In this document: in pieces, positions 1-64,000 of the stretch
How the letters are laid out: each line of letters begins with the position of its first letter
Position numbering within the stretch: the first letter of the stretch is position 1
Sequence record: MT764206.1
DNA length: 64,000 nucleotides
Direction: 5' to 3' (one strand)
Source: Escherichia phage JEP6
The notes under the pieces: generated by a model
What the model was told of the DNA's origin: nothing
The model's database searches: none
Seen by the model: only the letters and a program-made list of their open reading frames with translations
Made by a program: the position numbers and the translations under genes

Positions 1-933
1 TTCAGAAACTTTATCTTTAATTTTAGAAACAACTTTATCACCGGAACTTAATTGTGACAAACAGGTTGGACATAATCCACCTTCGTGATACATATTAATG
101 ACTTTATTATACGAGTCAATTTTTGATTTAATTAAAACTGCTTCTTGACCGATTTTATTAAATGCATCAGTCGGGTCTTCATCTAAAACAATATTAACTA
201 ATCTTTCGTTAGCTTCTTCTATTTCCGATTTTAGCGTTCTAGCTTCTTTTGCCAAATCATCATACATATTTTGAAGACGAGTAAGATTGTCACCAGACAA
301 TTTTTTCTGGCGTTCAACATTATCGTTATATATTTTAATTTGTTGGATAATACTATCTTTTTTAACATCAAGCACTTGGTTTTGTGAGTTTAATTCACGT
401 ATTAGTGCTTTATTAAGCTTATCCATTTCAGCTAATGTTCCTACCTCAAGCAGGTCTTCCACAAGCTTTCTTCGCGCAGGGGTCGACAAACCCATGAAAG
501 GGGTATACCCTGCTGTACCAAGGACAACAATCTGCTTGAAACTGGCATATGACATTCCGATAAGCTGTTCAAATTCTGCTTGGAAATCTTTACTGCTGGC
601 AGATTCATTAAGACGTGTACCGTTAACGGTGATTTCGAAAACGTTTGGTTTTTGTCCTCTTTTGATATAGTACTTTTTCTCATCATATTCCATCCACAGT
701 TCAACTAAAAGTTCTTTCTTATTTGTGCTGTTTATTAATTGACCTTTCTTTACATCACGAAATGGCTTGCCAAAAAGCCCAAATGTGATGGCTTCTAGCA
801 TAGTAGACTTACCACCGCCATTTCGTCCAGTAATAAGAGTTTTTTGAACCTTATCTAATTGAATGTCAATCCCATTTTGACCAACTGACATTATATTTTT
901 ATATTTTACTCTATTAAGTTTAAAATTCTTCAC
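1..933 (-). CDS. 46: recombination endonuclease subunit gp46 (Rad50/SbcC-like ATPase), N-terminal part; gene continues beyond window start
   Basis: minus-strand ORF open to position 1; Walker A GRNGGGKST near N-terminus; probable GTG start at 933 overlapping stop of upstream ORF; sits downstream of gene 47. Confidence 0.85.
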   Translation of the reverse strand, partial: MKNFKLNRVKYKNIMSVGQNGIDIQLDKVQKTLITGRNGGGKSTMLEAITFGLFGKPFRDVKKGQLINSTNKKELLVELWMEYDEKKYYIKRGQKPNVFEITVNGTRLNESASSKDFQAEFEQLIGMSYASFKQIVVLGTAGYTPFMGLSTPARRKLVEDLLEVGTLAEMDKLNKALIRELNSQNQVLDVKKDSIIQQIKIYNDNVERQKKLSGDNLTRLQNMYDDLAKEARTLKSEIEEANERLVNIVLDEDPTDAFNKIGQEAVLIKSKIDSYNKVINMYHEGGLCPTCLSQLSSGDKVVSKIKDKVSE

Positions 934-1193
934 AAAAGATTCCTTTTAATGTATCTTTTAGACCATTCTATCATATCATCATAATCTAAAAAGTATTCAT
1001 CAAATTCAGTCATGCAAACAACACCTTGTGCTGTTTTTGATGTAATATAAATTATTCCAACATATCTAGAATCTTCTTCGGTATAATCAATGTTTGCTAT
1101 GAATTCATCGTTAATGTCAAATGTCGAAAACTTCACAGTATGCATCCTTAATACAAGATACAGCCATATCTCGCAATGATTTAGGTGTGTCAT
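930..1193 (-). CDS. hypothetical small protein (46.1 position); true start may be internal
   Basis: ORF track 87 aa; stop overlaps gp46 start. Confidence 0.35.
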   Translation of the reverse strand: MTHLNHCEIWLYLVLRMHTVKFSTFDINDEFIANIDYTEEDSRYVGIIYITSKTAQGVVCMTEFDEYFLDYDDMIEWSKRYIKRNLL

Positions 1194-1380
1194 TATCTAA
1201 AATGTTGAAGTTAAAAGATACAGCCCAGTCAGTGCAGACCGTGACCTTTTTAATACAATTATCTTCAACTTCTAGTGGTTCAAACCAATATTCAATAATT
1301 TCTTTATGCCCAATATCATCTTTTACTTCGCATTCAAAATGCTGACTCATCATAACATTTTTAAATTCATCAAAAGTCAT
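1117..1380 (-). CDS. hypothetical small protein (46.2 position)
   Basis: ORF track 87 aa; ATG overlaps gp47 stop (ATGA coupling). Confidence 0.45.
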   Translation of the reverse strand: MTFDEFKNVMMSQHFECEVKDDIGHKEIIEYWFEPLEVEDNCIKKVTVCTDWAVSFNFNILDNDTPKSLRDMAVSCIKDAYCEVFDI

Positions 1381-2396
1381 TGTGTTGCCTCTACATATAG
1401 CTGATTTGCATATTGAATAAGTGCTTCACGGTCAGAATCAGTGATGTCTGGAATTGCATTAATATACTCTTCCATTAATGTCTGAAGCGATTGAACTTCA
1501 ACTTCTTCACTGTCATCTGACTCGACAGAGTTATCAATCTTTGACACAACTCGTAACGAATGCACAACTTTTTCTAGTTCAGATTCGAACTTCGTCAGAT
1601 TTTTGTCTACTTCAGTTACTATAACACGTACTGATAGATTTGTAAAATCTTTATAGTCAATTTTTCCTTTAAATGGATAATGAATTCTACGATGCCAGGT
1701 AGTATTGTTTGGAATAAATTCCATTCGTTCTGTTTCTGTATCAAACATCCAGAACCCACGAGGGTCATTCTCGTCACCGGCAGTTAGTGTCCATGGTGTC
1801 CCAATATATCTGACGTTAGCAGCCTCAGAGATAGTATGGAAGTGACCAGACCACACCTCTTTATAAGTCTTAAGGAAATCGGGTTCAAGACCATGAGATT
1901 TCATTCCTTTATAAAAATAAAATCCATTCAGTTCCCAGTGACCAACACAAAAAGAAGCAGATGAAGTTTTGATGTGCTCAAGAATTTCACCAGTATTTTC
2001 TTCGCACATCCAAGGAATTAAATCAATCAAACATCCGTCAAAATCTACTGTAGTAGGCTTATCATATACTTTAACATTAGGATATTTAGCCAAAAGCTCA
2101 GTAGAGGCATTTGGATGCATTACATTTTTATAGTGGAGATCGTGATTTCCTACAATAGTATGTAATGTGATTCCAGCGTCATCAAGCATTTGAACTATTT
2201 CACGGGCAAACTCCATAGTTTTGTGTGTGATTGCTTTTCGCACATCAAAAATATCACCATATTGAATCCAGGTAGTAATTCCATTTTTCTTAGAATATTC
2301 TATTGCTTGTTTAATTCCATCAATTTGAATACCGCGAATCCACTCATCATCAGCTTTAACGCCTAAATGCCAATCACCTAAATTTAAAATTTTCAT
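1377..2396 (-). CDS. 47: recombination endonuclease subunit gp47 (Mre11/SbcD-like phosphoesterase)
   Basis: 339 aa; calcineurin-like phosphoesterase motifs LGDWHLG and GNHD; adjacent to gene 46. Confidence 0.9.
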   Translation of the reverse strand: MKILNLGDWHLGVKADDEWIRGIQIDGIKQAIEYSKKNGITTWIQYGDIFDVRKAITHKTMEFAREIVQMLDDAGITLHTIVGNHDLHYKNVMHPNASTELLAKYPNVKVYDKPTTVDFDGCLIDLIPWMCEENTGEILEHIKTSSASFCVGHWELNGFYFYKGMKSHGLEPDFLKTYKEVWSGHFHTISEAANVRYIGTPWTLTAGDENDPRGFWMFDTETERMEFIPNNTTWHRRIHYPFKGKIDYKDFTNLSVRVIVTEVDKNLTKFESELEKVVHSLRVVSKIDNSVESDDSEEVEVQSLQTLMEEYINAIPDITDSDREALIQYANQLYVEATQ

Positions 2397-2533
2397 ATAT
2401 CAAGAACCGTCATTGAAATGCAAAATAAAATTATTGAAATAAATCCATCTGGAGTGCTAAAGAACCCAATCCAACACGCTCTAGTGAATAGATAAAATGC
2501 AAGAAAAAGTATCACATATCCAAGAAATATCAT
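2393..2533 (-). CDS. small hydrophobic peptide (46 aa, MIFLGYVILFLAFYLF...)
   Basis: below 60-aa track cutoff; GGAG RBS 8 nt upstream of ATG; stop overlaps gp47 ATG (ATGA). Confidence 0.3.
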   Translation of the reverse strand: MIFLGYVILFLAFYLFTRACWIGFFSTPDGFISIILFCISMTVLDI

Positions 2534-2556
2534 TATATCAAACTCCGTATAAAGCT

Positions 2557-2574
2557 AAAGGGCCGAAGCCCTTT
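2557..2574 (-). terminator. hairpin AAAGGGC-CGAA-GCCCTTT at the 3' end of a-gt
   Basis: GC stem with tetraloop directly after a-gt stop codon. Confidence 0.4.
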
Positions 2575-3775
2575 ATTTTGTAATAATGTCAAACTGTTCT
2601 TTAAAGCAGAAGCTTGAATCTTGGTGCTGATACAAAAATTCATATGCTTTTTCTCGCTCACGGTCATAAAGAGCTCGGTCAGATGACAGTTCTTTAATAC
2701 GCTCGAATGTTGATTCCATGTCATTTTCATCAAACCAAATGATACCACTATCATGCGAGGTCAAAGGAGTATTATCAACACGGAATTTTAAATTATCACC
2801 CGTTGATTTCCAAAATACCGGAATTGTACCGCAAGCACCTAATTCAAGATGAGTATATTCGAGTGAGCGTTGTAAGTATTTCTGGTTAAGTTTACTCAAC
2901 TGATATCCAAAGCCAGATTTACTCATTCGTTCAAGCATTTCACTATTAATATAACAATCTAGGATTTGTGCCGGTTGATTCGGCGTGAGATTCATTTTAT
3001 CAATCTCACGATTACCATAATATTCATACGGAATACCTTTTTCCTTAATTGCAATAAAAGCAGGGGAACGTTCAAGACCTTCCATTACAGTGGATTTACC
3101 AGCAGGTTTTAAGAATTTTTCGTGAAAATCAAACATCTGATAAAAACCTTTCCATGTAGTCGTACGACCAATCCAACGGTTGATGTTCATGTTAATTTCA
3201 GAAACATCTTTCCAATAAGTTGACCGAACCTTCACAATATCCATAGGAGGCTGAAAATTATATACTGTTGGTGCTTCTTCAATATCATCAAACAGAGAAA
3301 CAGTTTCTGGATACCATTCTTTCATCAGAACTTTATTAAAATCGCCATTATCAGAATGACTAAAAATAACATCAGCTCGACGAACAGTTTCTTCTAATCC
3401 CAAATTTCGACGCAAAGAAAGCACAGAATGATCATGCTGATAAACTACAACACGAATAGAAGGTTTAATATTATCTAAAAGTTTTTTATAGTTATTAATC
3501 GTAGCTTCTTGAACGGAAGTAGCAGGAACAGAATTAATAATTAGAATATCACAATCATTTACCAGCTTAAGTGCTTTATCGTATTCTTTAGCTAAAATAA
3601 CTGGAATTGAAAATGATTTGTGGTCATGAGAACTTGTACGAGTAAATGATTTATCTTTAGCATAAACCAAAGTTACTTCATGACCATTTTTAATAAACCA
3701 ATCACGCTGCTCAAGAGAAAATTTAGTTACACCGCAACCTTCAAGACCCCGAGCCAGAAAAATGCATACTTTCAT
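2573..3775 (-). CDS. a-gt: DNA alpha-glucosyltransferase
   Basis: 400 aa; N-terminus MKVCIFLARGLEGCGVTKFS and overall sequence match recalled T4 AGT; position between 47 and 55. Confidence 0.85.
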   Translation of the reverse strand: MKVCIFLARGLEGCGVTKFSLEQRDWFIKNGHEVTLVYAKDKSFTRTSSHDHKSFSIPVILAKEYDKALKLVNDCDILIINSVPATSVQEATINNYKKLLDNIKPSIRVVVYQHDHSVLSLRRNLGLEETVRRADVIFSHSDNGDFNKVLMKEWYPETVSLFDDIEEAPTVYNFQPPMDIVKVRSTYWKDVSEINMNINRWIGRTTTWKGFYQMFDFHEKFLKPAGKSTVMEGLERSPAFIAIKEKGIPYEYYGNREIDKMNLTPNQPAQILDCYINSEMLERMSKSGFGYQLSKLNQKYLQRSLEYTHLELGACGTIPVFWKSTGDNLKFRVDNTPLTSHDSGIIWFDENDMESTFERIKELSSDRALYDREREKAYEFLYQHQDSSFCFKEQFDIITK

Positions 3776-3828
3776 TTAATATCCTCTTTGTTTTGGTTTA
3801 TTTTATCAAAAAATTTATAAAGCAATAT

Positions 3829-3844
3829 AGGAGCCGAAGCTCCT
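3829..3844 (-). terminator. hairpin AGGAGC-CGAA-GCTCCT
   Basis: GC hairpin with CGAA loop downstream of small ORF 3883-4023. Confidence 0.35.
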
Positions 3845-3882
3845 ATCCGCATAATACGCCATACAAAGGCTCGTTAGAGCTT

Positions 3883-4023
3883 CTAAATTTTTATGCGCTT
3901 ATATGTTATAGTTCCTTCTGCTTTAGCTTTATCGTAAGACTCTTTAAAGCGTCTCATCATTTCTACTTTAGAGGAACGAATTTTATTATAATCTATTTCA
4001 GAAGTCTGGTGTTCATCTTTCAT
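3883..4023 (-). CDS. hypothetical small protein (46 aa)
   Basis: ATG overlaps stop of ORF 4020-4226 (ATGA); followed by hairpin. Confidence 0.3.
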   Translation of the reverse strand: MKDEHQTSEIDYNKIRSSKVEMMRRFKESYDKAKAEGTITYKRIKI

Positions 4024-4226
4024 AACTGCCACCATTTTTTGACTTGATAAGAATCAACCCACACTTTCATATTAGGGTCTGCTCTTACAATAGGAGGATT
4101 AACTTCTTTAATTGAACTATCATGGTATTCTTTTTCAGAAATTTTCACGCAAAGATGACCGTTCAAAGATTCAGTAAATCCTGCATTAATTTTAAGACGC
4201 TTGAATTTTACGTGTGTAAGCATCAA
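4020..4226 (-). CDS. hypothetical protein
   Basis: ORF track 68 aa; co-oriented, coupled to neighbours. Confidence 0.4.
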   Translation of the reverse strand: MMLTHVKFKRLKINAGFTESLNGHLCVKISEKEYHDSSIKEVNPPIVRADPNMKVWVDSYQVKKWWQL

Positions 4227-4509
4227 TCATATCCTCAATCTGCGATCTAGTAGTCTTCCAAAGAATACTGATGAGTTCATCGTTATATGGCTGTTTTAGA
4301 ATATCCCGACTTTTCTTGATAGCATATTCGTATTGAGCAAAATTATTATTTTCAGCTGCGATCTGAGCGTGCTTATAAAGACGATTCAGTTCGCGTTTGT
4401 TTTTAGACAATAACTTATTTGCTTTTCTTTCTGCTTCAAGACGGTTCTTTTCTTCAATAGAAGAAATAAGCTTTTCCACTTCATCATTAATTTCGGGTTT
4501 ATCAGTCAT
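4192..4509 (-). CDS. hypothetical protein
   Basis: ORF track 105 aa. Confidence 0.5.
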   Translation of the reverse strand: MTDKPEINDEVEKLISSIEEKNRLEAERKANKLLSKNKRELNRLYKHAQIAAENNNFAQYEYAIKKSRDILKQPYNDELISILWKTTRSQIEDMIDAYTRKIQAS

Positions 4510-4510
4510 A

Positions 4511-4729
4511 TTATTTCTCTAATATAAAATAAAAATCATCATCTGTTAAATGATACCGATAGTTTAATTCTACACCATTAGATTTAAAAGCGGTATCATA
4601 CGGATTTTCTGGATCAATATCAATGTCAAGAGCTAAAACTTCCCTGAGATACATTTTAAGTAAATAGGGAATAGCTTCAACTTCAGGTATTTCTTCCAAG
4701 AATCCGGAGAGGTTAATCGTTAGCCTCAT
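4511..4729 (-). CDS. hypothetical protein
   Basis: ORF track 72 aa; directly downstream of gene 55. Confidence 0.5.
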
Positions 4730-5270
4730 ATAAAAAATCCAAACTAGGAGAATCGTCTACAACACTTTTCTTTTCAGCCCCTGGTGTTCTATAGGTTGAT
4801 TCTTCGTAATGCGTCATTTTATCGTAGATGTCTTGAATAAAAGTTTCATCTACTAACGCAACCATATCGTCGTCACGACTGTCATAGACATTGTGAACGA
4901 AGTAACTATATTTCTTTGCAACTTCCTTACGTTCTTTTTTAATACGTTGGACGAATGCATTAAAACAAGCTTGAGTTATATACGCATGTGGGTTTTTATA
5001 TTTCGTTTCATCAAAATTATGAAGCCCCTTAATAGAAGCTTCTATACCATCTGCAATCATTTCTTGTTTCCAAGACTGGGTGTATCCTGAAAAGTTGAAA
5101 CGTTTAGATAAGCCTTCTGCAATAAGCATAATGGCTAATCCGATAGTATCATTCTGACGAACTACTTTATTTGGGTCTTTATTATTTGCTAATTCTGTTT
5201 TCCAATCAATAATAGCTTGTAAAAGCTCTTTATTGTTTACGTAATTATATTTAGGCTTAGTTTCTGACAT
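4713..5270 (-). CDS. 55: late-transcription sigma factor gp55
   Basis: 185 aa from ATG at 5270 ([23 protein letters not shown]...) matches recalled T4 gp55; GAGGTG RBS; track ORF starts 2 codons upstream at GTG. Confidence 0.9.
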
Positions 5271-5307
5271 TTTCACCTCTTAGCTCAATTCATAGATCTA
5301 TTATATC

Positions 5308-5337
5308 ATAATATTTGAAGATCTATCTTAAAGCATA
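5308..5337 (-). promoter_or_regulatory. possible MotA-box-type middle promoter upstream of gene 55
   Basis: minus-strand TATGCTTTAA followed 14 nt later by TATTAT; spacing is marginal. Confidence 0.2.
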
Positions 5338-5348
5338 GAGGATATCAG

Positions 5349-5618
5349 TTATCTAAGTAAACAGTATGCTTGGAATACTTTCTCCATCATCTTTTTAAAT
5401 TCATGAATATCTATATAATGACTAGTTAAATCAGCATGATATAAAAAGTCTAAAAACTTTTCATGTGTGCTAACATATTCGCTTTCATTTAATTCAGAAA
5501 CATGGCTTTCCCAATATCCAACACCAGTCTTATTTGGGAAAAATGAAATTTTCATGTATTGGTCAACATAGAAAATGCCATAATTTTCAATAGTAATAGA
5601 AATATTAATAAATTTCAT
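5349..5618 (-). CDS. hypothetical protein
   Basis: ORF track 89 aa. Confidence 0.5.
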   Translation of the reverse strand: MKFINISITIENYGIFYVDQYMKISFFPNKTGVGYWESHVSELNESEYVSTHEKFLDFLYHADLTSHYIDIHEFKKMMEKVFQAYCLLR

Positions 5619-5830
5619 ACATTCATCAACTTAGCCGCTTCAAGAGCTGCATCTAGTGAATCAAATTGGTCAACGTATTCAATCAATTCGCCGTAATTAG
5701 CGTATAACCACCATTGGCTAAATTCATACTCAAGGATGAATCCGTTTCCTTCAATTTGAGTTAAACCAATGCCATTTGTATTTACTTCATACCCAGCAAG
5801 ACGTAAATCGTTAATAAGAGCTTCGTTCAT
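5615..5830 (-). CDS. hypothetical protein
   Basis: ORF track 71 aa; overlaps neighbour by 4 nt. Confidence 0.5.
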   Translation of the reverse strand: MNEALINDLRLAGYEVNTNGIGLTQIEGNGFILEYEFSQWWLYANYGELIEYVDQFDSLDAALEAAKLMNV

Positions 5831-5832
5831 AA

Positions 5833-6159
5833 TTATACCTTAGTAATTTTCAGGTCTGCAAATTTTTTCTTGCGTTGATTTTTCATGCGACGAATAGCTT
5901 TATCGGAAATTTCATGCTTTTGATAAGCTTTAGATTCTACACCAAAAGCTTTAACATCAAATTCTGACAAGATATATTGAACCAACAATTCACGGACAGT
6001 ATTGCGTCCAATCTTCTGATCATTCTGTTTCATCATCTGATGAAGCTCTTTTTCCCATTTATCCAAAATTTGAGGAGTTACAATATCGCCTTTTTCTAGC
6101 AAAGAAACTACTTTATCATATGCGTAAGAATTAATGACGTTTTTAATTTGAATAGTCAT
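5833..6159 (-). CDS. hypothetical protein
   Basis: ORF track 108 aa. Confidence 0.5.
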   Translation of the reverse strand: MTIQIKNVINSYAYDKVVSLLEKGDIVTPQILDKWEKELHQMMKQNDQKIGRNTVRELLVQYILSEFDVKAFGVESKAYQKHEISDKAIRRMKNQRKKKFADLKITKV

Positions 6160-6197
6160 ACATTATCCTCAATTACGTTAAAATTTTATTATCCAAA

Positions 6198-6213
6198 AAG
6201 GGCCGAAGCCCTT
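6198..6213 (-). terminator. hairpin AAGGGC-CGAA-GCCCTT followed by T-run on minus strand
   Basis: stem-loop at 3' end of ORF 6212-6412; A5 on plus strand at 6195-6199. Confidence 0.45.
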
Positions 6214-6412
6214 AGCTAAACTTTTTGGCACCCTTCCAGCCTTCGTACATCATTGCGACTGACAATGACAAAGCTCCTTCACATGCTGCATACTTATTAT
6301 TCCAGAACCAATTTAGAAAAACTTCATCCTCAATACCATTGTGTTTCATGTTCTGGAAAAATTTGGCGCGTTCTTCACGAAGCTTTTGCGATAATTTAGA
6401 TTCAGGATTCAT
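6212..6412 (-). CDS. hypothetical protein
   Basis: ORF track 66 aa. Confidence 0.45.
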   Translation of the reverse strand: MNPESKLSQKLREERAKFFQNMKHNGIEDEVFLNWFWNNKYAACEGALSLSVAMMYEGWKGAKKFS

Positions 6413-6628
6413 TTAAATTTCCCAATTACCATTTTCATCAATAAATTTAATCCAGTCATTTACTGACCACTTGGTCGTATCGCCTTTTGGAGTAACATTT
6501 AAAGTATATAACCCCTGCTTAAAAAGCATTCGTTTGATATTCATATTTTCCTCAGCTGTAACGATAGCACTCGTTTGATTTACGTTTAGCAACTCGTTGA
6601 GAAATATTATAATCAAAATCATCGTCAA
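6413..6628 (-). CDS. hypothetical small protein; likely true start at internal ATG 6544 (GAGGAAAA RBS)
   Basis: ORF track 71 aa; upstream part overlaps neighbour. Confidence 0.4.
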   Translation of the reverse strand: MTMILIIIFLNELLNVNQTSAIVTAEENMNIKRMLFKQGLYTLNVTPKGDTTKWSVNDWIKFIDENGNWEI

Positions 6629-6890
6629 TGTAAACTGATTTTTTCAACTTTCTTACTTCACCACGTAATTGACGATTCAATTCATTCTTAACCTCTGAAT
6701 CAACACCTCGCATACGTCGCCATTTATCTGAGCGAAAAATGTTTTCAACCATATCTTTATGACTTACCCCATCAGGAGCTTTACGCTTTCCGAAATAGTC
6801 ATAATCACGCACTTTTAAGTCTTTACGACGATACGTTTTACCCATAGAGTTTAATTTCCTTAGCAACTGAACTAAATACAGCACGGTCAC
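6552..6890 (-). CDS. hypothetical basic protein; start may be internal (about 6845)
   Basis: ORF track 112 aa. Confidence 0.45.
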   Translation of the reverse strand: MTVLYLVQLLRKLNSMGKTYRRKDLKVRDYDYFGKRKAPDGVSHKDMVENIFRSDKWRRMRGVDSEVKNELNRQLRGEVRKLKKSVYIDDDFDYNISQRVAKRKSNECYRYS

Positions 6891-7020
6891 AAATCATGTG
6901 TTTATGTAACTTAAGTATAAGATAATAAACATCATAACCATTTACGTAAGTAACGCGAACAGCATTACCATTAATAAGATAATACTGTCCCTTTTTAATT
7001 TCTTTATCAATCATAACCAT
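6838..7020 (-). CDS. hypothetical protein
   Basis: ORF track 60 aa; early promoter immediately upstream. Confidence 0.45.
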   Translation of the reverse strand: MVMIDKEIKKGQYYLINGNAVRVTYVNGYDVYYLILKLHKHMICDRAVFSSVAKEIKLYG

Positions 7021-7050
7021 ATCAATTCCTCAAAGGCAATTCATGTGTTA

Positions 7051-7080
7051 ATAATACCACGGTTTGAACTTGTTGTAAAC
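7051..7080 (-). promoter_or_regulatory. T4-type early promoter (GTTTACA-N17-TATTAT)
   Basis: minus-strand -35 GTTTACA and -10 TATTAT with 17-nt spacer and A/T-rich upstream tract; about 30 nt upstream of ORF start 7020. Confidence 0.6.
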
Positions 7081-7177
7081 AACTTTGTGAAAATATTTTA
7101 GGGAATGATAAGAAAGGAACGATAGCTTAGAATGGTAATATACAGAATGTAAGAAAGAAAGGCCCAGAAGGCCTATC

Positions 7178-7501
7178 TTAGTCTTCTATGATATCTCTAT
7201 CATATCCAAGTGAAATGAGGGTTTCTTTGAAGTGTTTAATGTTCTTTTGTCTGGAATCATTAATGAAAATGACTGGATAACGAATGTTAAGAGATGTGAA
7301 TCCGGCGCGTTTAGCAAGAGATACAATCAGTGGACGATCATACTCAATCTTACCATTATTTGTAAGAACTTTATAGAAAGTAAAAGGAGCACTGAGCTCC
7401 TTTAGAAGTTTTGTAACTGATTGACATCCAGGACAACGACCTACTTCATCTGGAATTCCATAGACTTCAATCTTATTCTTTAAGTTCGAGTTTTGTTCCA
7501 C
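7178..7501 (-). CDS. nrdH: glutaredoxin/NrdH-like redoxin (CPGC motif)
   Basis: CxxC active-site motif EVGRCPGCQS; no in-frame ATG, probable GTG start at 7501 with AAGGA RBS; located next to nrdG/nrdD. Confidence 0.55.
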   Translation of the reverse strand: MEQNSNLKNKIEVYGIPDEVGRCPGCQSVTKLLKELSAPFTFYKVLTNNGKIEYDRPLIVSLAKRAGFTSLNIRYPVIFINDSRQKNIKHFKETLISLGYDRDIIED

Positions 7502-7784
7502 GAGAAATAATTCCTTGGTAAGCCCAATAAGGAGGATTAACAGAATCCTCGCCAGAGTTTTCTTCAGGAAAATAAACCTGGATAACGAAGCCGGATTCAT
7601 CAAAGGTAAAATAAACCGTAGGCAGTTCACCTAACAAATCGGCACGAGCGTTGATTTCTTCGAGGTCTTGTTCACGTCCAGCCCAGAAGCTTGGGTTCAG
7701 ACTACATTCATAGAAATAATAGTCATTACCGAACATATCAAAACCATTCCAACTCTCTACTACATACCGCTCAAAACTAATCAT
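7473..7784 (-). CDS. hypothetical protein
   Basis: ORF track 103 aa. Confidence 0.5.
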   Translation of the reverse strand: MISFERYVVESWNGFDMFGNDYYFYECSLNPSFWAGREQDLEEINARADLLGELPTVYFTFDESGFVIQVYFPEENSGEDSVNPPYWAYQGIISRGTKLELKE

Positions 7785-7786
7785 AA

Positions 7787-8002
7787 TTAAGCCTTTTTAT
7801 CAAGAACAGCATTCAGCTTGTTAGTAATTTTATCCAGACGCTCATTGAACTCACTAGAAGATAAACCTTTTTCTGGAGAAATTAAGCTAATCACGAAAAA
7901 TATAGCAATAAAAGGAATAAGGAAAATAGCTCCAACTGCCATAAACAGAAAGAATGTTACAGTTGTAAGAAAATCAGCTAAACCTTTACGAAATTTATAC
8001 AT
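7787..8002 (-). CDS. hypothetical membrane protein
   Basis: ORF track 71 aa; hydrophobic segment TVTFFLFMAVGAIFLIPFIAIFFVISLI. Confidence 0.5.
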   Translation of the reverse strand: MYKFRKGLADFLTTVTFFLFMAVGAIFLIPFIAIFFVISLISPEKGLSSSEFNERLDKITNKLNAVLDKKA

Positions 8003-8011
8003 ATTTTATCC

Positions 8012-8125
8012 TTAATTAATTAACCAAGCATTGATAAGTACTAAACTATACTGCGAATAAAATTCTGGACCAAAATGAAAAATCATATCATTTATAGTAT
8101 CCATAATGTAATTCAATTTAATCAT
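8012..8125 (-). CDS. possible small peptide (37 aa) downstream of nrdG
   Basis: internal ATG of track ORF 8012-8236; fills the 115-nt gap after nrdG; weak RBS. Confidence 0.25.
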   Translation of the reverse strand: MIKLNYIMDTINDMIFHFGPEFYSQYSLVLINAWLIN

Positions 8126-8588
8126 GTTTCCACACCCCATCGGTATTTGACCAAAGTCGCTGATTATCTGATCCTCGCCACAACTTTTTAGTCGGAAGAT
8201 TTTTCTCATACTTCCCATCAATAATAACATCAACATATTTAAGCATTTCTAGTTGTTTAATATCTTCAAACTTATATCCTGTCCACAACCAAATGCTTTT
8301 ATTGGGATAAAGATTTTTAATAGTTTGAACCACAGAGTGAATCACGTCTCTGTTATCAGGATAAAGAGGGTCACCTCCAGTTATAGTCAATCCTTCTATA
8401 TAATCATTATTCAAACATTCAATTAATTGCTCTAGTGTTTCACCAGTGAATGGAATACCATTTCTAGCATTCCATGTTGATTTATTATAACACCCTTCGC
8501 ATTTATGCAAACATCCAGTAACAAAAAGAACGGTCCTGCACCCAGGACCATTAACAAAATCGCAAGGATAAAATCTATCATAATTCAT
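8118..8588 (-). CDS. nrdG: anaerobic ribonucleotide reductase activating protein (radical SAM)
   Basis: 156 aa; radical-SAM cysteine cluster CLHKCEGC; overlaps nrdD stop. Confidence 0.9.
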   Translation of the reverse strand: MNYDRFYPCDFVNGPGCRTVLFVTGCLHKCEGCYNKSTWNARNGIPFTGETLEQLIECLNNDYIEGLTITGGDPLYPDNRDVIHSVVQTIKNLYPNKSIWLWTGYKFEDIKQLEMLKYVDVIIDGKYEKNLPTKKLWRGSDNQRLWSNTDGVWKHD

Positions 8589-9864
8589 TGGTGTTTAACC
8601 CTATGCATGATTTCTTTATTTTTACCGAGATTAAATCCGCGTTCGTTCGGATTTCCCAAATAACCACATGTTCTTCTTATTGTGTTCATCTTTTTAGGAT
8701 CAGTTTCTCCACAAATAGAACAAACAAATCCGTTTTCAGTAGGAGTCATTTCATGGGTGCTTCCGCATGTAAAACATTTATCTACTGGCATATTAACACC
8801 AAAATAATCTAAATGTTGTGCAGCATAATCCCATACGGCCTCAAGACCTTTTAAGTTATTTTTCATATCAGGAAGTTCAACATAAGAAATGTGACCACCT
8901 GTCGCAATGAAATGATATGGCGCTTCACGAGAAATCTTTTCAAACGGAGTAATATTTTCTTCTACTGAAACATGGAAACTATTAGTGTACCAACCTTTAT
9001 CGGTAACATCTTTTACGCTTCCATATTTTTCTGTATCAAGTTTACAGAAGCGATAACAAAGGTTTTCAGCAGGAGTCGAATATAAACTAAAAGCAAATCC
9101 GGTTCTTTCAGTCCACTGTTTAAGATGGGCATTCATTTTAGTTAAAATTTCCTGTCCAATATCACGACCGACAAGAATATTCAATTCATGAATACCAATG
9201 TATCCTAAAGACACTGAACTTCTACCGTTTTTAAATAACTCAATTATGTCGTCATCAGGTTTAAGACGAACCCCAAATGCACCTTCTTGGTAAAGAATAG
9301 GAGCAACAGTCGCTTTAACTCCTTTTAAGGAACTAATTCTACACATCAAAGCTTCAAAACACAAATCCATTCGTTCATTGAATAATTCAACAAATTTCTG
9401 TTCATTGAACTGTGTTCCAATATAAGAATCTAACGCGATGCGAGGAAGATTCAATGTTACAACACCAAGATTATTACGTCCATCAAGAATTTCATTGCCA
9501 GTCGAATCTTTCCATACGCTCAAGAAACTACGGCAACCCATTGGAGAAACAGGAACAGATGAACCAGTGATAGCTTTATTATTCTTAGCTGAAATAATAT
9601 CAGGATACATCCTTTTGCTTGCGCACTCTAGAGCAAGCTGCTTAATATCATAGTTCGGATCGTCTTTGTAAAGATTAACACCTTCTTCAACAAACATAAC
9701 AAGCTTAGGGAAAATAGGAGTTATCCCATCACGACCAAGACCTTTAATACGATTTTTCAGAATTGCTTTCTGAATCATTCGTTCAGTCCAGTCAGTTCCC
9801 GTACCAAATGTAATTGTTACAAAAGGCGTTTGTCCGTTTGAACTAAAGAGAGTATTTACTTCAT
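8585..9864 (-). CDS. nrdD: anaerobic ribonucleoside-triphosphate reductase NrdD, exon 2
   Basis: C-terminal glycyl-radical motif RRTCGYLG and zinc-ribbon CFTCGSTHEMTPTENGFVCSICG; frame continues from exon 1 across a 1045-nt intron giving ...DAFQAYE-Y-EVNTLF... and a 605-aa product. Confidence 0.85.
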
Positions 9865-10909
9865 CATTATATTCAGCATGAGTCGCAAATTCATGCCCGT
9901 TTATATGAAACAACAAAATTTGGATAGTCCATAGATATGCAACGTTCTTTTATAGTGCTAGGATGAAAATTTAGCGCTTTAGCTGCTTCTATATAAGACG
10001 TATACTTAATACCGTCAACAACCACATATTCAGGAACTTTATGAATAGTAGTCTTAATACTCAAAACAAGAGGATGAGTTTCGACTTCACTTTCAGTGCA
10101 ATTTAAATATTCCGCTGCTTTTTTAAAACTTCTAAAAGTTTTATTTTTAAGCTTTATCGATACTTGTTTTTTACTTTTTCGACTATTGATATTATTTTGC
10201 ACATGTTCCTTAGATCTTCCGTTTTTAGCATAATATTCAGCTACAGAAGATTTTATATTGTTTTTATGAGATTCGGATAACACTTTACCCTTATGAGCAT
10301 CTCTTAATTTTTGAATATGTTCTTCAGTATCCGGATGCTTATAAAACTTTTTACCGCCTATGGATTTATTTAAACATTTTTTGCTATAAAAATATTTACG
10401 TATGACCTCTTCTTCATGTTTTAATGCATCTTTATAACTATCAAATGTTTTTAAAATTATCCATTTAGTAGGTGTATCAGTTTTTAAGCGTTCATTTATA
10501 TACTTAGATGACGTTGTGTAAGTTTTCCAGTTTGTGGGCTTGTTTTTAATTGTTCTAAATTTTTTATAACCGATATAAATGTCGCCATTAGAAAACTTAA
10601 CTAAGTATGTAAATGCGTCTTTATCTTTTATTTTAGTACAACGTCTTTTTATCCATTTCATTGTTTCACCTCGTATTCATAAGATAATCTTATTTATACA
10701 AGATGACTGCTGCATGTCGCCATGCAGATTAGACTATATCTTCATCTTTCGATGCCGGCCGTTTCGAATAGCATTAGCTTCTATTCTACACCGCTACATT
10801 CATCACGGTTAGTCGTTAGGCATTTAGTTCAAAAGAACATTTAGCACGGGATTGTCTACTAGAGAGGTTCCCCGTTTAGACCGGTTTTACATGAGCCTGA
10901 ATTAAATTA
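9865..10909 (-). mobile_element. self-splicing group I intron in nrdD (sunY-type), carrying a homing endonuclease ORF 3' of the ribozyme core
   Basis: exon 1 ends in U that can pair (U-G) with internal guide GCUCAU just inside the intron (P1); intron ends in G; removal restores the NrdD frame; boundaries inferred to within a few nt. Confidence 0.75.
9891..10661 (-). CDS. GIY-YIG homing endonuclease (I-TevII-like), intron-encoded
   Basis: 256 aa; N-terminal GIY-YIG-type motif FTYLVKFSNGDIYIGY; lies entirely inside the nrdD intron. Confidence 0.8.
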   Translation of the reverse strand: MKWIKRRCTKIKDKDAFTYLVKFSNGDIYIGYKKFRTIKNKPTNWKTYTTSSKYINERLKTDTPTKWIILKTFDSYKDALKHEEEVIRKYFYSKKCLNKSIGGKKFYKHPDTEEHIQKLRDAHKGKVLSESHKNNIKSSVAEYYAKNGRSKEHVQNNINSRKSKKQVSIKLKNKTFRSFKKAAEYLNCTESEVETHPLVLSIKTTIHKVPEYVVVDGIKYTSYIEAAKALNFHPSTIKERCISMDYPNFVVSYKRA

Positions 10910-11447
10910 ACTCATACGCCTGAAACGCGTCGTATACGTCTTTTTCTGTTTTAGATTGGGCATAATTCAACGCATCAGCGATTTGCCATTTTTCTGCATC
11001 CTCAATATGTTTTGCATAGGTGCGTTTAACATATGGAGAAAGTACTTTATCTACATTCGCAAAAGTCGTTCCGCCATATTGATGAGAAGCAACCTGTGCA
11101 GTAATTTGTGCCATAATTGCAGTAGCAACGCCGATTGATTTAGGAGTTTCAATCTGCGCATTACCGAGCTTAAATCCGTTTTCAAGCATTCCTTTTAAAT
11201 CTACTAAACAGCAATTAGTAAATGGAAGAGCAGGGGAATAATCAATATCATGGAAATGGATAATTCCGCTTTCATGCGCTTTCATAATAAAAGACGGGAC
11301 CATATTTTTGGCAATGTGTTTAGACACAATACCAGCCATAAGGTCCCGTTGAGTTGGAAAAACACGAGAATCTTTATTAGCATTCTCGTTTAAAAGGTCT
11401 TTATTAGTTTTATGAATCAATCCTTCAATTTCTTTTTCAATTGTCAT
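10910..11447 (-). CDS. nrdD: anaerobic ribonucleoside-triphosphate reductase NrdD, exon 1
   Basis: N-terminal 179 codons plus 1 nt; track ORF 10902-11447 runs 2 codons into the intron before a stop. Confidence 0.85.
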
Positions 11448-11917
11448 TTTAAACTCTTTCTAAGCTGCTTCTTAAATGAAGCTATTAATTGTGTTTTGGT
11501 GTCAGATTCATTATATTCAAATCCTCTTTGAAGCATCTCAGCCATCATTTCCTCTTTTCCTAAACGAGAAAATTCCTTTGATTTATCTCCAACAAAGTTA
11601 GGGTGAATATTATTTTGGGTGTAATCGGATTTTAAATAAGTAAGTAAATTTTCTAGCCATTCAAGATAATCAACGCCTTGTCCTTTTAAACCAGAACGAT
11701 TAAATTTATGTTTCATTTGACCTTCTGCAGCATTGCAGAGATTACAAAGCAATCCACGTACCTTTCCTGCTTTTGGTCCATTTAATTCATGGTCATGGTC
11801 GAGGTGATTAGCTTGAACATCAGGATTTAGTTCTCGTTGGCAAATTAAGCATTTACCGTTTTGTGCATTATAAAATTTTTGTTTTTCTTCTTTGTATAAT
11901 TTGCCAGTCAATAACAT
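11444..11917 (-). CDS. 49: endonuclease VII (Holliday junction resolvase) gp49
   Basis: 157 aa; sequence MLLTGKLYKEEKQKFYNAQNGKCLICQRELN... matches recalled T4 endo VII with zinc-binding Cys cluster. Confidence 0.9.
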   Translation of the reverse strand: MLLTGKLYKEEKQKFYNAQNGKCLICQRELNPDVQANHLDHDHELNGPKAGKVRGLLCNLCNAAEGQMKHKFNRSGLKGQGVDYLEWLENLLTYLKSDYTQNNIHPNFVGDKSKEFSRLGKEEMMAEMLQRGFEYNESDTKTQLIASFKKQLRKSLK

Positions 11918-11959
11918 AATAAAACCCTTACCTTGAATAGATAAGGGTATTTATTATTT

Positions 11960-12136
11960 TCAAGTATTGTAAAACATTCGATGCAATCGCTTATATTGTC
12001 GAATCATCTTTTTAGTAGGACGAGAATAAGTTCCTACACAAGTGGTCATATTAGGGTCTGTAGAATTTCCTTTAATAAAAAGTTTCCAAACCTTACCGCC
12101 ATTTAACTTTTCAGTATAAATCAATTCAGTTTTCAT
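11960..12136 (-). CDS. hypothetical small protein (58 aa)
   Basis: below track cutoff; ATG shares a nucleotide with stop of ORF 12136-12600 (TAATG). Confidence 0.3.
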   Translation of the reverse strand: MKTELIYTEKLNGGKVWKLFIKGNSTDPNMTTCVGTYSRPTKKMIRQYKRLHRMFYNT

Positions 12137-12600
12137 TAAAATGCTCGGTCAGAAAAAGAAATTTGAGTTTCAAGCCATTCAATATATTCTGCCGCAGCTT
12201 GCATCAAATTTCCTTCATAACCATCGTTGTTTTCTTGCGCAGCTAATTTAGCTAATGCATATGAAATGCGTTCACCTTGAAAAGCGGCTTTAGGTTTATG
12301 AATAGCTTGATCAACTCGTTCTACAACTTCTTCAATTTCGCCATTTTCTACTGATTCAGTATTCCACAAGCACCAATACGTAATTGGCTTATCGTAGATG
12401 TTAATAACCTTTCCATCAGAAAGTTCAATTTCAATAATTCCAGTATCAGGTTCTATATCATCTTCACATTCTTTTGCGAGTTCACGAACTTTAAAGACAG
12501 TACCTGCACTAAGTTCTGGCCAATAATTACATAGCCCTTTATCAGCACGATTAATTCTAAACCACTTATCTACTGTAATCATGTCCCATCTCCATATCAA
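12136..12600 (-). CDS. hypothetical protein (at the position of T4 pin)
   Basis: ORF track 154 aa; identity to PinA not verifiable from sequence alone. Confidence 0.5.
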   Translation of the reverse strand: MIWRWDMITVDKWFRINRADKGLCNYWPELSAGTVFKVRELAKECEDDIEPDTGIIEIELSDGKVINIYDKPITYWCLWNTESVENGEIEEVVERVDQAIHKPKAAFQGERISYALAKLAAQENNDGYEGNLMQAAAEYIEWLETQISFSDRAF

Positions 12601-12705
12601 TTAAGTCATTTATCGTAGGTTCATTATATACTATTTCTTCATCAGTGTAAACCGGTTCTTCCGGCTCTGGCTCTACAGTTTCCCATCTAGCCGCCCACCA
12701 GGGTT

Positions 12706-13026
12706 TTATAGCGTAATCCATTCTCGTATTGTCTGAGTTACTACACGTTCACGGGGCTCGACCAGTTCAACAGTCGGAACTGCATAATACCAGTCAGAAT
12801 GGTAAGAACCTGAACGGCATTCATTTACGGAAACATGTACATTATGTTTTGGACTAAAATAAACACACTGACGATATTGACATTTACCGTCTTGCACCCA
12901 GTCTTCTATTTCGATAGGTTTAAGATAATCCGAAAAATCGAAATCATAATTTTCTGAAAATGCATCATGGTCTTCGATGATTTCACTCAGAACTGCATCA
13001 ACATCTAATTTATTTTCAATATTCAT
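12706..13026 (-). CDS. hypothetical protein
   Basis: ORF track 106 aa. Confidence 0.5.
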   Translation of the reverse strand: MNIENKLDVDAVLSEIIEDHDAFSENYDFDFSDYLKPIEIEDWVQDGKCQYRQCVYFSPKHNVHVSVNECRSGSYHSDWYYAVPTVELVEPRERVVTQTIREWITL

Positions 13027-13036
13027 TTTTCACCAA

Positions 13037-13246
13037 TTAATTTCGCAATTTATTAAGTTCTTCATAATCAATCCAGGATTCTAGTCCTGATGGCAAATCA
13101 GATTCAATTTCCCAAAGAAGCTCTTCAATTTTCTGAAGACGTTCTAATTCTTCAGCTGGAATAGTAACCATTGATGGAGCTCTTGATACGCTAATATCGT
13201 AAATCATATTTACCCCAGTTTGACCATACAATCGCCATATTTCCAT
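13037..13246 (-). CDS. hypothetical protein
   Basis: ORF track 69 aa. Confidence 0.45.
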   Translation of the reverse strand: MEIWRLYGQTGVNMIYDISVSRAPSMVTIPAEELERLQKIEELLWEIESDLPSGLESWIDYEELNKLRN

Positions 13247-13425
13247 TTAGAAATAGACTTTTCACCATTAGAATAATAAACTTCGAGTTTAGCACGGCCA
13301 TTTTTAATTTGAATAACCTTTGCTGTCATCAAAGTTCCATACCCATAATAAACTGCAACCTCATCACCTACATATACCGCGCTTCCGCGGTAGTCATGGA
13401 TATAATCAGTTCCTTCGAGCATCAT
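13210..13425 (-). CDS. hypothetical protein
   Basis: ORF track 71 aa. Confidence 0.45.
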   Translation of the reverse strand: MMLEGTDYIHDYRGSAVYVGDEVAVYYGYGTLMTAKVIQIKNGRAKLEVYYSNGEKSISKWKYGDCMVKLG

Positions 13426-13685
13426 TTAAAGTATTCCCGCAATTGGTCAAATCCACCAATATGACTTCCATCAGGAGCAAATACTTGTGGCATCGTCAGT
13501 CCAATTTGAGTATCACGACCCAGTTTAGTTAGAAGCTCAGCGATTTTCTCATCATCAAAAACACCTTTTTCCGGCATAATGTTGATAAATTCAAACGGCT
13601 GTTTCTTCACAGTCAAGAGACGTTTTGCATTATCGCAATACACACATTTGTGGATGTTGCTATCATAACCATATACTTTAAACAT
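13422..13685 (-). CDS. nrdC: thioredoxin/glutaredoxin NrdC
   Basis: 87 aa; CVYC redox motif; sequence MFKVYGYDSNIHKCVYCDNAKRLL... matches recalled T4 NrdC. Confidence 0.9.
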   Translation of the reverse strand: MFKVYGYDSNIHKCVYCDNAKRLLTVKKQPFEFINIMPEKGVFDDEKIAELLTKLGRDTQIGLTMPQVFAPDGSHIGGFDQLREYFK

Positions 13686-13686
13686 A

Positions 13687-13977
13687 TTATTCCTTAATTC
13701 CTAGTACTTGTTTAAAAGTCTCGTCGTAATCAAGACTTTGACCTGTTTGTTCTTTATGTTTGTATATAATATCACTTACTTCTGATAGCATATTTTTATA
13801 TGAACGAGTTAAAGCAGATTTAAGCACGCTGTATCTATCAGGAAATTTACCATGTTCATTATAATAAGCTATTGCTAATTCACGGACTGCCTTTTCAGCA
13901 GTCTCCATATATTCTTTACGCTTGGTCATTTTCTTCTCGGTTAAATCGGTGTTTGCAATGACGACATTTATATTCAA
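13687..13977 (-). CDS. hypothetical protein; start may be internal
   Basis: ORF track 96 aa. Confidence 0.45.
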
Positions 13978-14233
13978 GCTCTGGTTTACGCCAGTTAATC
14001 AATTGGACCTGTTCAGTACCACATTTTGGGCAATTCGGAACATTCTTAGAAGCCCTTTCGCGGCGTTCAACCATAACCATAATGGCATCCCAAGCAGGAG
14101 GTTTAAAGTCTAGATCGTCACAGCCATGAATCTTTCCACGCATTTCCAAATCGTCTTCTTCACCAGCCATAATAATTTTAATTAGACTAGAATTACTTGA
14201 AGCTGCAATGTCTTCTAATAGACGCTTTTTCAT
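13916..14233 (-). CDS. hypothetical zinc-ribbon protein
   Basis: 105 aa; CPKCGTEQ...CRHCKH two CxxC pairs. Confidence 0.5.
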
Positions 14234-15159
14234 TTCAATACCTCAATAGCATTGCGTAAACCATTTGCTTTGGCGGTTAAAGCCTTAAGAACTTTAGTAT
14301 GCTCTTCAATTTGTTTTTCAACTTCAATCAAACGAGCATTGAGATATTCGCGTTCTTCACTCAGATTATCAGCCTTTTCTGCTTTAGGTTCTTTTACAAC
14401 TTGCTTATATGTATTAGGGTTCTTCAGTTTAATTAGAATGCGTGAACTGTACAGCATTGAACCATTATCTTCGGTTTCGTCATACATTTCCACTACGTCC
14501 ATCATCTCCACCATCGTGCAGAGTTTATAAGACAACGAACGAATAATTTTGTTGTGCTTATTAATTTCTCTAGCTGTCATGGTGCCGAGATTACGTGAGT
14601 AATAATAAGGAACCTGGATATTAATTAATACTGATGAACCACCTGGCTTGTGTGTTACTTCATCAGCAATAACCCAATCCTTAACATGAACTGTATTTGT
14701 ACGGTCATCGCCCGCGGTAAATAGTTTACGAGCATGCTTAAAAAGCATATTCACTTGGTCATTGAATTGACAAGCGAATTTATCAGCAAATTTAGTTTCG
14801 GGAATGGTAGATAACCAATCAGCCAAATGGGTCTTTTTAACATCGTTAACAATAGTAAATTCAACCAAATCGGTTATAGATGTCTCAGATTTAATGAAGC
14901 TCGGCTTCATAAAGTTTTTAATGTTATCACTAGCTACAGTAGAAGATAACAGACGAGAACGTTTAAACCATTGAAGCAAATTGCCTAACGAATGTGAATA
15001 CGCATTTTGTGTATCTTTACAAATATGGTTTTCCCATCCAATATAGTCTAAAAAATCACGAAGAATATTATTGATTACTGCTCTGTGTCCTATCTGATAA
15101 TTACGATGTTTAGTAATAAGACTGTCAAAATAATCAATATAATGTTTACGAGTTTTCAT
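14230..15159 (-). CDS. hypothetical protein with C-terminal coiled coil (paralog cluster member 1)
   Basis: 309 aa; heptad-rich C-terminal 50 aa; same architecture as next three ORFs. Confidence 0.6.
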   Translation of the reverse strand: MKTRKHYIDYFDSLITKHRNYQIGHRAVINNILRDFLDYIGWENHICKDTQNAYSHSLGNLLQWFKRSRLLSSTVASDNIKNFMKPSFIKSETSITDLVEFTIVNDVKKTHLADWLSTIPETKFADKFACQFNDQVNMLFKHARKLFTAGDDRTNTVHVKDWVIADEVTHKPGGSSVLINIQVPYYYSRNLGTMTAREINKHNKIIRSLSYKLCTMVEMMDVVEMYDETEDNGSMLYSSRILIKLKNPNTYKQVVKEPKAEKADNLSEEREYLNARLIEVEKQIEEHTKVLKALTAKANGLRNAIEVLK

Positions 15160-15211
15160 GTTCTTCTCACTTGGTTAATGATTTATACTCCGAGCCATCC
15201 TTGGCTTTAAA

Positions 15212-16213
15212 TTACTTAATTAACTGTAAAGCTTGTTCCAGACGATCAAGACGATTAACAGATTCTTCCCAAATCCTTTTAGCCTGCTCATATTCTTTCT
15301 GCGCTTTATTAGAAATTTCTAGAACTTCTTTATAAGCTTTTTCTAGTGCAATAACTTCTGGACGAATTTCTATCGGTTCAGGTGAATCATCAAGACATTC
15401 CATTAGTTCCTCAAGGGTAGTTTCTTCTTTAGGAGTATTCACAATTTCATCACATTTTTGTTGGTAAATTTCTTTATCAGTTAGTGAATAAGCACATTTC
15501 ACTTCACGAAGGCTAATTACGAGTTTATATCCTTCCCAGCCGCATATATTCTTAAAAGGATATGTATGAATACTTTTTACAGTTTCCATACAGCCCAAAG
15601 CCGCCTCTAATTGATGAGTTATAGTGCTAGCAATTGAGAAAAATTTATTAATGTTCTTTTGGTTAGCTTCTGGTGTAAAAAATCTGTAATTAATAAAAAT
15701 AGCTACTTTGTTTTTATCAAGCTCATATTCTTCTGCTATAATCATATCATCAGCTAAGGGATGAATTTGACGATAATCGCCATAACATAATTTAGAAGCT
15801 GATTTTAGAATTTGCTTCGTAAAACTCCTAAATTCACTAACCCAACGACGAGTAAAAATATTCTCAGGGTCTTCTTTAGTATTAAGATGATAAGTATTAA
15901 CATCACCGAACCAATTATATCCTACTACATCTTTGGTTCGTTTAATTTCTTTCCCAAAATTACCAAGAATATCCCGATTAACCAAATATGAAAGAAGACG
16001 AGACTCTTTAAAGGTTTTCTTGATAAGATCTTTATCTACACGGCTAGAAATTTTACGAATTTCATGAATAAATTTAGTAGAAGAAACAATACTTGCATCA
16101 ACACTATTGAGCCATTGATTGATAATAGAAAGAACGCTATTTTGGCCAAACATCGGTATAGCTTTATCATCAATAACGCTATTGAATGATTTGATATATT
16201 CGTTACGAGTCAT
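15212..16213 (-). CDS. hypothetical protein with C-terminal coiled coil (paralog cluster member 2)
   Basis: 333 aa from ATG 16213 preceded by GAGGAG RBS; track start 16264 is an upstream extension. Confidence 0.6.
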   Translation of the reverse strand: MTRNEYIKSFNSVIDDKAIPMFGQNSVLSIINQWLNSVDASIVSSTKFIHEIRKISSRVDKDLIKKTFKESRLLSYLVNRDILGNFGKEIKRTKDVVGYNWFGDVNTYHLNTKEDPENIFTRRWVSEFRSFTKQILKSASKLCYGDYRQIHPLADDMIIAEEYELDKNKVAIFINYRFFTPEANQKNINKFFSIASTITHQLEAALGCMETVKSIHTYPFKNICGWEGYKLVISLREVKCAYSLTDKEIYQQKCDEIVNTPKEETTLEELMECLDDSPEPIEIRPEVIALEKAYKEVLEISNKAQKEYEQAKRIWEESVNRLDRLEQALQLIK

Positions 16214-16270
16214 AATAATCTCCTCAGTAGAAAGTAAAAACATTATACCACATCCTTGTGGCAAAGTAAA

Positions 16271-17293
16271 CTAGTTCAGTGCATTTAGTGCATTGTTCAG
16301 TTTAGAACGTTGCTTTGTCAGATTTTGAACCCTTGACTGAGCTTGTTTTAACACCTTTTCAGCTTCTAACACTTCATTGGTCGCTTTAACGAGTTCATCA
16401 TCTACTGCCTTAAGAGACTTCTCAATCGCGTCAGCGTGCCATTTTTCTACAGGTTTAAAATTTGAATTTTCAGTAGGAAGAAAACTCACTTTATTAAGTT
16501 TACATGCATCTATATTGCTTGAGCTATACATCCAAAATTTAGGATCGTTTGATGAGTAATTAGATGAATTTAAGGTATTTTGCACTTCCTGCTTTTTCTC
16601 TTGAACAATTTCATCCTTTCTCAAAAATTCATATTTAAATGAAACGATCATATCAAGTTCATATGTTGTTGTATGTTCCCAATTTCGCTCAAAATGAGGT
16701 AAAATCTTAGATTGAACAGCAGCAACAACATCCATATACTTAAATGCTTCTGTCAGCTGTGATTTAAGACATTCACAAATTGAAAGAGAATTTTTTGTAT
16801 TAGGTTTAAAGCTAATTCGTGCAGTTCTATTATTTTCTTTTAATGGTCTTACTTCCATCTGAAGAGTATAACCATCAAATTTCAGGTTCTTTAAGTTAAT
16901 GTCAGAACCTTTTAATCGACTCGCAATTGATAAAATTTGTTTTAATTGTTTACGGAATAGAGCAATAAATCTCCATTCAAGACGATAATGATTTGGATTA
17001 AAAAATCCAGTTGATAGATCAGTCTTACTTTGACCAACGCCTCGAACAAATAGAGGATTTTTATAATCAATAGTTTTACAGAAATCGGTGAGCTGCTCGC
17101 GAGCAGTCATTTGTGTAATATACCCTGCTTTACTAAAATTACGCACCCATTCACTGCTATTCGTATACTTAAAGTGATGAATAACACGATTAACTTTATC
17201 AGGGTCTAAATTATTTTCACACAAAAATGTCATAACATCACGAGTATAACTGGCATTACGAACCATATCTTCAATTTGAGAACGAGTTTTCAT
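16271..17293 (-). CDS. hypothetical protein with C-terminal coiled coil (paralog cluster member 3)
   Basis: 340 aa; N-terminus MKTR... like member 1. Confidence 0.6.
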   Translation of the reverse strand: MKTRSQIEDMVRNASYTRDVMTFLCENNLDPDKVNRVIHHFKYTNSSEWVRNFSKAGYITQMTAREQLTDFCKTIDYKNPLFVRGVGQSKTDLSTGFFNPNHYRLEWRFIALFRKQLKQILSIASRLKGSDINLKNLKFDGYTLQMEVRPLKENNRTARISFKPNTKNSLSICECLKSQLTEAFKYMDVVAAVQSKILPHFERNWEHTTTYELDMIVSFKYEFLRKDEIVQEKKQEVQNTLNSSNYSSNDPKFWMYSSSNIDACKLNKVSFLPTENSNFKPVEKWHADAIEKSLKAVDDELVKATNEVLEAEKVLKQAQSRVQNLTKQRSKLNNALNALN

Positions 17294-17301
17294 GGTGTTC
17301 C

Positions 17302-18225
17302 TTAAGATTTAAGTAAATCAACAATTTTAATTAATTTTTCACGTTCAGATTTAGCTTTACTACTCAATCCAGATAGTCTGAAAATTTCATCGTCATATTG
17401 TTGAATAGAAATATTCAGCTCTTCAATTTGCTTATTAAAATAATCAATTTGTTCAGAATGCTTTTCATTACTGCGAACTGGTACAGGTTTTGTAGGCAAT
17501 TTAGATGAACTGGATTCATCTGGGCGATAAATTAAAATGCAATTTGAACCAATCGGACATTTAGCACCAGACACATATTCTAATGTTCCGGCTTCTTTTA
17601 AAACTTCAAAGGCTAAACAGAGATGATGCCCCATATTAACATAATCTGTAGAGCGAGCTCTGACGTAATAATCATCTCCACGAGTGCTAAATTTAAAGCA
17701 TTTAAGGTCTTCTGTATTATTGGTCTTAAAAATCATTTGTTTATCTAGACCTTTAGCTAATCGAGCACCTAATGCTAATAATCGTCGTTGATTTTCCCAC
17801 AAATCCGCAATCATTTGGTCGAATGATAATTTTGGCATTAGTCGACCATAAAGGTCATATCCTTTATTATAATTGCGAAGAATTTCACTCGCATTAATAC
17901 GAGACAATGCTCCAATTTTATTAAGGGCTTTCATGATGCGATTAGATAAAAGCATTCCAGACCCGTTTGTTCGTTGTAAATGTTTTTCTAATCCAAATCC
18001 AATATCAACTTTAAACTTATCTAAAATTTCGGCGTGAACATCTTTATCGATAACATTTAAATTTAGTACTGGGTTAAATTTATGAAAAAATTTATCTGAC
18101 TCGTCGCGTTGAAGTACAGTCCATTCATTTGATTTTTTATTAACTAAAGATTTAATTACTGCATTGACATTATTAATTGCTACTGACATATTTTCCTCAC
18201 TCAATTTCAATTTTACTAAATACAC
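17302..18225 (-). CDS. hypothetical protein with C-terminal coiled coil (paralog cluster member 4)
   Basis: 307 aa. Confidence 0.6.
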   Translation of the reverse strand: MYLVKLKLSEENMSVAINNVNAVIKSLVNKKSNEWTVLQRDESDKFFHKFNPVLNLNVIDKDVHAEILDKFKVDIGFGLEKHLQRTNGSGMLLSNRIMKALNKIGALSRINASEILRNYNKGYDLYGRLMPKLSFDQMIADLWENQRRLLALGARLAKGLDKQMIFKTNNTEDLKCFKFSTRGDDYYVRARSTDYVNMGHHLCLAFEVLKEAGTLEYVSGAKCPIGSNCILIYRPDESSSSKLPTKPVPVRSNEKHSEQIDYFNKQIEELNISIQQYDDEIFRLSGLSSKAKSEREKLIKIVDLLKS

Positions 18226-18604
18226 AGAATATGATGGAAAAGACTATATAAGCACCGCATACAGATTGAACTAATACCATTCCAAAGAACCAAACAATAT
18301 TATCAAACAATGTCTGTTTTACGTCGAAAGGACGTAAACTTACAGTAATATTATCACCTTTTTCTATTGAAGAATACATCTCTGGGGAAATATATTCACT
18401 AAATCTATAACCGTCTTTGAGTTCATATATAGCAATAAACGATAAACTAGACCCCTTTCCTTGTGTTCCTGTAATAGTATTAACTACAGTAACATCATAA
18501 TCTTTATAATGCATATAATCATTAATTGCGTAATAACCATATGCAATTACTATACATAAACAACATATCAATAAATTCAATCTTTTAATTATCAACTGTT
18601 TCAT
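18197..18604 (-). CDS. hypothetical membrane protein
   Basis: 135 aa; N- and C-terminal hydrophobic segments. Confidence 0.5.
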   Translation of the reverse strand: MKQLIIKRLNLLICCLCIVIAYGYYAINDYMHYKDYDVTVVNTITGTQGKGSSLSFIAIYELKDGYRFSEYISPEMYSSIEKGDNITVSLRPFDVKQTLFDNIVWFFGMVLVQSVCGAYIVFSIIFCVFSKIEIE

Positions 18605-18659
18605 AATAATCTCAATTAAAAGGGCTTAGAACCATTATACCATCCTTGGTATAAAGCGG

Positions 18660-19187
18660 TTATGCGAGTACCGTCTTTAACCGTTCTTCAAACTTCCGAA
18701 GAGTATTCTGGCGTTCAGCTCTTTGCTTTTTGTAAGTTTCAATACGCTCTGAAATGAGAGTGTATCGTTCATTTACTGATTCTTTCATAAAATCAGGAAT
18801 TTCACGAGAAGCTTTAATCTCGTCAAATTTATCAATAACAGCTTGCTCTTCAGCAATTAAGTTATCATACATCAAAATATCTTTCTTGATGAACTCAATA
18901 TCTTCTTGAGTTACACGAGATAATTTAGATGCTTTATCCTTTTTGTACTGTTCGTTAGTATCACGAGACCAGTGTAATGTACGATTTTTATTCGTATTCT
19001 TGTAAATTTCTACAATACCGATCTCATCGATAATAACGATCCAATTCCAACGGGATTTGTAAATTTGTCCTCCATCAACAGTGATTTCACCTCCGATTGA
19101 GATGTCATTAAAGAACTTGCTTTGTGCTTCTGATTTAAATTTACCATCGTTGTAATTTACCAGGTTGAAAATATCTTTAGCGTTCAT
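18660..19187 (-). CDS. hypothetical protein
   Basis: ORF track 175 aa; early promoter upstream. Confidence 0.55.
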   Translation of the reverse strand: MNAKDIFNLVNYNDGKFKSEAQSKFFNDISIGGEITVDGGQIYKSRWNWIVIIDEIGIVEIYKNTNKNRTLHWSRDTNEQYKKDKASKLSRVTQEDIEFIKKDILMYDNLIAEEQAVIDKFDEIKASREIPDFMKESVNERYTLISERIETYKKQRAERQNTLRKFEERLKTVLA

Positions 19188-19215
19188 TTTGTGTTCCTCC
19201 GTAGTTGATAGTTGT

Positions 19216-19245
19216 ATAGTACCACAGAGGAACGGTCTTGTAAAC
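19216..19245 (-). promoter_or_regulatory. T4-type early promoter (GTTTACA-N17-TACTAT)
   Basis: conserved -35/-10 with 17-nt spacer upstream of ORF start 19187. Confidence 0.6.
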
Positions 19246-19247
19246 CA

Positions 19248-19562
19248 CTAAAAGAAACTTCTTTCACAATTTTTTCCACTGAACCATGCGCTCACTGCTT
19301 TCTTAGTCTCAGGAGCAGTGTTATCCATAAACCATTCAAAGGCAGCCTTTTTATGATTCTGGAGGGCTTCTCGGGCTTTAATCTGCTCACGGTCTATTAA
19401 CACTAACATATGAGCCTTTCTTGTCACCATGGGCTTCTTATGATTTTTTGAATACTCCCAATCATTTGTCCATCGCATCGTTGTTGCGAATTGAAGTACA
19501 GCTTCTTTAATCTTAGTTTCGTAAATTTCACGAGCCTTTGAGTATAACATCATTACCTCCAT
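19248..19562 (-). CDS. hypothetical protein
   Basis: ORF track 104 aa. Confidence 0.5.
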   Translation of the reverse strand: MEVMMLYSKAREIYETKIKEAVLQFATTMRWTNDWEYSKNHKKPMVTRKAHMLVLIDREQIKAREALQNHKKAAFEWFMDNTAPETKKAVSAWFSGKNCERSFF

Positions 19563-19652
19563 TTACCAGTTTAATTCTAGTCATCTTTTTAATGGCAGTC
19601 CATATAATCTATTTCTGAACTGCCTTTTTGTCTTAGAAGTCCTCTTATGAAT

Positions 19653-20639
19653 TTATTTCAGAAGAGTAACCTCAGCGATTTCTTCCCAACCGTTTTTGTC
19701 GGTCATAATGAAGTCAGCAAGATAAAGAGCAGTACGCAGTGAAACATTACGTAAACGGTTAACATTGACTTTCATCCATGATAATGCTTTATAAGTTTCT
19801 TCATCAGAAAGACCGCGCTTTTGCATCATGTCAGTTGAAAGAATAACATCTTCAACCCTGACCATAATTTCTTCATTAGTGTGAACACCCAAATCCAAAT
19901 AAACCGAGCGGGACACTAATGCTTGTAAATGTGGAGCAAGTTTAGTACCACGGTCTAATTCGCGGTCAATGTCAACGTTTGTGATAAAAACAATCGTTCC
20001 TTTAAATTCAAACTCACGCTCAATGCCTTTTTCTTCTAAGTAAGAAGACGCAGTGCTCCAGCAGACTTTACGGGTCTCTCCAGTGTCCAGAGCGGCTTTT
20101 AGAAGATTAAGAATGTCCATATCAGAGAAAACATCCACATCATCAATCAAAAGGACAGAATTCTCTTCACGATTATTCCAAAGCTGCTCATAAAGACCAA
20201 TACCAGAGATTTTACCATTAATGCTTTTATATTCAATGTATCCAATATCATTTGCTTTATTTAAAGCTTTATCTAAAGAATACGTTTTACCAATACCTGC
20301 TGCGCCAGAGATAATTAATGAACGAATATTTCCGTTAATAATACCATTCGTCATCATTCCCATAACATTAAATCTTTTATTAATGCGGGTTTTCATATCT
20401 TCATATGATTCTTTAACTTCTTCAACTTTTACACCATCATATGAAATATCTGATTTGTAAACCCAAACACCGCGACGTTTACCGTCAATTTCAACAAAAA
20501 CTTTACCATCTCCTTGTGCATCTACCGGAGCATTATCTGGGAACCATTCTCCTAAGAGCTCAAAAGTTCCAGAGATTTCTTTACCGAAGTAGATACCCTT
20601 ATTGATAGTTACAGTTTTCATTTTATTCTCCAATTTCAC
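19653..20639 (-). CDS. P-loop NTPase (AAA-like ATPase)
   Basis: 328 aa; Walker A GAAGIGKT and Walker B VLLIDDVD. Confidence 0.6.
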   Translation of the reverse strand: MKLENKMKTVTINKGIYFGKEISGTFELLGEWFPDNAPVDAQGDGKVFVEIDGKRRGVWVYKSDISYDGVKVEEVKESYEDMKTRINKRFNVMGMMTNGIINGNIRSLIISGAAGIGKTYSLDKALNKANDIGYIEYKSINGKISGIGLYEQLWNNREENSVLLIDDVDVFSDMDILNLLKAALDTGETRKVCWSTASSYLEEKGIEREFEFKGTIVFITNVDIDRELDRGTKLAPHLQALVSRSVYLDLGVHTNEEIMVRVEDVILSTDMMQKRGLSDEETYKALSWMKVNVNRLRNVSLRTALYLADFIMTDKNGWEEIAEVTLLK

Positions 20640-20656
20640 ATTTGTTTTGATAGGGT

Positions 20657-20686
20657 AATAGTATCACACTACTACCCTACTGTAAA
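20657..20686 (-). promoter_or_regulatory. T4-type early promoter (GTTTACA-N17-TACTAT)
   Basis: upstream of ATPase gene start 20639. Confidence 0.6.
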
Positions 20687-20690
20687 CAAT

Positions 20691-20954
20691 TTATTTTAAT
20701 GTTTGCCAAATTTTTACTGCTTCGCGACGAGATACTTCTACAGCTCCAAGTTCTACGGCTTTTTGGCGTCGGCGAGCATGTAAGTCATAATGTTTAATGC
20801 GTTTATCTTGAAACCAAGAACGTTTCATTCCTATTGCTTCTGCCATTTTATGAAGCTCTTCAATATCTCCATCAGTGAACATATGACAATTTTTAGTTGG
20901 ATGACCGCGAAGTTTCCATCCATGATTCATTAAAACATCTACGTAAACTGTCAT
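20691..20954 (-). CDS. hypothetical protein
   Basis: ORF track 87 aa. Confidence 0.5.
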   Translation of the reverse strand: MTVYVDVLMNHGWKLRGHPTKNCHMFTDGDIEELHKMAEAIGMKRSWFQDKRIKHYDLHARRRQKAVELGAVEVSRREAVKIWQTLK

Positions 20955-21136
20955 TGATTCTTCTCCAAATAAGTTTCGATAATTTTCTGAGCGAGATAAA
21001 CTGCATTATCTTCAGTTGCATCTTCTAAGAAACTTTCAAAACACTCTGAAATTTCTTCTGTGTCAATCAACTTTTTTACTTCAATTGGTGTAATTTTCAT
21101 TTTGTTTTCCGTTTAAGTGTTTGTTTTGATAGTTGT

Positions 21137-21166
21137 ATAGTACCATAAAGCTTTATGCTTGTAAAC
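21137..21166 (-). promoter_or_regulatory. T4-type early promoter (GTTTACA-N17-TACTAT)
   Basis: conserved element between terminator 21199-21216 and downstream ORFs. Confidence 0.6.
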
Positions 21167-21198
21167 CACTTTGTGAAAAAATTTTTGAAATAAAAAAA

Positions 21199-21216
21199 GG
21201 GAGCCCGAAGGCTCCC
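21199..21216 (-). terminator. intrinsic terminator GGGAGCC-CGAA-GGCTCCC plus T-run
   Basis: 7-bp GC stem with tetraloop; A7 on plus strand (T7 on minus) immediately after; directly downstream of nucleotidyltransferase gene. Confidence 0.7.
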
Positions 21217-21218
21217 TA

Positions 21219-22232
21219 TCATTTATAATAACTTCGGTGGTTTTCAAGATAGACCTTCTCAAGGAAGTCATCCCAGAAACTCATGTCTACTGTTTTAGGC
21301 ATACCGTTCTTAGAAGCTTCAGTAGATGCTGCTTCTACTTGATCGACCACATCTTCCAAAAACTCTTGAACCGTTTTAAATGGATGTTTACCCAACTTCA
21401 CGTCGAGAATAAATGGAGCATCTTGGAGTGGATAAACCAAGTCACCAGTTTTGTAAATTTCCAATAGTTGGAGTCCACCACGACAAGCATGACTCAGAGC
21501 TTTCCAGTCAATGCCTTCATTGGCTTCGGCCTTACGAGCGCGTTCACCGTATTCAGCATCTAATTTGTTCAGTGACTGCTTAAGCTCAATAAGAGAAAGC
21601 GTTGTCTGATATTTACGACCCAACACTGTGTAAAACGTTTGTGGGCCTGTTTTCTCATGATTATGGAACACCCATTCACAGAATTCGTTTTCTGGAAGAC
21701 GATGCTTAATATCTTCAACTTTAGTGCGGCGCTGCTTAATAGAACCATCTTCTTGGTAATCAACCCATTGCTCGGGGATTTGATTAACTACTTTCAATAC
21801 ATCACGTAATGCAGCCAAACGAGAACCCTTAACACCGTATTTAGAAGCTTGTTTGCGGACATATCCTAAATAGGATTTCATGTTAGTCGTATAAAAACGA
21901 GAACGGTTGTCTTGAATAAACTTCCACACATCAGGCAAATCAGATTTAACCACTAGTTCAGGTGGAGTGTGAAGCATATCCAATGCTACAGTTTCACCAT
22001 CTGCTGCTAATTTAAAGAAATACTTAAGACTATACAATTCGTGGTCAATATCATCTTTAGTGTTTTTAGATGATGTGTTGTTGGTGTTTTTACTCATGTG
22101 CTCTTTGACATTTCCGATAAGAATATCACGAGCAGGAGGAACAAAGATTTCTTTAAAATCTACATCAGATTCTGGGGTAGAAGTTCCATAAAGATGACTA
22201 CCAAAATAACTTTTCATTACTGTTTTCATCAT
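21219..22232 (-). CDS. predicted Pol-beta-superfamily nucleotidyltransferase
   Basis: 337 aa; motif GSHLYGTSTPESDVD (GS-x10-DxD) near N-terminus, further acidic residue in ALDMLH. Confidence 0.55.
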   Translation of the reverse strand: MMKTVMKSYFGSHLYGTSTPESDVDFKEIFVPPARDILIGNVKEHMSKNTNNTSSKNTKDDIDHELYSLKYFFKLAADGETVALDMLHTPPELVVKSDLPDVWKFIQDNRSRFYTTNMKSYLGYVRKQASKYGVKGSRLAALRDVLKVVNQIPEQWVDYQEDGSIKQRRTKVEDIKHRLPENEFCEWVFHNHEKTGPQTFYTVLGRKYQTTLSLIELKQSLNKLDAEYGERARKAEANEGIDWKALSHACRGGLQLLEIYKTGDLVYPLQDAPFILDVKLGKHPFKTVQEFLEDVVDQVEAASTEASKNGMPKTVDMSFWDDFLEKVYLENHRSYYK

Positions 22233-22690
22233 TCAGCCTTATATTCAATAACAGGACACACTTTAGCTTTACGAGCTTTTAAAAATTCAACGATAACCGA
22301 TTTCTTGGGTTGAATAGGAGGTAAACCTTTATACGCCCTATCAATATTTTCTACGTGTAAAGCATAATCCTTTTTCCATTTATAATCTTTATATTTTTCA
22401 CGCAAATGTGCAGGAATAACAAATGAACCAATAATAAGTAAAACAACCAAAAGCGCAAGTATAAATGCTGATGGAATAAGAGTCCATAAACTACCAAAAA
22501 TAAGCCAACGCTGTAGGCTTTCTGCACAGATGATAGTTAGACCTACGAGTATAGTACATCCGAAAAAAGAAACGAAAAATGTAGGAATGGCAATAGACCA
22601 AAAATATGCGCATAGTGTCTTAGGTCGTTGCCATTCATCGTTAAACAATTTGAATAATTTATAGTGCCAAGAGTTTTCATTAATAATCAT
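22229..22690 (-). CDS. hypothetical membrane protein
   Basis: 153 aa; several hydrophobic helices. Confidence 0.5.
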   Translation of the reverse strand: MIINENSWHYKLFKLFNDEWQRPKTLCAYFWSIAIPTFFVSFFGCTILVGLTIICAESLQRWLIFGSLWTLIPSAFILALLVVLLIIGSFVIPAHLREKYKDYKWKKDYALHVENIDRAYKGLPPIQPKKSVIVEFLKARKAKVCPVIEYKAE

Positions 22691-22692
22691 AA

Positions 22693-22911
22693 TTATCCTT
22701 TCATTGAAGGTGTAACAGTTGTTAAATACTTAATCATAGCTTCAGCTTCTGATTTTGATAATGAAATTTCTCCATTGTTTTGACGAATAGAAATAAAATC
22801 CGGATGACGGTCACCACCGGCTTTTAAAACACACATATAAGTATCAGTTTCATCTTCAATATTTGAAATGATTGAAGCAGTTCCACACGAATGTGGTTTT
22901 TGATAAATCAA
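22693..22911 (-). CDS. hypothetical protein
   Basis: 72 aa; C-terminus resembles that of ORF 23220-23774. Confidence 0.45.
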   Translation of the reverse strand: MIYQKPHSCGTASIISNIEDETDTYMCVLKAGGDRHPDFISIRQNNGEISLSKSEAEAMIKYLTTVTPSMKG

Positions 22912-22949
22912 TACAGCTTTTCTTCCACCATTTGACTGTTCATAAACTT

Positions 22950-23213
22950 TTAATACATCAACAAATCACTTCTTTTATCAATAGCTAAAATGTTATTTTC
23001 ATCTTCAATGTTAAATCCTTCGGATACTTCATAAAGTGTCACCCATAAATCACCTATATCGATAGTAGCATTTTCCTTTCCATGACTTTCAAGAGCATGA
23101 CAAATTTTCTTAATTTCGTCATAACTCATTTTAATAATATCATCTCCTTGACTAAGAAAGATGTCATTTTTAAATTCAACACGAATTAAACCGCTTCCAC
23201 TTGAAATAAACAT
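22950..23213 (-). CDS. hypothetical protein
   Basis: ORF track 87 aa. Confidence 0.45.
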   Translation of the reverse strand: MFISSGSGLIRVEFKNDIFLSQGDDIIKMSYDEIKKICHALESHGKENATIDIGDLWVTLYEVSEGFNIEDENNILAIDKRSDLLMY

Positions 23214-23219
23214 ATTTCC

Positions 23220-23774
23220 TCACTTTGAAATCATAGTTGGAATAACAGAATCAAGATAAGTCTTTAACGCAATAGCTTCGTCTTTGTTTAATGTAATGAT
23301 ATGTGATCGAAAATCGTCAATTTGACGAATAGATACTACATCTCCTTCTTCATAGCATTTTGATACATTTAAAACAGTTTCATCATTCTGATTGCAAGCG
23401 TTAGTAATAATAGCATTGCAATTTTTGAGCCATTTTAAACTATGTTTTCTTTCATTAGAATAATAAAAATATTTAATCTTAGCTATAAAACTATCCCAAT
23501 GGATAACTGATAAACACATTGACTCACTTTCAATGTTAAATCCTGGGCATGAAGAATAAAAATGAATTTTGTGCTCATCATTGATGCTTACTATTTTATC
23601 AGCATAAGGATATTCAATTTGGGTTAAATGAATAATTTCACTAGGTGTAAAATACAGCATATCGTCTTCTTGCGTCAAACGATACATGTTATTTACTTTT
23701 TCTATAGCCAATTCACCAAAAAGCGGACTAACTTCTAATACTAATCGTTTCATATTAATCCTTTTTATTGGCAC
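23220..23774 (-). CDS. hypothetical protein
   Basis: ORF track 184 aa. Confidence 0.5.
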   Translation of the reverse strand: MPIKRINMKRLVLEVSPLFGELAIEKVNNMYRLTQEDDMLYFTPSEIIHLTQIEYPYADKIVSINDEHKIHFYSSCPGFNIESESMCLSVIHWDSFIAKIKYFYYSNERKHSLKWLKNCNAIITNACNQNDETVLNVSKCYEEGDVVSIRQIDDFRSHIITLNKDEAIALKTYLDSVIPTMISK

Positions 23775-24033
23775 GAATTTGTTCTAAAATTTTAGAATAT
23801 TCCTTTGTATCAGATTTACGTACAATTGATACACTATAAGGCATACTATCGGTGTCTTTTATAAAGCGTTCCAAATGACACTCTAACAAAATTTCTGGAT
23901 TATAAATCGTGTACATCAAATTACCTGTTGCTCCACGATATTGGCAGATTTCTACTGATTGAACACCATTCCATAATTTTGTTAAAACTAAATCACCTAC
24001 TTCTAATTTAGGAAAGCCCATGTTATTCACCAA
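23755..24033 (-). CDS. hypothetical protein
   Basis: ORF track 92 aa. Confidence 0.45.
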   Translation of the reverse strand: MVNNMGFPKLEVGDLVLTKLWNGVQSVEICQYRGATGNLMYTIYNPEILLECHLERFIKDTDSMPYSVSIVRKSDTKEYSKILEQIRANKKD

Positions 24034-24208
24034 TTAAAGTTTCAATATAAGAATCAAGATTTACTTTAGCTTCTTCCATAAGAGTTTTGTATTTAATCTT
24101 GTTAGCATGTCCGGAGAAAGCTGATTCATCAATAATTGTTGATGTATGAACAGCTTTACTATACGTCTCAATTAATTCTCTTAATTTAAAAGCCTGCTCA
24201 CTTGTCAT
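24023..24208 (-). CDS. hypothetical small protein (member of small-protein family)
   Basis: 61 aa; MTSEQAFKLRELI N-terminal pattern. Confidence 0.45.
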   Translation of the reverse strand: MTSEQAFKLRELIETYSKAVHTSTIIDESAFSGHANKIKYKTLMEEAKVNLDSYIETLIGE

Positions 24209-24340
24209 TACATACTCCTTTGAATAATATCAATAATGTTGTTCACCAGATTATAAGTAAACATTGGGTAATTATATTGAATCATCACATACACAACAAA
24301 CAAAACTTTCATTCTCTTCTCCTTGGCAGTTGACAAGATT

Positions 24341-24370
24341 ACTATACCATAACCTTGCCAACTTGTAAAC
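24341..24370 (-). promoter_or_regulatory. T4-type early promoter (GTTTACA-N17-TATAGT)
   Basis: conserved element upstream of ORF 24023-24208. Confidence 0.55.
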
Positions 24371-24372
24371 CA

Positions 24373-24546
24373 TTAAATGACGTTTTCAATAAAATTCTGA
24401 AGCTTTGTGTGAGCATCAACCATGATTTTCATTTCTTCTTTGGCGAAAGCTGTACCTCTTTCCCGAGAAGAACATTCATAGTCAGAAACTGCATTAGCAT
24501 ATTCTTCAATTAGCTTCATTAAAAACATCTGCTTTTCAGTTTTCAT
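24373..24546 (-). CDS. hypothetical small protein (57 aa)
   Basis: below track cutoff; fills gap between ORFs; MKTEKQMFLMKLIEEY. Confidence 0.3.
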   Translation of the reverse strand: MKTEKQMFLMKLIEEYANAVSDYECSSRERGTAFAKEEMKIMVDAHTKLQNFIENVI

Positions 24547-24730
24547 TATTCCACCTAATCATTTCAAGATATTGGACTAACTTAGCTTTAGATTTATCCA
24601 AATCCTTTTTAGCTGCTTCTATACCGTCGTATGAATATCCTTCACAATGCTCAACTGCTAATTGATATGAATCTATTTCAATATCATGCGCTAATTTAAT
24701 GATTTTTTCAAACTGTTCGCGTGTTAGCAT
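24536..24730 (-). CDS. hypothetical small protein (small-protein family)
   Basis: 64 aa; MLTREQFEKIIKL. Confidence 0.45.
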   Translation of the reverse strand: MLTREQFEKIIKLAHDIEIDSYQLAVEHCEGYSYDGIEAAKKDLDKSKAKLVQYLEMIRWNNEN

Positions 24731-24732
24731 AC

Positions 24733-24915
24733 TTAAACTCTCGTATTATGATCGATAATTTCATCAAGAAACATATCTAACGCTTCTAAAGCATTATCAA
24801 CTTTAGCTTCAAATTCTTCAATACCTGATAAGGCAAAGTTAATGCGTTCCTCATCTGCTTTGCGAATTAAATCTACCAATTCTTTAATTTTATCCGCTTG
24901 TTCGATACTAATCAT
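24733..24915 (-). CDS. hypothetical small protein (small-protein family)
   Basis: 60 aa from ATG 24915 (GGTGG RBS, TAATG overlap with upstream stop); track start 24951 is an extension. Confidence 0.45.
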   Translation of the reverse strand: MISIEQADKIKELVDLIRKADEERINFALSGIEEFEAKVDNALEALDMFLDEIIDHNTRV

Positions 24916-25103
24916 TATTCCACCACATATGAAAGAGAGAATATTGCACACGCCATGTGAGTTGCAGCTTCATCACACATATCATAACGTTTCTTAAGAA
25001 GTTCTACAAGTTCTTCACTAGTGACTTCATCCATGTCGACGAAAAAATCACCATTAATGATGACGTAGATATTTCCTTCTTGATTAAGTGCTTCAATTTT
25101 CAT
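24915..25103 (-). CDS. hypothetical small protein
   Basis: 62 aa from ATG 25103 with GAGGAG RBS; track start 25148 (TTG) would overlap the promoter -10. Confidence 0.45.
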
Positions 25104-25131
25104 GATGTTCTCCTCTTTATCCGATGGTTGT

Positions 25132-25161
25132 ATAGTACCACGGCTCAAACGGAAAGTAAAC
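25132..25161 (-). promoter_or_regulatory. T4-type early promoter (GTTTAC-N18-TACTAT)
   Basis: conserved element between terminator and ATG 25103. Confidence 0.55.
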
Positions 25162-25177
25162 CGGTAAAATGAAAAAA

Positions 25178-25193
25178 GTCTCCCGAAGGAGAC
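25178..25193 (-). terminator. intrinsic terminator GTCTCC-CGAA-GGAGAC plus T-run
   Basis: hairpin just downstream of rI.-1-like ORF; A6 on plus strand (T6 on minus) follows. Confidence 0.65.
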
Positions 25194-25198
25194 TAATG

Positions 25199-25585
25199 TT
25201 ATTCGAGGGAAAGAAGATACTTACTCTGGTAAAACATTCCAGTAATATCATCTATCGTGCTTTGGATGGCTGGAGGCATTTCTTTATAAATGCTGTTAGA
25301 TTGGTCTAGTATGCGATCAATCATTTTAATTGTGTCGGTAGGAAGTTTACTAGCATCTGGAATTGAAGGTGTGTATTTTCTACCAGAATACCCCAAATAT
25401 TGCTCACCAAATTTATCAATCAAATCTGGCAACTCGGAGAAAATAAAATCGTATGCTTTGTGTCTAGCATAACTTTTAGTTTCAAAATGTGCAGAATGAA
25501 AATAAGCTTGTGCAGCCATTAATAAACCTAAGTATTCATCTGCCTTTGAAGGTTTTCCACTTTGTGAAAAGTCGCTGAATTTCAT
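25199..25585 (-). CDS. hypothetical protein (rI.-1 position)
   Basis: ORF track 128 aa; directly downstream of rI. Confidence 0.55.
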
Positions 25586-25875
25586 TCAGTCTCCAATTTA
25601 ATGTTCATAATTCTAGCGTATGATTGTGCCATCTCCGCGCCTCGTTCTATACATTCAAAATCAGAAGAGCACGGGTCATTTTTATAGGTCGTTCTCATAA
25701 AACTATAGAATTGTTCAGACGATTCTACGCTTTTATTTTCAAAAAGCATATAAACGTGCCTAATACCAGATTCCATAAATTTATCAAAATGAGGATCGAC
25801 ATTCGCTTCAATCGATGGAGATAAAACAAATGACAATCCTAGCATGGCAAATAGTGTCGTTGCTTTTAAGGCCAT
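25582..25875 (-). CDS. rI: lysis inhibition regulator (antiholin) RI
   Basis: 97 aa; N-terminal signal-anchor MALKATTLFAMLGLSFVLSPSIEA; sequence matches recalled T4 RI. Confidence 0.85.
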   Translation of the reverse strand: MALKATTLFAMLGLSFVLSPSIEANVDPHFDKFMESGIRHVYMLFENKSVESSEQFYSFMRTTYKNDPCSSDFECIERGAEMAQSYARIMNIKLETE

Positions 25876-25887
25876 AAAGGCCTCCTA

Positions 25888-26100
25888 TCATTTTTGCCCT
25901 GTATTTACTTTATGCCGATGCACGGCCTTAACTTTATCAAGGTATTTTTCAAAATTTCGCAATCTAGTATAGTCTGCCGGAGATTGGTTGAGTGATACTT
26001 CTCGACGCAAAGCTGAAATGATATTTCCAACTTCCCTACGAATTTCATCTAATTGAAGAACGGTAAGATTGCGAAGTTGCTTTTCAGTTAATTGTAGCAT
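25888..26100 (-). CDS. hypothetical protein (rI.1 position)
   Basis: ORF track 70 aa. Confidence 0.5.
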
Positions 26101-26125
26101 ATATACCCCTTTAGTTAGATAAACC

Positions 26126-26133
26126 TATTTATA
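26126..26133 (-). promoter_or_regulatory. possible late promoter (TATAAATA on minus strand)
   Basis: exact TATAAATA about 25 nt upstream of ORF start 26100; could be chance in AT-rich DNA. Confidence 0.3.
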
Positions 26134-26142
26134 ACTTTTGCA

Positions 26143-26724
26143 CTAACCGAGCTTTTTAGTTAATTCATTCCAATGTTTTCTACACAAAGAAACATAAATT
26201 TCATCACCAATACAGATTTGATTACCTTCTTTAACTGGTGTTCCATCTTCCATTAATCGAGCTGTCATAATAGCTTTTTTACCACAATGACAAACTGCCT
26301 TTAGTTCAATAAGTTTATCTGCAATCGCCAAAAGTTCTTTAGAACCTTCAAATAATTTTCCAGCGAAATCAGTCCTTAGCCCATAAGCCATAACAGGAAC
26401 ATTATATGTATCAACAATTCGACTTAATTGATGCACCTGTTCAGTTTTTAAAAACTGAGCTTCATCTACAAATACACAATGAATATCTTTTTGTGCTTCA
26501 GCCCATTTATAGAACTCAAAAATATCCATATCATCCGTAATAATATTCGCTTCCTGCTTAATTCCAATGCGAGAAACGACTTCACAGACAGAATCGCGAG
26601 TATCAATAGCAGGCTTAAGAACTAATACACCCATTCCGCGTTCTTTATAATTATGTGCAGCAGTCAAAAGAGAAGCAGATTTTCCAGCATTCATTGCTGC
26701 GTAAGTAAAAATTAAACTCGCCAT
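26143..26724 (-). CDS. tk: thymidine kinase
   Basis: 193 aa; P-loop AAMNAGKS; C-terminal zinc-binding CHCG...C...C typical of TK1-type kinases. Confidence 0.9.
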   Translation of the reverse strand: MASLIFTYAAMNAGKSASLLTAAHNYKERGMGVLVLKPAIDTRDSVCEVVSRIGIKQEANIITDDMDIFEFYKWAEAQKDIHCVFVDEAQFLKTEQVHQLSRIVDTYNVPVMAYGLRTDFAGKLFEGSKELLAIADKLIELKAVCHCGKKAIMTARLMEDGTPVKEGNQICIGDEIYVSLCRKHWNELTKKLG

Positions 26725-26725
26725 C

Positions 26726-26914
26726 TTAGTCCTTAGTTAAATTTTCTAAATATGTTTTTAAATCATTTTCAGCTTTATCGATAGATTTTACTAATTCGTA
26801 ATATGTTTCGGCATCTCCATATTCAGAAGATATTTCAAAAGACAAATCCTTTTCTAAACTAATAATTTCACCAACTAAAAATAATATTTCGTTCTTTTGT
26901 TCGCGAGTAATCAT
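26726..26914 (-). CDS. hypothetical small protein (small-protein family)
   Basis: 62 aa; MITREQKNEILFL. Confidence 0.45.
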   Translation of the reverse strand: MITREQKNEILFLVGEIISLEKDLSFEISSEYGDAETYYELVKSIDKAENDLKTYLENLTKD

Positions 26915-27096
26915 AAGGAATTTATATAATCAATAAGTTCTTGTTCTTTATTATCGAATTCTTTAGAAAGTTCTTCGTACTCGTTTGCACTAAAAGGACC
27001 GCATTCATTACAAACTTTTTCCAATTCACTATTTTTATCCATAACTTCGTGGATAAGAGAAAAGAGTTTGTCTTTTTGTTCTTTGCTTAGGCTCAT
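26911..27096 (-). CDS. hypothetical small protein (small-protein family)
   Basis: 61 aa; MSLSKEQKDKLFSL. Confidence 0.45.
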   Translation of the reverse strand: MSLSKEQKDKLFSLIHEVMDKNSELEKVCNECGPFSANEYEELSKEFDNKEQELIDYINSL

Positions 27097-27266
27097 ATAT
27101 TAATTTCCAGAAGTTTTAAAATAATTCGCTTTTGCTTAAATATTTCCATAGTTAAATGATCAGTATCTTTTTGGCCAATTCCAATGGCAAAACCTTTATT
27201 AGCAGCGAGTTCAATTAAATTATCAAGTTCACGTGACACTTCATATTGTAACTCAGAACTATTCAT
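27093..27266 (-). CDS. hypothetical small protein (57 aa)
   Basis: below track cutoff; ATGA overlaps at both ends with flanking ORFs. Confidence 0.35.
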   Translation of the reverse strand: MNSSELQYEVSRELDNLIELAANKGFAIGIGQKDTDHLTMEIFKQKRIILKLLEINI

Positions 27267-27475
27267 TTCGGTTTACCTTCTTTAACGAAATCTGGATAAG
27301 GATAAAATCCCGAATAAAATCCTTCACCTTTATGATTGATGCATCCTTTATTAGAACAATAGCACCAATAATCGAAATCACAAGCCATTTCATCGTTGCA
27401 TAAAGCAAAAACAACTGGCCATTTACACTTTTCACAATGGGCATTTTTAAGAATACTAGTTTGGCTCATAACCAT
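27263..27475 (-). CDS. hypothetical Cys-rich (probable zinc-binding) small protein
   Basis: 70 aa; CEKCKW...C...C...C...CYC...GC pattern. Confidence 0.45.
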   Translation of the reverse strand: MVMSQTSILKNAHCEKCKWPVVFALCNDEMACDFDYWCYCSNKGCINHKGEGFYSGFYPYPDFVKEGKPK

Positions 27476-27693
27476 GTAACCTTTAAGCAGTATTCTTCTA
27501 CATGCTGTTTACGACCTTTCTTATCAATAAAGGTATATTCAACGAATGTTCCAATGTAGTCTTTATCTACATCATGCGGACTATTAATTGGACATTTAGT
27601 ACGGCAAATGCGTTCCCATTGACGAATAATTACTGCCTTATTCTTTGGGTCATATGGATGTGGATAATGTATATTCATAATAATGGTTCCCAA
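27466..27693 (-). CDS. hypothetical protein
   Basis: ORF track 75 aa. Confidence 0.45.
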   Translation of the reverse strand: MGTIIMNIHYPHPYDPKNKAVIIRQWERICRTKCPINSPHDVDKDYIGTFVEYTFIDKKGRKQHVEEYCLKVTWL

Positions 27694-28142
27694 TCAACAA
27701 TCACAATTTCTAATTTAGAGGAATATGTATCTAAAATCCCCTCAATAATATCCCAGTTCCCTTTACCTATGCCTGCACCAATCCTAGGCATATAGATTGT
27801 AGGTTTAATCAGTTTATTTTCACCAAACTCATTTAATTCTAACATACAATTCATTAAAGCGAAATACTCAAAATTTGGCCCTGGTTGAAATTGAGTATAA
27901 AGATTAAAGCAGTAAGCTTTATGAGTCCTAAAGTATTTTTCATAGACTGAATAAGAACCAAGTTTAGTTACATCACCCCATTCAGTCTGTAGTTTATCAG
28001 CTTCCAGAATTTTAGGGAAAGCTTTGGTTAATTGACCTGCGACTCCAGCTTTCATCGTATGAAAACAATTGCATCCATGCGCAATATTTTTACCTTCAGC
28101 GAAAAGGGCGACAATATCGCCCTTGATATATTTTACAATCAT
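27675..28142 (-). CDS. macro-domain-like protein (possible ADP-ribose binding/hydrolase)
   Basis: 155 aa; GDIV...IAHGCNC...MKAGVAGQL resembles macro-domain core motifs (GDIT...NAAN...GGGV); assignment tentative. Confidence 0.45.
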   Translation of the reverse strand: MIVKYIKGDIVALFAEGKNIAHGCNCFHTMKAGVAGQLTKAFPKILEADKLQTEWGDVTKLGSYSVYEKYFRTHKAYCFNLYTQFQPGPNFEYFALMNCMLELNEFGENKLIKPTIYMPRIGAGIGKGNWDIIEGILDTYSSKLEIVIVDWEPLL

Positions 28143-28486
28143 TTAGTACTCAATCCTCGATTATAAGAATCTACCAAACGGTCAACCATTGAATGACAAG
28201 CGGCTTTATCTTTCTCCTCCGCAACTGAACATTCTAAGGTATTCCACTTTTTAGCATATCGTTTTAATAATGTATCGTTTTTGTATCTGCTTGATTTATC
28301 TCTTTCTCCATCTTTATATGCATATATTAATTTCTGCGCAAATTCAGCTTGGCACGCTTTATTTTTCCCACAATAATCTGCCGCAGTGCGGTTTACATAT
28401 TCTCTAATTTCAGTATATGATGTATCTGCTGACGCAGAAGCAGAAAATGAAATTAATCCTATACATAAAACCAAAATTTTAGTCAT
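28139..28486 (-). CDS. hypothetical secreted protein (signal peptide, 4 Cys)
   Basis: 115 aa; N-terminal signal peptide MTKILVLCIGLISFSASASA. Confidence 0.5.
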   Translation of the reverse strand: MTKILVLCIGLISFSASASADTSYTEIREYVNRTAADYCGKNKACQAEFAQKLIYAYKDGERDKSSRYKNDTLLKRYAKKWNTLECSVAEEKDKAACHSMVDRLVDSYNRGLSTK

Positions 28487-28652
28487 TTACTATTTCCAAA
28501 AGTTTATTATTTTTAAGGTAATTAGCCTTTTCTAGGACTTCAGAAGCATATTTAGAACCAGCTTTAACATTCCATCCTGAATTATAAGAGGATATTGCTT
28601 TTCTTATATCGCCCTTATGTATATTTAACCAATAAGAAAGTTCAATGTACGC

Positions 28653-29024
28653 TCAGGAAGCTGAATTGGATCGTTTATTCAACATTCTTTTTATTTCAGC
28701 ATCGGTCATATTATAACCAAGTTCCTTAACTCTTGCTCGCATAGTAGGCAAATAATTTTGGAACATTCCGTAGGCGTGATGCTTTGGTTTAGATTTTAAA
28801 TTAACTCCGCCAGAGCTTTCTTGCCATAAAATAGCAGCCATTATATGACCTAATCCGCTCTTGTGGATATTTTTGTGTGTTTTATATTTTCCATCCTTAG
28901 AAAATTGTTCCCCGAATTGATACGCGTAACGCATGTTATCGAGTTGGACATTACTGAAAGTATGCTCGGAGCTATGTGCCATCATTGAAATGGCCAATAG
29001 ACCAGCGAGTAGTGCTTTTCTCAT
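28653..29024 (-). CDS. SLT-like lytic transglycosylase domain protein with signal peptide, terminated by an in-frame TGA; frame stays open a further 56 codons to 28479
   Basis: 123 aa to the TGA; ES (ILWQESSGG) and GMFQ motifs before the stop, YNSG motif after it in the same frame; extended frame ends in coupling overlap with next gene. Confidence 0.55.
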   Translation of the reverse strand: MRKALLAGLLAISMMAHSSEHTFSNVQLDNMRYAYQFGEQFSKDGKYKTHKNIHKSGLGHIMAAILWQESSGGVNLKSKPKHHAYGMFQNYLPTMRARVKELGYNMTDAEIKRMLNKRSNSAS

Positions 29025-29031
29025 GCTTACC

Positions 29032-29493
29032 TCATTGAGTTTTAATTACTGCTTTAGAAGCCTTTCCTGGTAAACGACGACTGTTGATAATTGCCATCCT
29101 ACATTGAAGTGACGGGTCTTTGAACTTCGCGTTAGGTTTACAAACTGTAAATCCAAGCCAAAGATTTCCATCTGTGATTTCTAGACGTCCAGGACGATAT
29201 TCAACCCCATCAATAAAATCCTCGTCAATGTCAGGACGCGGAGGCATACTCAGGAATTCATTAACTTCTAAAACATGGTCTTTTATTTTATGGAATAATT
29301 CAAAAACATATGTCTCATCAATCTCCCGTTGAATTGCGCGATCAAGAAGATGTTGAGAATATTTTAGATGAAACGATGAGACCCCTGCTGCTTTTGATGC
29401 CTCACGAATCTCATTGTTAATTTGACGAAACTCCGACTCAAAGTGACGACGAAGCTTATTTCGACGGATAAAAACTTCTGTGTTGATAGTCAT
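29032..29493 (-). CDS. regB: endoribonuclease RegB
   Basis: 153 aa; sequence MTINTEVFIRRNKLRRHFESEF... matches recalled T4 RegB. Confidence 0.85.
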   Translation of the reverse strand: MTINTEVFIRRNKLRRHFESEFRQINNEIREASKAAGVSSFHLKYSQHLLDRAIQREIDETYVFELFHKIKDHVLEVNEFLSMPPRPDIDEDFIDGVEYRPGRLEITDGNLWLGFTVCKPNAKFKDPSLQCRMAIINSRRLPGKASKAVIKTQ

Positions 29494-29520
29494 GTTATTC
29501 TCCTCTTAACTGATAGAAAA

Positions 29521-29550
29521 ATTATACCACAGTCAAGAGGAAAAGTAAAC
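29521..29550 (-). promoter_or_regulatory. T4-type early promoter (GTTTAC-N18-TATAAT)
   Basis: conserved element about 28 nt upstream of regB start. Confidence 0.6.
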
Positions 29551-29552
29551 AA

Positions 29553-29831
29553 TTATTCTTTAAATCTAATCAATTTATTCATAGACTTTGAAACTTCTGC
29601 ACGAACCTCATGTAGATTTTTGAGCTGTTCAAGACGCTGCTCATAGTAAGCAATTTCATCTTCTTCGAGACAGTCCTGTGAATCTTCTTTAAGATAACGT
29701 GCATAGTCCTGGAAAGCGTTACGAACTACTTCCTGGAAGTCATCAAGACTTTGAATTTTCTTAGGAGCAACAGATACACGACGAGGGGCAGTATAATACT
29801 CATAACCAAACCCTGCGCTTAATTGAGCCAT
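29553..29831 (-). CDS. hypothetical protein (vs.3 position)
   Basis: 92 aa from ATG 29831 (TAATG overlap with upstream stop); track start 29873 is an extension. Confidence 0.45.
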
Positions 29832-30097
29832 TAGTATTTTTCCTCTGGTTGGAACACAGCACGGCAAGCCCACATACTGGCTTCTTTGAGTTTCGTTTTA
29901 GCAATAGTTAACTGATCGAGGCTTTCGGCGTAATTCTTCGCGAGTTCACAGTCTTCACAATTATCTAGTGCTTCCCAGAATTCATCGTATAAAGCATCAA
30001 AGATAAGTCCTAAACGAACTTCAGCGTCTTTGATAGCATTCACTTTACCGATTTTCTTTTCAGTATGCGGCTTATAACCCTTAATATCTTCAATCAT
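29831..30097 (-). CDS. hypothetical small protein (vs.4 position; Acb2 candidate by position only)
   Basis: 88 aa from ATG 30097 with GAGGAAG RBS; position relative to regB and the GrcA-like gene. Confidence 0.4.
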
Positions 30098-30311
30098 ATT
30101 TGACTTCCTCACCAGTACATAAATCATATTCAACTAAACGAATAGGTTCATGAATGCCATATCCTTGAACAGAAATTTCTGTAGTAGGATAAATTCCATC
30201 AATATCGCCCATATTCCACGCTTCATTAAATTGCTGTTCGCCTGAATTACTAAACCATTCGGCGAAAGCATTTAGCACATCTTCAGAACCTTCAATAATT
30301 ATCTTTGCCAT
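30090..30311 (-). CDS. hypothetical protein (vs.5 position)
   Basis: ORF track 73 aa. Confidence 0.45.
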   Translation of the reverse strand: MAKIIIEGSEDVLNAFAEWFSNSGEQQFNEAWNMGDIDGIYPTTEISVQGYGIHEPIRLVEYDLCTGEEVKYD

Positions 30312-30673
30312 TACAAACTCTCGGTAAAGGTACGAGCGATAACGTCGCGCTGCTGTTCCGGAGTCAGAGAGTTAAAGCGAACTGCATAACCGGATACACG
30401 GATGGTCAGCTGCGGATATTTTTCCGGATGCTTAACTGCATCTTCCAGAGTTTCACGACGCAGAACGTTAACGTTCAGGTGTTGACCACCTTCAATTTTA
30501 ACTGTAGGCTGTTGCTCAATTTCAATTTCACGGGCATGCAAACCGTAGAAAATTTCTGGGTCTACAAAAGAGTCCTCTTTAAAGGTTTTAGAAACGATAA
30601 TTCGTGCTTGAATACCATCTTCAAAATAAATAGTACCTTTATGTGTGCCTTCAAGAATTTGATATGCTTTCAT
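30311..30673 (-). CDS. autonomous glycyl radical cofactor (GrcA/YfiD-like)
   Basis: 120 aa; C-terminal ~60 aa ([59 protein letters not shown]) essentially identical to recalled E. coli GrcA, including glycyl-radical RVSGY. Confidence 0.8.
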
Positions 30674-30680
30674 ATAAACC

Positions 30681-31010
30681 TCAATTAGAAAATAAATTTA
30701 TCCAAGATTGTTCTTTAATTAAAAATGGCTCAGAATCATATGCCATTAAACTCTGTGTGATTAGTCCTTTAAAAGGCCCATCAATAAATTCCATGGTAAA
30801 ATATGGAATTTTATTCATTAGCCGTGCATTAGGAGCAGTACACAAAACTCTGCATCCTTTGAATACACCTTTTTGTAATTTGTATTGCTTAGGATAAAAT
30901 TCACTTAAAATGTTATTTTTTGCCAAAATTTCAAAATGATTCACCAATTTATTTTTAATAGTTTTTGGCGAAAAATAAAGATATTCGAAAAGCTGAGTGT
31001 CTGTCATCAT
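30681..31010 (-). CDS. hypothetical protein
   Basis: 109 aa from ATG 31010 (ATGA overlap with upstream stop); track start 31061 is an extension. Confidence 0.45.
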
Positions 31011-31546
31011 TGCATTCCGATTACGAAAAACTGCGGACGAGTAATACCACCAATACAACATTTAATATTACAGCAGCAGTGTACAGTGTCAATGTGGACA
31101 CTATAAATCTTATCCATATCAGGAGATTTGACAGGCTCATCAATTATATATAAAATTCGCGAAAGCGATAAACCTCTGAACTTGCTTCCTTTATTACCAA
31201 TAAAACTGCGCACAGAATCAGTAAATAAACGAAAACGTATATCATCATTAGAATAACGCGAAAATTCCTTTTTAATGTTATTTGCAGAAATTTTAGCGTA
31301 AGCTGAAGTATTAGAAAGAACAATAACCGTTCCGCCATCATATAACCAATTAGCAGCAAAGTTAGTCACAGCAATTGATTTACCTGATTGACGTCCACCA
31401 TCTAGTCGAAGTGTGCAATACTGTTTAAGTAAGTCTTCAAATGGTGGGACATAACCGTTCTTACAAATTTCTTCTACTCTAGCATCAGAATGGTGTGTAA
31501 AAGCATTCATCAGGGATAGATAAGGTCCAGTTAAAAATGTTCTCAT
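31007..31546 (-). CDS. small P-loop NTPase with Cys-rich C-terminus
   Basis: 179 aa; Walker A GGRQSGKS, Walker B LYIIDEP; occupies the position where T4 has denV. Confidence 0.5.
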   Translation of the reverse strand: MRTFLTGPYLSLMNAFTHHSDARVEEICKNGYVPPFEDLLKQYCTLRLDGGRQSGKSIAVTNFAANWLYDGGTVIVLSNTSAYAKISANNIKKEFSRYSNDDIRFRLFTDSVRSFIGNKGSKFRGLSLSRILYIIDEPVKSPDMDKIYSVHIDTVHCCCNIKCCIGGITRPQFFVIGMQ

Positions 31547-31627
31547 TTAGTTTCTCTTTTAGGTTGGGCCATTCCGTGGCGCATGAATTGTCCATTTCTG
31601 TATTTACCCCTCCAAGTAATTATGAAT

Positions 31628-31657
31628 ATACTATCACAATTCTAGGAGAAAGTAAAC
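31628..31657 (-). promoter_or_regulatory. T4-type early promoter (GTTTAC-N18-TAGTAT)
   Basis: conserved element between ipII stop and ORF start 31546. Confidence 0.55.
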
Positions 31658-31659
31658 TG

Positions 31660-31962
31660 TTATTTACCTTTAATTACTTTAGCTGCTTCGATAGCCGCTT
31701 GCTGAAGGTCATCCATAGACATACCGAATTTAGAAGCAAAGTTATCAATTTTCTTTTCGACAGCATTCAAAGGCTTGGCCTGTTTACCTTCATTAGCGCC
31801 AGGAAGAGCGAGAATACGCTCTTTGTCAATATAAAGGCTTACAAGTTTCTTACGGTCTTTATCGGACAAATCATGAAATGAATGGGCCTTTTTATTTATA
31901 GCGGCTTCTAATTTACCTGCACTCACTCGCGCTTCAGTAATAAATTCTTGATATGTTTTCAT
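31660..31962 (-). CDS. ipII: internal protein II
   Basis: 100 aa; N-terminal capsid-targeting sequence MKTYQEFITEA; matches recalled T4 IPII. Confidence 0.85.
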   Translation of the reverse strand: MKTYQEFITEARVSAGKLEAAINKKAHSFHDLSDKDRKKLVSLYIDKERILALPGANEGKQAKPLNAVEKKIDNFASKFGMSMDDLQQAAIEAAKVIKGK

Positions 31963-32021
31963 ATGTTTCCTTTAAATGTAAATATTTTAATTGGTAATTG
32001 ACTGTTTAAGTAACTGTGAAT

Positions 32022-32051
32022 ATATTATCACAATTCTAAGAGAAAGTAAAC
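32022..32051 (-). promoter_or_regulatory. T4-type early promoter (GTTTAC-N18-TAATAT)
   Basis: conserved element between e stop and ipII start. Confidence 0.55.
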
Positions 32052-32056
32052 TGCTT

Positions 32057-32581
<525 letters not shown>

Positions 32582-33037
32582 TTAAAAGAGGTTGTTCATT
32601 ATTCGGTAAAGTGAAGGACCCATCACATATTGCCACTGAGTACGAGGAATAAGAGCAAAAGCGTCCATCTCTGGAATCATAACACCATCTTTATTTTCAA
32701 AATAAGACTCGCAATGGCAATTTCTAAACATCTCATGCTCTACTGGAATCGTATAATAAAATAGCTGTAAGTCTTTATTACTAGAATATTTAAATACACC
32801 TAGGTCTTCTAGAAGGTCTGGATTATAATTGCTAAAACCGGTCTCTTCTAAGCATTCTCTTTTTGCAGCTTCCAGTGCATTCAAATCAGAACTTTCTACA
32901 CGGCCCTTTGGAATATCCCAGCGGTGTGCCATCATTCCAGGCTTACGAGAACCAGTAACCCGACCCATAAATAAATCTTTATCTTCTGTCATAAAGATAA
33001 TACCAGCTGATAAGGTTTTCATTTTAATTTCCTGCAT
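32582..33037 (-). CDS. nudE: Nudix hydrolase
   Basis: 151 aa; Nudix box GRVESSDLNALEAAKRECLEETGF; alternative start at second ATG 33022 (AGGAAA RBS). Confidence 0.8.
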   Translation of the reverse strand: MQEIKMKTLSAGIIFMTEDKDLFMGRVTGSRKPGMMAHRWDIPKGRVESSDLNALEAAKRECLEETGFSNYNPDLLEDLGVFKYSSNKDLQLFYYTIPVEHEMFRNCHCESYFENKDGVMIPEMDAFALIPRTQWQYVMGPSLYRIMNNLF

Positions 33038-33507
33038 TCAGTGATAAAGTTATTTAAATTTTGAGCATATTTCTTTTCATCAAAAATCTTTTGCTGTCTG
33101 CGTAAACGCCATGGCATTTCAATGAACATACGCCATATTCCTGATAATACTGCTGCTGTAAAAATATTAACAAGTATAGTTAAAAGAACCCAATCTCCTA
33201 TTCTGTCCATTGGATTTTTTATAAAAAAGTAAAATACGAACGATGATATAGGAAGACTAATGATATACCACAGAATAACCTTCTTATCTGTGAACCAATC
33301 GGCATTCGTTAACTTAGCGCGACCATTTTGAATACACACGAATTTATCATCTGTTACAGTAAATGGTTTAGCTGCTTGATATCCCATTCTAAACTCCCTA
33401 ATTAATCGTTTCTTTGTATCTTCGGAACAACCATTCCAATCAACTCTATCAACTGAAATGCCATCATCCCCATCATCTAAATCATACCAGCGAGTTTTTA
33501 AAATCAT
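33019..33507 (-). CDS. hypothetical membrane protein
   Basis: 162 aa; two hydrophobic helices; C-terminal FITECRKLK junction motif. Confidence 0.5.
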   Translation of the reverse strand: MILKTRWYDLDDGDDGISVDRVDWNGCSEDTKKRLIREFRMGYQAAKPFTVTDDKFVCIQNGRAKLTNADWFTDKKVILWYIISLPISSFVFYFFIKNPMDRIGDWVLLTILVNIFTAAVLSGIWRMFIEMPWRLRRQQKIFDEKKYAQNLNNFITECRKLK

Positions 33508-33878
33508 TTAATTTTCCTGCAATCGCTCACAAACTCTTTCATTGATTCATTTTCAATATAAGACATGTAGCTATTATATTCTTTTAATTGTATTTTGTAA
33601 TCCTTTTTTCTTTGCCAATTTATTTTAAAATTATCATAATGAAAATATAACATAGTACCAAAGAATGAAAACAATGAAATAATTTTAGTATAACAAAGCT
33701 CACTCCAAACTTCTATTATATCTATTATACCGCTGACGTTACTACGGATGTTTAAAATAAGACAGTCAATTAACAATCCAAAAAGACTACCTGCAAGAGC
33801 TGCAAATGCTGATACGGCAAGAATTAATAGTGCCTCTGGAAACGAATATTTAACTTTATTTAGTTTTGGCTTTTGCAT
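33504..33878 (-). CDS. hypothetical membrane protein
   Basis: 124 aa; C-terminal FVSDCRKIK. Confidence 0.5.
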   Translation of the reverse strand: MQKPKLNKVKYSFPEALLILAVSAFAALAGSLFGLLIDCLILNIRSNVSGIIDIIEVWSELCYTKIISLFSFFGTMLYFHYDNFKINWQRKKDYKIQLKEYNSYMSYIENESMKEFVSDCRKIK

Positions 33879-34273
33879 CGTGATTCCTTAACAAATTTCA
33901 TAATTTCATCAAATTCATACGCAGCAAGTTTAAGCTGATATTCCTTTTTAATCTTTTTACACTGTGCTTTCCAATCACGTACACGTTTACGATAATGTCT
34001 TCCTTGATACCAATATCCTATCCAATTTACAGGTACTAATAAAAGTGGAACTATTAATGGAAGAATTAGCATTAACACAAGTATTTCGCCAGAATCAATA
34101 TCAGTCATAACATCTAAAACGCCTCCAATAATCAATAGAATTACAAATGATATGAGTATAACAGGACCTATTAATACATCAGTAGAAATTAGCTGGCGCT
34201 TTAATTCATACTTTAAGGGTTTACTTGGAAGATACATTGATGGTTTTGACATATTCTCTACATTCCTTAACAA
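33860..34273 (-). CDS. hypothetical membrane protein
   Basis: 137 aa; hydrophobic central helices. Confidence 0.5.
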   Translation of the reverse strand: MLRNVENMSKPSMYLPSKPLKYELKRQLISTDVLIGPVILISFVILLIIGGVLDVMTDIDSGEILVLMLILPLIVPLLLVPVNWIGYWYQGRHYRKRVRDWKAQCKKIKKEYQLKLAAYEFDEIMKFVKESRCKSQN

Positions 34274-34835
34274 ATTTTTCTAGTAATAAATCACTTTCAA
34301 AATTAGGATTTTCCACGAATTTATCAAAAAGATCATCAACAATATTCAAGATATTTCTTTTACTAAGAATACGTTTATTTTCATGCTTCGTTTCAGAATC
34401 AACTATAAGAGTAAAGAAATATTTCTTTCCCTGAAATTTTACTGTAGTATCAATATAGAATAAATTTGACTTTTGTAAGTTACGTTTAAACCATGCGTCA
34501 CTTAAACTATAAATGCCGAGATAATCATAATCGTCGTTTAAATAACATACTGTCCATTCAGGAGAAATGAAATCAGTAAATTCAACATCAAAATCACACG
34601 TCAATAAATGAATTGATTCAATACTGTTAATAAGTATTCCAGGACGTATTAAAGACTTTTTACCTCTGGAAAATCTTCCAGAAAGACTTTCATTAGTTTC
34701 ATATGAAGAACCCCAATAGTAATTACGTCCTTCTGCCATGCGTTTAAGAGCATTTAGTAATTGGTCTGGAACATCAACCTGTCTTTGGAACTCTTCAAAC
34801 ATTGAATTGAAATCACTTTGCATTTTCATTTTCAT
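34221..34835 (-). CDS. hypothetical protein
   Basis: ORF track 204 aa. Confidence 0.5.
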   Translation of the reverse strand: MKMKMQSDFNSMFEEFQRQVDVPDQLLNALKRMAEGRNYYWGSSYETNESLSGRFSRGKKSLIRPGILINSIESIHLLTCDFDVEFTDFISPEWTVCYLNDDYDYLGIYSLSDAWFKRNLQKSNLFYIDTTVKFQGKKYFFTLIVDSETKHENKRILSKRNILNIVDDLFDKFVENPNFESDLLLEKFVKECREYVKTINVSSK

Positions 34836-34856
34836 TCCTATTTACTCCAAGTAATA

Positions 34857-34870
34857 GGGGCCGAAGCCCC
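34857..34870 (-). terminator. hairpin GGGGC-CGAA-GCCCC
   Basis: GC hairpin directly downstream of ORF 34877-35470. Confidence 0.45.
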
Positions 34871-34876
34871 TTATCA

Positions 34877-35470
34877 TTATTTCAGAGAATTAATGTATTC
34901 CTGAACATCGGCAGAGGTAGTTTCAACCCCGGAAATATTACCGTTAAAGGTTTCAACTCGAGCAAGAGTATCTTCAATATCAACCTTAGTCAGTGCTGCA
35001 ATTTCAACTACATCATCGGCAGTACTAATTCCAAGGGCATTTGCTGCACGAGTTTCACGGATATATTCCAATTTAACTGCAAGTTCTTGACGAGCATCAT
35101 CTAACTCAACTACTTTCTTAGCGATTTCAATTCGCATTTCAGCATAACCGTCAGCCTTAGTAGTCAACTGCTCAGCTGTTCGACGATATAGTAAACCGAG
35201 TTTAGCATGCATTGTTACATCTTGACCTTCGGAAAGAAGTTTACGAATTTCACGCTCTTTTGATTCGGCTTGTCGATTCTTTTCGACAATAAGTTCACGA
35301 ATACGTTTTTCTTCATTAATAGATTTAACAGAAGCAGTTTTTAGATCTTTAATTTTATCAAGTAGTTTTGCTGCTGCAGCAGTATACTGTTCTTCAACAG
35401 ATAAATTTTTAGCCATAGCAGAACCAAGTTTAGTGCGAATAAATTCAACAATTTTCTTCAGTGTGTTCAT
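34877..35470 (-). CDS. hypothetical coiled-coil protein
   Basis: 197 aa; long heptad-repeat regions. Confidence 0.55.
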
Positions 35471-35511
35471 AGTATTTCCTTAGGTTGATTAAAAATAAAA
35501 TCTGTGGAAGA

Positions 35512-35541
35512 ATTATATCATGCTACTTAAGAGATGTAAAC
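35512..35541 (-). promoter_or_regulatory. T4-type early promoter (GTTTACA-N17-TATAAT)
   Basis: conserved element about 40 nt upstream of ORF start 35470. Confidence 0.6.
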
Positions 35542-36046
35542 TATTTTTAATTTTACAAATTCGTTCAGCTTCTTCAACAGCGGCAGTGATAATGCTTTTA
35601 GCTATAGGAGTACTAATACTAGTAGCTTTTACACTTAACACGATTTCTTTATCTTCACCAGGCCAACCCCACGATTTTTCACCATGAGTGCCTTTAATTA
35701 CAGCAGACACCTCAAGTGAGCATCCATTATCGCATGTTTTTACATTAACAACCCAAGTGTCACTTTTCTCAACCGGTTTATCCCAGTAAATATTAAGAAT
35801 ACGTGGGACATCAAATTTAGCAGGGCAAATCTTAACCGTAAGACCTTCGCTTTCTAGCCAATTAATAAGAGGGCGTTCATACATGCGGCGATGTGGGCTT
35901 TGAACTCGACAAGCTTTGTACCCATTGCTCGCGGCTTCACTAAGCTCTTCTAATACCTGCTTTTGCATTATTGATAAGATACCATCAAAAGATTTTTCGG
36001 AAGTTTCATTCAGTTCGGTATAAAGAGACATAACAGTTTTCCTCAA
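35513..36046 (-). CDS. hypothetical protein
   Basis: ORF track 177 aa. Confidence 0.5.
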   Translation of the reverse strand: MRKTVMSLYTELNETSEKSFDGILSIMQKQVLEELSEAASNGYKACRVQSPHRRMYERPLINWLESEGLTVKICPAKFDVPRILNIYWDKPVEKSDTWVVNVKTCDNGCSLEVSAVIKGTHGEKSWGWPGEDKEIVLSVKATSISTPIAKSIITAAVEEAERICKIKNSLHLLSSMI

Positions 36047-36087
36047 ATTATAGGCTCATAATATCTCAATCATGAGCCTATGTAAAC

Positions 36088-36351
36088 TTATTTCATATTA
36101 TTGAAATATTCTTCTGCGATTTCGTCGTTATCATGGTAAACTTTAGAAGACAGTTTAACATAACTTTCAGCAGTGAACATGTTAATCACAACCTTTACAG
36201 TATACCACTGACCATCTTCATTACCCATTACTGCGTAAGTTTCAAACATCGGATGGTCAGGACCGATAACTTTAATATCATTCACTGTACGACCAAAATC
36301 TTCTGAAACACATTTCATAAAGAAGTTGAACAGTTCGCCGTAATTATCCAT
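36088..36351 (-). CDS. hypothetical protein
   Basis: 87 aa from ATG 36351 with GGAGA RBS; track start 36405 would overlap the promoter. Confidence 0.5.
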   Translation of the reverse strand: MDNYGELFNFFMKCVSEDFGRTVNDIKVIGPDHPMFETYAVMGNEDGQWYTVKVVINMFTAESYVKLSSKVYHDNDEIAEEYFNNMK

Positions 36352-36395
36352 TTCATTCTCCAAGTTGTTTTTCTGTATCAGTAGTTGATAGTTGT

Positions 36396-36425
36396 ATAGT
36401 ACCATGGAAGGACAAGGATGTAAAC
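36396..36425 (-). promoter_or_regulatory. T4-type early promoter (GTTTACA-N17-TACTAT)
   Basis: conserved element upstream of ATG 36351. Confidence 0.6.
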
Positions 36426-36558
36426 CGTTTTGTGAAAAATTTTTTAAAAAGTTTTAGGGAATTCTAGGGCAGGGAGGGGCAATTAAAAGATAGGATAATA
36501 TATTATAAAGGGTAGAAACTAAATGATGTCTAGAGAGGCCTGGAAAGGCCTAGATACC

Positions 36559-36586
36559 AAAAAGCCCCAACCTTTTGGCTAGGGCT
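36559..36586 (-). terminator. intrinsic terminator (10-bp stem, AAAA loop, T5)
   Basis: minus-strand AGCCCTAGCC-AAAA-GGTTGGGGCT followed by TTTTT, just downstream of CTS-protein gene. Confidence 0.65.
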
Positions 36587-36593
36587 AAGAATG

Positions 36594-37067
36594 TTATTTG
36601 ATTTGTTTAGCAGACCAAATGCGGTCTTTAATAATTTTTTGGATGTCTTCAACATACTCAAGAGAGTGAGCATGTGGGTTATCTTTGAAACTATAAGCAC
36701 GAGCTAGCTTTTGGCCTTCAGTTTTGATTACTAAAAGCTCTTTAAGGATAGCTTCATATTTAGCGATAATTCCTTTAACAATATTTTTTTCTTGTGCAGC
36801 TTTAGGATCTGCTTTAGGCGCAGGTTTACCCGAAGCCTTTGCAAAAGCAGCGCCAGTAGCAACTAGACTTTTCCAGGCCATACTAACTGCATTTCCCGTA
36901 AATCCTTCTGCTTTCATGTCGCGAGCAAATTGGAATCGTGATTCGTCAGAAGCATCTTTATAGGAATATTTACCCGCTGCAATGGCTGCTTTTGCGACAG
37001 CTTGAATTTCGGTGCTAGATGCTTCATTTAACACCGCTTCATTTAAAAATTGAGCATATGATTTCAT
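36594..37067 (-). CDS. internal-protein-like gene with capsid-targeting sequence (IPIII/IPI-type)
   Basis: 157 aa; N-terminal MKSYAQFLNEA resembles the CTS of ipII (MKTYQEFITEA); late promoter upstream. Confidence 0.6.
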   Translation of the reverse strand: MKSYAQFLNEAVLNEASSTEIQAVAKAAIAAGKYSYKDASDESRFQFARDMKAEGFTGNAVSMAWKSLVATGAAFAKASGKPAPKADPKAAQEKNIVKGIIAKYEAILKELLVIKTEGQKLARAYSFKDNPHAHSLEYVEDIQKIIKDRIWSAKQIK

Positions 37068-37107
37068 CTTATTTCCTGTTTTAATTCGTGGATTTAATAT
37101 ACTACTA

Positions 37108-37115
37108 TATTTATA
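37108..37115 (-). promoter_or_regulatory. late promoter (TATAAATA on minus strand)
   Basis: exact TATAAATA about 40 nt upstream of CTS-protein gene start, between tRNA-operon terminator and the gene. Confidence 0.5.
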
Positions 37116-37117
37116 CT

Positions 37118-37145
37118 AAAAAGCCCCAACCTTTCGGTCGGGGCT
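37118..37145 (-). terminator. intrinsic terminator of the tRNA/stable-RNA operon
   Basis: minus-strand AGCCCCGACC-GAAA-GGTTGGGGCT (10-bp stem, GAAA loop) followed by TTTTT. Confidence 0.7.
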
Positions 37146-37454
37146 AAGCCTTGCGGCAACCTTGTCGGGGTTCCACCTGCTAAGGCAAGTGTTTGTACGA
37201 AACGCCGGGATTCGAACCCGGTTATTAAGTAGTTGACGCTACTCAATATTTTTAAAAGGCCATATCTCGACCATATCCGAACGTTCCGTCAAAAACGCTA
37301 CTCGGCTTATGGCAAAGATATTTCCTCGAATCGATAATTCGGTGCGCCGTTTCTGCTGTGATGTAAGAGGGCATCAATAAACGTAAAGATTATTAACGCA
37401 ATTCCTTACTCAGGGAACATCAGTCCGACGACTTACCGGTAGCGACCCGGTTTC
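37146..37454 (-). ncRNA. putative stable RNA region (like T4 species 1/2, RNA C/D)
   Basis: about 300 nt without ORF between ORF 37455-37805 and the terminator, on the tRNA strand; contains tRNA T-arm-like hairpin CCGGGTTCGAATCCCGG; exact ends undetermined. Confidence 0.4.
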
Positions 37455-37805
37455 TTAATATTCTTTTAAAGAATCAATATATTCACGGCGTTTACGCCAC
37501 AAATCAATTGCTTCATACGCGGATTCAGCATTTCGAATTAGCCGGCATTTATGTAAAGACTTATGATTTTGATATTGTGTAGATAACGGAATTGTATCTA
37601 AAAGGTCTTTACGATCAAAATATTCGTAACCATCTAAACCAAATGAACGATTTTTGAGAAATTGCCAATGACCATATTCGTTTTCGACATAAACATAATC
37701 TGCATGCTGATAAAGCAAATTAATTACACGTTCAGAAATAACAGTATCATTATGATTAAAATAGAATGTTAAATCATGAACTACTAAATAAACATTACCT
37801 TTCAT
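37455..37805 (-). CDS. hypothetical protein inside the tRNA operon
   Basis: 116 aa from ATG 37805 with GAGGA RBS; track start 37853 would overlap tRNA-Arg. Confidence 0.45.
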   Translation of the reverse strand: MKGNVYLVVHDLTFYFNHNDTVISERVINLLYQHADYVYVENEYGHWQFLKNRSFGLDGYEYFDRKDLLDTIPLSTQYQNHKSLHKCRLIRNAESAYEAIDLWRKRREYIDSLKEY

Positions 37806-37823
37806 ATTTTCCTCACTTATAAT

Positions 37824-37900
<77 letters not shown>

Positions 37901-37903
37901 TAA

Positions 37904-38569
37904 TTAAAATTTCATTTTTCGACCTTTAAACCATCCTTCTGGAATTGGGTCAGTTTTCTTAATACGTTTAGAAACTTTTTCATCTAATGAATGAATCCAC
38001 ATCATACCAAATTGGGAATTCTTTTCGCCCTGTTGGTGTTTATTTCTGGCGTGAGATTCTTTCATTTTATTAATAGTTTCAGGAGTATGATGCTTATTTA
38101 AAAATCTGCTATTATTTAAAAATTTTTCCCTGTATTCAGGAGTTGACCACAAGCGTTTAAATACATTTGAACCATGTTTACGATATTTTTCTTGAAGTAA
38201 AATATCATTTTTAAAACGTGACTTAAACGATTTAGCTCCTTTTAAACTAGCGTCTTTCTTCTGGTTTAGCATCCCAGGAATATTTATATGATCCCATCCA
38301 CCTTCACCACCTAATTTCAAATTATAAACATCAGGGCGCTTTAAAAACTCTTCAGTCACAATATTCTTTTCTGACTCAAACATAGAGGTTTTATCGTCAA
38401 AGAACTCTAATATTTCTTTAGAAAAATTTTCTATACCATACTTATCTTGGGCTCTTTTTAATAATTTACCAGAACCCATATATCCATCATCTAAATTTTC
38501 GGTAGAATGCACACCAATATAAATTTTATTATTAATTTTATTTGTTATTTTATAAGTGTAATGGAACAT
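37904..38569 (-). CDS. segB: GIY-YIG homing endonuclease (SegB-like) within the tRNA cluster
   Basis: 221 aa; N-terminal YTYKITNKINNKIYIGV...GYMGSG GIY-YIG motif; located between tRNA-Ile and tRNA-Arg. Confidence 0.7.
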   Translation of the reverse strand: MFHYTYKITNKINNKIYIGVHSTENLDDGYMGSGKLLKRAQDKYGIENFSKEILEFFDDKTSMFESEKNIVTEEFLKRPDVYNLKLGGEGGWDHINIPGMLNQKKDASLKGAKSFKSRFKNDILLQEKYRKHGSNVFKRLWSTPEYREKFLNNSRFLNKHHTPETINKMKESHARNKHQQGEKNSQFGMMWIHSLDEKVSKRIKKTDPIPEGWFKGRKMKF

Positions 38570-38610
38570 AAATATCTCCTATTTCTAAGAGTATTTATGT
38601 TCCCAAAATA

Positions 38611-38682
38611 TGGCCCTGGGTGGAATTGAACCACCATCTGGCGATTATGAGTCGCTTGCTTGAACCTTCCAGCTACAGGGCC
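38611..38682 (-). tRNA. tRNA-Ile (anticodon CAU; lysidine-type AUA reader, Met not excluded)
   Basis: manual fold: acceptor GGCCCTG/CAGGGCC, anticodon loop CTCATAA, T-loop TTCAATT; no encoded CCA. Confidence 0.7.
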
Positions 38683-38688
38683 TTGATA

Positions 38689-38761
38689 TGCTGATTGACG
38701 GAATCGAACCGCCGACGTCCTCATTACAAGTGAGGTGCTCTACCTACTGAGCTAAATCAGC
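38689..38761 (-). tRNA. tRNA-Thr (anticodon UGU)
   Basis: acceptor GCTGATT/AATCAGC, D-arm GCTC-AGTAGGTA-GAGC, anticodon loop CTTGTAA, T-loop TTCGATT. Confidence 0.85.
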
Positions 38762-38768
38762 GAAATTA

Positions 38769-38855
38769 CGGAGGCGATAGGATTTGAACCTATGAGTCGC
38801 CGGAGCGACTGCCGGTTTTCAAGACCGGTGCATTAAACCACTCTGCCACGCCTCC
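38769..38855 (-). tRNA. tRNA-Ser (anticodon UGA), type II with long variable arm
   Basis: acceptor GGAGGCG/CGCCTCC, anticodon stem CCGGT/ACCGG with loop CTTGAAA, long variable arm, T-loop TTCAAAT. Confidence 0.8.
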
Positions 38856-38857
38856 AG

Positions 38858-38931
38858 TCTCCGTGGCAGGATTTGAACCTACGACATTCTGCTCCCAAAG
38901 CAGACGCTCTACCAAACTGAGCTACACGGAG
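38858..38931 (-). tRNA. tRNA-Pro (anticodon UGG)
   Basis: acceptor CTCCGTG/CACGGAG, D-arm GCTC-AGTTTGGTA-GAGC, anticodon loop TTTGGGA, T-loop TTCAAAT. Confidence 0.85.
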
Positions 38932-38941
38932 TAAATTAAAT

Positions 38942-39015
<74 letters not shown>

Positions 39016-39020
39016 AAATT

Positions 39021-39107
39021 TGGTGCGAGAAGTGGGACTCGAACCCACAAGGAAATCATTCCGCAGCATTTTAAGTGCTGTGCCTTTACCAATTTGACCA
39101 TTCTCGC
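39021..39107 (-). tRNA. tRNA-Leu (anticodon UAA), type II
   Basis: acceptor GCGAGAA/TTCTCGC, anticodon stem CAGCA/TGCTG loop CTTAAAA, long variable arm, T-loop TTCGAGT, CCA encoded. Confidence 0.8.
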
Positions 39108-39113
39108 GTTATA

Positions 39114-39746
39114 TTATTTATTACGTGAAAAAGACTGTTCTATCAATTCTGGACACTTTCGTTCTATCCATTTTCTAGCTTTTTGTGGGCTTATACCTAT
39201 TATTTTAGCAGCTTTACTAACCCATCCAAATTTAGAATAATCGATTTTAACTAATTCTTCGTAAATTTCATCAGTTAAAATCTTTTCATTAATATTTACC
39301 AGTAAATGATATAATTTGTTATCATTAGCAATTTTAATGAATCTTTTATAGTTTCCGCCTTTACTTAAACCTAATGAAGTAATTGCAGATGATATAGTAG
39401 CCGAATTTAATAATGCGTTTAAAATTTCTTCATCACTAACATTATAACGCTTTTTATTATTTTTAATATTTTTACCAGCAAAAGTATCAGTTTGCGAGTG
39501 ACAGTTTGGACATAATAATCTTAAATTTGATTTAAGATGATTTTTGTTATTTCCATCAATATGGTCTAATTGCAGAACAATATGCTTATTTTGCCATTTT
39601 GAAATTTTACAAATTGCACACTCATATGGAAAAATATTTTCTTTTATTATTTTGTCTTTCAGCTTTCCTGTGCTAAAATTTGGGTGTTTTCCTTCAAAAA
39701 TTTCAGCTAATTTAGTATCCATAATATGATTCCCAATTATTAACAA
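39114..39746 (-). CDS. HNH homing endonuclease (Mob-like) immediately upstream of the tRNA cluster
   Basis: 210 aa; HNH motif LQLDHIDGNNKNHLKSNLRLLCPNCH. Confidence 0.7.
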   Translation of the reverse strand: MLIIGNHIMDTKLAEIFEGKHPNFSTGKLKDKIIKENIFPYECAICKISKWQNKHIVLQLDHIDGNNKNHLKSNLRLLCPNCHSQTDTFAGKNIKNNKKRYNVSDEEILNALLNSATISSAITSLGLSKGGNYKRFIKIANDNKLYHLLVNINEKILTDEIYEELVKIDYSKFGWVSKAAKIIGISPQKARKWIERKCPELIEQSFSRNK

Positions 39747-39832
39747 AGGCTCTCAAACAAGAACCCTTGATGATAGAGGGTATTAATCAGTGCGGTACGA
39801 GTTAATAATAACAAATAATTCTTAAAGCATAT

Positions 39833-40126
39833 TTACCATTTATGATGATACATATTTACGATGCATTCAAGACCCAAAGGATTCTTGAAAATATCATATT
39901 CAAGAGGACCTTTTTCTGTTTCAATAAAGAAATCAAAATTTACTGTATTAAATTTACGGTCTTCCTTCACTAATTTAACTTGAGAAGATGAACGGTCAAT
40001 GTAAACCTTTTCAACTTCAAAACATGTTAAAATGCCATAATCATCAATCAAGGCTTTAGCAGCATCTTGATCATATTTATATCCATTTTCAACGGACGAT
40101 ACTTTCGCATAAAGAATCATTATCAA
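39833..40126 (-). CDS. hypothetical protein
   Basis: ORF track 97 aa. Confidence 0.45.
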   Translation of the reverse strand: MIMILYAKVSSVENGYKYDQDAAKALIDDYGILTCFEVEKVYIDRSSSQVKLVKEDRKFNTVNFDFFIETEKGPLEYDIFKNPLGLECIVNMYHHKW

Positions 40127-40536
40127 CCTTCATCAACAATAGTATGCGTATTGGCATTTACAATTTGCCACCAATCAAATCGATTAGAACCATACATCGG
40201 TTTGTTTTCATTTTCTTTAATAATGTCACGGAGTTCATCTTCAGTGGCGGCTTTCGCGATTAAATCAGCATATCCACCACGAGGATAATAATTATCACCT
40301 GCAAAAAGTAAAAAGTTTGGTTTAATGTTATTGAACTCTTCAAGAGTAATAACTTTTCCTGTTGGTTGAACAATCTCTACATATTTATATCCCAATTTTT
40401 GAGCAGCATCTACTGCTTCAAGCAAAGTATCATGAGCCCATCCTATTTGACAATTCGGCTTTTTAGATGGATTAGCCTGATAATCCGCGTACACTTTATA
40501 CATTCTATTCACCTTTAGAAATTTTATCCATAACAA
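40123..40536 (-). CDS. hypothetical protein; start probably internal (MYKVYADYQ, about 40503)
   Basis: ORF track 137 aa. Confidence 0.45.
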   Translation of the reverse strand: MLWIKFLKVNRMYKVYADYQANPSKKPNCQIGWAHDTLLEAVDAAQKLGYKYVEIVQPTGKVITLEEFNNIKPNFLLFAGDNYYPRGGYADLIAKAATEDELRDIIKENENKPMYGSNRFDWWQIVNANTHTIVDEG

Positions 40537-40690
40537 TAGCGATTAAACCAATTAAAAATGCTACTACAAGTGAAAACACGTTTTCTGCTGTAGTCAATAA
40601 TCCGCATATAAATCCAACAAACATTGAAAAACTAAAAGCAGAAGCAGAAATTGCAATAGCAACATTTCGAATTAATTCACAACGTTTCAT
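40505..40690 (-). CDS. hypothetical small membrane protein
   Basis: 61 aa, largely hydrophobic; early promoter upstream. Confidence 0.45.
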   Translation of the reverse strand: MKRCELIRNVAIAISASAFSFSMFVGFICGLLTTAENVFSLVVAFLIGLIAIVMDKISKGE

Positions 40691-40718
40691 TTTATTCTCC
40701 TCAGTAGTTGATAGGGTA

Positions 40719-40748
40719 ATAGTATCACAACTAAAACCCTATGTAAAC
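40719..40748 (-). promoter_or_regulatory. T4-type early promoter (GTTTACA-N17-TACTAT)
   Basis: conserved element upstream of ORF start 40690. Confidence 0.6.
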
Positions 40749-40766
40749 AACTTTGTGAAATATTTA

Positions 40767-41054
40767 TTACAAAAGATTTTTAGCAATAATTTTGAGCTGA
40801 GCTACTGAAATATGCTTGGCTTTAAACAACGCAGTTTCTTCAGCAGGAGAGATAACGATTGTAGCACCATCCTTTTTAGCAGACCACCCATCGCCTAGGT
40901 AAACAGTACCTTTGATTTCTTCGCCATCAACCAGACTAATCATTGGTTTACCTTCTCGTCCTTTATTTGCTTTAATAACTTCAGAAGTAAGAGTAGCTTC
41001 GGTAATGGTAGAAACCGGGGTAGTTGTAGAAGTAAACTCTTTGAAAGTTTTCAT
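40767..41054 (-). CDS. internal-protein-I-like small protein (ipI locus)
   Basis: 95 aa; N-terminal MKTFKEFTS CTS-like leader; position between 57B and the tRNA region. Confidence 0.55.
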   Translation of the reverse strand: MKTFKEFTSTTTPVSTITEATLTSEVIKANKGREGKPMISLVDGEEIKGTVYLGDGWSAKKDGATIVISPAEETALFKAKHISVAQLKIIAKNLL

Positions 41055-41084
41055 TTTATTTTCCTAATTAATTTTGATGAGATA

Positions 41085-41114
41085 ATAGTATCACTACCTC
41101 ATCAGCATGTAAAC
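41085..41114 (-). promoter_or_regulatory. T4-type early promoter (GTTTACA-N17-TACTAT)
   Basis: conserved element about 30 nt upstream of ipI-like ATG. Confidence 0.6.
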
Positions 41115-41126
41115 AACTTTGTGAAA

Positions 41127-41823
<697 letters not shown>

Positions 41824-41824
<1 letters not shown>

Positions 41825-42537
41825 TATAGTACCTTTAGTGTATTTTTAATTTTAGAAAAAAGTTCTTCAAGAGAACCATCGTTTGTAATTACTAAATCGC
41901 CATCACGAATTGGCAATCCAGCTTCTGTAATATGTGTATCATTGGATTTTTGACCAGGACGAACTACATGAATTACTGTAGCACCCATCGCCCTAGCCGC
42001 ATCCATTTCATGATCTTGACGAGTATCAGGAACGATATAATAATCATAACCTGAGTTAAATTTATCAAGATAATCTAAAGCAAATAATTTTACCCAATAC
42101 ATGCGGTCGAAGTTATTAACAATCAAATCCGTACCTAGGGCTTGCATCAGACGACGGACTGACCATTGATCTTCAATATTATTTATAACGTCAGCAATCT
42201 TATTAAATGCTACGAAATTAACTGCGTCATCAAAAACAAATACGCCTTTAATTGGGCTTTTACTATTAAGATAGCAAAATGCTTGTTCCATAATCGTAAT
42301 TACTTCTAATTTAGTCAGATTTAAATTAGTCTCACGATCATAGTCAATTCCTTCAAACTCTTTACGAGTTAAGCAAGGATAGTCAGTGCTTGCTGCAAAT
42401 ACACCCCATGCATAAGCCAATGCATCTTTAATAGGACCAGCAAGTTGATATTTAACTGCAGAATAATTTTCCATGATAAAATCTGCAGTAGTATCTTTTC
42501 CACTACGCTTTACACCACTTAAAAAGATTAGTTTCAT
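41824..42537 (-). CDS. 1: deoxynucleoside monophosphate kinase gp1
   Basis: 237 aa; P-loop GVKRSGKDT. Confidence 0.85.
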
Positions 42538-42586
42538 ATGTTTCTCCTCAAATTTAGTTAAGATTATAACACATGAAACTGAAGCA

Positions 42587-43117
42587 TTAAACTTCTGCTA
42601 TAATTTTGCCATCTTTTTCTACTTGAAAATACGTATAAGGAATCGTTGCTGTACATACTAAAGCCGGGTCTGAATCTTCCGTGTAGCTAAATTCTACTTC
42701 AGACAGGTCAGAAACCCAAGGCTTATAAAAATTTATTGACATCACGATTTCAGTTTTACTGTTATCTAAAATGTAAAGCGTAATGTATTCAGGACCTGTT
42801 TTTTGGGCAGTATTTTCGCCTGTAAGATAGTTACTAGTTCCTAGCATCCATTCATACATTCCTATCCACGACTTAAGTTCTTCATCAACTATAAATCTCA
42901 CGATGAGTGGATCGTACTCAAATGTAACTCCTGGACGCTGTGCTCTACCTAGTCCAAACGGCCCAGTCACGGTATCAGTAACAGGTATCCTAATTCCCGG
43001 AATAGGAACTGACTGAGCATTTAAAGTAAAAGCAGATGTAGTATTACTATGCGGTATTGATACTACAAAGTTAGTTGTATTTGCTTGGTTAAAAATTTGT
43101 TGCAGTGCTTGCGACAT
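42587..43117 (-). CDS. 3: tail completion/sheath stabiliser gp3
   Basis: 176 aa from ATG 43117 (MSQALQQIFNQ...); track ORF is an upstream extension. Confidence 0.8.
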   Translation of the reverse strand: MSQALQQIFNQANTTNFVVSIPHSNTTSAFTLNAQSVPIPGIRIPVTDTVTGPFGLGRAQRPGVTFEYDPLIVRFIVDEELKSWIGMYEWMLGTSNYLTGENTAQKTGPEYITLYILDNSKTEIVMSINFYKPWVSDLSEVEFSYTEDSDPALVCTATIPYTYFQVEKDGKIIAEV

Positions 43118-43223
43118 ATATTCCTCATAATGCTTTATAAATGTTGGTGGTATAATGGGTCTAAGTCCCTTCCATTCAATTCCAATTAGAACAAACAACA
43201 GAAAAGAATGGAAGATAATAGAA

Positions 43224-44048
43224 TTAGATATTTGACCAGACTTTGTTTGCAGAGAAACGTTTTCCTTTTGAAACGAACTGCTGAAGTGGCATTAACACAA
43301 CGTTCGCCCAGTCTTTCGGGGCGATTTCAACAAGGCTACCCATAATATTACCAGGTATATATGCCTTAATCATTTGGTCTGCACCCCTAAATCCTTTCAC
43401 TTGACTCCAATCAATTTTTAATTTCGTTTTATTAGTAATAGTAGGTGTATTTGAATATTGCTTTAAAAGCTCTTCTAGAAACTGTTGACGAGCTTTAGGT
43501 GGAATATAGTGCAAGTTTAATCCATACATTAAATTATGCTTACCTAAACCAAGGTAAATTATCAAAGGAAATTTATCCCAGTAAGGAAGAGTTTCCTTGT
43601 GTTTAGCATCATAAGCAAAAGCATATATTCGTCCCGGCTGCGGGCGAACAACTTTATGTCCTTTTACCTGCTTAATAGTTTCAGCAAACCACTTTCTGGT
43701 TTTATTATTAATTGCTGCACCTTCATTACGAATTTTATCACGCAATGTTTGCCTGAATGAATTTATCATAAGCAGTTGTCTTTCTTGCTTATTGAGTTTA
43801 TTCATTGGTTTTGATTCAAGCTTTTGAATCTTTTCAGCTGTTTTAATTCCTGAAGCATATTTTGACATTGCCGAAGTAAACGTAGAGTATTTGATTCCTC
43901 TTTCTTCAGCAAATTGCTTTCCTGTCATTCCTTTTGCTTTGGCCTTTTTGTATTCAAGACCTATTTGAATCCATTTCTTTTCGTTTAATGATTGCTTAAC
44001 CTTTGGAACTTGGGGAGTGCTTTCATTAATTATTTGAAAAATAGCCAT
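43224..44048 (-). CDS. 2: DNA end protector protein gp2
   Basis: 274 aa; position between 4 and 3. Confidence 0.8.
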
Positions 44049-44500
44049 TATGCCCCCTTAAAGCCAAGAGCTCGTAATCCATCTTCTGTTAGAATTCTAA
44101 ATTTTATTCCACGCTTTTCAGCTAAAGATTGTGCTGCTTTCCATTTGTCAGTATTAACGGAATATGTATAAATTTCATTCATAAATCTTTTCTTCGCTGC
44201 GGTTGTTAGATGTGCTGGTTTAATTGGTGGTTGTGTTTCTTTTTTAGGCTTTATTTCAATAAAAAATTCTTGTCCAGAAGAATCTTTCATCCAAATATCC
44301 ATGAAGTATCTACGTTTTTTCCCTTCTGCATTACAAAAATAAGGAATTACTGCTGTTTCACTACCCCATGCAATAATTTCTGGATTTTTATCTAACCATT
44401 CAAAAAAGAATTTTTCCCAATTTGATCTATACGTAATTTTTTTAGGGTCACCTCTATATTTTGATATATTTTTAGGAACCCATTTTCCAGAATATGCCAT
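44048..44500 (-). CDS. 4: head completion protein gp4
   Basis: 150 aa; divergently arranged to gene 53 with late promoters between. Confidence 0.8.
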
Positions 44501-44511
44501 TGGATTCTCCT

Positions 44512-44519
44512 TATAAATA
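44512..44519 (+). promoter_or_regulatory. late promoter (TATAAATA) for gene 53
   Basis: exact TATAAATA 28 nt upstream of gene 53 ATG. Confidence 0.6.
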
Positions 44520-44526
44520 GATAATA

Positions 44527-44534
44527 TATTTATA
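44527..44534 (-). promoter_or_regulatory. late promoter (TATAAATA on minus strand) for gene 4
   Basis: exact TATAAATA 27 nt upstream of gene 4 ATG; divergent partner of the gene 53 promoter. Confidence 0.55.
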
Positions 44535-44547
44535 AACAGGAGGGCCC

Positions 44548-45138
44548 ATGCTCTTTACATTTTTTGATCCGATTGAATATGCGGCCAAAACGGTGAATAA
44601 AAACGCGCCGACTATTCCTATGACAGATATTTTTAGAAACTATAAAGACTATTTCAAACGCGCTCTTGCGGGATACCGCTTACGTACTTATTATATCAAA
44701 GGTTCACCACGCCCGGAAGAATTAGCAAATGCTATATATGGAAATCCACAGTTGTATTGGGTTTTATTGATGTGTAATGATAATTATGATCCATATTATG
44801 GATGGATTACTTCGCAGGAAGCTGCTTATCAAGCATCTATACAAAAATACAAAAATGTAGGTGGAGACCAAATAGTATATCATGTGAATGAGAATGGTGA
44901 AAAATTTTATAATTTAATATCATACGATGATAATCCATATGTTTGGTATGACAAAGGCGATAAAGCTAGAAAATATCCTCAATATGAAGGAGCACTTGCT
45001 GCGGTAGATACGTATGAAGCTGCTGTTCTTGAAAATGAAAAACTTCGTCAAATAAAAATAATAGCAAAATCAGACATCAATTCATTTATGAACGACCTTA
45101 TACGTATAATGGAGAAATCTTATGGAAATGATAAGTAA
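44548..45138 (+). CDS. 53: baseplate wedge protein gp53
   Basis: 196 aa; position immediately upstream of gene 5. Confidence 0.85.
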   Translation: MLFTFFDPIEYAAKTVNKNAPTIPMTDIFRNYKDYFKRALAGYRLRTYYIKGSPRPEELANAIYGNPQLYWVLLMCNDNYDPYYGWITSQEAAYQASIQKYKNVGGDQIVYHVNENGEKFYNLISYDDNPYVWYDKGDKARKYPQYEGALAAVDTYEAAVLENEKLRQIKIIAKSDINSFMNDLIRIMEKSYGNDK

Positions 45139-46894
45139 TAACCTTAATTGGTTTGTTGGTGTTGTTGAAGATAGAATGGACCCATTAAAATTAGGTCGTG
45201 TTCGTGTTCGTGTGGTTGGTCTGCATCCACCTCAAAGAGCACAAGGCGACGTAATGGGTATTCCAACTGATAAATTACCATGGATGTCAGTTATTCAACC
45301 TATAACTTCTGCAGCAATGTCTGGAATTGGAGGCTCCGTTACTGGTCCGGTAGAAGGAACTAGAGTTTATGGTCATTTTTTAGACAAATGGAAAACTAAC
45401 GGAATTGTCCTTGGCACATATGGTGGAATAGTTCGCGAAAAACCTAATAGACTTGAAGGATTTTCTGACCCAACTGGGCAGTATCCTAGACGTCTAGGAA
45501 ATGATACTAACGTATTAAACCAAGGCGGAGAAGTAGGATATGATTCGTCTTCTAACGTTATCCAAGACAGTAATTTAGATACTGCAATAAATCCCGATGA
45601 TAGACCGCTATCAGAGATTCCAACTGATGATAATCCAAATATGTCAATGGCTGAAATGCTTCGCCGTGATGAAGGATTAAGACTAAAAGTTTATTGGGAT
45701 ACAGAAGGATATCCGACAATTGGTATTGGTCATCTTATCATGAAGCAGCCAGTTCGTGATATGGCCCAAATTAATAAAGTTTTATCAAAACAAGTTGGTC
45801 GTGAAATTACTGGAAATCCAGGTTCTATTACAATGGAAGAAGCGGTAACTTTATTTGAGCGTGATTTGGCTGATATGCAACGTGACATTAAATCACATTC
45901 TAAAGTAGGACCAGTCTGGCAAGCTGTCAACCGTTCTCGTCAAATGGCGTTAGAAAATATGGCATTTCAGATGGGTGTTGGTGGTGTAGCTAAATTTAAC
46001 ACAATGTTAACTGCTATGTTAGCCGGAGATTGGGAAAAAGCATATAAAGCCGGACGTGATTCATTGTGGTATCAACAAACAAAAGGCCGTGCATCCCGTG
46101 TTACCATGATTATTCTTACAGGGAATTTGGAATCATACGGTATTGAAGTGAAAACCCCAGCTAGGTCTCTATCAGCAATGGCTGCTACTGCAGCTAAATC
46201 TTCTGACCCTGCTGACCCTCCTATTCCAAATGACTCGAGAATTTTATTCAAAGAACCAGTTTCTTCATATAAAGGTGAATATCCTTATGTGCATACAATG
46301 GAAACTGAAAGCGGACATATTCAGGAATTTGATGATACCCCTGGGCAAGAACGATATAGATTAGTTCATCCAACTGGAACTTATGAAGAAGTATCACCGT
46401 CAGGAAGAAGAACAAGAAAAACTGTTGATAATTTGTATGATATAACAAATGCTGATGGTAATTTTTTGGTAGCCGGTGATAAAAAGACTAACGTCGGTGG
46501 ATCAGAAATTTATTACAACATGGATAATCGTTTACATCAAATCGATGGAAGCAATACGATATTTGTTCGAGGAGATGAAACGAAAACTGTTGAAGGTAAT
46601 GGAACTATCCTAGTTAAAGGTAATGTTAAAGTAGTTATTCAAGGAACAGCAGATATAACCGTTGAACAGGAAGCATACATAACTGTTGAAAAAGACACGA
46701 CTGTTAATGTTAACCAAAACGCAGACATAAGTGTTAAAAATAAAGCAACTGTTAATGCTGAAAATATGGATGTCAACGTTGAGCAAGATTTAAATTTTTC
46801 AGCGACAAATATTAATTTAAGTGCATCTAATACTGTTCATATGGATGGCGGGGTTCTTTCTAAAGTATCAGGTGGAAACGTACAGGTTGGTTAA
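45122..46894 (+). CDS. 5: baseplate central hub/spike protein gp5 with lysozyme domain
   Basis: 590 aa; N-terminus MEMISNNLNWFVGVVED; internal T4-lysozyme-like domain (MAEMLRRDEGLRLKVYWDTEGYPTIGIGHL); C-terminal octad beta-helix repeats. Confidence 0.9.
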   Translation: MEMISNNLNWFVGVVEDRMDPLKLGRVRVRVVGLHPPQRAQGDVMGIPTDKLPWMSVIQPITSAAMSGIGGSVTGPVEGTRVYGHFLDKWKTNGIVLGTYGGIVREKPNRLEGFSDPTGQYPRRLGNDTNVLNQGGEVGYDSSSNVIQDSNLDTAINPDDRPLSEIPTDDNPNMSMAEMLRRDEGLRLKVYWDTEGYPTIGIGHLIMKQPVRDMAQINKVLSKQVGREITGNPGSITMEEAVTLFERDLADMQRDIKSHSKVGPVWQAVNRSRQMALENMAFQMGVGGVAKFNTMLTAMLAGDWEKAYKAGRDSLWYQQTKGRASRVTMIILTGNLESYGIEVKTPARSLSAMAATAAKSSDPADPPIPNDSRILFKEPVSSYKGEYPYVHTMETESGHIQEFDDTPGQERYRLVHPTGTYEEVSPSGRRTRKTVDNLYDITNADGNFLVAGDKKTNVGGSEIYYNMDNRLHQIDGSNTIFVRGDETKTVEGNGTILVKGNVKVVIQGTADITVEQEAYITVEKDTTVNVNQNADISVKNKATVNAENMDVNVEQDLNFSATNINLSASNTVHMDGGVLSKVSGGNVQVG

Positions 46895-46895
46895 T

Positions 46896-48932
46896 ATGAA
46901 TTATAACGAAATTGTTGATGAATTAGTTGATACCATACAATCAGCTTGTTCAATTATTCCCGAAGGTTATTATAGACGAGTTAAATGGGAATTATACAAT
47001 CCCAATAAAGAAATGATTCAACCCGATAATGGGGTTGAATGGGACACTGAAATTATTAAATTAGATACCCATCTTTACACCGAAAATCCATTTGGTCATT
47101 CTTCTGATACATTTACTGAATCATCTAATGGAGAAACCCAAACTGGTGTTTTTTGTCATAAAATCGGCGTGTATTTTCCAACTCAAACTGCGTTAGAAGA
47201 TTACGTTGAACAAATTGGTGCAACTTTACTTCCAGGTAATACTTGGTATGGTGCTGATTTATCGAAACGTGAATTTTTTAAAACTGAAATTGAATATGAT
47301 ATGTATCGCATTGAAAATCGCGGAGGTACATGGCATCATACGGGTCCTAGAATAGATGCTAGGACAATGATCGGTGTTAACAATGACTATACAATGTATG
47401 TTAACTTTAACGGTTTAGGAGATTATCGAAGAGCATATTTAAAATATTATGAAGATAAACCATGCACATATGTCGGTTTAACACTAAATTTAAATATAGA
47501 TACATCAATTCCCGGTATTCCTTATTCACCTCCATCAATTATTGGAGAGCTTCCACTTAATGCAATTTCATGCGTTAATTTTACTGCCCAATTTCCATAC
47601 AATGGCTTAACATCTGCAATTATTGAGGCTTGGAACACCTCAAGAGATTCATTTAAACTATATTGGGATATGTTGCCTGGTATGCCGGCAATTAGCGGAA
47701 GTGATTTTGAAAAATATTTTAATTCGGCATATACACATTTATCTGTAGCAATGGAAGAGCTTGGAAATTCGGCAATTGCCATGTGTCAATATGTTCAGCA
47801 ACAAGCCTTTATGGTTTTTAAAAATTCTGTTTCACAAGTTCTAAATATTGTCGGTGGCGGATGGGATTTATTAAAAAGTTTTTTACCTAAAATAACAATA
47901 ATGGGCATATCTATTGATATTGAAGATTTATGTACATCAACAGATGGTGTTCAAAAATTGAAGGAAACCTTTGAAAATTTTAATCTGGAAGATACTATTA
48001 GTTCAATTTATTCTGCAATGGGTTCTGCATATGACTATTCTATAGAACGCGTTAAAATGTATTCGCGGGATTTAGTTGATGCAATAACAGATTTATATGA
48101 TTGGGCCTGGTCAAAATTAATGATGGCCGGTGTCGCTTTATCAAAATTATGTGTTGATTTAGCACAAATCTGGAGCATGCCGCCAATTATTCCAAATCCA
48201 GTGTGGTCTGTTATCACTTTAGTGAAGGAAATGATGAAACAAATTCCTCCATTAGATATGATTATGTCAGGTAATTTTCCTGGATTTACTGCTTCTGATG
48301 TATATCAGATGGTTATGTCTATCGTATCTGAAAAAATTAAACAAGTTTATACTGAAATAGAATCATTAAAAACCCAAGCATTGGATGTATGGAATGAAAT
48401 TAAACTAAAAACACAGGAATATAAAAAGCAAACGATTGAATTTAAACAATATTTATCAGGAATGGCTGAAAAGGTTGAAGATGAAATAACTATAGCAAAA
48501 AAGAAAGCGTTACAAGAAGCTGAATCCGCTTTAAATGTTTTAAAGGATAAATATAACAGTATTAAAGACTTAATAAAAAATAAACAGATTTCTGTGTCTG
48601 ATGTATTAGATTTAGCTTTGACTGAATTTCGAAAAATTCCATTAATTTCACAAATGGAATCATTATTATCTTTAGCTGGAGCATCTATCGATGATATAAT
48701 GAAAGTATATGAAAATAGCGTTACTAAAGCAAAATCATTATATCACGAATTCACCGATGGCGCTCGGTCAATGAAAGATCTATGCAAATCATTATACAAT
48801 CAAATTTCGACTTTATGTTTGAGTAAGGTTGTGCAATGGATTAATAAAATGCTTGGAATATTTGGATTAAGTATTACATTTCCAACAGTATCAATATGCA
48901 TTCCATGCTTAAAAACTCCTATGAGGAATTAA
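46896..48932 (+). CDS. large uncharacterised protein (678 aa) between gene 5 and gene 6
   Basis: continuous ORF from ATG 2 nt after gp5 stop to 1 nt before gp6 ATG; N-terminal globular part, C-terminal coiled-coil region and hydrophobic Cys-containing tail; no motif recognised. Confidence 0.65.
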   Translation: MNYNEIVDELVDTIQSACSIIPEGYYRRVKWELYNPNKEMIQPDNGVEWDTEIIKLDTHLYTENPFGHSSDTFTESSNGETQTGVFCHKIGVYFPTQTALEDYVEQIGATLLPGNTWYGADLSKREFFKTEIEYDMYRIENRGGTWHHTGPRIDARTMIGVNNDYTMYVNFNGLGDYRRAYLKYYEDKPCTYVGLTLNLNIDTSIPGIPYSPPSIIGELPLNAISCVNFTAQFPYNGLTSAIIEAWNTSRDSFKLYWDMLPGMPAISGSDFEKYFNSAYTHLSVAMEELGNSAIAMCQYVQQQAFMVFKNSVSQVLNIVGGGWDLLKSFLPKITIMGISIDIEDLCTSTDGVQKLKETFENFNLEDTISSIYSAMGSAYDYSIERVKMYSRDLVDAITDLYDWAWSKLMMAGVALSKLCVDLAQIWSMPPIIPNPVWSVITLVKEMMKQIPPLDMIMSGNFPGFTASDVYQMVMSIVSEKIKQVYTEIESLKTQALDVWNEIKLKTQEYKKQTIEFKQYLSGMAEKVEDEITIAKKKALQEAESALNVLKDKYNSIKDLIKNKQISVSDVLDLALTEFRKIPLISQMESLLSLAGASIDDIMKVYENSVTKAKSLYHEFTDGARSMKDLCKSLYNQISTLCLSKVVQWINKMLGIFGLSITFPTVSICIPCLKTPMRN

Positions 48933-48933
48933 A

Positions 48934-50913
48934 ATGACAACTCCTGTAAATTATCAATTAACAAGAACAGCAAATGCTATTCCCGAGATATTCGTCGGGG
49001 GTACGTTTGCTGAAATAAAACAAAACCTCATTGAATGGCTTAATGGCCAAAATGAATTTTTGGATTATGATTTTGAAGGCTCAAGATTAAACGTTCTGTG
49101 CGACCTTTTGGCTTATAATACATTGTACATTCAGCAGTTTGGTAATGCTGCTGTGTATGAAAGCTTTATGCGTACTGCTAACTTACGAAGTTCAGTTGTT
49201 CAAGCTGCACAAGATAACGGATATTTACCTACTTCAAAATCCGCTGCGCAGACCGAAATTATGTTAACATGCACCGACGCATTGAATAGGAATTACATTA
49301 CTATTCCTCGTGGTACTCGCTTTTTAGCATATGCAAAAGATACTTCTGTTAATCCATATAACTTCGTTTCTACCGAAGACGTTATTGCTATTCGTGATAA
49401 AAATAACCAATATTTTCCGCGTTTAAAATTGGCCCAGGGACGTATAGTAAGAACTGAAATCATTTATGATAAATTAACACCTATTATCATTTATGATAAA
49501 AATATTGATAGAAACCAGGTTAAATTATATGTTGATGGAGCGGAATGGATTAACTGGACGAGAAAGTCAATGGTTCATGCTGGTTCTACATCAACAATTT
49601 ACTACATGCGTGAAACTATTGATGGAAATACTGAATTTTATTTTGGTGAAGGTGAGATTTCCGTTAATGCGGCAGAAGGAGCATTGACTGCTAATTATAT
49701 TGGAGGTCTTAAACCTACTCAGAACTCTACGATTGTTATTGAGTATATCAGTACTAACGGTGCAGATGCGAATGGTGCAGTCGGATTTTCATACGCAGAT
49801 ACATTAACAAATATAACTGTCATCAATATTAATGAAAACCCAAACGATGACCCAGATTTTGTTGGGGCAGATGGCGGCGGTGACCCAGAAGATATTGAAC
49901 GTATTCGCGAATTGGGTACTATTAAACGTGAAACCCAACAACGCTGCGTAACTGCAACCGACTATGATACATTCGTTTCAGAAAGATTCGGTTCTATTAT
50001 TCAAGCGGTTCAGACTTTCACTGATTCTACTAAACCTGGTTATGCATTTATTGCTGCTAAACCTAAATCAGGACTATATTTAACTACTGTACAACGTGAA
50101 GATATTAAAAATTATCTAAAAGATTATAATTTAGCTCCTATTACACCATCAATTATTTCTCCTAATTATCTTTTTGTTAAGACTAATTTAAAAGTCACAT
50201 ATGCTTTAAATAAACTACAAGAATCCGAGCAGTGGCTTGAAGGTCAAATAATTGATAAAATTGATCGCTATTATACCGAAGATGTAGAAATTTTTAACTC
50301 ATCTTTCGCTAAATCTAAGATGTTGACATATGTAGATGATGCAGATCATTCTATCATTGGCTCATCCGCGACAATTCAAATGGTACGTGAAGTACAAAAC
50401 TTCTATAAAACGCCTGAAGCGGGTATTAAATACAATAATCAAATAAAAGATCGTTCTATGGAATCTAATACGTTTTCATTTAATTCTGGACGAAAAGATG
50501 TAAATCCTGATACTGGTTTAGAAGAAGATGTATTATATGACGTTCATATAGTATCAACAGACCGAGATTCTAAAGGAATTGGCAAAGTTATTATTGGTCC
50601 ATTTGCTTCTGGCGATGTTACAGAAAATGAAAACATTCAGCCATATACAGGCAATGATTTTAATAAATTAGCAAGTTCCAATGGACGTGACAAATACTAT
50701 GTTATCGGTGAAATAAATTATCCAGCTGACATGATTTATTGGAATATCGCTAAAATTAATTTAACATCCGATAAATTTGAGGTTCAGACTATTGAGCTAT
50801 ATTCTGATCCAATAGACGATGTTATTTTCACACGCGATGGTTCACTGATCGTATTTGAAAATGATTTACGTCCACAATACTTAACTATCGATTTGGAGCC
50901 TATATCACAATGA
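48934..50913 (+). CDS. 6: baseplate wedge protein gp6
   Basis: 659 aa; size and position upstream of gp7. Confidence 0.85.
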   Translation: MTTPVNYQLTRTANAIPEIFVGGTFAEIKQNLIEWLNGQNEFLDYDFEGSRLNVLCDLLAYNTLYIQQFGNAAVYESFMRTANLRSSVVQAAQDNGYLPTSKSAAQTEIMLTCTDALNRNYITIPRGTRFLAYAKDTSVNPYNFVSTEDVIAIRDKNNQYFPRLKLAQGRIVRTEIIYDKLTPIIIYDKNIDRNQVKLYVDGAEWINWTRKSMVHAGSTSTIYYMRETIDGNTEFYFGEGEISVNAAEGALTANYIGGLKPTQNSTIVIEYISTNGADANGAVGFSYADTLTNITVININENPNDDPDFVGADGGGDPEDIERIRELGTIKRETQQRCVTATDYDTFVSERFGSIIQAVQTFTDSTKPGYAFIAAKPKSGLYLTTVQREDIKNYLKDYNLAPITPSIISPNYLFVKTNLKVTYALNKLQESEQWLEGQIIDKIDRYYTEDVEIFNSSFAKSKMLTYVDDADHSIIGSSATIQMVREVQNFYKTPEAGIKYNNQIKDRSMESNTFSFNSGRKDVNPDTGLEEDVLYDVHIVSTDRDSKGIGKVIIGPFASGDVTENENIQPYTGNDFNKLASSNGRDKYYVIGEINYPADMIYWNIAKINLTSDKFEVQTIELYSDPIDDVIFTRDGSLIVFENDLRPQYLTIDLEPISQ

Positions 50914-53900
50914 CAGTAAAAGCACCTTCAGTCACTAGTCTCAGAATTTCCAAGTTATCCGCAAATCAGGTGCAAGTACGCTGGGATGACGTTGGTGCTA
51001 ATTTCTACTATTTTGTAGAAATCGCTGAGACAAAAACAGACTCGGGGGAAAATCTCCCGAGTAATCAATACAGATGGGTTAACTTAGGATATACTGCAAA
51101 TAACAGCTTCTTTTTTGATAATGCTAATCCATTGACATCGTACATTATTAGAGTAGCTACCGCTGCGCAGGATTTTGAGCAGTCTGATTGGATTTATACT
51201 GAAGAGTTTGAAACTTTTGCTACAAATGCTTATACATTTCAAAACATGATTGAAATGCAATTAGCTAATAAATTCATTCAGGAAAAATTTACTCTTAATA
51301 ATTCTGACTATGTCAATTTTAATAATGACACTATAATGGCTGCATTGATGAATGAATCATTTCAATTCAGCCCATCATATGTTGATGTTTCATCAATAAG
51401 TAATTTTATTATTGGTGAAAATGAGTATCATGAAATACAAGGTTCTATTCAGCAAGTATGTAAGGATATTAACCGAGTTTATTTGATGGAATCAGAAGGG
51501 ATTTTATACCTTTTTGAGCGTTATCAACCTGTAGTTAAAGTATCCAATGATAAAGGACAAACTTGGAAAGCTGTAAAGCTCTTCAATGACCGCGTAGGAT
51601 ATCCTTTATCTAAGACAGTATATTACCAATCTGCGAACACAACATACGTTCTAGGATACGACAAGATTTTCTATGGCCGCAAATCGACTGATGTTAGATG
51701 GTCAGCTGATGATGTCAGATTTAGTTCTCAGGATATAACATTCGCTAAACTTGGCGACCAATTACAAGAAATTTTTGCCACTTACGCGACTTTACCAGCG
51801 AATGTATATCGCATTGCAGAAGCTATTACTTGCACCGATGATTACATTTACGTTGTCGCCAGAGACAAAGTTAGATACATAAAAACGAGTAATGCACCTA
51901 TAGATTCTGATCCATTATCTCCAACATATTCGGAAAGGCTTTTTGAACCTGATACAATGACTATAACCGGAAATCCTAAAGCAGTATGTTATAAAATGGA
52001 TTCTATTGGTGATAAAGTCTTTGCTCTTATTATTGGTGAAGTTGAAACATTAAATGCTAATCCTAGAACATCAAAAATAATTGATTCTGCCGATAAAGGA
52101 ATATATGTTTTAAATCATGCCACGAAAACATGGAAAAGAGTTTTTGGCAACACTGAAGAAGAAAGAAGACGTATTCAACCTGGATATGCGAATATGTCAA
52201 CTGATGGTAAATTAGTTTCTCTGTCTTCGAGTAATTTTAAATTTTTAAGTGATAACATTGTTAATGACCCTGAAACTGCAGCGAAATATCAGTTAATCGG
52301 TGCTGTTAAATATGAATTTCCTCGTGAATGGCTAGCTGATAAGCATTATCATATGATGGCATTTATAGCAGATGAAAAATCTGATTGGGAAACTTTTACA
52401 CCTCAGCCGATGAAATACTATGCAGAACCATTCTTTAACTGGTCTAAAAAATCTAACACACGCTGTTGGATAAACAACTCTGATAGAGCTGTAGTAGTTT
52501 ATGCTGATTTAAAATACACCAAAGTTATAGAAAATATTCCGGAAACATCACCAGATAGATTAGTTCATGAATACTGGGATGATGGTGATTGTACGATAGT
52601 AATGCCAAATGTTAAATTCACGGGATTTAAAAAATACGCGTCTGGGATGCTTTTTTATAAGTCTTCTGGTGAAATAATTTCTTACTATGATTTTAACTAT
52701 CGAGTGAGAGACACGGTTGAAATAATTTGGAAGCCAACTGGAATATTTTTAAAAGCATTTTTACAAAACCAAGAGCATGAGACTCCTTGGTCACCAGAAG
52801 AAGAGCGTGGACTAGCTGACCCCGATTTAAGACCATTAATTGGCACAATGATGCCTGATTCTTATTTGCTACAGGATTCGAATTTTGAAGCATTTTGCGA
52901 AGCATATATTCAGTATCTTTCTGATGGATACGGAACTCAATACAATAATTTACGAAATTTAATTCGTAACAAATATCCACGAGAAGAGCATGCATGGGAA
53001 TATTTGTGGTCAGAGATATATAAAAGAAACATTTATTTAAATGCTGATAAACGCGATGCTGTTGCGAGATTCTTTGAATCACGTAGCTACGATTTTTATT
53101 CTACTAAAGGAATTGAAGCATCATACAAGTTTCTTTTTAAAGTTCTTTATAATGAAGAAGTTGAAATTGAAATTGAATCTGGGGCTGGTACTGAATATGA
53201 TATAATCGTTCAATCTGATTCTTTGACTGAAGATTTAGTAGGACAAACGATTTATACGGCAACAGGAAGATGTAATGTTACTTATATAGAAAGAAGCTAT
53301 TCTAATGGTAAATTGCAATGGACCGTAACTATTCATAATCTTTTGGGAAGATTGATTGCCGGTCAAGAAGTTAAAGCAGAAAGACTTCCTAGTTTTGAAG
53401 GCGAAATTATTCGTGGAGTTAAAGGGAAGGATTTGCTTCAAAATAATATAGACTATATTAATAGAAGTCGGTCATATTATGTAATGAAAATTAAATCCAA
53501 TTTGCCTTCTTCCCGCTGGAAATCTGACGTTATTCGTTTTGTTCATCCAGTAGGATTTGGATTTATAGCAATTACCCTTTTAACAATGTTTATTAATGTT
53601 GGTTTAACTCTTAAACACACAGAGACTATAATTAATAAATACAAAAACTATAAATGGGATTCTGGATTGCCTACTGAATATGCTGATAGAGTAGCTAAAT
53701 TAACTCCAACCGGTGAAATTGAGCATGATTCAGTAACAGGCGAAGCAATTTATGAGCCTGGCCCAATGGCTGGCGTAGAATATCCTCTTCCTGATGACTA
53801 TAATGCTGAAAATAATAATTCAATATTTCAAGGTCAATTGCCATCTGAACGACGTAAATTAATGAGTCCTCTATTTGACGCTTCTGGAACAACATTTGCA

Positions 53901-53993
53901 CAATTTAGAGATTTAGTTAATAAACGTCTAAAAGATAATATAGGAAATCCAAGAGACCCTGAAAATCCAACACAGGTTAAAATAGATGAATGA
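50910..53993 (+). CDS. 7: baseplate wedge protein gp7
   Basis: 1027 aa; ATGA overlap with gp6. Confidence 0.85.
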   Translation: MTVKAPSVTSLRISKLSANQVQVRWDDVGANFYYFVEIAETKTDSGENLPSNQYRWVNLGYTANNSFFFDNANPLTSYIIRVATAAQDFEQSDWIYTEEFETFATNAYTFQNMIEMQLANKFIQEKFTLNNSDYVNFNNDTIMAALMNESFQFSPSYVDVSSISNFIIGENEYHEIQGSIQQVCKDINRVYLMESEGILYLFERYQPVVKVSNDKGQTWKAVKLFNDRVGYPLSKTVYYQSANTTYVLGYDKIFYGRKSTDVRWSADDVRFSSQDITFAKLGDQLQEIFATYATLPANVYRIAEAITCTDDYIYVVARDKVRYIKTSNAPIDSDPLSPTYSERLFEPDTMTITGNPKAVCYKMDSIGDKVFALIIGEVETLNANPRTSKIIDSADKGIYVLNHATKTWKRVFGNTEEERRRIQPGYANMSTDGKLVSLSSSNFKFLSDNIVNDPETAAKYQLIGAVKYEFPREWLADKHYHMMAFIADEKSDWETFTPQPMKYYAEPFFNWSKKSNTRCWINNSDRAVVVYADLKYTKVIENIPETSPDRLVHEYWDDGDCTIVMPNVKFTGFKKYASGMLFYKSSGEIISYYDFNYRVRDTVEIIWKPTGIFLKAFLQNQEHETPWSPEEERGLADPDLRPLIGTMMPDSYLLQDSNFEAFCEAYIQYLSDGYGTQYNNLRNLIRNKYPREEHAWEYLWSEIYKRNIYLNADKRDAVARFFESRSYDFYSTKGIEASYKFLFKVLYNEEVEIEIESGAGTEYDIIVQSDSLTEDLVGQTIYTATGRCNVTYIERSYSNGKLQWTVTIHNLLGRLIAGQEVKAERLPSFEGEIIRGVKGKDLLQNNIDYINRSRSYYVMKIKSNLPSSRWKSDVIRFVHPVGFGFIAITLLTMFINVGLTLKHTETIINKYKNYKWDSGLPTEYADRVAKLTPTGEIEHDSVTGEAIYEPGPMAGVEYPLPDDYNAENNNSIFQGQLPSERRKLMSPLFDASGTTFAQFRDLVNKRLKDNIGNPRDPENPTQVKIDE

Positions 53994-54990
53994 TTCAAGT
54001 GTTATCTATCGTGCGATAGTTACTTCAAAATTTAGAACAGAAAAAATGTTGAATTTTTATAATTCAATTGGAAGTGGTCCGGATAAAAACACTATCTTTA
54101 TCACATTTGGAAGATCAGAACCGTGGTCATCAAATGAAAATGAGGTGGGTTTTGCCCCACCTTATCCAACCGATTCTGTATTAGGCGTAACTGACATGTG
54201 GACGCATATGATGGGAACAGTAAAAGTTCTTCCATCAATGCTTGATGCTGTTATTCCTCGTCGAGATTGGGGAGATACTAGATATCCGGATCCGTATACA
54301 TTTAGAATTAACGATATTGTAGTGTGTAACTCAGCTCCTTACAACGCTACTGAATCAGGCGCAGGCTGGTTAGTATATCGTTGTTTAGATGTTCCTGATA
54401 CTGGAATGTGTTCAATCGCATCTTTAACTGATAAGGATGAATGCCTTAAGCTAGGTGGAAAATGGACTCCTTCTGTTAGGTCAATGACTCCTCCTGAAGG
54501 TCGAGGAGATGCTGAAGGAACAATTGAACCTGGGGACGGGTATGTATGGGAATATCTTTTTGAGATTCCGCCTGATGTATCTATAAATAGATGCACGAAT
54601 GAATATATCGTGGTTCCTTGGCCCGAGGAATTAAAAGAAGACCCGACTAGATGGGGATATGAAGATAACCTCACTTGGCAGCAAGATGATTTTGGATTAA
54701 TTTACCGTGTTAAGGCAAATACTATCCGTTTTAAAGCATATTTAGATTCAGTTTATTTTCCTGAAGCTGCATTGCCAGGAAATAAAGGATTTAGACAAAT
54801 ATCGATAATCACGAATCCTCTTGAAGCTAAAGCTCATCCAAATGACCCAAACGTTAAAGCTGAAAAGGATTATTATGATCCAGAAGATTTAATGAGGCAT
54901 TCGGGCGAAATGATTTATATGGAAAATAGGCCACCTATTATTATGGCAATGGATCAAACAGAAGAAATCAATATTCTGTTTACATTTTAA
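53986..54990 (+). CDS. 8: baseplate wedge protein gp8
   Basis: 334 aa; N-terminus MNDSSVIYRAIVTSKFRTEKMLNFY. Confidence 0.85.
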   Translation: MNDSSVIYRAIVTSKFRTEKMLNFYNSIGSGPDKNTIFITFGRSEPWSSNENEVGFAPPYPTDSVLGVTDMWTHMMGTVKVLPSMLDAVIPRRDWGDTRYPDPYTFRINDIVVCNSAPYNATESGAGWLVYRCLDVPDTGMCSIASLTDKDECLKLGGKWTPSVRSMTPPEGRGDAEGTIEPGDGYVWEYLFEIPPDVSINRCTNEYIVVPWPEELKEDPTRWGYEDNLTWQQDDFGLIYRVKANTIRFKAYLDSVYFPEAALPGNKGFRQISIITNPLEAKAHPNDPNVKAEKDYYDPEDLMRHSGEMIYMENRPPIIMAMDQTEEINILFTF

Positions 54991-54995
54991 ATTAA

Positions 54996-55018
54996 GGGAG
55001 CCCATGGGCTCCCTTTTT
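54996..55018 (+). terminator. intrinsic terminator GGGAGCC-CATG-GGCTCCC plus T5
   Basis: perfect GC-rich palindrome followed by TTTTT, 6 nt after gp8 stop. Confidence 0.8.
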
Positions 55019-55021
55019 CTT

Positions 55022-55029
55022 TATAAATA
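55022..55029 (+). promoter_or_regulatory. late promoter (TATAAATA) for gene 9
   Basis: exact TATAAATA 25 nt upstream of gp9 ATG, right after the terminator. Confidence 0.6.
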
Positions 55030-55053
55030 CTATAAACTCATAAGGAAACCGCT

Positions 55054-55920
55054 ATGTTCATTCAAGAACCAAAGAAATTGATTGATACCGGCGAAATTGG
55101 TAACGCTTCTACTGGTGATATCTTATTCGACGGTGGTAATAAAATTAATAGTGATTTTAATGCAATTTATAACGCGTTTGGCGATCAGCGTAAAATGGCA
55201 GTAGCAAATGGTACTGGTGCTGACGGCCAAATTATCCATGCTACTGGATATTATCAAAAGCATTCTATCACAGAGTACGCAACTCCGGTGAAAGTTGGTA
55301 CTAGACATGATATTGATACCTCTGCTGTAGGTGTTAAAGTTATCATTGAAAGAGGCGAACTTGGTGATTGCGTTGAATTTATTAACTCAAATGGATCTAT
55401 ATCAGTTACCAATCCTTTAACGATTCAAGCGATTGATTCAATTAAAGGTGTTTCAGGTAATTTGGTAGTAACTAGTCCATATAGTAAAGTTACTTTACGT
55501 TGTATTTCATCTGATAATTCTACGTCAGTTTGGAATTATTCTATTGAAAGTATGTTTGGCCAAAAGGAATCACCGGCCGAAGGTACGTGGAATATTTCTA
55601 CATCTGGATCAGTTGACATTCCATTATTTCATCGTACTGAATACAATATGGCTAAATTGTTAGTTACATGCCAATCAGTAGATGGAAGAAAAATTAAAAC
55701 GGCAGAAATAAATATTCTTGTAGATACTGTTAATTCAGAGGTCATTTCTTCTGAATATGCTGTCATGCGAGTTGGGAATGAAACCGAAGAAGACGAAATC
55801 GCTAATATTGCATTTAGTATTAAAGAAAATTACGTAACGGCGACTATAAGTTCTTCAACTGTCGGTATGAGAGCAGCAGTTAAAGTTATCGCTACGCAGA
55901 AAATCGGGGTGGCTCAATAA
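55054..55920 (+). CDS. 9: baseplate protein gp9 (long tail fiber attachment)
   Basis: 288 aa; position. Confidence 0.85.
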   Translation: MFIQEPKKLIDTGEIGNASTGDILFDGGNKINSDFNAIYNAFGDQRKMAVANGTGADGQIIHATGYYQKHSITEYATPVKVGTRHDIDTSAVGVKVIIERGELGDCVEFINSNGSISVTNPLTIQAIDSIKGVSGNLVVTSPYSKVTLRCISSDNSTSVWNYSIESMFGQKESPAEGTWNISTSGSVDIPLFHRTEYNMAKLLVTCQSVDGRKIKTAEINILVDTVNSEVISSEYAVMRVGNETEEDEIANIAFSIKENYVTATISSSTVGMRAAVKVIATQKIGVAQ

Positions 55921-57725
55921 TGAAACAAAATATTAATATCGGTAATGTTGTTGATGATGGTACCGGTGACTACCTGCGTAAAGGTGGTATAAAAATAAAT
56001 GAAAACTTTGATGAACTTTATTATGAACTTGGTGATGGAGATGTTCCATATTCAGCCGGTGCCTGGAAAACTTATAATGCTTCATCTGGACAAACACTAA
56101 CGGCAGAATGGGGAAAATCATATGCCATTAACACTTCATCTGGAAGAGTAACTCTACAACTTCCTAAAGGAACCGTTAATGATTATAATAAAGTAATTAA
56201 AGCTAGGGATGTATTTGCAACATGGAATGTTAATCCAGTTACTCTAGTAGCCGCTTCTGGTGATACTATTAAAGGATCATCGTCATCAGTTGAAATTAAT
56301 ATTCAATTTAGTGATTTAGAGCTCGTTTATTGCGCTCCAGGACGCTGGGAGTATGTCAAAAATAAGCAAATCGATAAAATTATCAGTTCAGACATTAGTA
56401 ATGTAGCTCGTAAAGAATTTTTAGTCGAAGTTCAAGGGCAAACAGACTTTTTAGATGTTTTCCGTGGAACTAGTTATAATGTCAATAACATCAGAGTAAA
56501 ACATCGTGGTAACGAATTGTATTACGGTGATGTATTTAGCGAAAACAGTGACTTTGGCTCTCCGGGCGAAAATGAAGGCGAATTAGTTCCTCTTGATGGA
56601 TTTAATATTCGATTAAGACAGCCTTGTAATATTGGTGACACTGTTCAAATTGAAACATTTATGGATGGTGTATCACAATGGAGAAGTTCATATACTAGAC
56701 GCCAAATAAAAGTACTAGATTCAAAACTAACATCAAAGACTTCTTTAGAAGGAAGCATTTATGTTACTGATTTATCGGCGATGAAATCAATTCCATTTTC
56801 TGCATTTGGATTAATTCCTGGTGAACCCATTAATCCTAACTCTCTTGAGGTTCGTTTTAATGGAATTTTACAGCAGCAGGCTGGAACAGCTGGATATCCT
56901 CTGTTTTTGTGTGAAGGCGCTAATTCAGATACGCAAGAAGGATGTATATCTCTTGGTGGCGAATGGAAAGAATCAAACACCGATTATTCTATAGAATATG
57001 AAGACGGAAAACCTATCAGTCTTTTATTTGATAGAAAATTTGAATCCGGTGACATTATCGTTATAACATGGTTCAATAATGATTTAGGAACTCTTTTAGA
57101 AAAAGATGACATCATTGAATTGACTGATGACCGTTATGTTAGTAAAGGGTCAGCTACTGAAGTTACTGGTGATGTGGCCTTAACAGATTTTGATAAAATC
57201 GGTTGGCCAAATGTTGAAAAAGTTGATTCTTATACTAGAACGTATAATTCAATATCATCTATTTTCGACAGCATTTATCCTGTTGGTTCAATTTATGAAA
57301 ATGCTATAAACCCAAATAATCCGGTGACTTATATGGGATTTGGTTCATGGAAATTATTTGGTAAAGGACAAGTTTTAGTAGGATGGAATGATGATGTTAC
57401 AGATCCAAACTTTGCATTAAACAATAATGATTTAGATTCTAGCGGAAATCCTTCACATACCGCCGGTGGAACAGTTGGTACAACATCAGTAACGCTTGAA
57501 AACGCAAATCTTCCTGCAACTAAAACCGACGAAAGAGTTTTAATTGAAGACGAAAATGGATCGGTTATTATTGGAGGTTGCCAATATGACCCAGATGAAA
57601 CTGGTCCTATATATACAAAATATCGTGAAGACTACGCAACAACAAACTCTTCACATACTCCTCCTGCTAATATTAGTAATATTCAACCGTCTATTACTGT
57701 ATACCGTTGGATAAGGATTGCATAA
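55920..57725 (+). CDS. 10: baseplate protein gp10
   Basis: 601 aa; TAATG overlap with gp9 stop. Confidence 0.85.
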
Positions 57726-58384
57726 TGAGTTTACTTAATAATAAAGCGGGAGTTATTTCCCGCTTAGCAGATTTTCTTGGTTTTAGAACTAAGAAAAATG
57801 ATATTTCGGTTATGAATAATCAGCCAGTAGGTGCTGTAACAATTTCACAAATAGCAAAAGGTTTTTATGACTCAAATGTAGAATCTGCTATCAATGATGT
57901 TAGAAATATGGCAGAGCAACAGGTTGGAGCTGTATTAGTTAATATAAGCGGCGTATCTCCTACTGGCGTGCAACAAACAGACTATTGGTCATTTGAAGGA
58001 ACCGTTACTGATACTTCAGCCAAACCAGGTGATCCAGTTATTGTTAACATGTTTGGTATTCCAGTTAAAGCTACTAATGGAATGACTTCAATTGAATTTA
58101 CTAGTGCTGTTAGAACAGCTCTACAGGAAATGGTTGTAAAATTTATTGCAATTGATTCGTTTGAAGACCATCCTACTATAGGGAATAAAATACAAGTTAA
58201 GTATTTAGATAACCAAGAACATATCTTAGAGCAATACTCTGATAAAGGAATTACTTTCAAACAAGAAATAATTTCTCCTTCTAAACCCGGGTATGGAACT
58301 TGGCAATTATTAGGTGCGCAAACTGTTACGCTAGATAGTCACACACAACCTACAGTATTTTATTATTTTGAGAGAATAGCATGA
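57725..58384 (+). CDS. 11: baseplate protein gp11 (short tail fiber attachment)
   Basis: 219 aa from ATG 57725 ([20 protein letters not shown]); TAATG overlap with gp10 stop; track ORF starts 6 codons upstream. Confidence 0.85.
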
Positions 58385-59931
58385 GTAACAATACATATCA
58401 GCACGTATCAAATGAATCAAAATATGTTAAATTCGATCCCACTGGATCGAATTTTCCTGGCACTGTTACGACAGTACAGTCTGCATTATCAAAAATAAGT
58501 AATATCGGCGTAAATGGTATTCCTGATGCAACTATGGAAGTTAAAGGAATAGCAATGATTGCATCAGAGCAAGAGGTTTTAGATGGAACAAATAATTCTA
58601 AAATCGTTACACCAGCTACATTAGCAACAAGATTATTGTATCCAAATGCTACTGAAACTAAGTATGGTTTAACGCGCTATTCAACAAATGAAGAAACATT
58701 AGAAGGCTCAGATAATAATTCATCAATAACGCCGCAAAAACTGAAATACCATACTGATGATGTGTTCCGAAATAGATATTCATCTGAGTCATCAAACGGG
58801 GTTATTAAAATATCATCTACGCCTGCAGCTTTGGCTGGTGTCGATGATACTACGGCGATGACTCCGTTGAAAACCCAAAAACTTGCAATAAAATTAATTT
58901 CACAAATAGCTCCTTCAGAAGACACTGCAACAGAATCTGTGAGAGGAGTAGTTCAATTATCTACTGTTGCGCAAACTCGTCAAGGAACTCTCCGCGAAGG
59001 ATATGCAATTTCTCCGTATACCTTTATGAATTCTGTTGCAACACAAGAATATAAGGGTGTTATACGTTTAGGAACACAATCGGAAATTAACAGTAATTTA
59101 GGAGATGTTGCAGTAACAGGTGAAACACTAAATGGTCGAGGAGCTACTGGTTCTATGCGTGGGGTGGTAAAATTAACGACGCAAGCCGGTATTGCCCCTG
59201 AAGGTGATAGCTCTGGAGCATTAGCATGGAACGCAGATGTAATTAATACTCGTGGTGGACAAACTATTAATGGTTCTTTAAATTTAGACCATCTTACAGC
59301 AAACGGAATTTGGTCGCGCGGCGGAATGTGGAAAAATGGCGATCAACCTGTTGCCACTGAAAGATATGCGTCAGAAAGAGTTCCAGTTGGAACTATTATG
59401 ATGTTTGCGGGAGATTCGGCACCTCCGGGTTGGATTATGTGCCACGGTGGAACAGTGTCAGGAGATCAATATCCTGATTATAGAAACACAGTTGGAACAA
59501 GATTTGGTGGGGATTGGAATAATCCAGGGATTCCTGATATGCGAGGTCTTTTCGTCAGAGGAGCTGGCACAGGAGGTCATATTTTAAATCAACGAGGACA
59601 AGATGGTTATGGGAAGGATAGACTTGGTGTAGGATGTGACGGAATGCATGTTGGTGGTGTTCAAGCACAACAAATGTCATACCATAAACACGCCGGTGGT
59701 TGGGGGGAAAATAACAGAAGTGAAGGCCCATTTGGCGCGTCTGTTTATCAAGGATATCTTGGAACTAGAAAATATTCCGACTGGGATAATGCTTCATACT
59801 TCACTAATGATGGATTTGAATTGGGTGGACCGAGAGATGCACTTGGTACACTTAATCGTGAAGGATTAATTGGTTATGAAACTAGACCATGGAATATATC
59901 ATTAAACTATATTATTAAAATTCATTACTAA
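58381..59931 (+). CDS. 12: short tail fiber protein gp12
   Basis: 516 aa; N-terminus [27 protein letters not shown]; conserved C-terminal receptor-binding region. Confidence 0.85.
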
Positions 59932-59940
59932 GGATTACAA

Positions 59941-61398
59941 ATGATTGAATTAAAAGAGTTACCTTTTGTTGATAGCGTTCCTGGCGAAGGTCAGGAGCGT
60001 ATTTCATGGATTAAAAATGGTGAAGAAATATTAGGAGCTAGTACTAAGTATGGAAACGATGGATCAATGAATAGACCAACTGTTTCCGTGTTTAAAAATG
60101 TTGAGGTTCTTGACGAAAATATAGGAATTCTTAAAACAGCATTAGAAACATCCCAGGAAGATATTAAAACCATTCAGGGTATCTTAGATGTATCTGGTGA
60201 TATAGAAGCTTTATCGCAAATAAGTATCAATAAAAAGGATATCACTGATCTTAAAACGCTTACGAGTGAACATACCGAAATATTAAATGGAACTAATAAT
60301 ACTGTCGATAGCATTCTTGCTGACATTGGTCCATTTAATTCGCAAGCAAATTCAGTTTATAGAACGATTAGAAATGATTTGTTATGGATTAAAAGGGAAT
60401 TAGGACAATATGCTGGGCAAGACATTAACGGTCTTCCTGTTGTAGGAAATAGCAGCACTGGTATGAAGCACCGTATCATTAATAATACAGATGCTATAAC
60501 TTCCCAAGGAATACGCCTAAGTGATTTGGAAGAAAAATTTATTGAATCTGATGTAGGTTCACTGACAATTGAAGTCGGAAATCTTAGACAAGAGCTTGGA
60601 CAAAGACCGTCTTCATTCAGTGAAAGCATATATTCACGTGTTCATAATTTAGATCAATCGCAGATTAATCTTAGTTCCGAAATTAAATCTATCAAAACTT
60701 CTATTGGATATCCAGGAAATACTTCAATAATCACAGATGTTAACACTAATACCCAAGAAATTTCAGCTTTAAATGATGAACTAAATAAAAGCGGAGGTGT
60801 TAAACAGCGATTAACTGTCATTGAAACATCAATTGGCTCAGATGATATTCCTTCTAGTATTAAAGGTCAAATTAAAGATAATACTACCTCTATTGAGTCT
60901 TTAAATGGAATTGTAGGTGAAAACACCTCGTCTGGTTTAAGAGCTAATGTTTCATGGCTAAACCAAATTGTTGGAACTGATTCTAGTGGAGGTCAGCCTT
61001 CTCCTCCTGGGTCTCTTTTAAATAGGGTTTCAACTGTTGAAACTTCAGTTAATAGACTGAACAATGATGTTCAAAACTTACAAGTTGAAATTGGTAATAA
61101 CAATTCCGGAATTAAAGGCCAAGTTGTTGCACTAAATAAACTAGTAAGCGGCACAAATCCAAATGGTTCAACAGTAGAAGAGCGCGGATTAACTAATTCA
61201 ATAAAGGCTAATGAAACTAACATTTCTTCTATTAATCAAGAAATGCGTAGTATTAAAAGTAATGTATCTTCATTACAGGGGGATGTTCAGACTTTACAGG
61301 AAGCAGGTTATATCCCTGAAGCTCCAAAGGATGGTCAAGCTTACGTTCGTAAAGACGGCGAATGGGTACTACTTTCTACCTTTTTATCACCAGCATAA
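59941..61398 (+). CDS. wac: fibritin (whisker antigen control)
   Basis: 485 aa coiled-coil protein ending in foldon [27 protein letters not shown]. Confidence 0.9.
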
Positions 61399-61401
61399 CA
61401 T

Positions 61402-61417
61402 GGGGCCGCAAGGCCCC
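61402..61417 (+). terminator. hairpin GGGGCC-GCAA-GGCCCC followed by T-rich tract
   Basis: GC hairpin 4 nt after wac stop, T5 at 61425-61429. Confidence 0.6.
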
Positions 61418-61430
61418 AAAGGATTTTTAA

Positions 61431-63132
<1,702 letters not shown>

Positions 63133-63173
63133 TAAATATTATAAACTAATTAAAGCCCAGATTAGGAGAAATC

Positions 63174-63992
63174 ATGTTTGGTTATTTTTATAATTCGTCT
63201 TTTAGACGATATGCTACCTTGATGGGCGATTTGTTTTCAAATATCCAAATCAAACGTCAGTTAGAATCTGGTGATAAGTTTATACGTGTTCCTATTACGT
63301 ATGCATCAAAGGAACACTTCATGATGAAATTAAATAAATGGACATCAATAAATTCACAAGAAGATGTAGCTAAAGTTGAAACTATTCTACCTCGTATAAA
63401 TTTACATTTAGTTGATTTTAGCTATAATGCTCCATTTAAAACAAACATTTTAAATCAGAATTTACTACAAAAAGGCGCAACTTCTGTAGTATCGCAGTAT
63501 AATCCATCTCCTATTAAAATGATTTATGAATTGAGTATCTTTACTCGCTACGAAGATGATATGTTTCAAATAGTTGAACAGATTCTTCCATATTTTCAAC
63601 CTCATTTTAATACAACTATGTACGAGCAGTTTGGAAATGATATTCCATTTAAAAGGGATATTAAAATTGTATTAATGTCTGCTGCTATAGACGAAGCTAT
63701 AGATGGGGATAATTTATCTCGTCGTAGAATTGAATGGTCATTAACATTTGAAGTAAATGGATGGATGTATCCTCCAGTAGATGATGCAGAAGGATTAATT
63801 CGTACTACTTATACAGATTTTCACGCCAATACAAGAGATTTGCCTGATGGCGAAGGTGTTTTTGAATCTGTCGATAACGAAGTTGTTCCTCGAGATATTA
63901 ACCCAGAAGACTGGGATGGAACAGTAAAACAAACTTTCACTAGTAATGTAAATAGACCAACACCGCCAGAACCTCCTGGCCCAAGAACATAG
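63174..63992 (+). CDS. 15: tail sheath stabiliser / tail terminator gp15
   Basis: 272 aa; position after gp14. Confidence 0.8.
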   Translation: MFGYFYNSSFRRYATLMGDLFSNIQIKRQLESGDKFIRVPITYASKEHFMMKLNKWTSINSQEDVAKVETILPRINLHLVDFSYNAPFKTNILNQNLLQKGATSVVSQYNPSPIKMIYELSIFTRYEDDMFQIVEQILPYFQPHFNTTMYEQFGNDIPFKRDIKIVLMSAAIDEAIDGDNLSRRRIEWSLTFEVNGWMYPPVDDAEGLIRTTYTDFHANTRDLPDGEGVFESVDNEVVPRDINPEDWDGTVKQTFTSNVNRPTPPEPPGPRT

Positions 63993-64000
63993 AGGTTATT

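Follow-up and report, generated by a model that had tools for sequence, protein, structure and literature searches.

Organization of the nrdD locus

The window (the whole stretch of Escherichia phage JEP6 DNA that was analyzed, 64,000 nt) matches hundreds of Tequatrovirus records in the region considered here, as a T4-like phage. The gene order of the region follows that of T4 (gene 49, nrdD, nrdG), with nrdD divided by an insert, and all features of this intron lie on the minus strand. The nrdD gene is laid out as follows.

10910..11447, minus strand: nrdD exon 1, 538 nt, codons 1-179 and the first base of Tyr180 (ORF list, spliced translation, Pfam NRDD)
9865..10909, minus strand: group I intron, 1045 nt (RF00028, covariation, junction compared with 620 intron-less records)
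9865, minus strand: intron-terminal G at the 3' splice site (sequence, spliced translation)
8585..9864, minus strand: nrdD exon 2, 1280 nt including the stop codon (ORF list, spliced translation, Pfam)

The first-pass annotation had placed a group I intron at 9865-10909 and had described the NrdD reading frame as stopping two codons into it, and the sequence agrees with both: beyond exon 1, the minus-strand frame of 11447..10910 runs on in the insert with GAG TTA ATT TAA (Glu-Leu-Ile-stop). When the 1045 nt of the insert are excised, GAG T is joined to AT GAA GTA and the protein reads DAFQAYE-Y-EVNTLF, with the Tyr codon built across the junction. The result is the 605-aa NrdD that had been anticipated, with a single terminal stop, a Pfam NRDD match (1-562/562, 572 bits) and a further match to Pfam Gly_radical. 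The last base of exon 1 is U (10910) and the last base of the intron is G (9865), likewise as annotated; the predicted ligated exons read GAGU followed by AUGAAG, where exon 1 ends in GCGUAUGAGU and exon 2 starts with AUGAAGUAAA. The placement of the junction also matches the uninterrupted nrdD of intron-less relatives. An artificial 300-nt spliced junction aligned in one piece to 620 phage records, whereas in the intron-bearing records the alignment of the same query was broken exactly at 150/151, so that comparison, and not the reading frame alone, fixes the junction.

The 443-aa 'ORF' at 8585..9916 (minus strand), which opens with the TTG at 9916, consists of exon 2 with a backward extension into the intron, where it overlaps the last part of the endonuclease gene. 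In several GenBank records the downstream portion of nrdD is annotated from this kind of TTG start, and a join was used in none of the records examined. Many phage records in GenBank show this nrdD as two genes, the second of which begins at a spurious start. On the other side, nrdG (8118..8588, minus strand) abuts nrdD with overlapping stop and start codons, and between the two genes there is neither mobC, which T4 has, nor segH, which T6 has. Elsewhere in the window, the Rfam scan located a cluster of seven tRNA genes at 37827..39107 (minus strand); tRNA gene clusters are known in T4-like phages.

Secondary structure and covariation of the intron RNA

A focused Rfam scan of 9700..11100 gave a match to RF00028 (Intron_gpI) at 10710..10945, covering the full model (1-253) with 70.9 bits against a gathering threshold of 50 (E=1.2e-17), and so confirmed the group I core by covariance model. 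The gathering-threshold scan of the whole 64-kb window reported the seven tRNAs and not the intron, because the speed filters had dropped it; the 1.4-kb search recovered it. Group I introns that contain an ORF can be lost in this manner to the speed filters of default whole-window Rfam scans.

Helices were derived by comparison with T4 and then placed on the JEP6 sequence. Their order is P1, no P2, P3, P4, P5, P6/P6a, P7, P7.1, P7.2, P8, P9, the ORF, P9.2 and P10; P3, P4, P7 and P9 are listed from their helix coordinates.

10910..10915, minus strand: P1 exon strand AUGAGU, with U.G at the 5' splice site (covariation between position -6 and the guide)
10898..10901, minus strand: P10 intron strand UUCA, partner exon-2 UGAA at 9863..9860
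10891..10896, minus strand: internal guide sequence GCUCAU, the P1 intron strand (helix placement, covariation)
10707..10884, minus strand: ribozyme core (helix coordinates, pair counts, Rfam alignment)
10884-79/10760-55, minus strand: P3
10875-70/10851-46, minus strand: P4
10814-10/10736-32, minus strand: P7
10727-21/10716-10, minus strand: P9
9876..9896, minus strand: P9.2 hairpin GCAUGA/UCAUGC, with the ORF stop UGA inside its 5' strand

P1 forms as had been proposed, the exon AUGAGU (10915..10910) pairing with the intron GCUCAU (10896..10891) and U10910.G10896 lying at the splice site. Across five lineages that share this insertion site (described below), exon position -6 and its guide partner are A-U in two and U-A in three. 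In these five introns as a whole, 95.2% of cells were paired, compared with 34-39% when the partners were slid, and both-sided changes were found in 28/63 pairs, compared with 4-7 when slid; 0/500 shuffles equaled the observed values of pairing and covariation. Six related phage introns gave a similar picture (93.5% of cells paired versus 35-40% slid, and 28 pairs with both-sided changes versus 3-9). Both-sided changes occur in P7.1 (ACCG/CGGU) and in P7.2 (GAAUAG/CUAUUC), and among lineages they occur in 5/6 pairs of P9.2. The 3' ends of the five same-site introns are all AUG or UUG. P10 is the weakest element, with 3-4 bp per sequence and 80% of cells paired. With P2 absent and P7.1 and P7.2 located between P7 and P3', the intron is, as judged from its predicted helices, of an IA-like subgroup. 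In the record OL960581, an annotated 'rho-independent terminator' (L014 674..701, equivalent to 10700..10727 of the window, minus strand) corresponds to the ribozyme's P9 hairpin.

The state of the helices bears on a reading in which the ribozyme is degenerate and nrdD a pseudogene, which would be tolerable since class III RNR matters only anaerobically; nrdD is dispensable during aerobic laboratory growth. However, all helices are intact and have been kept so by compensatory changes between lineages, the P7 and J8/7 strands of the catalytic core are invariant among the compared introns, and the exons are intact, their product being 99.7% identical to T4 NrdD, so that we regard this reading as extremely unlikely.

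The same structure weighs against a second reading, in which a free-standing endonuclease cassette has broken nrdD into two genes, each translated on its own, without RNA splicing. The two nrdD CDSs of many GenBank records, where an in-frame TTG within the insert serves as the start of the second CDS, would accord with such an arrangement, and a functional split RNR gene has a precedent in phage Aeh1, where mobE splits nrdA (cited in PMC3653736). Nevertheless, the JEP6 insert contains a complete, covarying group I core, P1 and the terminal G fall exactly at its boundaries, and these boundaries restore the exact uninterrupted sequence of the 620 relatives. In addition, the TTG at 9916 falls within the endonuclease ORF, the upstream reading showed no Shine-Dalgarno motif, and T4 has a counterpart at this site that the literature treats as a self-splicing intron (PMC2988022). 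Two separately translated genes are thus very unlikely. We conclude with high confidence that nrdD of JEP6 is interrupted by a mobile group I intron, predicted to be self-splicing, and that its insertion point is, to the nucleotide, that of the T4 sunY/nrdD intron.

The endonuclease gene and its control region

10691..10698, minus strand: TATAAATA, T4 late-promoter consensus upstream of the endonuclease ORF and inside the hairpin (sequence)
10666..10706, minus strand: hairpin with the Shine-Dalgarno GAGGUGA of the endonuclease ORF in its 3' strand (fold of -17.8 kcal/mol)
9891..10661, minus strand: homing endonuclease gene, 256 aa, I-TevII-like, with a putative N-terminal GIY-YIG domain and a C-terminal NUMOD1/HTH region

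The 256-aa ORF that had been reported 3' of the core lies between P9 and P9.2, and its designation as a GIY-YIG homing endonuclease is supported by its relationship to I-TevII and by matches above cutoff to two Pfam models. BLASTP aligned it with T4 I-TevII over 257 aa at 56% identity (E=1e-101), evenly across the domains (52-57%), and the two proteins fall into the same 50% cluster; the residues conserved with I-TevII include FTY-x9-YIG, HEE and LNKSIGG. The match to SegE_GIY-YIG (PF19835) is a marginal pass (26.6 bits against a cutoff of 25), NUMOD1 scored 25.3 bits against 22.8, and PHROG 314 'homing endonuclease' was matched with E=3.6e-29. The generic Pfam GIY-YIG model (PF01541) gave no significant match (10.3 bits against a cutoff of 22.6, E=0.9). 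In GenBank, endonucleases of the JEP6 type are annotated variously as 'homing endonuclease' or 'intron-associated endonuclease 2'.

No relative of the endonuclease with a solved structure turned up when PDB chains were searched by sequence. The AlphaFold model, which was based on a 3-sequence alignment, is weak (pLDDT 60; 55-67 for the N-terminal domain and 82-90 for the C-terminal domain), and a Foldseek search of the PDB with this model gave no significant match. The best hits were small proteins with E values of at least 1.1, which we take to be members of the GIY-YIG superfamily, and the DNA-binding domain of I-TevI (1i3j) appeared in the output with a probability of 0.85 but with E=1.9. 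The modeled N-terminal order, strand-strand-helix-strand-helix, presumably fits the GIY-YIG fold. The modeled fold is consistent with GIY-YIG as a candidate fold.

Upstream of the ATG, the hairpin has a stem of 11 bp (10706..10696 with 10676..10666) and its fold of -17.8 kcal/mol corresponds to z = -4.2, with 0/200 shuffles as stable. In OL960581 the same TATAAATA motif bears a late-promoter annotation. Because the motif sits within the hairpin, late transcripts would lack the 5' arm of the hairpin. I-TevII of T4 has a late promoter and a corresponding hairpin, an arrangement reviewed in PMC2988022, and we infer that the JEP6 endonuclease would be subject to promoter and hairpin control of this kind.

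The 19 nt immediately before the ATG, UAUGAAUACGAGGUGAAAC (10662..10680, minus strand), are identical in the JEP6 and T4 alleles within diverged surroundings. They also resemble the homing site UAUGAGUAUGAAGU(A/G)AA. An operator for autorepression by I-TevII has been proposed (PMC2988022), and the block would fit this operator, but it also holds the Shine-Dalgarno sequence and one arm of the hairpin.

Introns at the same nucleotide in T4 and in metagenomes

The comparison with the T4 sunY/nrdD intron made in the first-pass annotation stands for the insertion site and the architecture, but not for identity, as the JEP6 intron is a distinct allele whose ribozyme is only about 72.5% identical to that of T4. 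Both introns lie in the same gene at the same nucleotide (after nt 538, inside Tyr180, with an exon 1 of 538 nt), have equal P1 sequences, lack P2 and possess P7.1 and P7.2. In both, P9 and P9.2 bracket the ORF, whose stop codon falls within the 5' strand of P9.2, the endonucleases are homologous over their full length, and a late-promoter motif is accompanied by a hairpin hiding the ribosome-binding site (also PMC2988022). The lengths differ slightly (1045 nt in JEP6 versus 1033 nt in T4, with ORFs of 256 and 258 aa), and the sequences, and partly the lengths, of P6a, P7.2, P8 and P9.2 differ, with GUAGAG/CUCUAC in T4 P9.2 replaced by GCAUGA/UCAUGC in JEP6. The exons show scattered, apparently silent differences, whereas the introns differ throughout; the contrast is also seen in the proteins, with 99.7% identity between the NrdDs and the 56% given above between the endonucleases.

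Each of the two alleles is homogeneous. A megablast search with the T4 intron retrieved 25 records at 99% identity or more, none of the JEP6 type, and the JEP6 allele was found in about 44 records at 95-100% identity, so the two types form separate tight clusters and intermediates are absent. A word-indexed search of 5.8 billion proteins with the endonuclease returned only these two close clusters. No description of a second nrdD-intron allele was found in a literature search; the JEP6 allele appears to be uncharacterized in the searchable literature, yet is present in about 44 GenBank genomes.

More distant relatives were obtained by an exhaustive HMMER search, which found full-length relatives of the endonuclease at 38%, 38% and 29% identity; a peptide-pattern scan of viral_contigs for the endonuclease gave no relative. 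The three relatives, in the metagenome contigs L015, L019 and L022, lie inside nrdD at the identical site (...LE-Y-E(V/I)NT...), in introns that match RF00028 with 65.9-81.5 bits and carry the I-TevII-like ORF between P9 and P9.2. Their endonucleases are 28-38% identical to that of JEP6 and the host NrdDs about 50-59%, and their P1 is UUGAGU/GCUCAA, a compensated change relative to JEP6. In L022, the gene downstream of the endonuclease (3783..5612) encodes 609 aa compared with 426 aa for exon 2 of JEP6, and the spliced NrdD of 787 aa implies that a further insertion or an extra domain may be present. Since at least five lineages share the nrdD site, the association of intron and site is old. 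From these comparisons, the JEP6 intron is best seen as a sister allele of the T4 intron and as one of at least five lineages at one site.

Relationship to other phage introns

The T4 td intron, which encodes I-TevI, belongs to the same ribozyme family as the JEP6 intron, and its 3' end, CUGAA(U/C)AUAAUG, is nearly equal. It differs in residing in another gene with another guide sequence, in having P2, in P7.1, P7.2 and P8, and in the location of its ORF in the P6 loop, I-TevI being a different GIY-YIG enzyme. A second site within nrdD (between ...SPMG and CRSF...), about 110 codons downstream, is occupied in phages JSE (L004) and HMD-6 (L005) and in Vibrio phage 1.084.O (L006). The cores of these introns are 82-85% identical to the JEP6 ribozyme (nt 14-203), but their ORFs occupy the P6 loop and carry HNH or winged-helix annotations instead of being I-TevII-like. 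In all three records nrdD is annotated as two CDSs.

Compared segment by segment, the JEP6 and T4 nrdD alleles have different affinities.

P3-P6 segment: JEP6 is 94% identical to T4 td (including a 42/42 run); the T4 nrdD allele is 77% identical to td
P7.1 segment: JEP6 is 23/23 identical to HMD-6 and the Vibrio phage; the T4 nrdD allele is 78% identical to these
P7.2 segment: JEP6 is 62-67% identical to HMD-6 and the Vibrio phage and 33% to T4 nrdD; the T4 nrdD allele is 86% identical to td and JSE

The run of identity with td covers intron nt 30-71, that is P4-P5-P4' (10839..10880 of the window, minus strand; L002 9981..10022 in td), in which T4's own nrdD intron is 77% identical. The loop of P7.2, AAGCUAAUG, is common to JEP6, HMD-6 and the Vibrio phage. 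These affinities suggest that exchange of RNA domains between phage introns may lie behind the mosaic segments, and intron domain shuffling was reportedly shown experimentally for T4 by Bryk and Belfort in 1990. We rejected the 42-nt identity with td as proof of recent gene conversion; because conservation of this region extends throughout the intron family (85% in JSE over the 47 columns of P3-P6), this identity is suggestive, not proof.

A broader proposal, which we advance tentatively and with some doubt, is that the JEP6 allele is a natural chimera, with P4-P5 of the td type and P7.1/P7.2 of the second-nrdD-site family, and that it encodes a functionally distinct isoform of I-TevII, perhaps with another recognition or cleavage position, which competes with the T4 allele for the empty site. 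With the three deeper metagenomic lineages taken into account, the nrdD site would then be a long-lived arena of several ribozyme/endonuclease lineages replacing one another.

Distribution, mobility and decay

At the one exact site, 620 records are intron-less, about 44 have the JEP6 type and 25 have the T4 type. In eight other carriers of the JEP6 allele, the intron is 99.6-100% identical to that of JEP6 (1045/1045 in two), while the flanking exons (491 + 465 nt) are only 92-97.6% identical. Two of the eight carriers belong to the genus Mosigvirus, and the allele is therefore found in two genera, Tequatrovirus and Mosigvirus. Since the intron is far more conserved than its exon flanks across genera, the pattern indicates that the intron has probably been transferred recently, spreading horizontally by homing. 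Sandegren and Sjöberg (cited in PMC2993671) reportedly concluded in 2004, in the words of their title, 'recent transfer of old introns', with which the signature of spread agrees.

All carriers examined have 13 nt on each side of the intron in common, and the flanks vary beyond. A cluster of synonymous differences upstream of the intron was considered as an allele-linked co-conversion tract and rejected, since only these 13 nt per side are shared and the wider flank varies; a tract limited to 13 nt on each side may perhaps exist.

The endonuclease ORF of JEP6 is full-length; about 18 listed records have an identical copy, and about 40 have one of at least 99% identity. Frameshifted copies, in which the ORF is in two pieces, were found in three related phages, vB_EcoM_F1, FN and 236Ecol005PP. 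In vB_EcoM_F1 (L010), a 1-nt insertion at intron nt 785 splits the ORF and the intron is otherwise identical. Given these copies, the endonuclease gene can decay without loss of the intron, as expected from the homing cycle.

Decay of this kind could also have overtaken the JEP6 element itself, so that the intron would still be spliced out while its endonuclease has lost its activity or has ceased to drive homing, an immobile remnant passed on vertically or by general recombination. Besides the three frameshifted copies, the unmatched generic GIY-YIG model would favor this, and endonuclease decay has a precedent in T4's own nrdB intron (PMC2988022). On the other hand, the ORF is full-length and nearly invariant in the records cited above, the motif residues of I-TevII are conserved, the promoter and the hairpin are retained, and the intron is 99.6-100% identical in carriers whose exons differ by 2-8%, a second genus included. 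We therefore consider an immobile remnant unlikely and retain the mobile intron as the explanation.

Proposed course of splicing and homing

For splicing, endonuclease activity, the position of cleavage and the timing of expression, we infer the following course by analogy with T4. The nrdD gene would be transcribed as a precursor, on which ribosomes would halt two codons into the intron. The ribozyme would fold, with the guide GCUCAU and the exon AUGAGU forming P1, and an exogenous guanosine bound in P7 would attack after U10910. The freed exon 1 would then attack after G9865, positioned by P9.2 and P10, to give the mRNA for the 605-aa NrdD. [quoted passage not shown] In a mixed infection, the endonuclease would cut intron-less nrdD, and repair would copy the intron in.

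The element is in these respects a textbook case of a classic, well-understood kind, for which no new biology is needed. Its endonuclease would be a further isoform of the poorly characterized I-TevII. Two sharply diverged alleles at one nucleotide of almost identical host genes, together with at least three deeper lineages at this site, offer a natural system for the co-evolution of ribozyme and endonuclease, for competition for one target and for exchange of RNA domains.

Follow-up and report, generated by a model that had tools for sequence, protein, structure and literature searches.

What does a small stand-alone macrodomain do for a T-even phage, and by what chemistry does it do it? The question is raised by a minus-strand gene in a 64,000-nt stretch of DNA from Escherichia phage JEP6 (MT764206.1; the whole stretch is referred to here as the window). 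An earlier note, written from the sequence alone, had placed a macro-domain-like protein of 155 aa at positions 27675-28142. The ATG-initiated ORF is there on the minus strand, and the segments that had been quoted as resembling a macro-domain core all occur in its translation: GDIV (residues 8-11), IAHGCNC (20-26), and MKAGVAGQL (30-38). The gene is tk.4, since renamed adfM, and the window is that of a Tequatrovirus. Its product, Tk.4, is identical to T4 Tk.4 (NP_049723) at 152 of 155 residues (98%), with no difference in length, and is 100% identical to a protein of Salmonella phage SG1. At the DNA level, tk.4 matches 647 phage records, with an identity of 99.1% for SG1 and of ~98.7-98.9% for T6, RB51, RB68, HY03, and wV7.

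The gene lies in a co-oriented array, regB-vs.1-vs-tk.4-tk.3-...-tk, and is annotated as tk.4 in RB51, T4, T6, and SG1. Its slot between vs and tk.3 is kept in these four phages and also in Mosigvirus SSE1, Tequatrovirus CM8, and Krischvirus RB49. Position within the regB-vs-tk block fits the description of this part of the genome as an “early region”; scans for promoters, terminators, and MotA boxes around tk.4 gave chance-level counts (21 found vs 23.3 expected; 20 vs 14.4). Both ends of the gene overlap a neighbor (Table 1). The vs-tk.4 overlap, annotated with the same layout in T4, T6, RB51, and SG1, suggests that translation of the two genes is coupled on one transcript. Pairwise dN/dS for tk.4 is 0.05-0.10 (window, T4, T6, RB51, and Mosigvirus SSE1; pairs with unsaturated dS), meaning that the reading frame is under strong purifying selection. 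These values, together with the 647 DNA matches and with homologs found by tblastn in 2721 of 50,697 phage records, indicate that tk.4 is more than a chance ORF. Two antisense ORFs on the plus strand, at 27502..27795 and 28032..28166, are dismissed as spurious, since it is the minus-strand frame of tk.4 that is under selection.

Table 1. Position of tk.4 and of its sequence features in the window.
Feature	Position	Strand	Description
tk.4 / adfM CDS	27675..28142	-	155 aa, ATG start, TGA stop; single macrodomain, no second domain
ATGA 4-nt overlap, vs stop / tk.4 start	28139..28142	-	Seen in sequence and ORF coordinates
ATGA 4-nt overlap, tk.4 stop / tk.3 start	27675..27678	-	Seen in sequence; same overlap annotated in RB51, T4, T6
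Residues 22-36, HGCNCFHTMKAGVAG	28035..28079	-	H-x-C-N motif, then phosphate-binding loop 1
Residues 80-84, NLYTQ	27891..27905	-	Gln84 at the position of TARG1 K84 / DarG K80 / SCO6735 Gln85
Residues 119-130, PRIGAGIGKGNW	27753..27788	-	Diphosphate-binding loop 2; Gly126 at the position of TARG1 Asp125

Two other features of the array are worth recording. First, vs.1 (about 28479..29024, minus strand) carries a TGG-to-TGA nonsense change at 28653-28655 (W124*) relative to T4 and T6, such that the ORF encodes 123 aa in the window vs 181 aa; in SG1, whose record is otherwise the closest one at tk.4, the annotated vs.1 is full-length. The change may mark a true pseudogene, but it may also be a mutation particular to this strain or an error of sequencing. 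Second, the interval between tk.2 and tk.3 (window 27093-27475) contains two small minus-strand ORFs, of 57 aa and 70 aa. They correspond to RB32ORF110c and RB32ORF111c of RB51, T6, and SG1, and are missing from the T4 annotation of the interval. The 70-aa product is Cys-rich.

How much is already known about tk.4? Both the macrodomain and an anti-DarTG2 role in T4 are. The A1pp/macro domain of tk.4 orthologs was reported in 2006 (PMC1524935), and the T4 RefSeq note for tk.4 carries it. More recently, in T4 transposon mutagenesis by HIDEN-SEQ, only tk.4 came out as depleted on DarTG2-expressing hosts (bioRxiv 10.1101/2025.11.20.689424, 2025 preprint). A clean T4 tk.4 knockout was sensitized to DarTG2, and the gene was renamed adfM, for anti-DarT factor Macrodomain (10.1101/2025.11.20.689424). 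Removal of ADP-ribose from DNA was proposed for T4 Tk.4 because it resembles M. tuberculosis DarG in structure (10.1101/2025.11.20.689424). Judged by orthology to T4 tk.4 (98% identity, kept synteny), the AdfM functional label appears to fit the window gene as well; the genetic support for the window protein comes from the T4 allele (G31-S32) and from a preprint. No enzymatic assay of Tk.4 itself was found in the literature searched, and many records still name the gene product “phosphatase” or “hypothetical protein.” What is new here is the placement of Tk.4 in a subfamily, and the distinction of its active site from the DarG/TARG1 type.

To which class of macrodomains does Tk.4 belong? Taken alone, the match to Pfam Macro (PF01661) is marginal, with 22.9 bits where the cut-off is 22, an E of 8.7e-5, and 111 of the 118 profile positions covered; PHROG 335 (“phosphatase”) matches at 5e-64. 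The single Tk.4 sequence matches the PDB macrodomains BT1257, Poa1p, TARG1, and DarG. A family profile built from 65 homologs matches 28 PDB macrodomain sequences, including BT1257 (1e-18, the best), SCO6735 (4.8e-15), Poa1p (7e-15), TARG1 (8e-15), and Mtb DarG (1.2e-12); the match to coronavirus Mac1 is about 2e-3. SCO6735, Poa1p, and TARG1 all score 58-59 bits, so that none of the three stands out by sequence as the nearest relative. An AlphaFold2 model based on the alignment of the 65 homologs has a pLDDT of 94.6 and a pTM of 0.90, and a Foldseek search with this model places TARG1 first (8e-10), then Poa1p (8e-9), followed by DarG, BT1257, and SCO6735. In the predicted structure, a three-layer alpha/beta/alpha macro fold is confirmed. 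Hence, the macro-domain likeness claimed in the earlier note is borne out by profile searches (Pfam Macro at 22.9 vs 22 bits; family profile against PDB sequences at E 1e-18 to 1e-10), and the structure search finds the same fold. Because of the profile E-values, the AlphaFold2 model, and the Foldseek ranking, Tk.4 is assigned to the ALC1-like class as a stand-alone macrodomain, alongside TARG1, DarG, Poa1p, and SCO6735. In both structure and sequence, it is nearer to this class than to the MacroD, PARG, macroH2A, or viral Mac1 types.

Members of the ALC1-like class differ at the position of Tk.4 Gln84. Human TARG1/OARD1 (PDB 4J5R), which also cleaves thymidine-linked ADP-ribose (PMC12879935), has a Lys84/Asp125 dyad. 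In the HMM alignment, Tk.4 Gln84 and Gly126 are paired with Lys84 and Asp125 of TARG1, respectively, ruling out the TARG1 dyad in Tk.4; most Tk.4 homologs have Ala at the Gly126 position. DarG (DarG2; PDB 5M31, 5M3E, 5M3I, 7OMU) has a catalytic lysine, K80, within FPTKKHW, where Tk.4 has Gln84. A glutamine at this position is found also in BT1257 and SCO6735, within an NMIGQ segment of the HMM alignment. This segment was misplaced by MAFFT when run on the mixed set of sequences, and the Gln84 column was therefore read from a HMMER profile alignment. The active site of Tk.4 is thus of the Gln type, as in SCO6735 and BT1257, rather than of the Lys type, as in DarG and TARG1.

The rest of the pocket is strongly conserved. 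N80, Y82, and Q84 are invariant among the 65 homologs, as are G23, C24, N25, C26, G33, and A35. H22, N25, and Q84 align with H24, N27, and Q85 of SCO6735 (PDB 5E3B), and N25 also aligns with N23 of PhiKZ AdfM. Phosphate-binding loop 1 is present and conserved as M-x-x-G-V-A-G at residues 30-36. Loop 2, with the pattern P-R-I-G-A-G-I-G-K-G at residues 119-128, aligns with IGCGLDRLQW of TARG1; within it, P119 and G124 are invariant and I121, G122, G127, G128, and W130 nearly so (65 homologs). With both Gly-rich loops conserved, Tk.4 is predicted to bind ADP-ribose through them. The match to SCO6735 is not complete. Val25, of which only the backbone is invoked in SCO6735, is Gly23 in Tk.4, and C-N-D is replaced by C-N-C. 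The loop after Gln84 is shorter than in SCO6735 and does not include the SCO6735 Lys89, and the residue aligned with SCO6735 Lys34 is not a Lys. Bacteroides BT1257 (2AFC/2FG1) is only 26-29% identical to Tk.4. Unlike BT1257 and Streptomyces coelicolor SCO6735, Tk.4 is encoded by a phage and most likely has a counter-defense role.

What would an active site of this kind do during infection? Since Tk.4 does not have the catalytic lysine of DarG and TARG1, its chemistry should be modeled on SCO6735. SCO6735 takes thymidine-linked ADP-ribose off DNA and rescues cells from DarT (PMC9411070; PMC12879935). Activity is lost in the Q85A mutant and almost lost in N27S and K34E; the mechanism put forward involves a backbone-held water, with the Gln positioning the distal ribose (PMC9411070). 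We consider it probable that Tk.4/AdfM, as an ALC1-like macrodomain of the Gln type, removes from phage ssDNA the thymidine ADP-ribosylation made by DarT2, and that its main job is most likely counter-defense. Specifically, the host DarT2 toxin would ADP-ribosylate thymidines in single-stranded phage DNA; the macro pocket of Tk.4 would take up the ADP-ribose, and the bond between base and ribose would then be hydrolyzed; the unmodified DNA restored in this way would allow replication to continue. By analogy with SCO6735, we infer that Tk.4 is a hydrolase of thymidine-linked ADP-ribose with a Gln-type mechanism, in which the invariant Gln84, held by Asn25, may position the distal ribose and a backbone-held water may start cleavage. 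Other nucleic acid linkages have been described for this group of enzymes. For example, uracil-linked ADP-ribose is removed from RNA by TARG1-like enzymes, including SCO6735 (PMC13036486), and SCO6735 is inactive on 2'-OH RNA ADP-ribose (PMC11833690). For 5'-phosphate-linked ADP-ribose, SCO6735 is described as inactive in the results and as active on RNA phosphate ends in the discussion of the same paper (PMC11833690).

Protection by Tk.4 need not be purely enzymatic, because SCO6735 Q85A inhibits DarT without catalysis (PMC9411070). Indeed, the catalytically dead mutants SCO6735 Q85A, DarG K80A, and TARG1 K84A all inhibit DarT in vitro, SCO6735 most strongly (PMC9411070), and the anti-DarT factors AdfA and AdfB also act by inhibiting DarT directly (PMC13309987, introduction). 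Tk.4 could similarly protect mainly without catalysis, by direct binding and inhibition of DarT2 or by sequestering NAD-derived ligands or ADP-ribosylated DNA; hydrolysis would then contribute little. We regard this as unlikely. Conservation in the Tk.4 family falls on residues that position the catalytic site and the pocket for ADP-ribose (N25, Q84, and the two Gly-rich loops) and not on a surface patch, and the 155-aa protein does not have the second, DarT-binding domain of DarG. Moreover, the family is widespread in phages and in bacteria, with no DarT found near 80 bacterial loci in searches of limited sensitivity, which is a better fit to an eraser that acts independently of the toxin than to a protein that binds one particular toxin.

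Could the “phosphatase” label be correct instead? Tk.4 would then be an ADP-ribose-1''-phosphate phosphatase like yeast Poa1p (6LFQ), clearing the by-product of 2'-phosphotransferase RNA repair. Poa1p is ALC1-like, as is Tk.4, and of the Poa1p residues probed by deposited mutants (H23, S30, and F152), H23 aligns with H22 of Tk.4 and S30 with T29. Poa1p has a Ser at the Gln84 position and a ~20-residue insertion, and Tk.4 has Gly126 where chain 6lfu, labeled as the F152A mutant, shows Ala. The historical “phosphatase” or “A1pp motif” label of the databases derives from domain naming (smart00506 A1pp; PMC1524935) rather than from assay results. The sole recorded phenotype, sensitivity to DarTG2, would not be explained by an Appr1p phosphatase activity, making this a very unlikely function for Tk.4.

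Alternatively, Tk.4 could reverse or tune the ADP-ribosylation carried out by the phage's own enzymes, Alt, ModA, and ModB, on proteins or as RNA-linked marks. Macrodomains are not known to act on arginine-linked ADP-ribose. T-even phages do encode three ADP-ribosyltransferases (PMC8120803), SCO6735 also removes Glu/Asp-linked ADP-ribose from protein (PMC9411070), and the protein- and RNA-linked activities of SCO6735/TARG1-like enzymes imply a broad substrate range in the class; even so, a role of this kind is highly improbable, given that Alt, ModA, and ModB modify arginine (PMC8120803), that tk.4 was conditionally important in HIDEN-SEQ only on DarTG2 hosts (10.1101/2025.11.20.689424), and that gene order around the locus shows no linkage of tk.4 with alt, modA, or modB. 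The earlier note had suggested a “regulatory or anti-defence hydrolase.” The anti-defense part of this suggestion agrees with the sensitivity of the T4 tk.4 knockout to DarTG2 (10.1101/2025.11.20.689424), and nothing was found pointing to the other part, reversal of Alt, ModA, or ModB marks, which are on arginine (PMC8120803).

If Tk.4 erases the marks made by DarT2, is it simply a DarG that has been picked up by a phage? DarG has a second, DarT-binding domain and is encoded adjacent to darT; Tk.4 has neither, and the neighbors of its gene are vs and tk.3. Tk.4 scores 23 bits against NCBIfam NF048014, which has a cut-off of 250, and matches only profile positions 2-146 of 338; the PADLOC DarG profile is matched only over positions 2-145 of 329. 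Membership of Tk.4 in DarG is rejected because the match is to the macro half only, there is no catalytic lysine, and there is no adjacent darT. A different situation is found for PhiKZ gp104, which is also named AdfM and which, like T4 Tk.4, is a stand-alone phage macrodomain that protects against DarTG2. PhiKZ gp104 takes DarT2-made ADP-ribose off DNA in vitro, and an N23A substitution reduces this removal (Cell Rep 2026, PMC13309987). It is imported into the phage nucleus. PhiKZ gp104 is DarG-like, with an E of 9e-25 to Mtb DarG and with the Lys motif FPTK(K/D)(H/N)W, as in DarG; against Tk.4, BLASTP gives an E of 0.019 over 23 residues only. From these comparisons, the two proteins named AdfM, T-even Tk.4 and PhiKZ gp104, belong to different macrodomain subfamilies and are only remotely related.

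The window protein differs from T4 Tk.4 by three substitutions, G31K, S32A, and S94F, with all invariant family residues kept. The K31-A32 allele is common to the window, T6, and RB51, whereas T4 has G31-S32; F94 is found also in SG1. Position 31 (codon 28050-28052) lies in the phosphate-binding loop and is Gly in 54 of 65 homologs, whereas the window has Lys, one residue ahead of the position of SCO6735 Lys34, a residue that SCO6735 requires to act on DNA (PMC9411070). We assume that the K31-A32 allele is equivalent in function to the G31-S32 allele of T4. The G31K change in loop 1 (T6, RB51, and the window) might tune nucleic-acid binding. More distant alleles occupy the same slot elsewhere. 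Mosigvirus SSE1 tk.4 is 84% identical to the T4/T6 allele, and CM8, Ec_MI-02, pSs-1, and other Tequatroviruses have, between vs and tk.3, an allele that is ~57% identical to it (Shigella phage CM8 tk.4, at L004:1501-1980, was compared with window 27675-28142). The divergent CM8-type alleles point to allelic replacement by recombination at an anti-defense locus.

How widespread is the family? The phages with Tk.4 homologs include those of Escherichia, Klebsiella, Salmonella, Pseudomonas, Vibrio, Acinetobacter, Aeromonas, and other hosts. In a scan of one genome per species, at least 495 bacterial loci encode relatives of Tk.4. Among the best 80 of these loci, most of the encoding ORFs span 140-180 aa, and the three motifs are retained in 76 of 79. 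No DarT2 match better than E 2 was found within 4 kb either side of the best 80 loci, using tblastn with one query (P. aeruginosa DarT2), a search of limited sensitivity. Similarly, DarT is absent from the top 25 of 160 Pfam families represented among 146 neighboring ORFs (crude ORF calls), and the neighbors are heterogeneous. This suggests that the bacterial relatives are not antitoxins but stand-alone enzymes with a “guard” role, as for SCO6735.

Some individual loci stand out. The best “bacterial” relative (38% identity) is on contig JBOFGC010000414.1 (L008:344-1492) of a MAG classified as “Bacilli bacterium,” where it adjoins a T4-type RNA ligase 1 gene; this contig is probably phage DNA that was binned into the MAG. 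Within the set of best loci (L008-L087), a few genes of the family are beside NAD-salvage genes (NAPRTase, 3 neighbors; NAMPT_N, 2 neighbors), and others are beside AAA_21/AbiEii-type ATPases (9 neighbors) or Exo_endo_phos nucleases (7 neighbors). Neighbors of these types may hint at NAD/ADP-ribose conflict islands.

What are the implications of assigning Tk.4 to the Gln type? First, the result can be used to correct the annotation of the tk.4 records labeled “phosphatase” or “hypothetical protein.” Second, a single name, AdfM, is now shared across two macrodomain lineages, a point of naming and of mechanism that is worth passing on. Third, there is about an even chance that a broader picture holds. 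T-even AdfM would not be a captured DarG antitoxin, but would instead belong to a separate and very widespread clade of Gln-type macrodomains that stand alone (found at 495 loci or more in representative bacterial genomes and in ~5% of phage records). Members of this clade would remove ADP-ribose linked to thymidine, and perhaps to uracil, with no need of a catalytic lysine. Anti-DarTG2 activity would then have arisen in phages at least twice, out of distinct macrodomain lineages, one of the Tk.4 type and one of the PhiKZ gp104 type.

Follow-up and report, generated by a model that had tools for sequence, protein, structure and literature searches.

On the evidence of gene order, alignment and profile matches, the minus-strand frame at positions 28479–29024 of the 64,000-nucleotide stretch of Escherichia phage JEP6 DNA analysed here (MT764206.1; hereafter the window) is the orthologue of phage T4 vs.1, which encodes a 181-aa protein and lies between regB and vs. 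It is interrupted by an in-frame opal codon. We consider that the interruption is probably a real, recent and private loss-of-function mutation in a dispensable accessory gene. The gene is already known, and what it carries is an ordinary nonsense change, private to this sequence, or else a base-call error; the TGA is not a recoding signal, and the finding is not novel.

The vs.1 orthologue and its interrupted frame

The 1.4 kb around the locus match 658 phage records, 501 of them at an identity of at least 95%; nearly all of these 501 are Tequatrovirus (T4-like) phages of Escherichia, Shigella, Salmonella and Yersinia, and the best record over this interval reaches 99.1% identity. Identity over 25 kb is lower, about 95–96% for the best records, and the window is therefore part of a distinct mosaic T4-like (Tequatrovirus) genome, covering roughly T4 coordinates 33–97 kb. 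It shares the gene order regB–vs.1–vs–tk.4 with T4, SG1 and ECO07P4, in each of which the homologous interval is annotated with these four genes. The features of the locus are as follows.

29521–29549, minus strand: sigma-70-like promoter match upstream of regB (TTTACT, 17-nt spacer, TATAAT, with TG)
29032–29493, minus strand: regB (endoribonuclease), the upstream gene, which fixes the synteny regB–vs.1–vs–tk.4
29030–29033, minus strand: Shine-Dalgarno sequence GAGG of vs.1, which overlaps the stop codon of regB and lies 5 nt before the vs.1 ATG, as read from the sequence
28479–29024, minus strand: full-length vs.1 orthologue (181 codons and a TAA), broken at codon 124
28971–29024, minus strand: signal-peptide-like N-terminus (MRKALLAGLLAISMMAHS), recognised by eye from its basic start, hydrophobic core and A-H-S end
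28818–28820, minus strand: GAA codon for the invariant Glu69, presumed catalytic glutamate of the E-S motif (WQESS), as read from the sequence
28653–29024, minus strand: the ORF as it stands, with a truncated product of 123 aa that comprises the signal-peptide-like stretch and the first two thirds of the SLT domain, Glu69 among its residues
28653–28655, minus strand: opal codon TGA replacing TGG (Trp124), from the alignment with three relatives
28482–28652, minus strand: 57 codons past the stop (residues 125–181), holding most of helix 118–135, helices 140–149 and 153–172, and YNxG
28139–28486, minus strand: vs (valyl-tRNA synthetase modifier, 115 aa), its product 99% identical to T4 Vs

Translation of 28479–29024 gives 123 codons, the TGA, an open frame and finally a TAA at 28479–28481. 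The whole frame aligns over 546 nt, free of gaps, with vs.1 of T4 (NC_000866 61726–62271), SG1 and ECO07P4. At column 372 of this alignment the window has A where T4, SG1 and ECO07P4 have G, so that TGA stands against TGG; the changed base is 28653, at which the plus strand carries T in the window and C in all three relatives. T4 Vs.1 (NP_049725, T4p112; PHROG 600) has the same locus, the same frame length and 180 of 181 identical residues, the sole difference being the stop codon: T4 has TGG at codon 124 and a protein of 181 aa, whereas the window has TGA and its annotated product would be 123 aa. With Trp restored, the frame matches phrog_600 at 230.6 bits (E 2e-68) over profile positions 1–176 of 178, and the restored protein is 98% identical to the cluster representative P0001. 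Members of PHROG 600 have an uninterrupted ORF of about 171–188 codons; here the TGA falls at codon 124. Judged by these matches, the vs.1 of the window is a disrupted member of PHROG 600, or a miscalled one.

The first-pass annotation had described an SLT-like gene broken by a single in-frame TGA, and both the translation and the alignment to T4 vs.1 bear this out. Its figure of 56 open codons after the TGA needs correcting to 57 (28482–28652). The overlap that it saw between the end of the frame and the ATG of the next gene, vs, at 28484–28486 is present, and measures 8 nt (ATGACTAA). When the 171 nt beyond the stop were shuffled, 436 of 100,000 shuffles (0.44%) were free of in-frame stops; stop-to-stop intervals reaching 57 codons number 270 among the 8,595 in the window. 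The open frame after the TGA is not due to chance, and more decisive in this regard than the shuffles is the alignment itself, in which the frame is identical to T4 Vs.1 at all but one codon.

The window departs from T4 at several other places. Where the T4 tRNA cluster has tRNA-Gln, the window has about 620 bp (39109–39728) with a 210-aa HNH endonuclease ORF at 39114–39746 (minus strand); 63 phage records share this arrangement, ACG-C40, HY03, Ozark and L14 among them. Between gene 5 and gene 6, at about 46757–48932 (plus strand), there is no match to the T4 genes 5.1-segC-5.3-5.4 (PAAR spike tip). The window has instead a 590-aa gp5 whose C-terminus is divergent, and an ORF of roughly 680–700 aa (46821/46893–48932) without a Pfam hit. 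This module, which could be an alternative tail-spike tip, is rare, being found in 9 phage records (SG1, BYEP01, PD112, sutha, F26, G8 and others). Further along the plus strand (55920–61395), gp10, gp11, gp12 and Wac are 85%, 67%, 64% and 84% identical to their T4 counterparts, and the neighbouring gp8, gp9, gp13, gp14 and gp15 are 98–99.7% identical; by sequence comparison, this marks the gp10–gp11–gp12–Wac stretch as a putative exchanged short-tail-fibre and baseplate host-range module. An I-TevII-like ORF (56% identical) lies at 9894–10661 in the nrdD region, and vs.8 starts later than in T4, as it does in F1 and ECO07P4 (window 31010–31700 and elsewhere). A tblastn comparison with T4 gave no match in the window for denV, ipIII, e.7, 49.3, mobB, mobC or mobD. 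Differences such as these are typical of mosaic accessory-gene content.

Conservation and structure on either side of the stop

A homologue search with the Trp-restored protein returned 77 clusters, all but one of them 171–188 aa in length; the exception, a 119-aa entry without an N-terminus, looks like a fragment. Of these clusters, 48 (down to 40% identity) entered the conservation alignment. All 48 have Trp at position 124, and from there to the C-terminus are found 13 of the 25 invariant columns (W124, A125, E128, Y131, W132, Y147, N148, G150, G156, Y159, V163, K166 and L170). Also invariant are E69, G86 and Q89, and S70/S71 are nearly so; with Y147, N148 and G150 these residues make up the E-S, G-x-x-Q and Y-N-x-G motifs, the last of which sits downstream of the stop. 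The motifs noted in the first-pass annotation, ILWQESSGG, GMFQ and, beyond the stop, YNSG, are all present. The catalytic role of Glu69 is presumed, by analogy with the SLT family.

The assignment to the SLT family, made in that annotation from motifs, holds: against Pfam SLT (PF01464), for which the cut-off is 21.3 bits, the conceptual protein of 181 aa reaches 25.1 bits. The 123-aa form falls short of this cut-off at 17.1 bits and matches profile positions 16–61 of 117; against phrog_600 the 123-aa ORF covers positions 1–119 of 178. An AlphaFold2 model was made of P0001, which at 98% identity stands for the protein of the window. It has a pLDDT of 88.8 and a pTM of 0.83, with pLDDT values of 95–98 in residue blocks 111–170, and shows helices at 25–38, 59–70, 92–101, 108–115, 118–135, 140–149 and 153–172, in keeping with a lysozyme-like alpha-helical GH23 fold. 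Profile and model together support an SLT/GH23 fold for the vs.1 product. In the model the stop falls inside helix 118–135 and removes most of that helix together with the last two. Taken with the conservation and the profile scores, this suggests that the truncated 123-aa product should not fold into an active enzyme.

At its N-terminus the model is less certain (pLDDT about 55, with a helix at 3–14); the signal-peptide-like pattern is conserved in homologues and, read by eye, indicates that Vs.1 is probably periplasmic. The word 'secreted' in the first-pass annotation likewise depends on this pattern. A sequence-based profile search of solved structures (PDB) gave nothing significant, the best match being a g-type lysozyme at E 0.41. 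Compared with the family-1 lytic transglycosylases of GH23 (Slt70, MltF, MltE, MltC and MltD), Vs.1 is much smaller, has a single domain and shares 12–21% identity with the solved enzymes; in the copy carried by the window, the last third of the SLT domain is cut off as well. The SLT reading of vs.1 is not new: the similarity was already reported in a comparative study of T4-like genomes in 2006 (PMC1524935). In a literature search on the function of Vs.1 that note was the only report found, and biochemical data were not found.

Mutation, miscall or recoded codon

The rarity of the TGA allele was assessed with a 41-mer that has the changed base at its centre; any 28-nt word of megablast then has to include that base. 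The first-pass annotation had proposed comparing this codon among relatives, and the answer goes beyond the TGG (Trp) of the three aligned genomes: the 41-mer with TGG, as in T4, is found in 488 phage records (398 of them exact), and the 41-mer with TGA in none. A 29-mer with TGA likewise has no match in viral contigs, metagenome contigs or genome contigs, and a 22-mer with TGA has none in viral or metagenome contigs; the same 22-mer with TGG is found in 5 viral contigs. The exact 123-aa product was looked up in records and is not on record. As far as these collections reach, the TGA stop is private to the sequence of the window.

A single G-to-A transition on the coding strand (C-to-T at plus-strand position 28653) would turn the invariant TGG of Trp124 into the opal TGA. 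The main product would be 123 aa long, retaining the signal peptide and Glu69 and losing the last three helices and YNxG. How much UGA is read through in E. coli depends on how Trp-tRNA(Trp) and RF2 compete for the codon (PMC10570021). Through that competition Trp would be inserted by a small percentage of ribosomes, which would yield exactly the wild-type Vs.1 of 181 aa; rather than a null, the allele would be a leaky knock-down. Downstream of the stop the window differs from T4 by two nucleotides, both of them synonymous. The 57 codons contain no amino-acid change or indel relative to T4, and the event would therefore be recent. As to dispensability, transposons had inserted at 46 of the 52 TA sites of T4 vs.1, and the gene was placed among the non-essential ones (supplement of 10.1101/2025.11.20.689424). 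By CRISPRi-ART it was scored 'Semi-Fit' (score 0.81, p 0.099; supplement of PMC11879866), from which loss of vs.1 may carry a mild cost.

The explanation that competes most seriously with a private nonsense mutation is a consensus error: the codon would be TGG in the phage, Vs.1 would be whole at 181 aa, and the A at 28653 (T on the plus strand) would have been miscalled. We hold this possible, if doubtful. The choice between the two turns on the reads, for much of what marks the mutation also looks like an error: a variant unique against 488 close relatives and absent from the other collections scanned, which strikes an invariant residue and is followed by a frame without decay. There is, in addition, a second private lesion in the window, a deletion of 1 nt in a T-run (TTT to TT) at about 22959–22960, which could point to imperfect consensus calling. 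It lies within 22696–23213 (minus strand) and shifts the frame of the orthologue of a 173-aa accessory gene (vB_EcoM_F1 F1_0102, AR1 ar1_101), the C-terminal part of which matches Pfam T4_y05I_C (78.6 bits); the 51-mer with the deletion is found in no phage record, the repaired 52-mer in 198 (129 exact).

Against an error stands the state of the remaining sequence, which is otherwise clean. In a systematic scan of 319 ORFs of the relatives, the vs.1 TGA was the only internal stop in the window relative to all three. The essential genes checked (46, 47, 55, 1, 2, 3, 4, 53 and 5–15) are each intact in one frame, and the differences from the three relatives show no global excess of C>T or G>A (164 C>T plus G>A, 183 A>G plus T>C). 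Moreover, both lesions fall in accessory genes – vs.1 is dispensable in T4, the other gene is absent from it – which is the pattern that selection would leave; this discriminates weakly, by our estimate roughly 3-fold in likelihood. The idea of a window riddled with errors was rejected. The stops and frameshifts that 55.3, vs.8 and vs.5 show against T4 are variants common to other phages or differences in start position, and lesions in a-gt.2 and nrdC.6 are apparent only against T4, not against the other two relatives.

A more elaborate version of the mutational account would have the opal allele kept by selection: a natural leaky allele giving a few percent of wild-type periplasmic Vs.1 through Trp-tRNA(Trp), with Vs lowered by reduced coupling. 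We judge this very improbable. If it were true, a murein-cutting enzyme would have been tuned down, and its output would depend on the RF2 and tRNA(Trp) state of the host.

Programmed read-through or recoding would require a maintained signal at which UGA is decoded as Trp, Sec or another residue, giving a short form and a form of about 181 aa. The frame does stay open to its natural stop, overlapping the start of vs, and Trp-tRNA(Trp) does decode UGA in E. coli to a low degree (PMC10570021), Trp being the ancestral residue here. The stop, however, is conserved in no relative: none of the 488 close records has it, and all 48 homologues have Trp at position 124, none of them Cys. The flanks of the TGA are the same as in phages with TGG, and therefore no dedicated recoding signal can have evolved. 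A selenocysteine or read-through element was looked for and rejected: an Rfam search that included SECIS returned sub-threshold chance hits and no match above chance, and the 95-nt stretch that takes in the UGA and what follows it folds at -16.6 kcal/mol (z = -1.42), no better than shuffles, 15 of 200 of which fold as well. A phage-encoded opal suppressor was rejected too; none of the 7 tRNAs in the 64-kb window (anticodons tct, cat, tgt, tga, tgg, tcc and taa) has the UCA anticodon that reads UGA, and no other conserved gene within the window has an in-frame TGA. The base after the stop is G, a context that Poole and colleagues, in 1995, reportedly placed among the better ones for termination.

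Leaky opal (UGA) mutants of T-even phages are classical, and UGA leaks naturally through tRNA(Trp), as in the Q-beta A1 protein. In Q-beta A1 the stop and the extension are conserved and required, whereas the stop in the window is a singleton with no conservation or context signal. The likeness to these cases is that TGG-to-TGA creates a UGA that host Trp-tRNA(Trp) can misread in competition with RF2 (PMC10570021), and here such misreading would restore the original residue. Programmed recoding is in practice excluded and carries a minimal probability; a passive, low-level leak at the UGA may occur. Of the three readings offered in the first-pass annotation, nonsense mutation and sequencing error are supported because the relatives carry TGG/Trp, and recoding falls away in its programmed form.

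Least credible of all is a split gene, in which a 123-aa N-terminal part and a separate 57-aa C-terminal peptide are independently translated; the downstream frame is open and conserved, but it contains no in-frame ORF of at least 20 aa with an ATG, GTG or TTG start between the TGA and the TAA, its sole start-type codon being a TTG 7 codons from the end, and the homologues are single proteins of full length apart from the apparent fragment. An independent downstream gene was accordingly rejected, and the start of its own that the first-pass annotation had named as evidence against an interrupted gene was sought and is not there. Programmed recoding and a split gene together account for a very small part of the probability.

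The downstream gene and the value of the allele

If vs.1 has been interrupted by mutation, as we think probable, the gene that follows could also be affected. The premature stop lies 166 nt upstream of the vs ATG (167 nt from the changed base), and any translational coupling between the two genes would therefore be lost: ribosomes would end 166 nt before the vs start, and translation of vs may drop. The sole Shine-Dalgarno-like sequence of vs is a weak GGA at -11 to -9. The genes from regB to tk.4 are probably co-transcribed, because no terminator-like site was found on the minus strand between them. The sigma-70-like sequence upstream of regB is a match to the consensus only, such sites being no more numerous in the region than in shuffles. 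By eye, Vs itself opens with a signal-peptide-like sequence (MTKILVLCIGLISFSASASA/DTS), a surprise given that the enzyme it is said to bind is cytoplasmic.

The main bearing of the finding is on annotation: the locus should be entered as a vs.1 that carries a premature stop, whether as a pseudogene or with the base flagged for re-checking, and neither a novel 123-aa gene nor a site of recoding should be annotated here. T4-like phages conserve Vs.1, and the published screens differ mildly as to its importance, transposon insertion marking it as non-essential and CRISPRi as 'Semi-Fit'. If the mutation is real, this phage would be a ready-made natural knock-down of vs.1, and as such a modest opportunity, rather than a discovery, for establishing the role of a putative periplasmic transglycosylase.

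Follow-up and report, generated by a model that had tools for sequence, protein, structure and literature searches.

Organization of the vs.5-vs.4-vs.3 segment

We analysed a 64,000-nucleotide stretch of the genome of Escherichia phage JEP6 (MT764206.1), hereafter the window. Between regB and a gene encoding a GrcA-like protein, three open reading frames (ORFs) of 92, 88 and 73 amino acids (aa) run from ATG starts, all on the minus strand. The original prediction, made from the letters of the sequence, had placed three small ORFs here, and the ORFs and their Pfam-identified flanks agree with it. The genes of the segment and its surroundings are as follows.

28653-29024, minus strand: vs.1 (stop codon at 28653-28655)
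29032..29493, minus strand: regB endoribonuclease gene (Pfam REGB_T4, 230 bits; 99% identity to T4 RegB)
29553..29831, minus strand: vs.3 / tadIV-1, 92 aa; predicted anti-type IV Thoeris sponge for N7-cADPR
29831..30097, minus strand: vs.4 / acb2, 88 aa; predicted anti-CBASS cyclic-dinucleotide sponge
30090..30311, minus strand: gene at the vs.5 position, 73 aa, strongly acidic; phrog_1986
30311..30673, minus strand: vs.6, GrcA-like glycyl-radical cofactor gene (Pfam Gly_radical, 67 bits)

The vs.6 product scored below the NCBIfam cut-offs for GrcA (spare_glycyl, 154.9 bits versus a cut-off of 170). The genes had been described as joined by TAATG and ATGA overlaps; this holds for the vs.4/vs.3 junction, which is a TAATG, but not for vs.5/vs.4, where the two frames share 8 nt (ATGATTGA) rather than a 4-nt ATGA. 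As vs.6 and vs.5 also meet in a TAATG overlap, the coupled run comprises four genes, not three. Strong ribosome-binding sites at internal ATGs had likewise been proposed, and a Shine-Dalgarno-like GAGG does lie 9-10 nt 5' of the ATGs of both vs.4 and vs.3, with a weaker GAGAG 6 nt 5' of the vs.5 ATG. In a mechanical ORF list, the 92-aa ORF began upstream at a GTG (106 aa) and the 88-aa ORF at a TTG (100 aa). We take the internal ATGs to be the real starts because they agree with the annotated genes of T4, AR1 and 215Ecol030PP and with the crystallised Vs.4 sequence.

The 3 kb around the locus shares 97.5-98.0% identity and its gene order (tk.4, vs, vs.1, regB, vs.3, vs.4, vs.5, vs.6, vs.7, vs.8) with many Tequatrovirus genomes. 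Over 1.3 kb, the best match in the phage collection reached 98.6%, and no record there was identical. Using tblastn, we also compared the window proteins with loci from five further genera or groups, which revealed a conserved order of vs.8, vs.7, (vs.6), 73-aa gene, acb2, (vs.3), regB and vs.1, the two genes in brackets being often missing and vs.3 being represented in Kanagawavirus CIP9 by nothing but the short form (69 aa). The gene structure and this synteny are both established directly. Two of the loci have peculiarities of their own. In Klebsiella phage vB_Kpl_K65_evo5 (locus 2501-3497), the 73-aa homologue is followed by a GrcA-like gene and then acb2, and vs.3 is absent. In Salmonella phage STML-198 (Gelderlandvirus; locus 2724-3001), the acb2 homologue is split and annotated as fragments of 26 aa and 41 aa, possibly a pseudogene or a sequencing error.

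The three ORFs are real genes and not chance frames, because tblastn finds them in 720 (92-aa protein), 1238 (88-aa) and 988 (73-aa) phage records. A nonsense change in vs.1, in the same region, and a frameshift of vs.5 in the T4 reference might be taken to mean that at least one of the three is a chance frame or a decayed pseudogene. All three, however, are full length relative to their relatives and have sequences resembling ribosome-binding sites, and the proteins are kept to 40-60% identity in other genera. We regard decay or chance as extraordinarily improbable, and judging by these conservation data it is effectively refuted already.

Several differences from other T4-like genomes lie on either side of the segment. 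In vs.1, codon 124 has changed from TGG to TGA (opal) relative to T4 and AR1, leaving 123 aa instead of 181 aa; the 57 codons past the opal stop are otherwise intact (99.4% identity in the tblastn read-through), and the change reflects either a nonsense mutation of recent origin or an error in sequencing. At the other end, the 5' end of vs.8 (31485-31610, minus strand) is an indel-variable spot. The sequence differs by 1 nt in length from AR1, which puts an upstream ATG at 31595, preceded by GGAGGGG, out of frame; Vs.8 therefore begins at 31546 and has 179 aa, whereas the AR1 protein has 195 aa and that of T4 219 aa. The interval from vs.8 to the lysozyme gene e (31547-32056) holds a single gene, an ipII-like one of 100 aa (31660-31962; 93% identity to T4 IPII). 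Neither T4 denV (endonuclease V) nor ipIII had a tblastn match within the 64-kb window.

The 88-aa and 92-aa proteins as homologues of Acb2 and TadIV-1

That the 88-aa ORF might be Acb2-like had been guessed from its position, and comparison with Acb2 bears the guess out. Far from lacking similarity to known sponges, the protein matched T4 Vs.4 (PDB 7UQ2) at 86 of 88 residues (E 5.1e-56), with E14K and F52L as the sole differences, and it passed the Pfam model PF24729 (Acb2_Tad1_hairpin; cut-off 27) at 69.7 bits. It is also a member of phrog_717, from which Jenson et al. gathered Vs.4 homologues (PMC10097602). According to that 2023 study, T4 Vs.4 assembles into a hexamer that takes up three cGAMP molecules with a Kd of ~30 nM. 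Base stacking is provided by Y8 and F82 and polar contacts come from Y8, H11, K23 and R79; S74 and T12 are important as well, and the hexamer is built by L29, A66, A73, A77 and F33 (PMC10097602). All of the pocket residues (Y8, H11, T12, K23, S74, R79 and F82, T4 numbering) and all of the hexamer-interface residues (L29, F33, A66, A73 and A77) are kept in the 88-aa protein. When we aligned eight sequences from five genera, with relatives that included Dhakavirus, Kanagawavirus and two Klebsiella-phage lineages, the contact residues were invariant, and contact and interface residues taken together were invariant or nearly so. Sequence identity and the conservation of functional residues are observed directly. 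A 2023 study by Huiting et al. is reportedly also a source on Acb2.

T4-Acb2 binds cyclic dinucleotides and not cA3, which has been attributed to Y37, A57, L60, D61 and T64 (Cao et al., PMC10312549), and these residues are unaltered here. The JEP6 protein is therefore the same as T4 Vs.4 in its cA3-excluding residues as well as in its contact and interface residues, its length and its site between vs.5 and vs.3. The founding Acb2 of Pseudomonas phage PaMx33 (p26; PDB 8H2J/8IXZ) is a more distant relative: it aligned with the 88-aa protein over the full length but weakly (E ~0.08), and its published identity to the T4 protein is ~24%. Both nevertheless belong to the same Pfam family, and Y11 and K26 of the PaMx33 protein have conserved equivalents here in Y8 and K23. 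PaMx33 Acb2 binds cA3 too, whereas T4-type Acb2 does not (PMC10312549).

Of the two substitutions, E14K adjoins the contact residues H11 and T12, two to three residues away, and replaces what is an acidic residue (E or D) in seven aligned relatives; position 52 is variable. K14 and L52 occur separately in other natural Tequatroviruses (K14 in NIC06P2, for example); the pairing of the two was absent from the phage collection searched, in which the best match was 98.9%. Loss of Acb2 function appears unlikely, because K14 occurs in other Tequatroviruses and position 52 varies.

T4 Acb2 is known to trigger the decoy-nucleotide defence Panoptes (PMC12657218), and by analogy the Acb2 of this phage should be vulnerable to it as well. 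Panoptes selects against nucleotide-binding Acb2, and escapers carry loss-of-function or pocket mutations such as F82C, none of them at position 14 (PMC12657218). Such pressure, together with a charge reversal at an otherwise acidic position near H11 and T12, could mean that the K14/L52 protein has a ligand range or affinity unlike that of T4 Acb2, for example one that avoids the Panoptes decoy 2',3'-c-di-AMP. However, every ligand-contact and hexamer residue is unaltered, each substitution is present on its own in other wild isolates, and the published escapers map elsewhere, so we consider a shift in ligand binding very unlikely and continue to read the protein as an Acb2 of the T4 type.

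The 92-aa ORF, which the original prediction left unassigned, is by homology a second characterised sponge, TadIV-1. It is identical to T4 Vs.3 at 91 of 92 residues, the single difference being T64E (residue 64 is also E in the UPEC07 and AR1 homologues), and 100% identical to the proteins of Shfl2, DalCa and 40-odd other records. In a phmmer search of PDB sequences, it matched 9WIW, the UPEC07 homologue, with 75% identity (E 5.6e-38). In a screen based on T4 x T6 mating, vs.3 emerged as the only gene of T4 that inhibits type IV Thoeris, and it was renamed TadIV-1 (PMC13243611; Chen et al., Nat Commun 2026, where 9WIW is cited). The T4 protein sequesters N7-cADPR without degrading it (KD ~216 nM) and is a two-helix homodimer with a pocket formed by a disordered N-terminal loop (PMC13243611). 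Activity was confined to forms of ~90 aa, those of ~70 aa being inactive, and required R17, R18 and K24 in T4; the criterion for the long form was >80 aa with a flexible N-terminal region (PMC13243611). The JEP6 protein is of the long form, with an N-terminus identical to that of T4, and it shares with T4 Vs.3 its length, the long N-terminal loop, R17, R18 and K24 and the site between vs.4 and regB. On analogy with the published work on T4, ligand binding, oligomeric state and immune evasion would be expected to extend to both JEP6 proteins.

PDB entry 9WIW is named 'Endoribonuclease', and several records (slur08, slur14 and BYEP01) label vs.3-vs.5 'Endoribonuclease RegB'. In the PDB entry and the phage records alike, this name looks like a carry-over from the neighbouring regB; in the PDB entry it does not denote a demonstrated activity.

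The acidic 73-aa protein upstream of acb2

The third ORF has a less straightforward counterpart in T4. The annotated T4 Vs.5 (NP_049729, 58 aa) has only its first 17 residues in common with the 73-aa protein, although the DNA of the two is ~97% identical. Alignment of the T4 reference (NC_000866, vs.5 at 6382-6558 of the locus compared) with window positions 30090-30311 revealed a 1-nt deletion in the reference after codon 17, where a C is missing (GCC to G-C) and the frame is shifted as a result. The intact 73-aa form, overlapping vs.4 by 8 nt, is present in the window, AR1, 215Ecol030PP and a re-sequenced T4 (OZ209057.1). The 73-aa form is taken to be the real gene because AR1, 215Ecol030PP and the re-sequenced T4 all encode it intact, and vs.5 of NC_000866 is probably a sequence error or a variant or strain-specific stock. 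The annotated 58-aa ORF ends ~44 nt short of the true stop, and clones made from reference coordinates would therefore lose the C-terminal ~12-15 codons.

The 73-aa protein belongs to phrog_1986 (E 9.6e-44), and its family, found in 988 phage records, is confined to T4-like phages. A profile search of 1.8 billion representatives returned only about eight small-protein clusters, and sequence and profile searches, including this one, found no cellular homologues. The protein has a net charge of -12, and charges across the family range from -8 to -14. An AlphaFold2 model built from a 13-sequence alignment (pLDDT 85.7) shows one long helix, spanning residues 10-33, and then two strands; an earlier model from 10 sequences was poor (pLDDT 64.8), and adding distant members raised the score. 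Comparisons of sequence and of fold revealed no similarity to Acb2, TadIV-1, sponges in the PDB or any solved structure. The idea that the three ORFs are diverged paralogues was rejected by hhalign, in which the 73-aa protein matched its neighbours with a probability of <1%.

The most conserved motif of the family is F-x-x-W-F-S-N-S-G-E-Q-x-F (30230-30260, residues 16-32). In the profile search, a motif of the form W-F-x-N-x-G-x-Q-x-F also matched long FG-GAP/VCBS-like repeat proteins, whose repeat unit reads D-I-A-W-F-E-N-N-G-S-Q-S-F-T-E. We rejected kinship with these proteins and regard the match as probably a coincidence of short motifs, because the segment is predicted to be helical in the 73-aa protein.

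The company the gene keeps raises the question of its role. It adjoins acb2 in all of the loci compared except that of one Klebsiella phage, an arrangement that hints at a functional link; the hint is suggestive but weak, because Tevenvirinae in general keep their gene order. The 73-aa protein could be a third anti-defence factor (a sponge, an acidic mimic or an inhibitor), which would make vs.5-vs.4-vs.3 a three-gene counter-defence cassette. Consistent with this, four of the five additional genera or groups have the gene directly 5' of acb2, in many cases with an overlap, and here the 8-nt overlap would couple the two translationally; the product is small, presumably early-expressed and confined to phages, and the family is consistently very acidic, without cellular homologues. 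Against it, the protein resembles neither sponge nor any solved structure, adjacency counts for little where gene order is so widely kept, and a GrcA-like gene separates the two genes in vB_Kpl_K65_evo5. Phage records with Acb2 moreover outnumber those with the 73-aa protein by at least 250, and when Vs.3 to Vs.8 were tested singly against type IV Thoeris, only Vs.3 was active (PMC13243611).

A literature search combining vs.5, vs.6 and regB found nothing, and neither vs.3 nor vs.5 appears in a phage transposon mutagenesis study (PMC12676376) or in one on structure-guided sponge discovery (PMC12265669). On balance we think the cassette unlikely, while leaving it a distinct chance. The same tentative weight attaches to the proposal that the 73-aa protein is an unrecognised third counter-defence protein with a new fold, overlooked because the 'Vs.5' annotated in T4 is a frameshifted 58-aa product.

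Expression and counter-defence

Three further features of the window are as follows.

29521..29549, minus strand: promoter-like site (TTTACT-17-TATAAT with an upstream TG), from a consensus scan only
37827-39107, minus strand: cluster of seven tRNA genes, as expected for a T4-type tRNA region
41130-41585, minus strand: gene 57B, encoding Acb1 (anti-CBASS nuclease; 99.3% identity to T4; PDB 7T26 'Acb1', E 4e-62)

The promoter-like site follows the stop of vs.3 and precedes the start of regB, at the downstream end of the coupled block, and the record of phage DalCa annotates a promoter at the matching place. A second promoter-like sequence, of the T4 early type (GTTTACT ... TATATT), precedes vs.8, at about 31627-31657, although matches to the promoter consensus are no more numerous in this region than in shuffled sequence. 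No minus-strand terminator-like sites interrupt the vs block. The authors who described TadIV-1 placed Vs.3 to Vs.8 under the control of 'the promoter of vs.8' (PMC13243611). Going by the consensus matches and the T4 literature, early co-transcription from vs.8 through vs.3 would be the likeliest arrangement. An Rfam scan of the whole window returned only tRNAs and nothing at vs.3-vs.5.

Taken together, the locus is very probably the T4-like vs.5-vs.4-vs.3 segment, with vs.4 encoding Acb2 and vs.3 encoding TadIV-1 in an early, coupled unit. We propose that the segment is part of the Tequatrovirus early gene cluster that extends from vs.8 to regB, and that its minus-strand genes would be transcribed together, early, from a promoter that precedes vs.8, with overlapping stop and start codons coupling the translation of vs.5, vs.4 and vs.3. 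The Acb2 hexamer would bind three cyclic dinucleotides (3',3'-cGAMP and related molecules) at its dimer interfaces and so withhold the signal from CBASS effectors; cyclic trinucleotides would presumably not be bound, as with T4 Acb2. TadIV-1, as a two-helix homodimer, would capture N7-cADPR with its flexible N-terminal loops, N7-cADPR being the activating signal for the caspase-like effector of type IV Thoeris. Early coupled expression could deliver both sponges before host signals build up. The 73-aa gene product is predicted to be a conserved, very acidic small alpha/beta protein. As the phage carries Acb1, Acb2 and TadIV-1, it encodes at least three inhibitors of nucleotide-based immune signalling.

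The biology of Acb2 and TadIV-1 is already known, because both were defined on the T4 orthologues of these genes: Acb2 (2023) and TadIV-1 (2026) were first characterised from T4, and JEP6 carries near-identical copies. For annotation, the findings mean that vs.4 and vs.3 can be renamed acb2 and tadIV-1 in database records, most of which give all three genes as 'hypothetical protein' and some of which give vs.3 as 'endoribonuclease'. The remaining interest of the locus lies in the 73-aa neighbour, the reading frame of which is mis-annotated in the T4 reference.

Follow-up and report, generated by a model that had tools for sequence, protein, structure and literature searches.

The locus at 30311..30673 raises the question of how a virulent phage came to carry a gene of which one half is identical to a gene of its host, and what such a gene may do during infection. 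It lies in the window, by which we mean the whole stretch of 64,000 nucleotides of Escherichia phage JEP6 (sequence record MT764206.1) analysed here. An earlier note had read it as a GrcA/YfiD-like glycyl-radical cofactor with a C-terminus almost identical to the host protein and an unrelated N-terminal half, and had taken this as acquisition from the host of a spare part for oxygen-damaged pyruvate formate-lyase (PFL). The analysis below leads us to regard the gene as, very probably, an old phage autonomous glycyl-radical cofactor (the orthologue of T4 Y06I) and PFL spare part, the 3′ half of which has been overwritten by host sequence.

Identity and position of the gene

The claimed gene is present as an open reading frame of 120 codons on the minus strand. 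The features referred to below are as follows.

30311..30673, minus strand: vs.6 coding sequence (orthologue of T4 Y06I, phage 'GrcA'), 120 amino acids and TAA, from the list of open reading frames
30679..30682, minus strand: Shine-Dalgarno-like GAGG, 5 nt before the vs.6 ATG, read from the sequence
30496..30673, minus strand: phage-type 5′ part of vs.6, codons 1-60, from nucleotide identities and hhalign
30324..30495, minus strand: host-identical patch, I60 (partly) to T117, identical to E. coli grcA nt 200-371 over all 172 nt
30389..30391, minus strand: Gly95 codon GGT, predicted radical glycine in RVSGYAVRF, from alignment
30311..30323, minus strand: last four sense codons and stop of vs.6, ACC GAG AGT TTG TAA, from the sequence
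30090-30311, minus strand: vs.5 open reading frame, from the list of open reading frames

The GAGG motif sits within the 7-nt gap that separates vs.7 and vs.6. At the other end of the gene there is a TAATG junction, in which the final A of the vs.6 TAA is the first base of the vs.5 ATG. Over 363 nt the reading frame is 99.7% identical to its counterpart in Escherichia phage HY03 and 98.1% identical to that in T4, and the gene order vs.8-vs.7-vs.6-vs.5-vs.4-vs.3-regB, 3′ of the lysozyme gene e, matches that of RB32. Because of these identities and this order, we assign the frame as a real gene, Tequatrovirus vs.6, with the T4 product Y06I (UniProt P13316). The source phage of the window is a Tequatrovirus. 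The order vs.7-vs.6-vs.5 is kept in RB32, HY03, T4, Mosigvirus and Jiaodavirus, and PHROG 1209, the T4-type vs.6 group, matches the protein over its full length (residues 1-120, E 6e-63). RefSeq phage records label such genes 'autonomous glycyl radical cofactor GrcA'.

Alignment to T4 Y06I, which the earlier note had proposed as a check, gave 119 identical residues out of 120. Both proteins are 120 amino acids long and are encoded at the same locus between vs.7 and vs.5; the single difference, Q54 for P54 in the window protein relative to that of T4, is located in the linker. The 3′ half of vs.6 is host-identical in T4 also. The window differs in having ACC GAG where T4 has ACT GAA, which makes two extra synonymous differences from E. 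coli.

A scan of 29000-32600 for promoters and terminators returned 12 promoter-like sites against 12.4 expected, none of them above chance, and no transcription start could therefore be assigned to vs.6. T4 vs.6 is classed as 'early RNA, middle protein' (PMC9697503 supplement), and an omics study saw no sign of anaerobiosis-dependent vs.6 expression (PMC9697503).

The anaerobic ribonucleotide reductase genes, said earlier to lie in the same early region as vs.6, were located as follows.

8118-8588, minus strand: nrdG, Pfam Fer4_12 and Radical_SAM
8585-9916 and 10902-11447, minus strand: split nrdD, exon open reading frames, Pfam NRDD E 1e-122 and 1e-40, Gly_radical E 1e-25
9891-10661: homing-endonuclease-like open reading frame accompanying the split nrdD

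They share the strand of vs.6 but are found 19-22 kb and dozens of genes downstream of it, so that the common orientation stands and adjacency does not. The nrdD and nrdG genes are not part of the vs.6 unit, and any link between them would be functional, through formate supply, rather than positional. NrdD was present in every GrcA-carrying phage group among the matches listed (Tequatro-, Mosig-, Jiaoda- and Krischvirus, T5-like phages, Aeromonas phages and a ~350-kb jumbo coliphage).

The glycyl-radical domain and membership of the GrcA family

The sole Pfam domain in the vs.6 protein is Gly_radical (residues 60-101, E 2.5e-18). The near-identity to GrcA claimed for the C-terminal ~60 residues proved to be complete, residues 61-120 matching E. 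coli GrcA 68-127 at 60 of 60 positions. The predicted radical glycine is present in RVSGYAVRF as G95, which aligns with GrcA G102 and is equivalent to PflB G734. Neither weak similarity to GrcA nor loss of the radical glycine context, named beforehand as outcomes that would speak against the GrcA reading, was seen. Searches of the PDB with phmmer matched GrcA (6owr_A, E 9e-42) and, over vs.6 residues 58-120, PFL residues 697-759 (E 5e-26).

The best NCBIfam match was the GrcA equivalog TIGR04365 (E 1e-45). In terms of the GrcA/YfiD definitions (TIGR04365, IPR011140), where the family is set at ~14 kDa, the product is a small stand-alone protein with no enzyme barrel, with a radical glycine in RVSGYAV, a C-terminus like PFL ~693-759 and a GrcA-like N-terminal stretch of ~60 residues. 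The only sequence criterion tested on which it fell short was the strict equivalog score, 154.9 bits against a curated cut-off of 170 bits (E. coli GrcA scores 233.9), and the shortfall arises because the N-terminal half has diverged.

The protein thus resembles E. coli GrcA (YfiD; PDB 6OWR) in being a small stand-alone polypeptide with a flexible N-terminal half and a structured radical domain that is identical over the C-terminal 60 residues, radical glycine included. It differs in that its N-terminal part is only ~28% identical at the profile level and 7 residues shorter, and in that its gene belongs to a virulent phage and is active early in the infection. The C-terminal glycyl-radical domain of PflB (PDB 1H16/2PFL, ~693-759) is the domain that the vs.6 protein replaces; unlike PflB, Vs.6 is a separate polypeptide without the 10-stranded barrel and the catalytic cysteines, and is the cofactor-bearing fragment only.

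The N-terminal half is a diverged homologue

The 5′ part of vs.6 is about 50-51% identical at the nucleotide level to grcA of any host, 88-97% identical to other Tequatrovirus and Mosigvirus copies, and 74-75% identical to those of Jiaodavirus. At the protein level BLASTP alignment with E. coli GrcA begins at vs.6 residue 22. Profiles were built from the parts upstream of GGQHLN only, using 11 phage and 66 distinct bacterial GrcA sequences, and were compared with hhalign; the N-terminal halves aligned with a probability of 95.9% (E 5e-9, 58 columns, 28% identity). An xIQI start and an ARxIVxK..F.ED block are common to the phage and bacterial proteins. These alignments show the N-terminal half of vs.6 to be homologous to that of GrcA, though far diverged from it, and overturn the view that it is unrelated. 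Because the two N-terminal halves are homologous, the gene is not a host module fused onto foreign sequence.

A host-identical patch in the 3′ half

Comparison with host grcA at the nucleotide level, the other check that had been proposed, gave an exact run of 172 nt followed by four synonymous differences. The patch spans most of the structured glycyl-radical domain. The four differences fall one in each of the last four codons (E. coli ACT GAA AGC CTG), and the 3′ edge of the converted tract is within 30311..30323. The best match in an E. coli genome was 97.8% over 185 nt, and all 5426 of 5426 E. coli genomes matched (blastn E 4e-83); none of the 5426 matched the 5′ half of vs.6. Across the boundary the GC content changes from 0.25-0.33 just upstream to 0.49-0.50 in the patch. 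GC at third codon positions (GC3) is 0.21 in the N-terminal and 0.45 in the C-terminal half of vs.6, and 0.41 and 0.44 in the corresponding halves of E. coli grcA. Matches to the host numbered 105 of 182 aligned positions in the N-terminal part and 159 of 159 in the internal patch of 159 nt (vs.6 gene nt 184-342; Fisher test, p = 1e-25). Given this value and the blastn E value, the host match of the C-terminal half is not due to chance.

Over the internal 159 nt there were no differences among the window, T4 and E. coli, 13 differences to Citrobacter and 20 to K. pneumoniae. In the C-terminal half E. coli and the cryptic Escherichia sp. MOD1-EC7003 can be told apart at two sites, and at both the phage has the E. 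coli type. The C-terminal half of T4 vs.6 differs from E. coli in the last two codons only, and that of the window in the last four only. Mosigvirus copies carry 2-4 private synonymous changes in the internal patch together with a phage-type 3′ end. The absence of any difference over 172 nt, and a GC3 that is host-like (0.45) as against 0.21 in the rest of the gene, support a recent host origin of the C-terminal half. The earlier proposal of a host-derived acquisition would then hold for this half; what was acquired is a patch within an existing homologue, as opposed to a first acquisition of the gene or a fusion.

Transfer in the opposite direction, from phage to host, was considered and rejected. 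E. coli grcA has the same GC3 in its two halves, which also show similar dS to Citrobacter and Salmonella, and it is the phage gene that is compositionally split. Transfer was therefore from host to phage. Contamination of the assembly by host reads was likewise rejected: the patch is found in 638 independent records, T4 among them, and the E. coli allele is kept in Tequatroviruses recorded from Serratia, Citrobacter or Salmonella as host, and in some that are named as Yersinia phages. Contamination is unlikely because hundreds of independent genomes, including Tequatroviruses with hosts other than E. coli, carry the E. coli patch.

Age of the gene

Searches with tblastn found vs.6 homologues in 1591 phage records. 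Those in T4-like phages of Klebsiella, Enterobacter and Citrobacter are 75-83% identical in amino acid sequence, and further homologues occur in Krischvirus, Aeromonas phages, T5-like phages (about 52% amino acid identity) and a jumbo Yersinia phage. In a published comparison vs.6 matched Gly_radical in six of six T4-like genomes (PMC1524935). Full-length homologues without the host-identical patch are present in Slopek-, Pseudoteven-, Karam- and Krischvirus and in T5-like and Aeromonas phages. Since the homologues are so numerous, and since all six of the T4-like genomes carry the domain, vs.6 is an old phage homologue of grcA; since homologues without the patch exist, the gene predates the patch, and only its 3′ half is recent.

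The copies in Slopekvirus and in Enterobacter phage EC-F1 (a Pseudotevenvirus) encode a C-terminal stretch of 59 residues that is unchanged from E. coli GrcA, with 31 synonymous and no non-synonymous differences from E. coli (dS about 2). This shows very strong purifying selection on the radical domain with synonymous sites free to vary. Even 100% identity to a host protein is therefore, by itself, no evidence of recent transfer, for in Slopekvirus and EC-F1 the same residues are found with saturated synonymous divergence. In the N-terminal half, dS between the window or other Tequatroviruses and Mosigvirus is 0.42-0.57, yet each differs from E. coli at only 0-4 positions of the 159-nt patch. 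The patch must therefore postdate the split of the two genera or have moved between them.

Two accounts of the host-like half that dispense with conversion of a resident gene were weighed against these data. If the C-terminal ~60 residues of host GrcA had been captured and fused to an unrelated phage N-terminus, so creating a new chimeric gene, the sharp identity break at host nt 200 and the jump in GC from 0.34 to 0.49 would be expected; the homology of the phage and bacterial N-terminal halves in hhalign and in BLASTP from residue 22, and the patch-free full-length homologues in several phage groups, which make the gene older than the patch, render this very unlikely. Alternatively, a single ancient acquisition might have been followed by no recent transfer, with the synonymous sites frozen, for example by constraints of codon usage or mRNA structure. 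It is true that the amino acids of the C-terminal half are under very strong purifying selection everywhere, with dN = 0 in several lineages. We nevertheless consider such freezing to be scarcely credible, as the same protein is encoded with 31 synonymous differences in Slopekvirus and EC-F1, as the N-terminal halves of Tequatrovirus and Mosigvirus have diverged to the extent given above with so few differences from E. coli in the patch, and as Klebsiella phages have the K. pneumoniae allele instead.

Conversion in Klebsiella phages and its probable recurrence

In Jiaodavirus the N-terminal half of vs.6 is 74-75% identical to that of the window, and the C-terminal half has a GC3 of 0.55-0.60 and encodes the variant ETLLDAVEH. 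A 50-mer from the Jiaodavirus patch was used to scan metagenomes. Twenty-six stretches were returned, 25 of them readable and one ending at a contig end. One match was to a Jiaodavirus phage contig of 165,693 bp (L104), and the 24 other readable stretches were bacterial, on contigs of up to 620 kb. The two bacterial contigs inspected in detail have the order ung-grcA-srmB-nadB-rpoE-rseABC-lepA, and the bacterial protein recovered by the scan is exactly GRCA_KLEP7, the GrcA of K. pneumoniae. Exact runs with K. pneumoniae grcA extend over 158 nt in L104 and 107 nt in phage vB_VIPKPNUMC01. Over the 159-nt patch L104 differs from K. pneumoniae at one position and from the window at 19, and E. coli differs from K. 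pneumoniae at 20. The patch thus groups phages with their hosts, and the N-terminal parts group the phages with each other (74-97% identity, against ~50% to any host).

Among phage records, 638 were at least 95% identical to E. coli grcA over host nt 200-384, and 106 were 95-99% identical to K. pneumoniae grcA over host nt 202-369/374. Coverage of the host gene stayed below 80% for every phage record in both searches. The patch has an identical 5′ edge in the two host-phage pairs. On this comparison the 3′ half of vs.6 appears to have been overwritten independently in the Jiaodaviruses by K. pneumoniae grcA. A single joined query of 11 other enterobacterial grcA genes (Salmonella, Enterobacter, Citrobacter, Yersinia, Serratia, Pectobacterium, Erwinia, Edwardsiella, Raoultella, Kluyvera and Cedecea) gave no phage record at 95% or above; 43 phage records matched at 90-95%, in a ranking that favours joined pieces.

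The E. coli allele is found in Tequatrovirus and Mosigvirus and the K. pneumoniae allele in Jiaodavirus, with several haplotypes and tract ends per genus. Jiaodaviruses with an identical Vs.6 protein differ from each other at 2-8 nt in the N-terminal half and at 11-20 synonymous positions in the patch; between KP179 and L104 the differences number 2 of 183 in the N-terminal half and 11 of 159 in the patch (p = 0.008). Donors of the KP179 and PKO111 patches were not found, the nearest alleles being those of the K. pneumoniae complex with 10-15 differences per 159 nt; these patches reflect either older events or unsampled donors. The C-terminal half is the more uniform in the Tequatrovirus and Mosigvirus group. 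Compared with the window by megablast, 642 of 644 records of Tequatrovirus or Mosigvirus type are at least 95% identical in this half, and 99 are below 95% in the N-terminal half. The last four codons of vs.6 (of grcA in E. coli) vary between phages.

T4: ACT GAA AGT TTG
Window: ACC GAG AGT TTG
OES_C-2: ACT GAG AGC CTG
Mosigvirus: ACT GAG AGT CTA
Slopekvirus: ACA GAG AGT CTA
E. coli: ACT GAA AGC CTG

Such a patchwork is as would be expected from tracts that end at different places, and there are signs of more than two conversion events. It is likely, in our judgement, that vs.6 is a hotspot of repeated gene conversion from the current host, in which the radical half tracks host grcA and the phage N-terminal half is kept.

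In the proposed mechanism, homologous recombination with E. coli grcA would replace the 3′ half of vs.6 in Tequatrovirus and Mosigvirus. The overwritten tract would run from host nt ~200 to inside the last few codons. Fragmented host DNA, together with the abundant recombination proteins of T4, would provide a plausible substrate for conversion. The tract ends would fall where conservation is highest, in EGGQHLNVN and in the stretch before the stop codon, because similarity beyond them is too low for recombination. Conversion may bring no selective advantage and simply follow from the high similarity of the two genes. Neutrality is conceivable because the phage protein was probably nearly identical to that of the host in its C-terminal half before conversion.

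Function and presumed benefit to the phage

According to the part of PMC8683613 that cites Wagner et al. 2001 (pmid 11444864), YfiD and T4 Y06I are both radicalised by the PFL activase (PFL-AE) and restore PFL that has been cleaved by O2 at G734, and the two are named in that part as the only validated spare parts. The role of spare part for oxygen-damaged PFL suggested earlier for the window protein is thus one reported, in that text, for the T4 orthologue one residue apart from it. In YfiD, residues 61-127 are folded like PFL 693-759, and residues 1-60, although disordered, are needed for tight binding of cleaved PFL and for efficient installation of the radical (PMC8683613). The window protein combines an unchanged host catalytic half with a phage-specific version of the binding half.

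During infection the host radical-SAM activase PflA (PFL-AE) would place the radical on G95, as has been described in vitro for Y06I and YfiD in the text cited above. The C-terminal domain would then form a complex with PFL cleaved at G734, so that acetyl-CoA and formate are again made from pyruvate. The N-terminal ~60 residues, which are flexible, would help in the binding of cleaved PFL and in efficient radical installation, as shown for YfiD and as may be supposed for the phage protein. T4 EndoII and EndoIV remove the host DNA template (PMC2988021). As T4 halts host transcription and destroys host DNA, the host would be expected not to renew GrcA or PflB. An early phage copy may then keep PFL running in infections of the micro-oxic gut. 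PFL would supply acetyl-CoA for ATP, and formate as reductant for the phage class III NrdD/NrdG. In class III ribonucleotide reductase, formate reportedly serves as hydrogen donor. Both the benefit to the phage and the link between formate and NrdD are presumed from these considerations, and the literature searched yielded no in vivo role of vs.6 in any phage.

Other functions were considered in the light of the same evidence. Repair of the phage's own NrdD, an oxygen-sensitive glycyl-radical enzyme, or activation by NrdG, in place of service to host PFL, might be suggested by the Gly_radical domain of NrdD, which is encoded in the same genomes, by the radical-SAM activase nature of NrdG, and by the speculation that spare parts exist for other glycyl radical enzymes (PMC8683613). 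We regard this as very improbable, since vs.6 has no significant BLASTP similarity to the window NrdD (best E 2.7) and instead matches the PFL C-terminus, since its C-terminal half is identical to host GrcA, since overwriting by host grcA maintains its fit to the PFL system of the host, and since reconstitution of PFL by Y06I is reported in the cited part of PMC8683613. A decoy or modulator that soaks up PFL-AE, SAM or flavodoxin, or that blocks PFL, could redirect host anaerobic metabolism, and a diverged N-terminal half could alter partner binding; direct support for such a role was not found. An inhibitor would need no radical glycine context held at dN = 0, an exact host catalytic domain suits functional replacement, and the restored activity reported for Y06I in the same part of PMC8683613 also argues against a decoy, which we consider extremely unlikely.

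Relation to known systems and significance

The vs.6 gene and its biochemistry are already known, and repeated host-matched gene conversion is the only point that is possibly new. No description of it was found in the literature searched, a set that excluded the main T4 genome review and the 2001 paper. The closest known analogue is the mosaic psbA of cyanophages. In these photosystem genes phage and host are reported to exchange sequence within the gene; a metabolic gene of a virulent phage, homologous to one of the host, carries host-like patches, and composition likewise points to repeated homologous exchange. With vs.6 we are dealing with another host, pathway and phage group; in contrast to psbA, the 5′ edge of the vs.6 patch is shared by two host-phage pairs, and the patch copies the allele of the current host exactly.

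For T4 specialists the gene itself is textbook-level, and it is the conversion pattern that is the point of interest. It documents, cleanly and in a form that can be dated, recombination between a strictly virulent phage and a chromosomal gene of its host, with at least two independent, host-matched events whose 5′ tract edges are identical. It might be used for measuring natural phage-host recombination, for inferring recent host use from a phage genome, and for asking whether differences between GrcA alleles (E/L and K/E in ETLEDAVKH) affect the fit to PFL and its activase. Were it under selection, conversion would maintain an exact fit between the spare part and the host enzyme; were it neutral, it would be a natural record of host use and of phage-host recombination rates.

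Reading frame and neighbours of vs.6

In the window, vs.6 and its two neighbours lie on the minus strand, and a mechanical open reading frame opposes vs.6:

30090-30311, minus strand: vs.5
30311-30673, minus strand: vs.6 (120 aa), the phage GrcA homologue
30681-31061, minus strand: vs.7
30305-30688, plus strand: antisense ORF (127 aa) spanning all of vs.6

Neither vs.5 nor vs.7 gave a match in Pfam, and the PHROGs that they match are of unknown function. The stop codon of vs.6 overlaps the start codon of vs.5 in the sequence TAATG, and the same one-base overlap is present in the annotated coordinates of every T4-like genus fetched. An overlap common to these genera suggests that vs.6 and vs.5 are translationally coupled. 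The 127-aa ORF is a mechanical one only and is unsupported.

Variation of vs.6 among phages

Four Jiaodaviruses, KP179, PKO111 and those at loci L104 (a metagenome phage contig) and L097, encode identical Vs.6 proteins with nearly identical N-terminal halves, and their 159-nt host-like patch exists as three synonymous haplotypes, 11-20 differences apart. The most host-like 3′ end among those seen was that of Escherichia phage OES_C-2 (locus L125, 329-685), with 1 difference in 185 nt from E. coli grcA; its linker has lost 6 nt, in frame, which leaves a protein of 118 aa. In Klebsiella phage KPV15 (locus L127, 321-683), vs.6 is annotated as a 51-aa C-terminal fragment only. Its N-terminal half is out of frame, through either loss of function as a pseudogene or a sequencing error. 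The patch, of the K. pneumoniae type, is undamaged, with 2 differences.

The vs.6 of 'Pseudomonas phage PsgM02F' (OR584013.1; 165-kb genome) is 98.1% identical to that of the window over all 363 nt, and its Pseudomonas host label looks questionable. Typical enterobacterial grcA genes were found in genome contigs of 'Vagococcus sp. WN89Y', an assembly that is probably mislabelled or contaminated, and in Klebsiella sp. WOUb02 on a 'plasmid' of 275 kb that is probably a chromid or a misassigned replicon.

The interrupted nrdD gene

The anaerobic ribonucleotide reductase gene nrdD of the window (8585-11447, minus strand) is divided between two exon ORFs:

10902-11447, minus strand: nrdD exon ORF 1
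9891-10661, minus strand: 256-aa ORF between the exon ORFs
8585-9916, minus strand: nrdD exon ORF 2

The intervening ORF has weak matches (E ~1e-5) to GIY-YIG (SegE-type) and NUMOD1 domains, and nrdD is therefore probably interrupted by an intron that carries a homing endonuclease.
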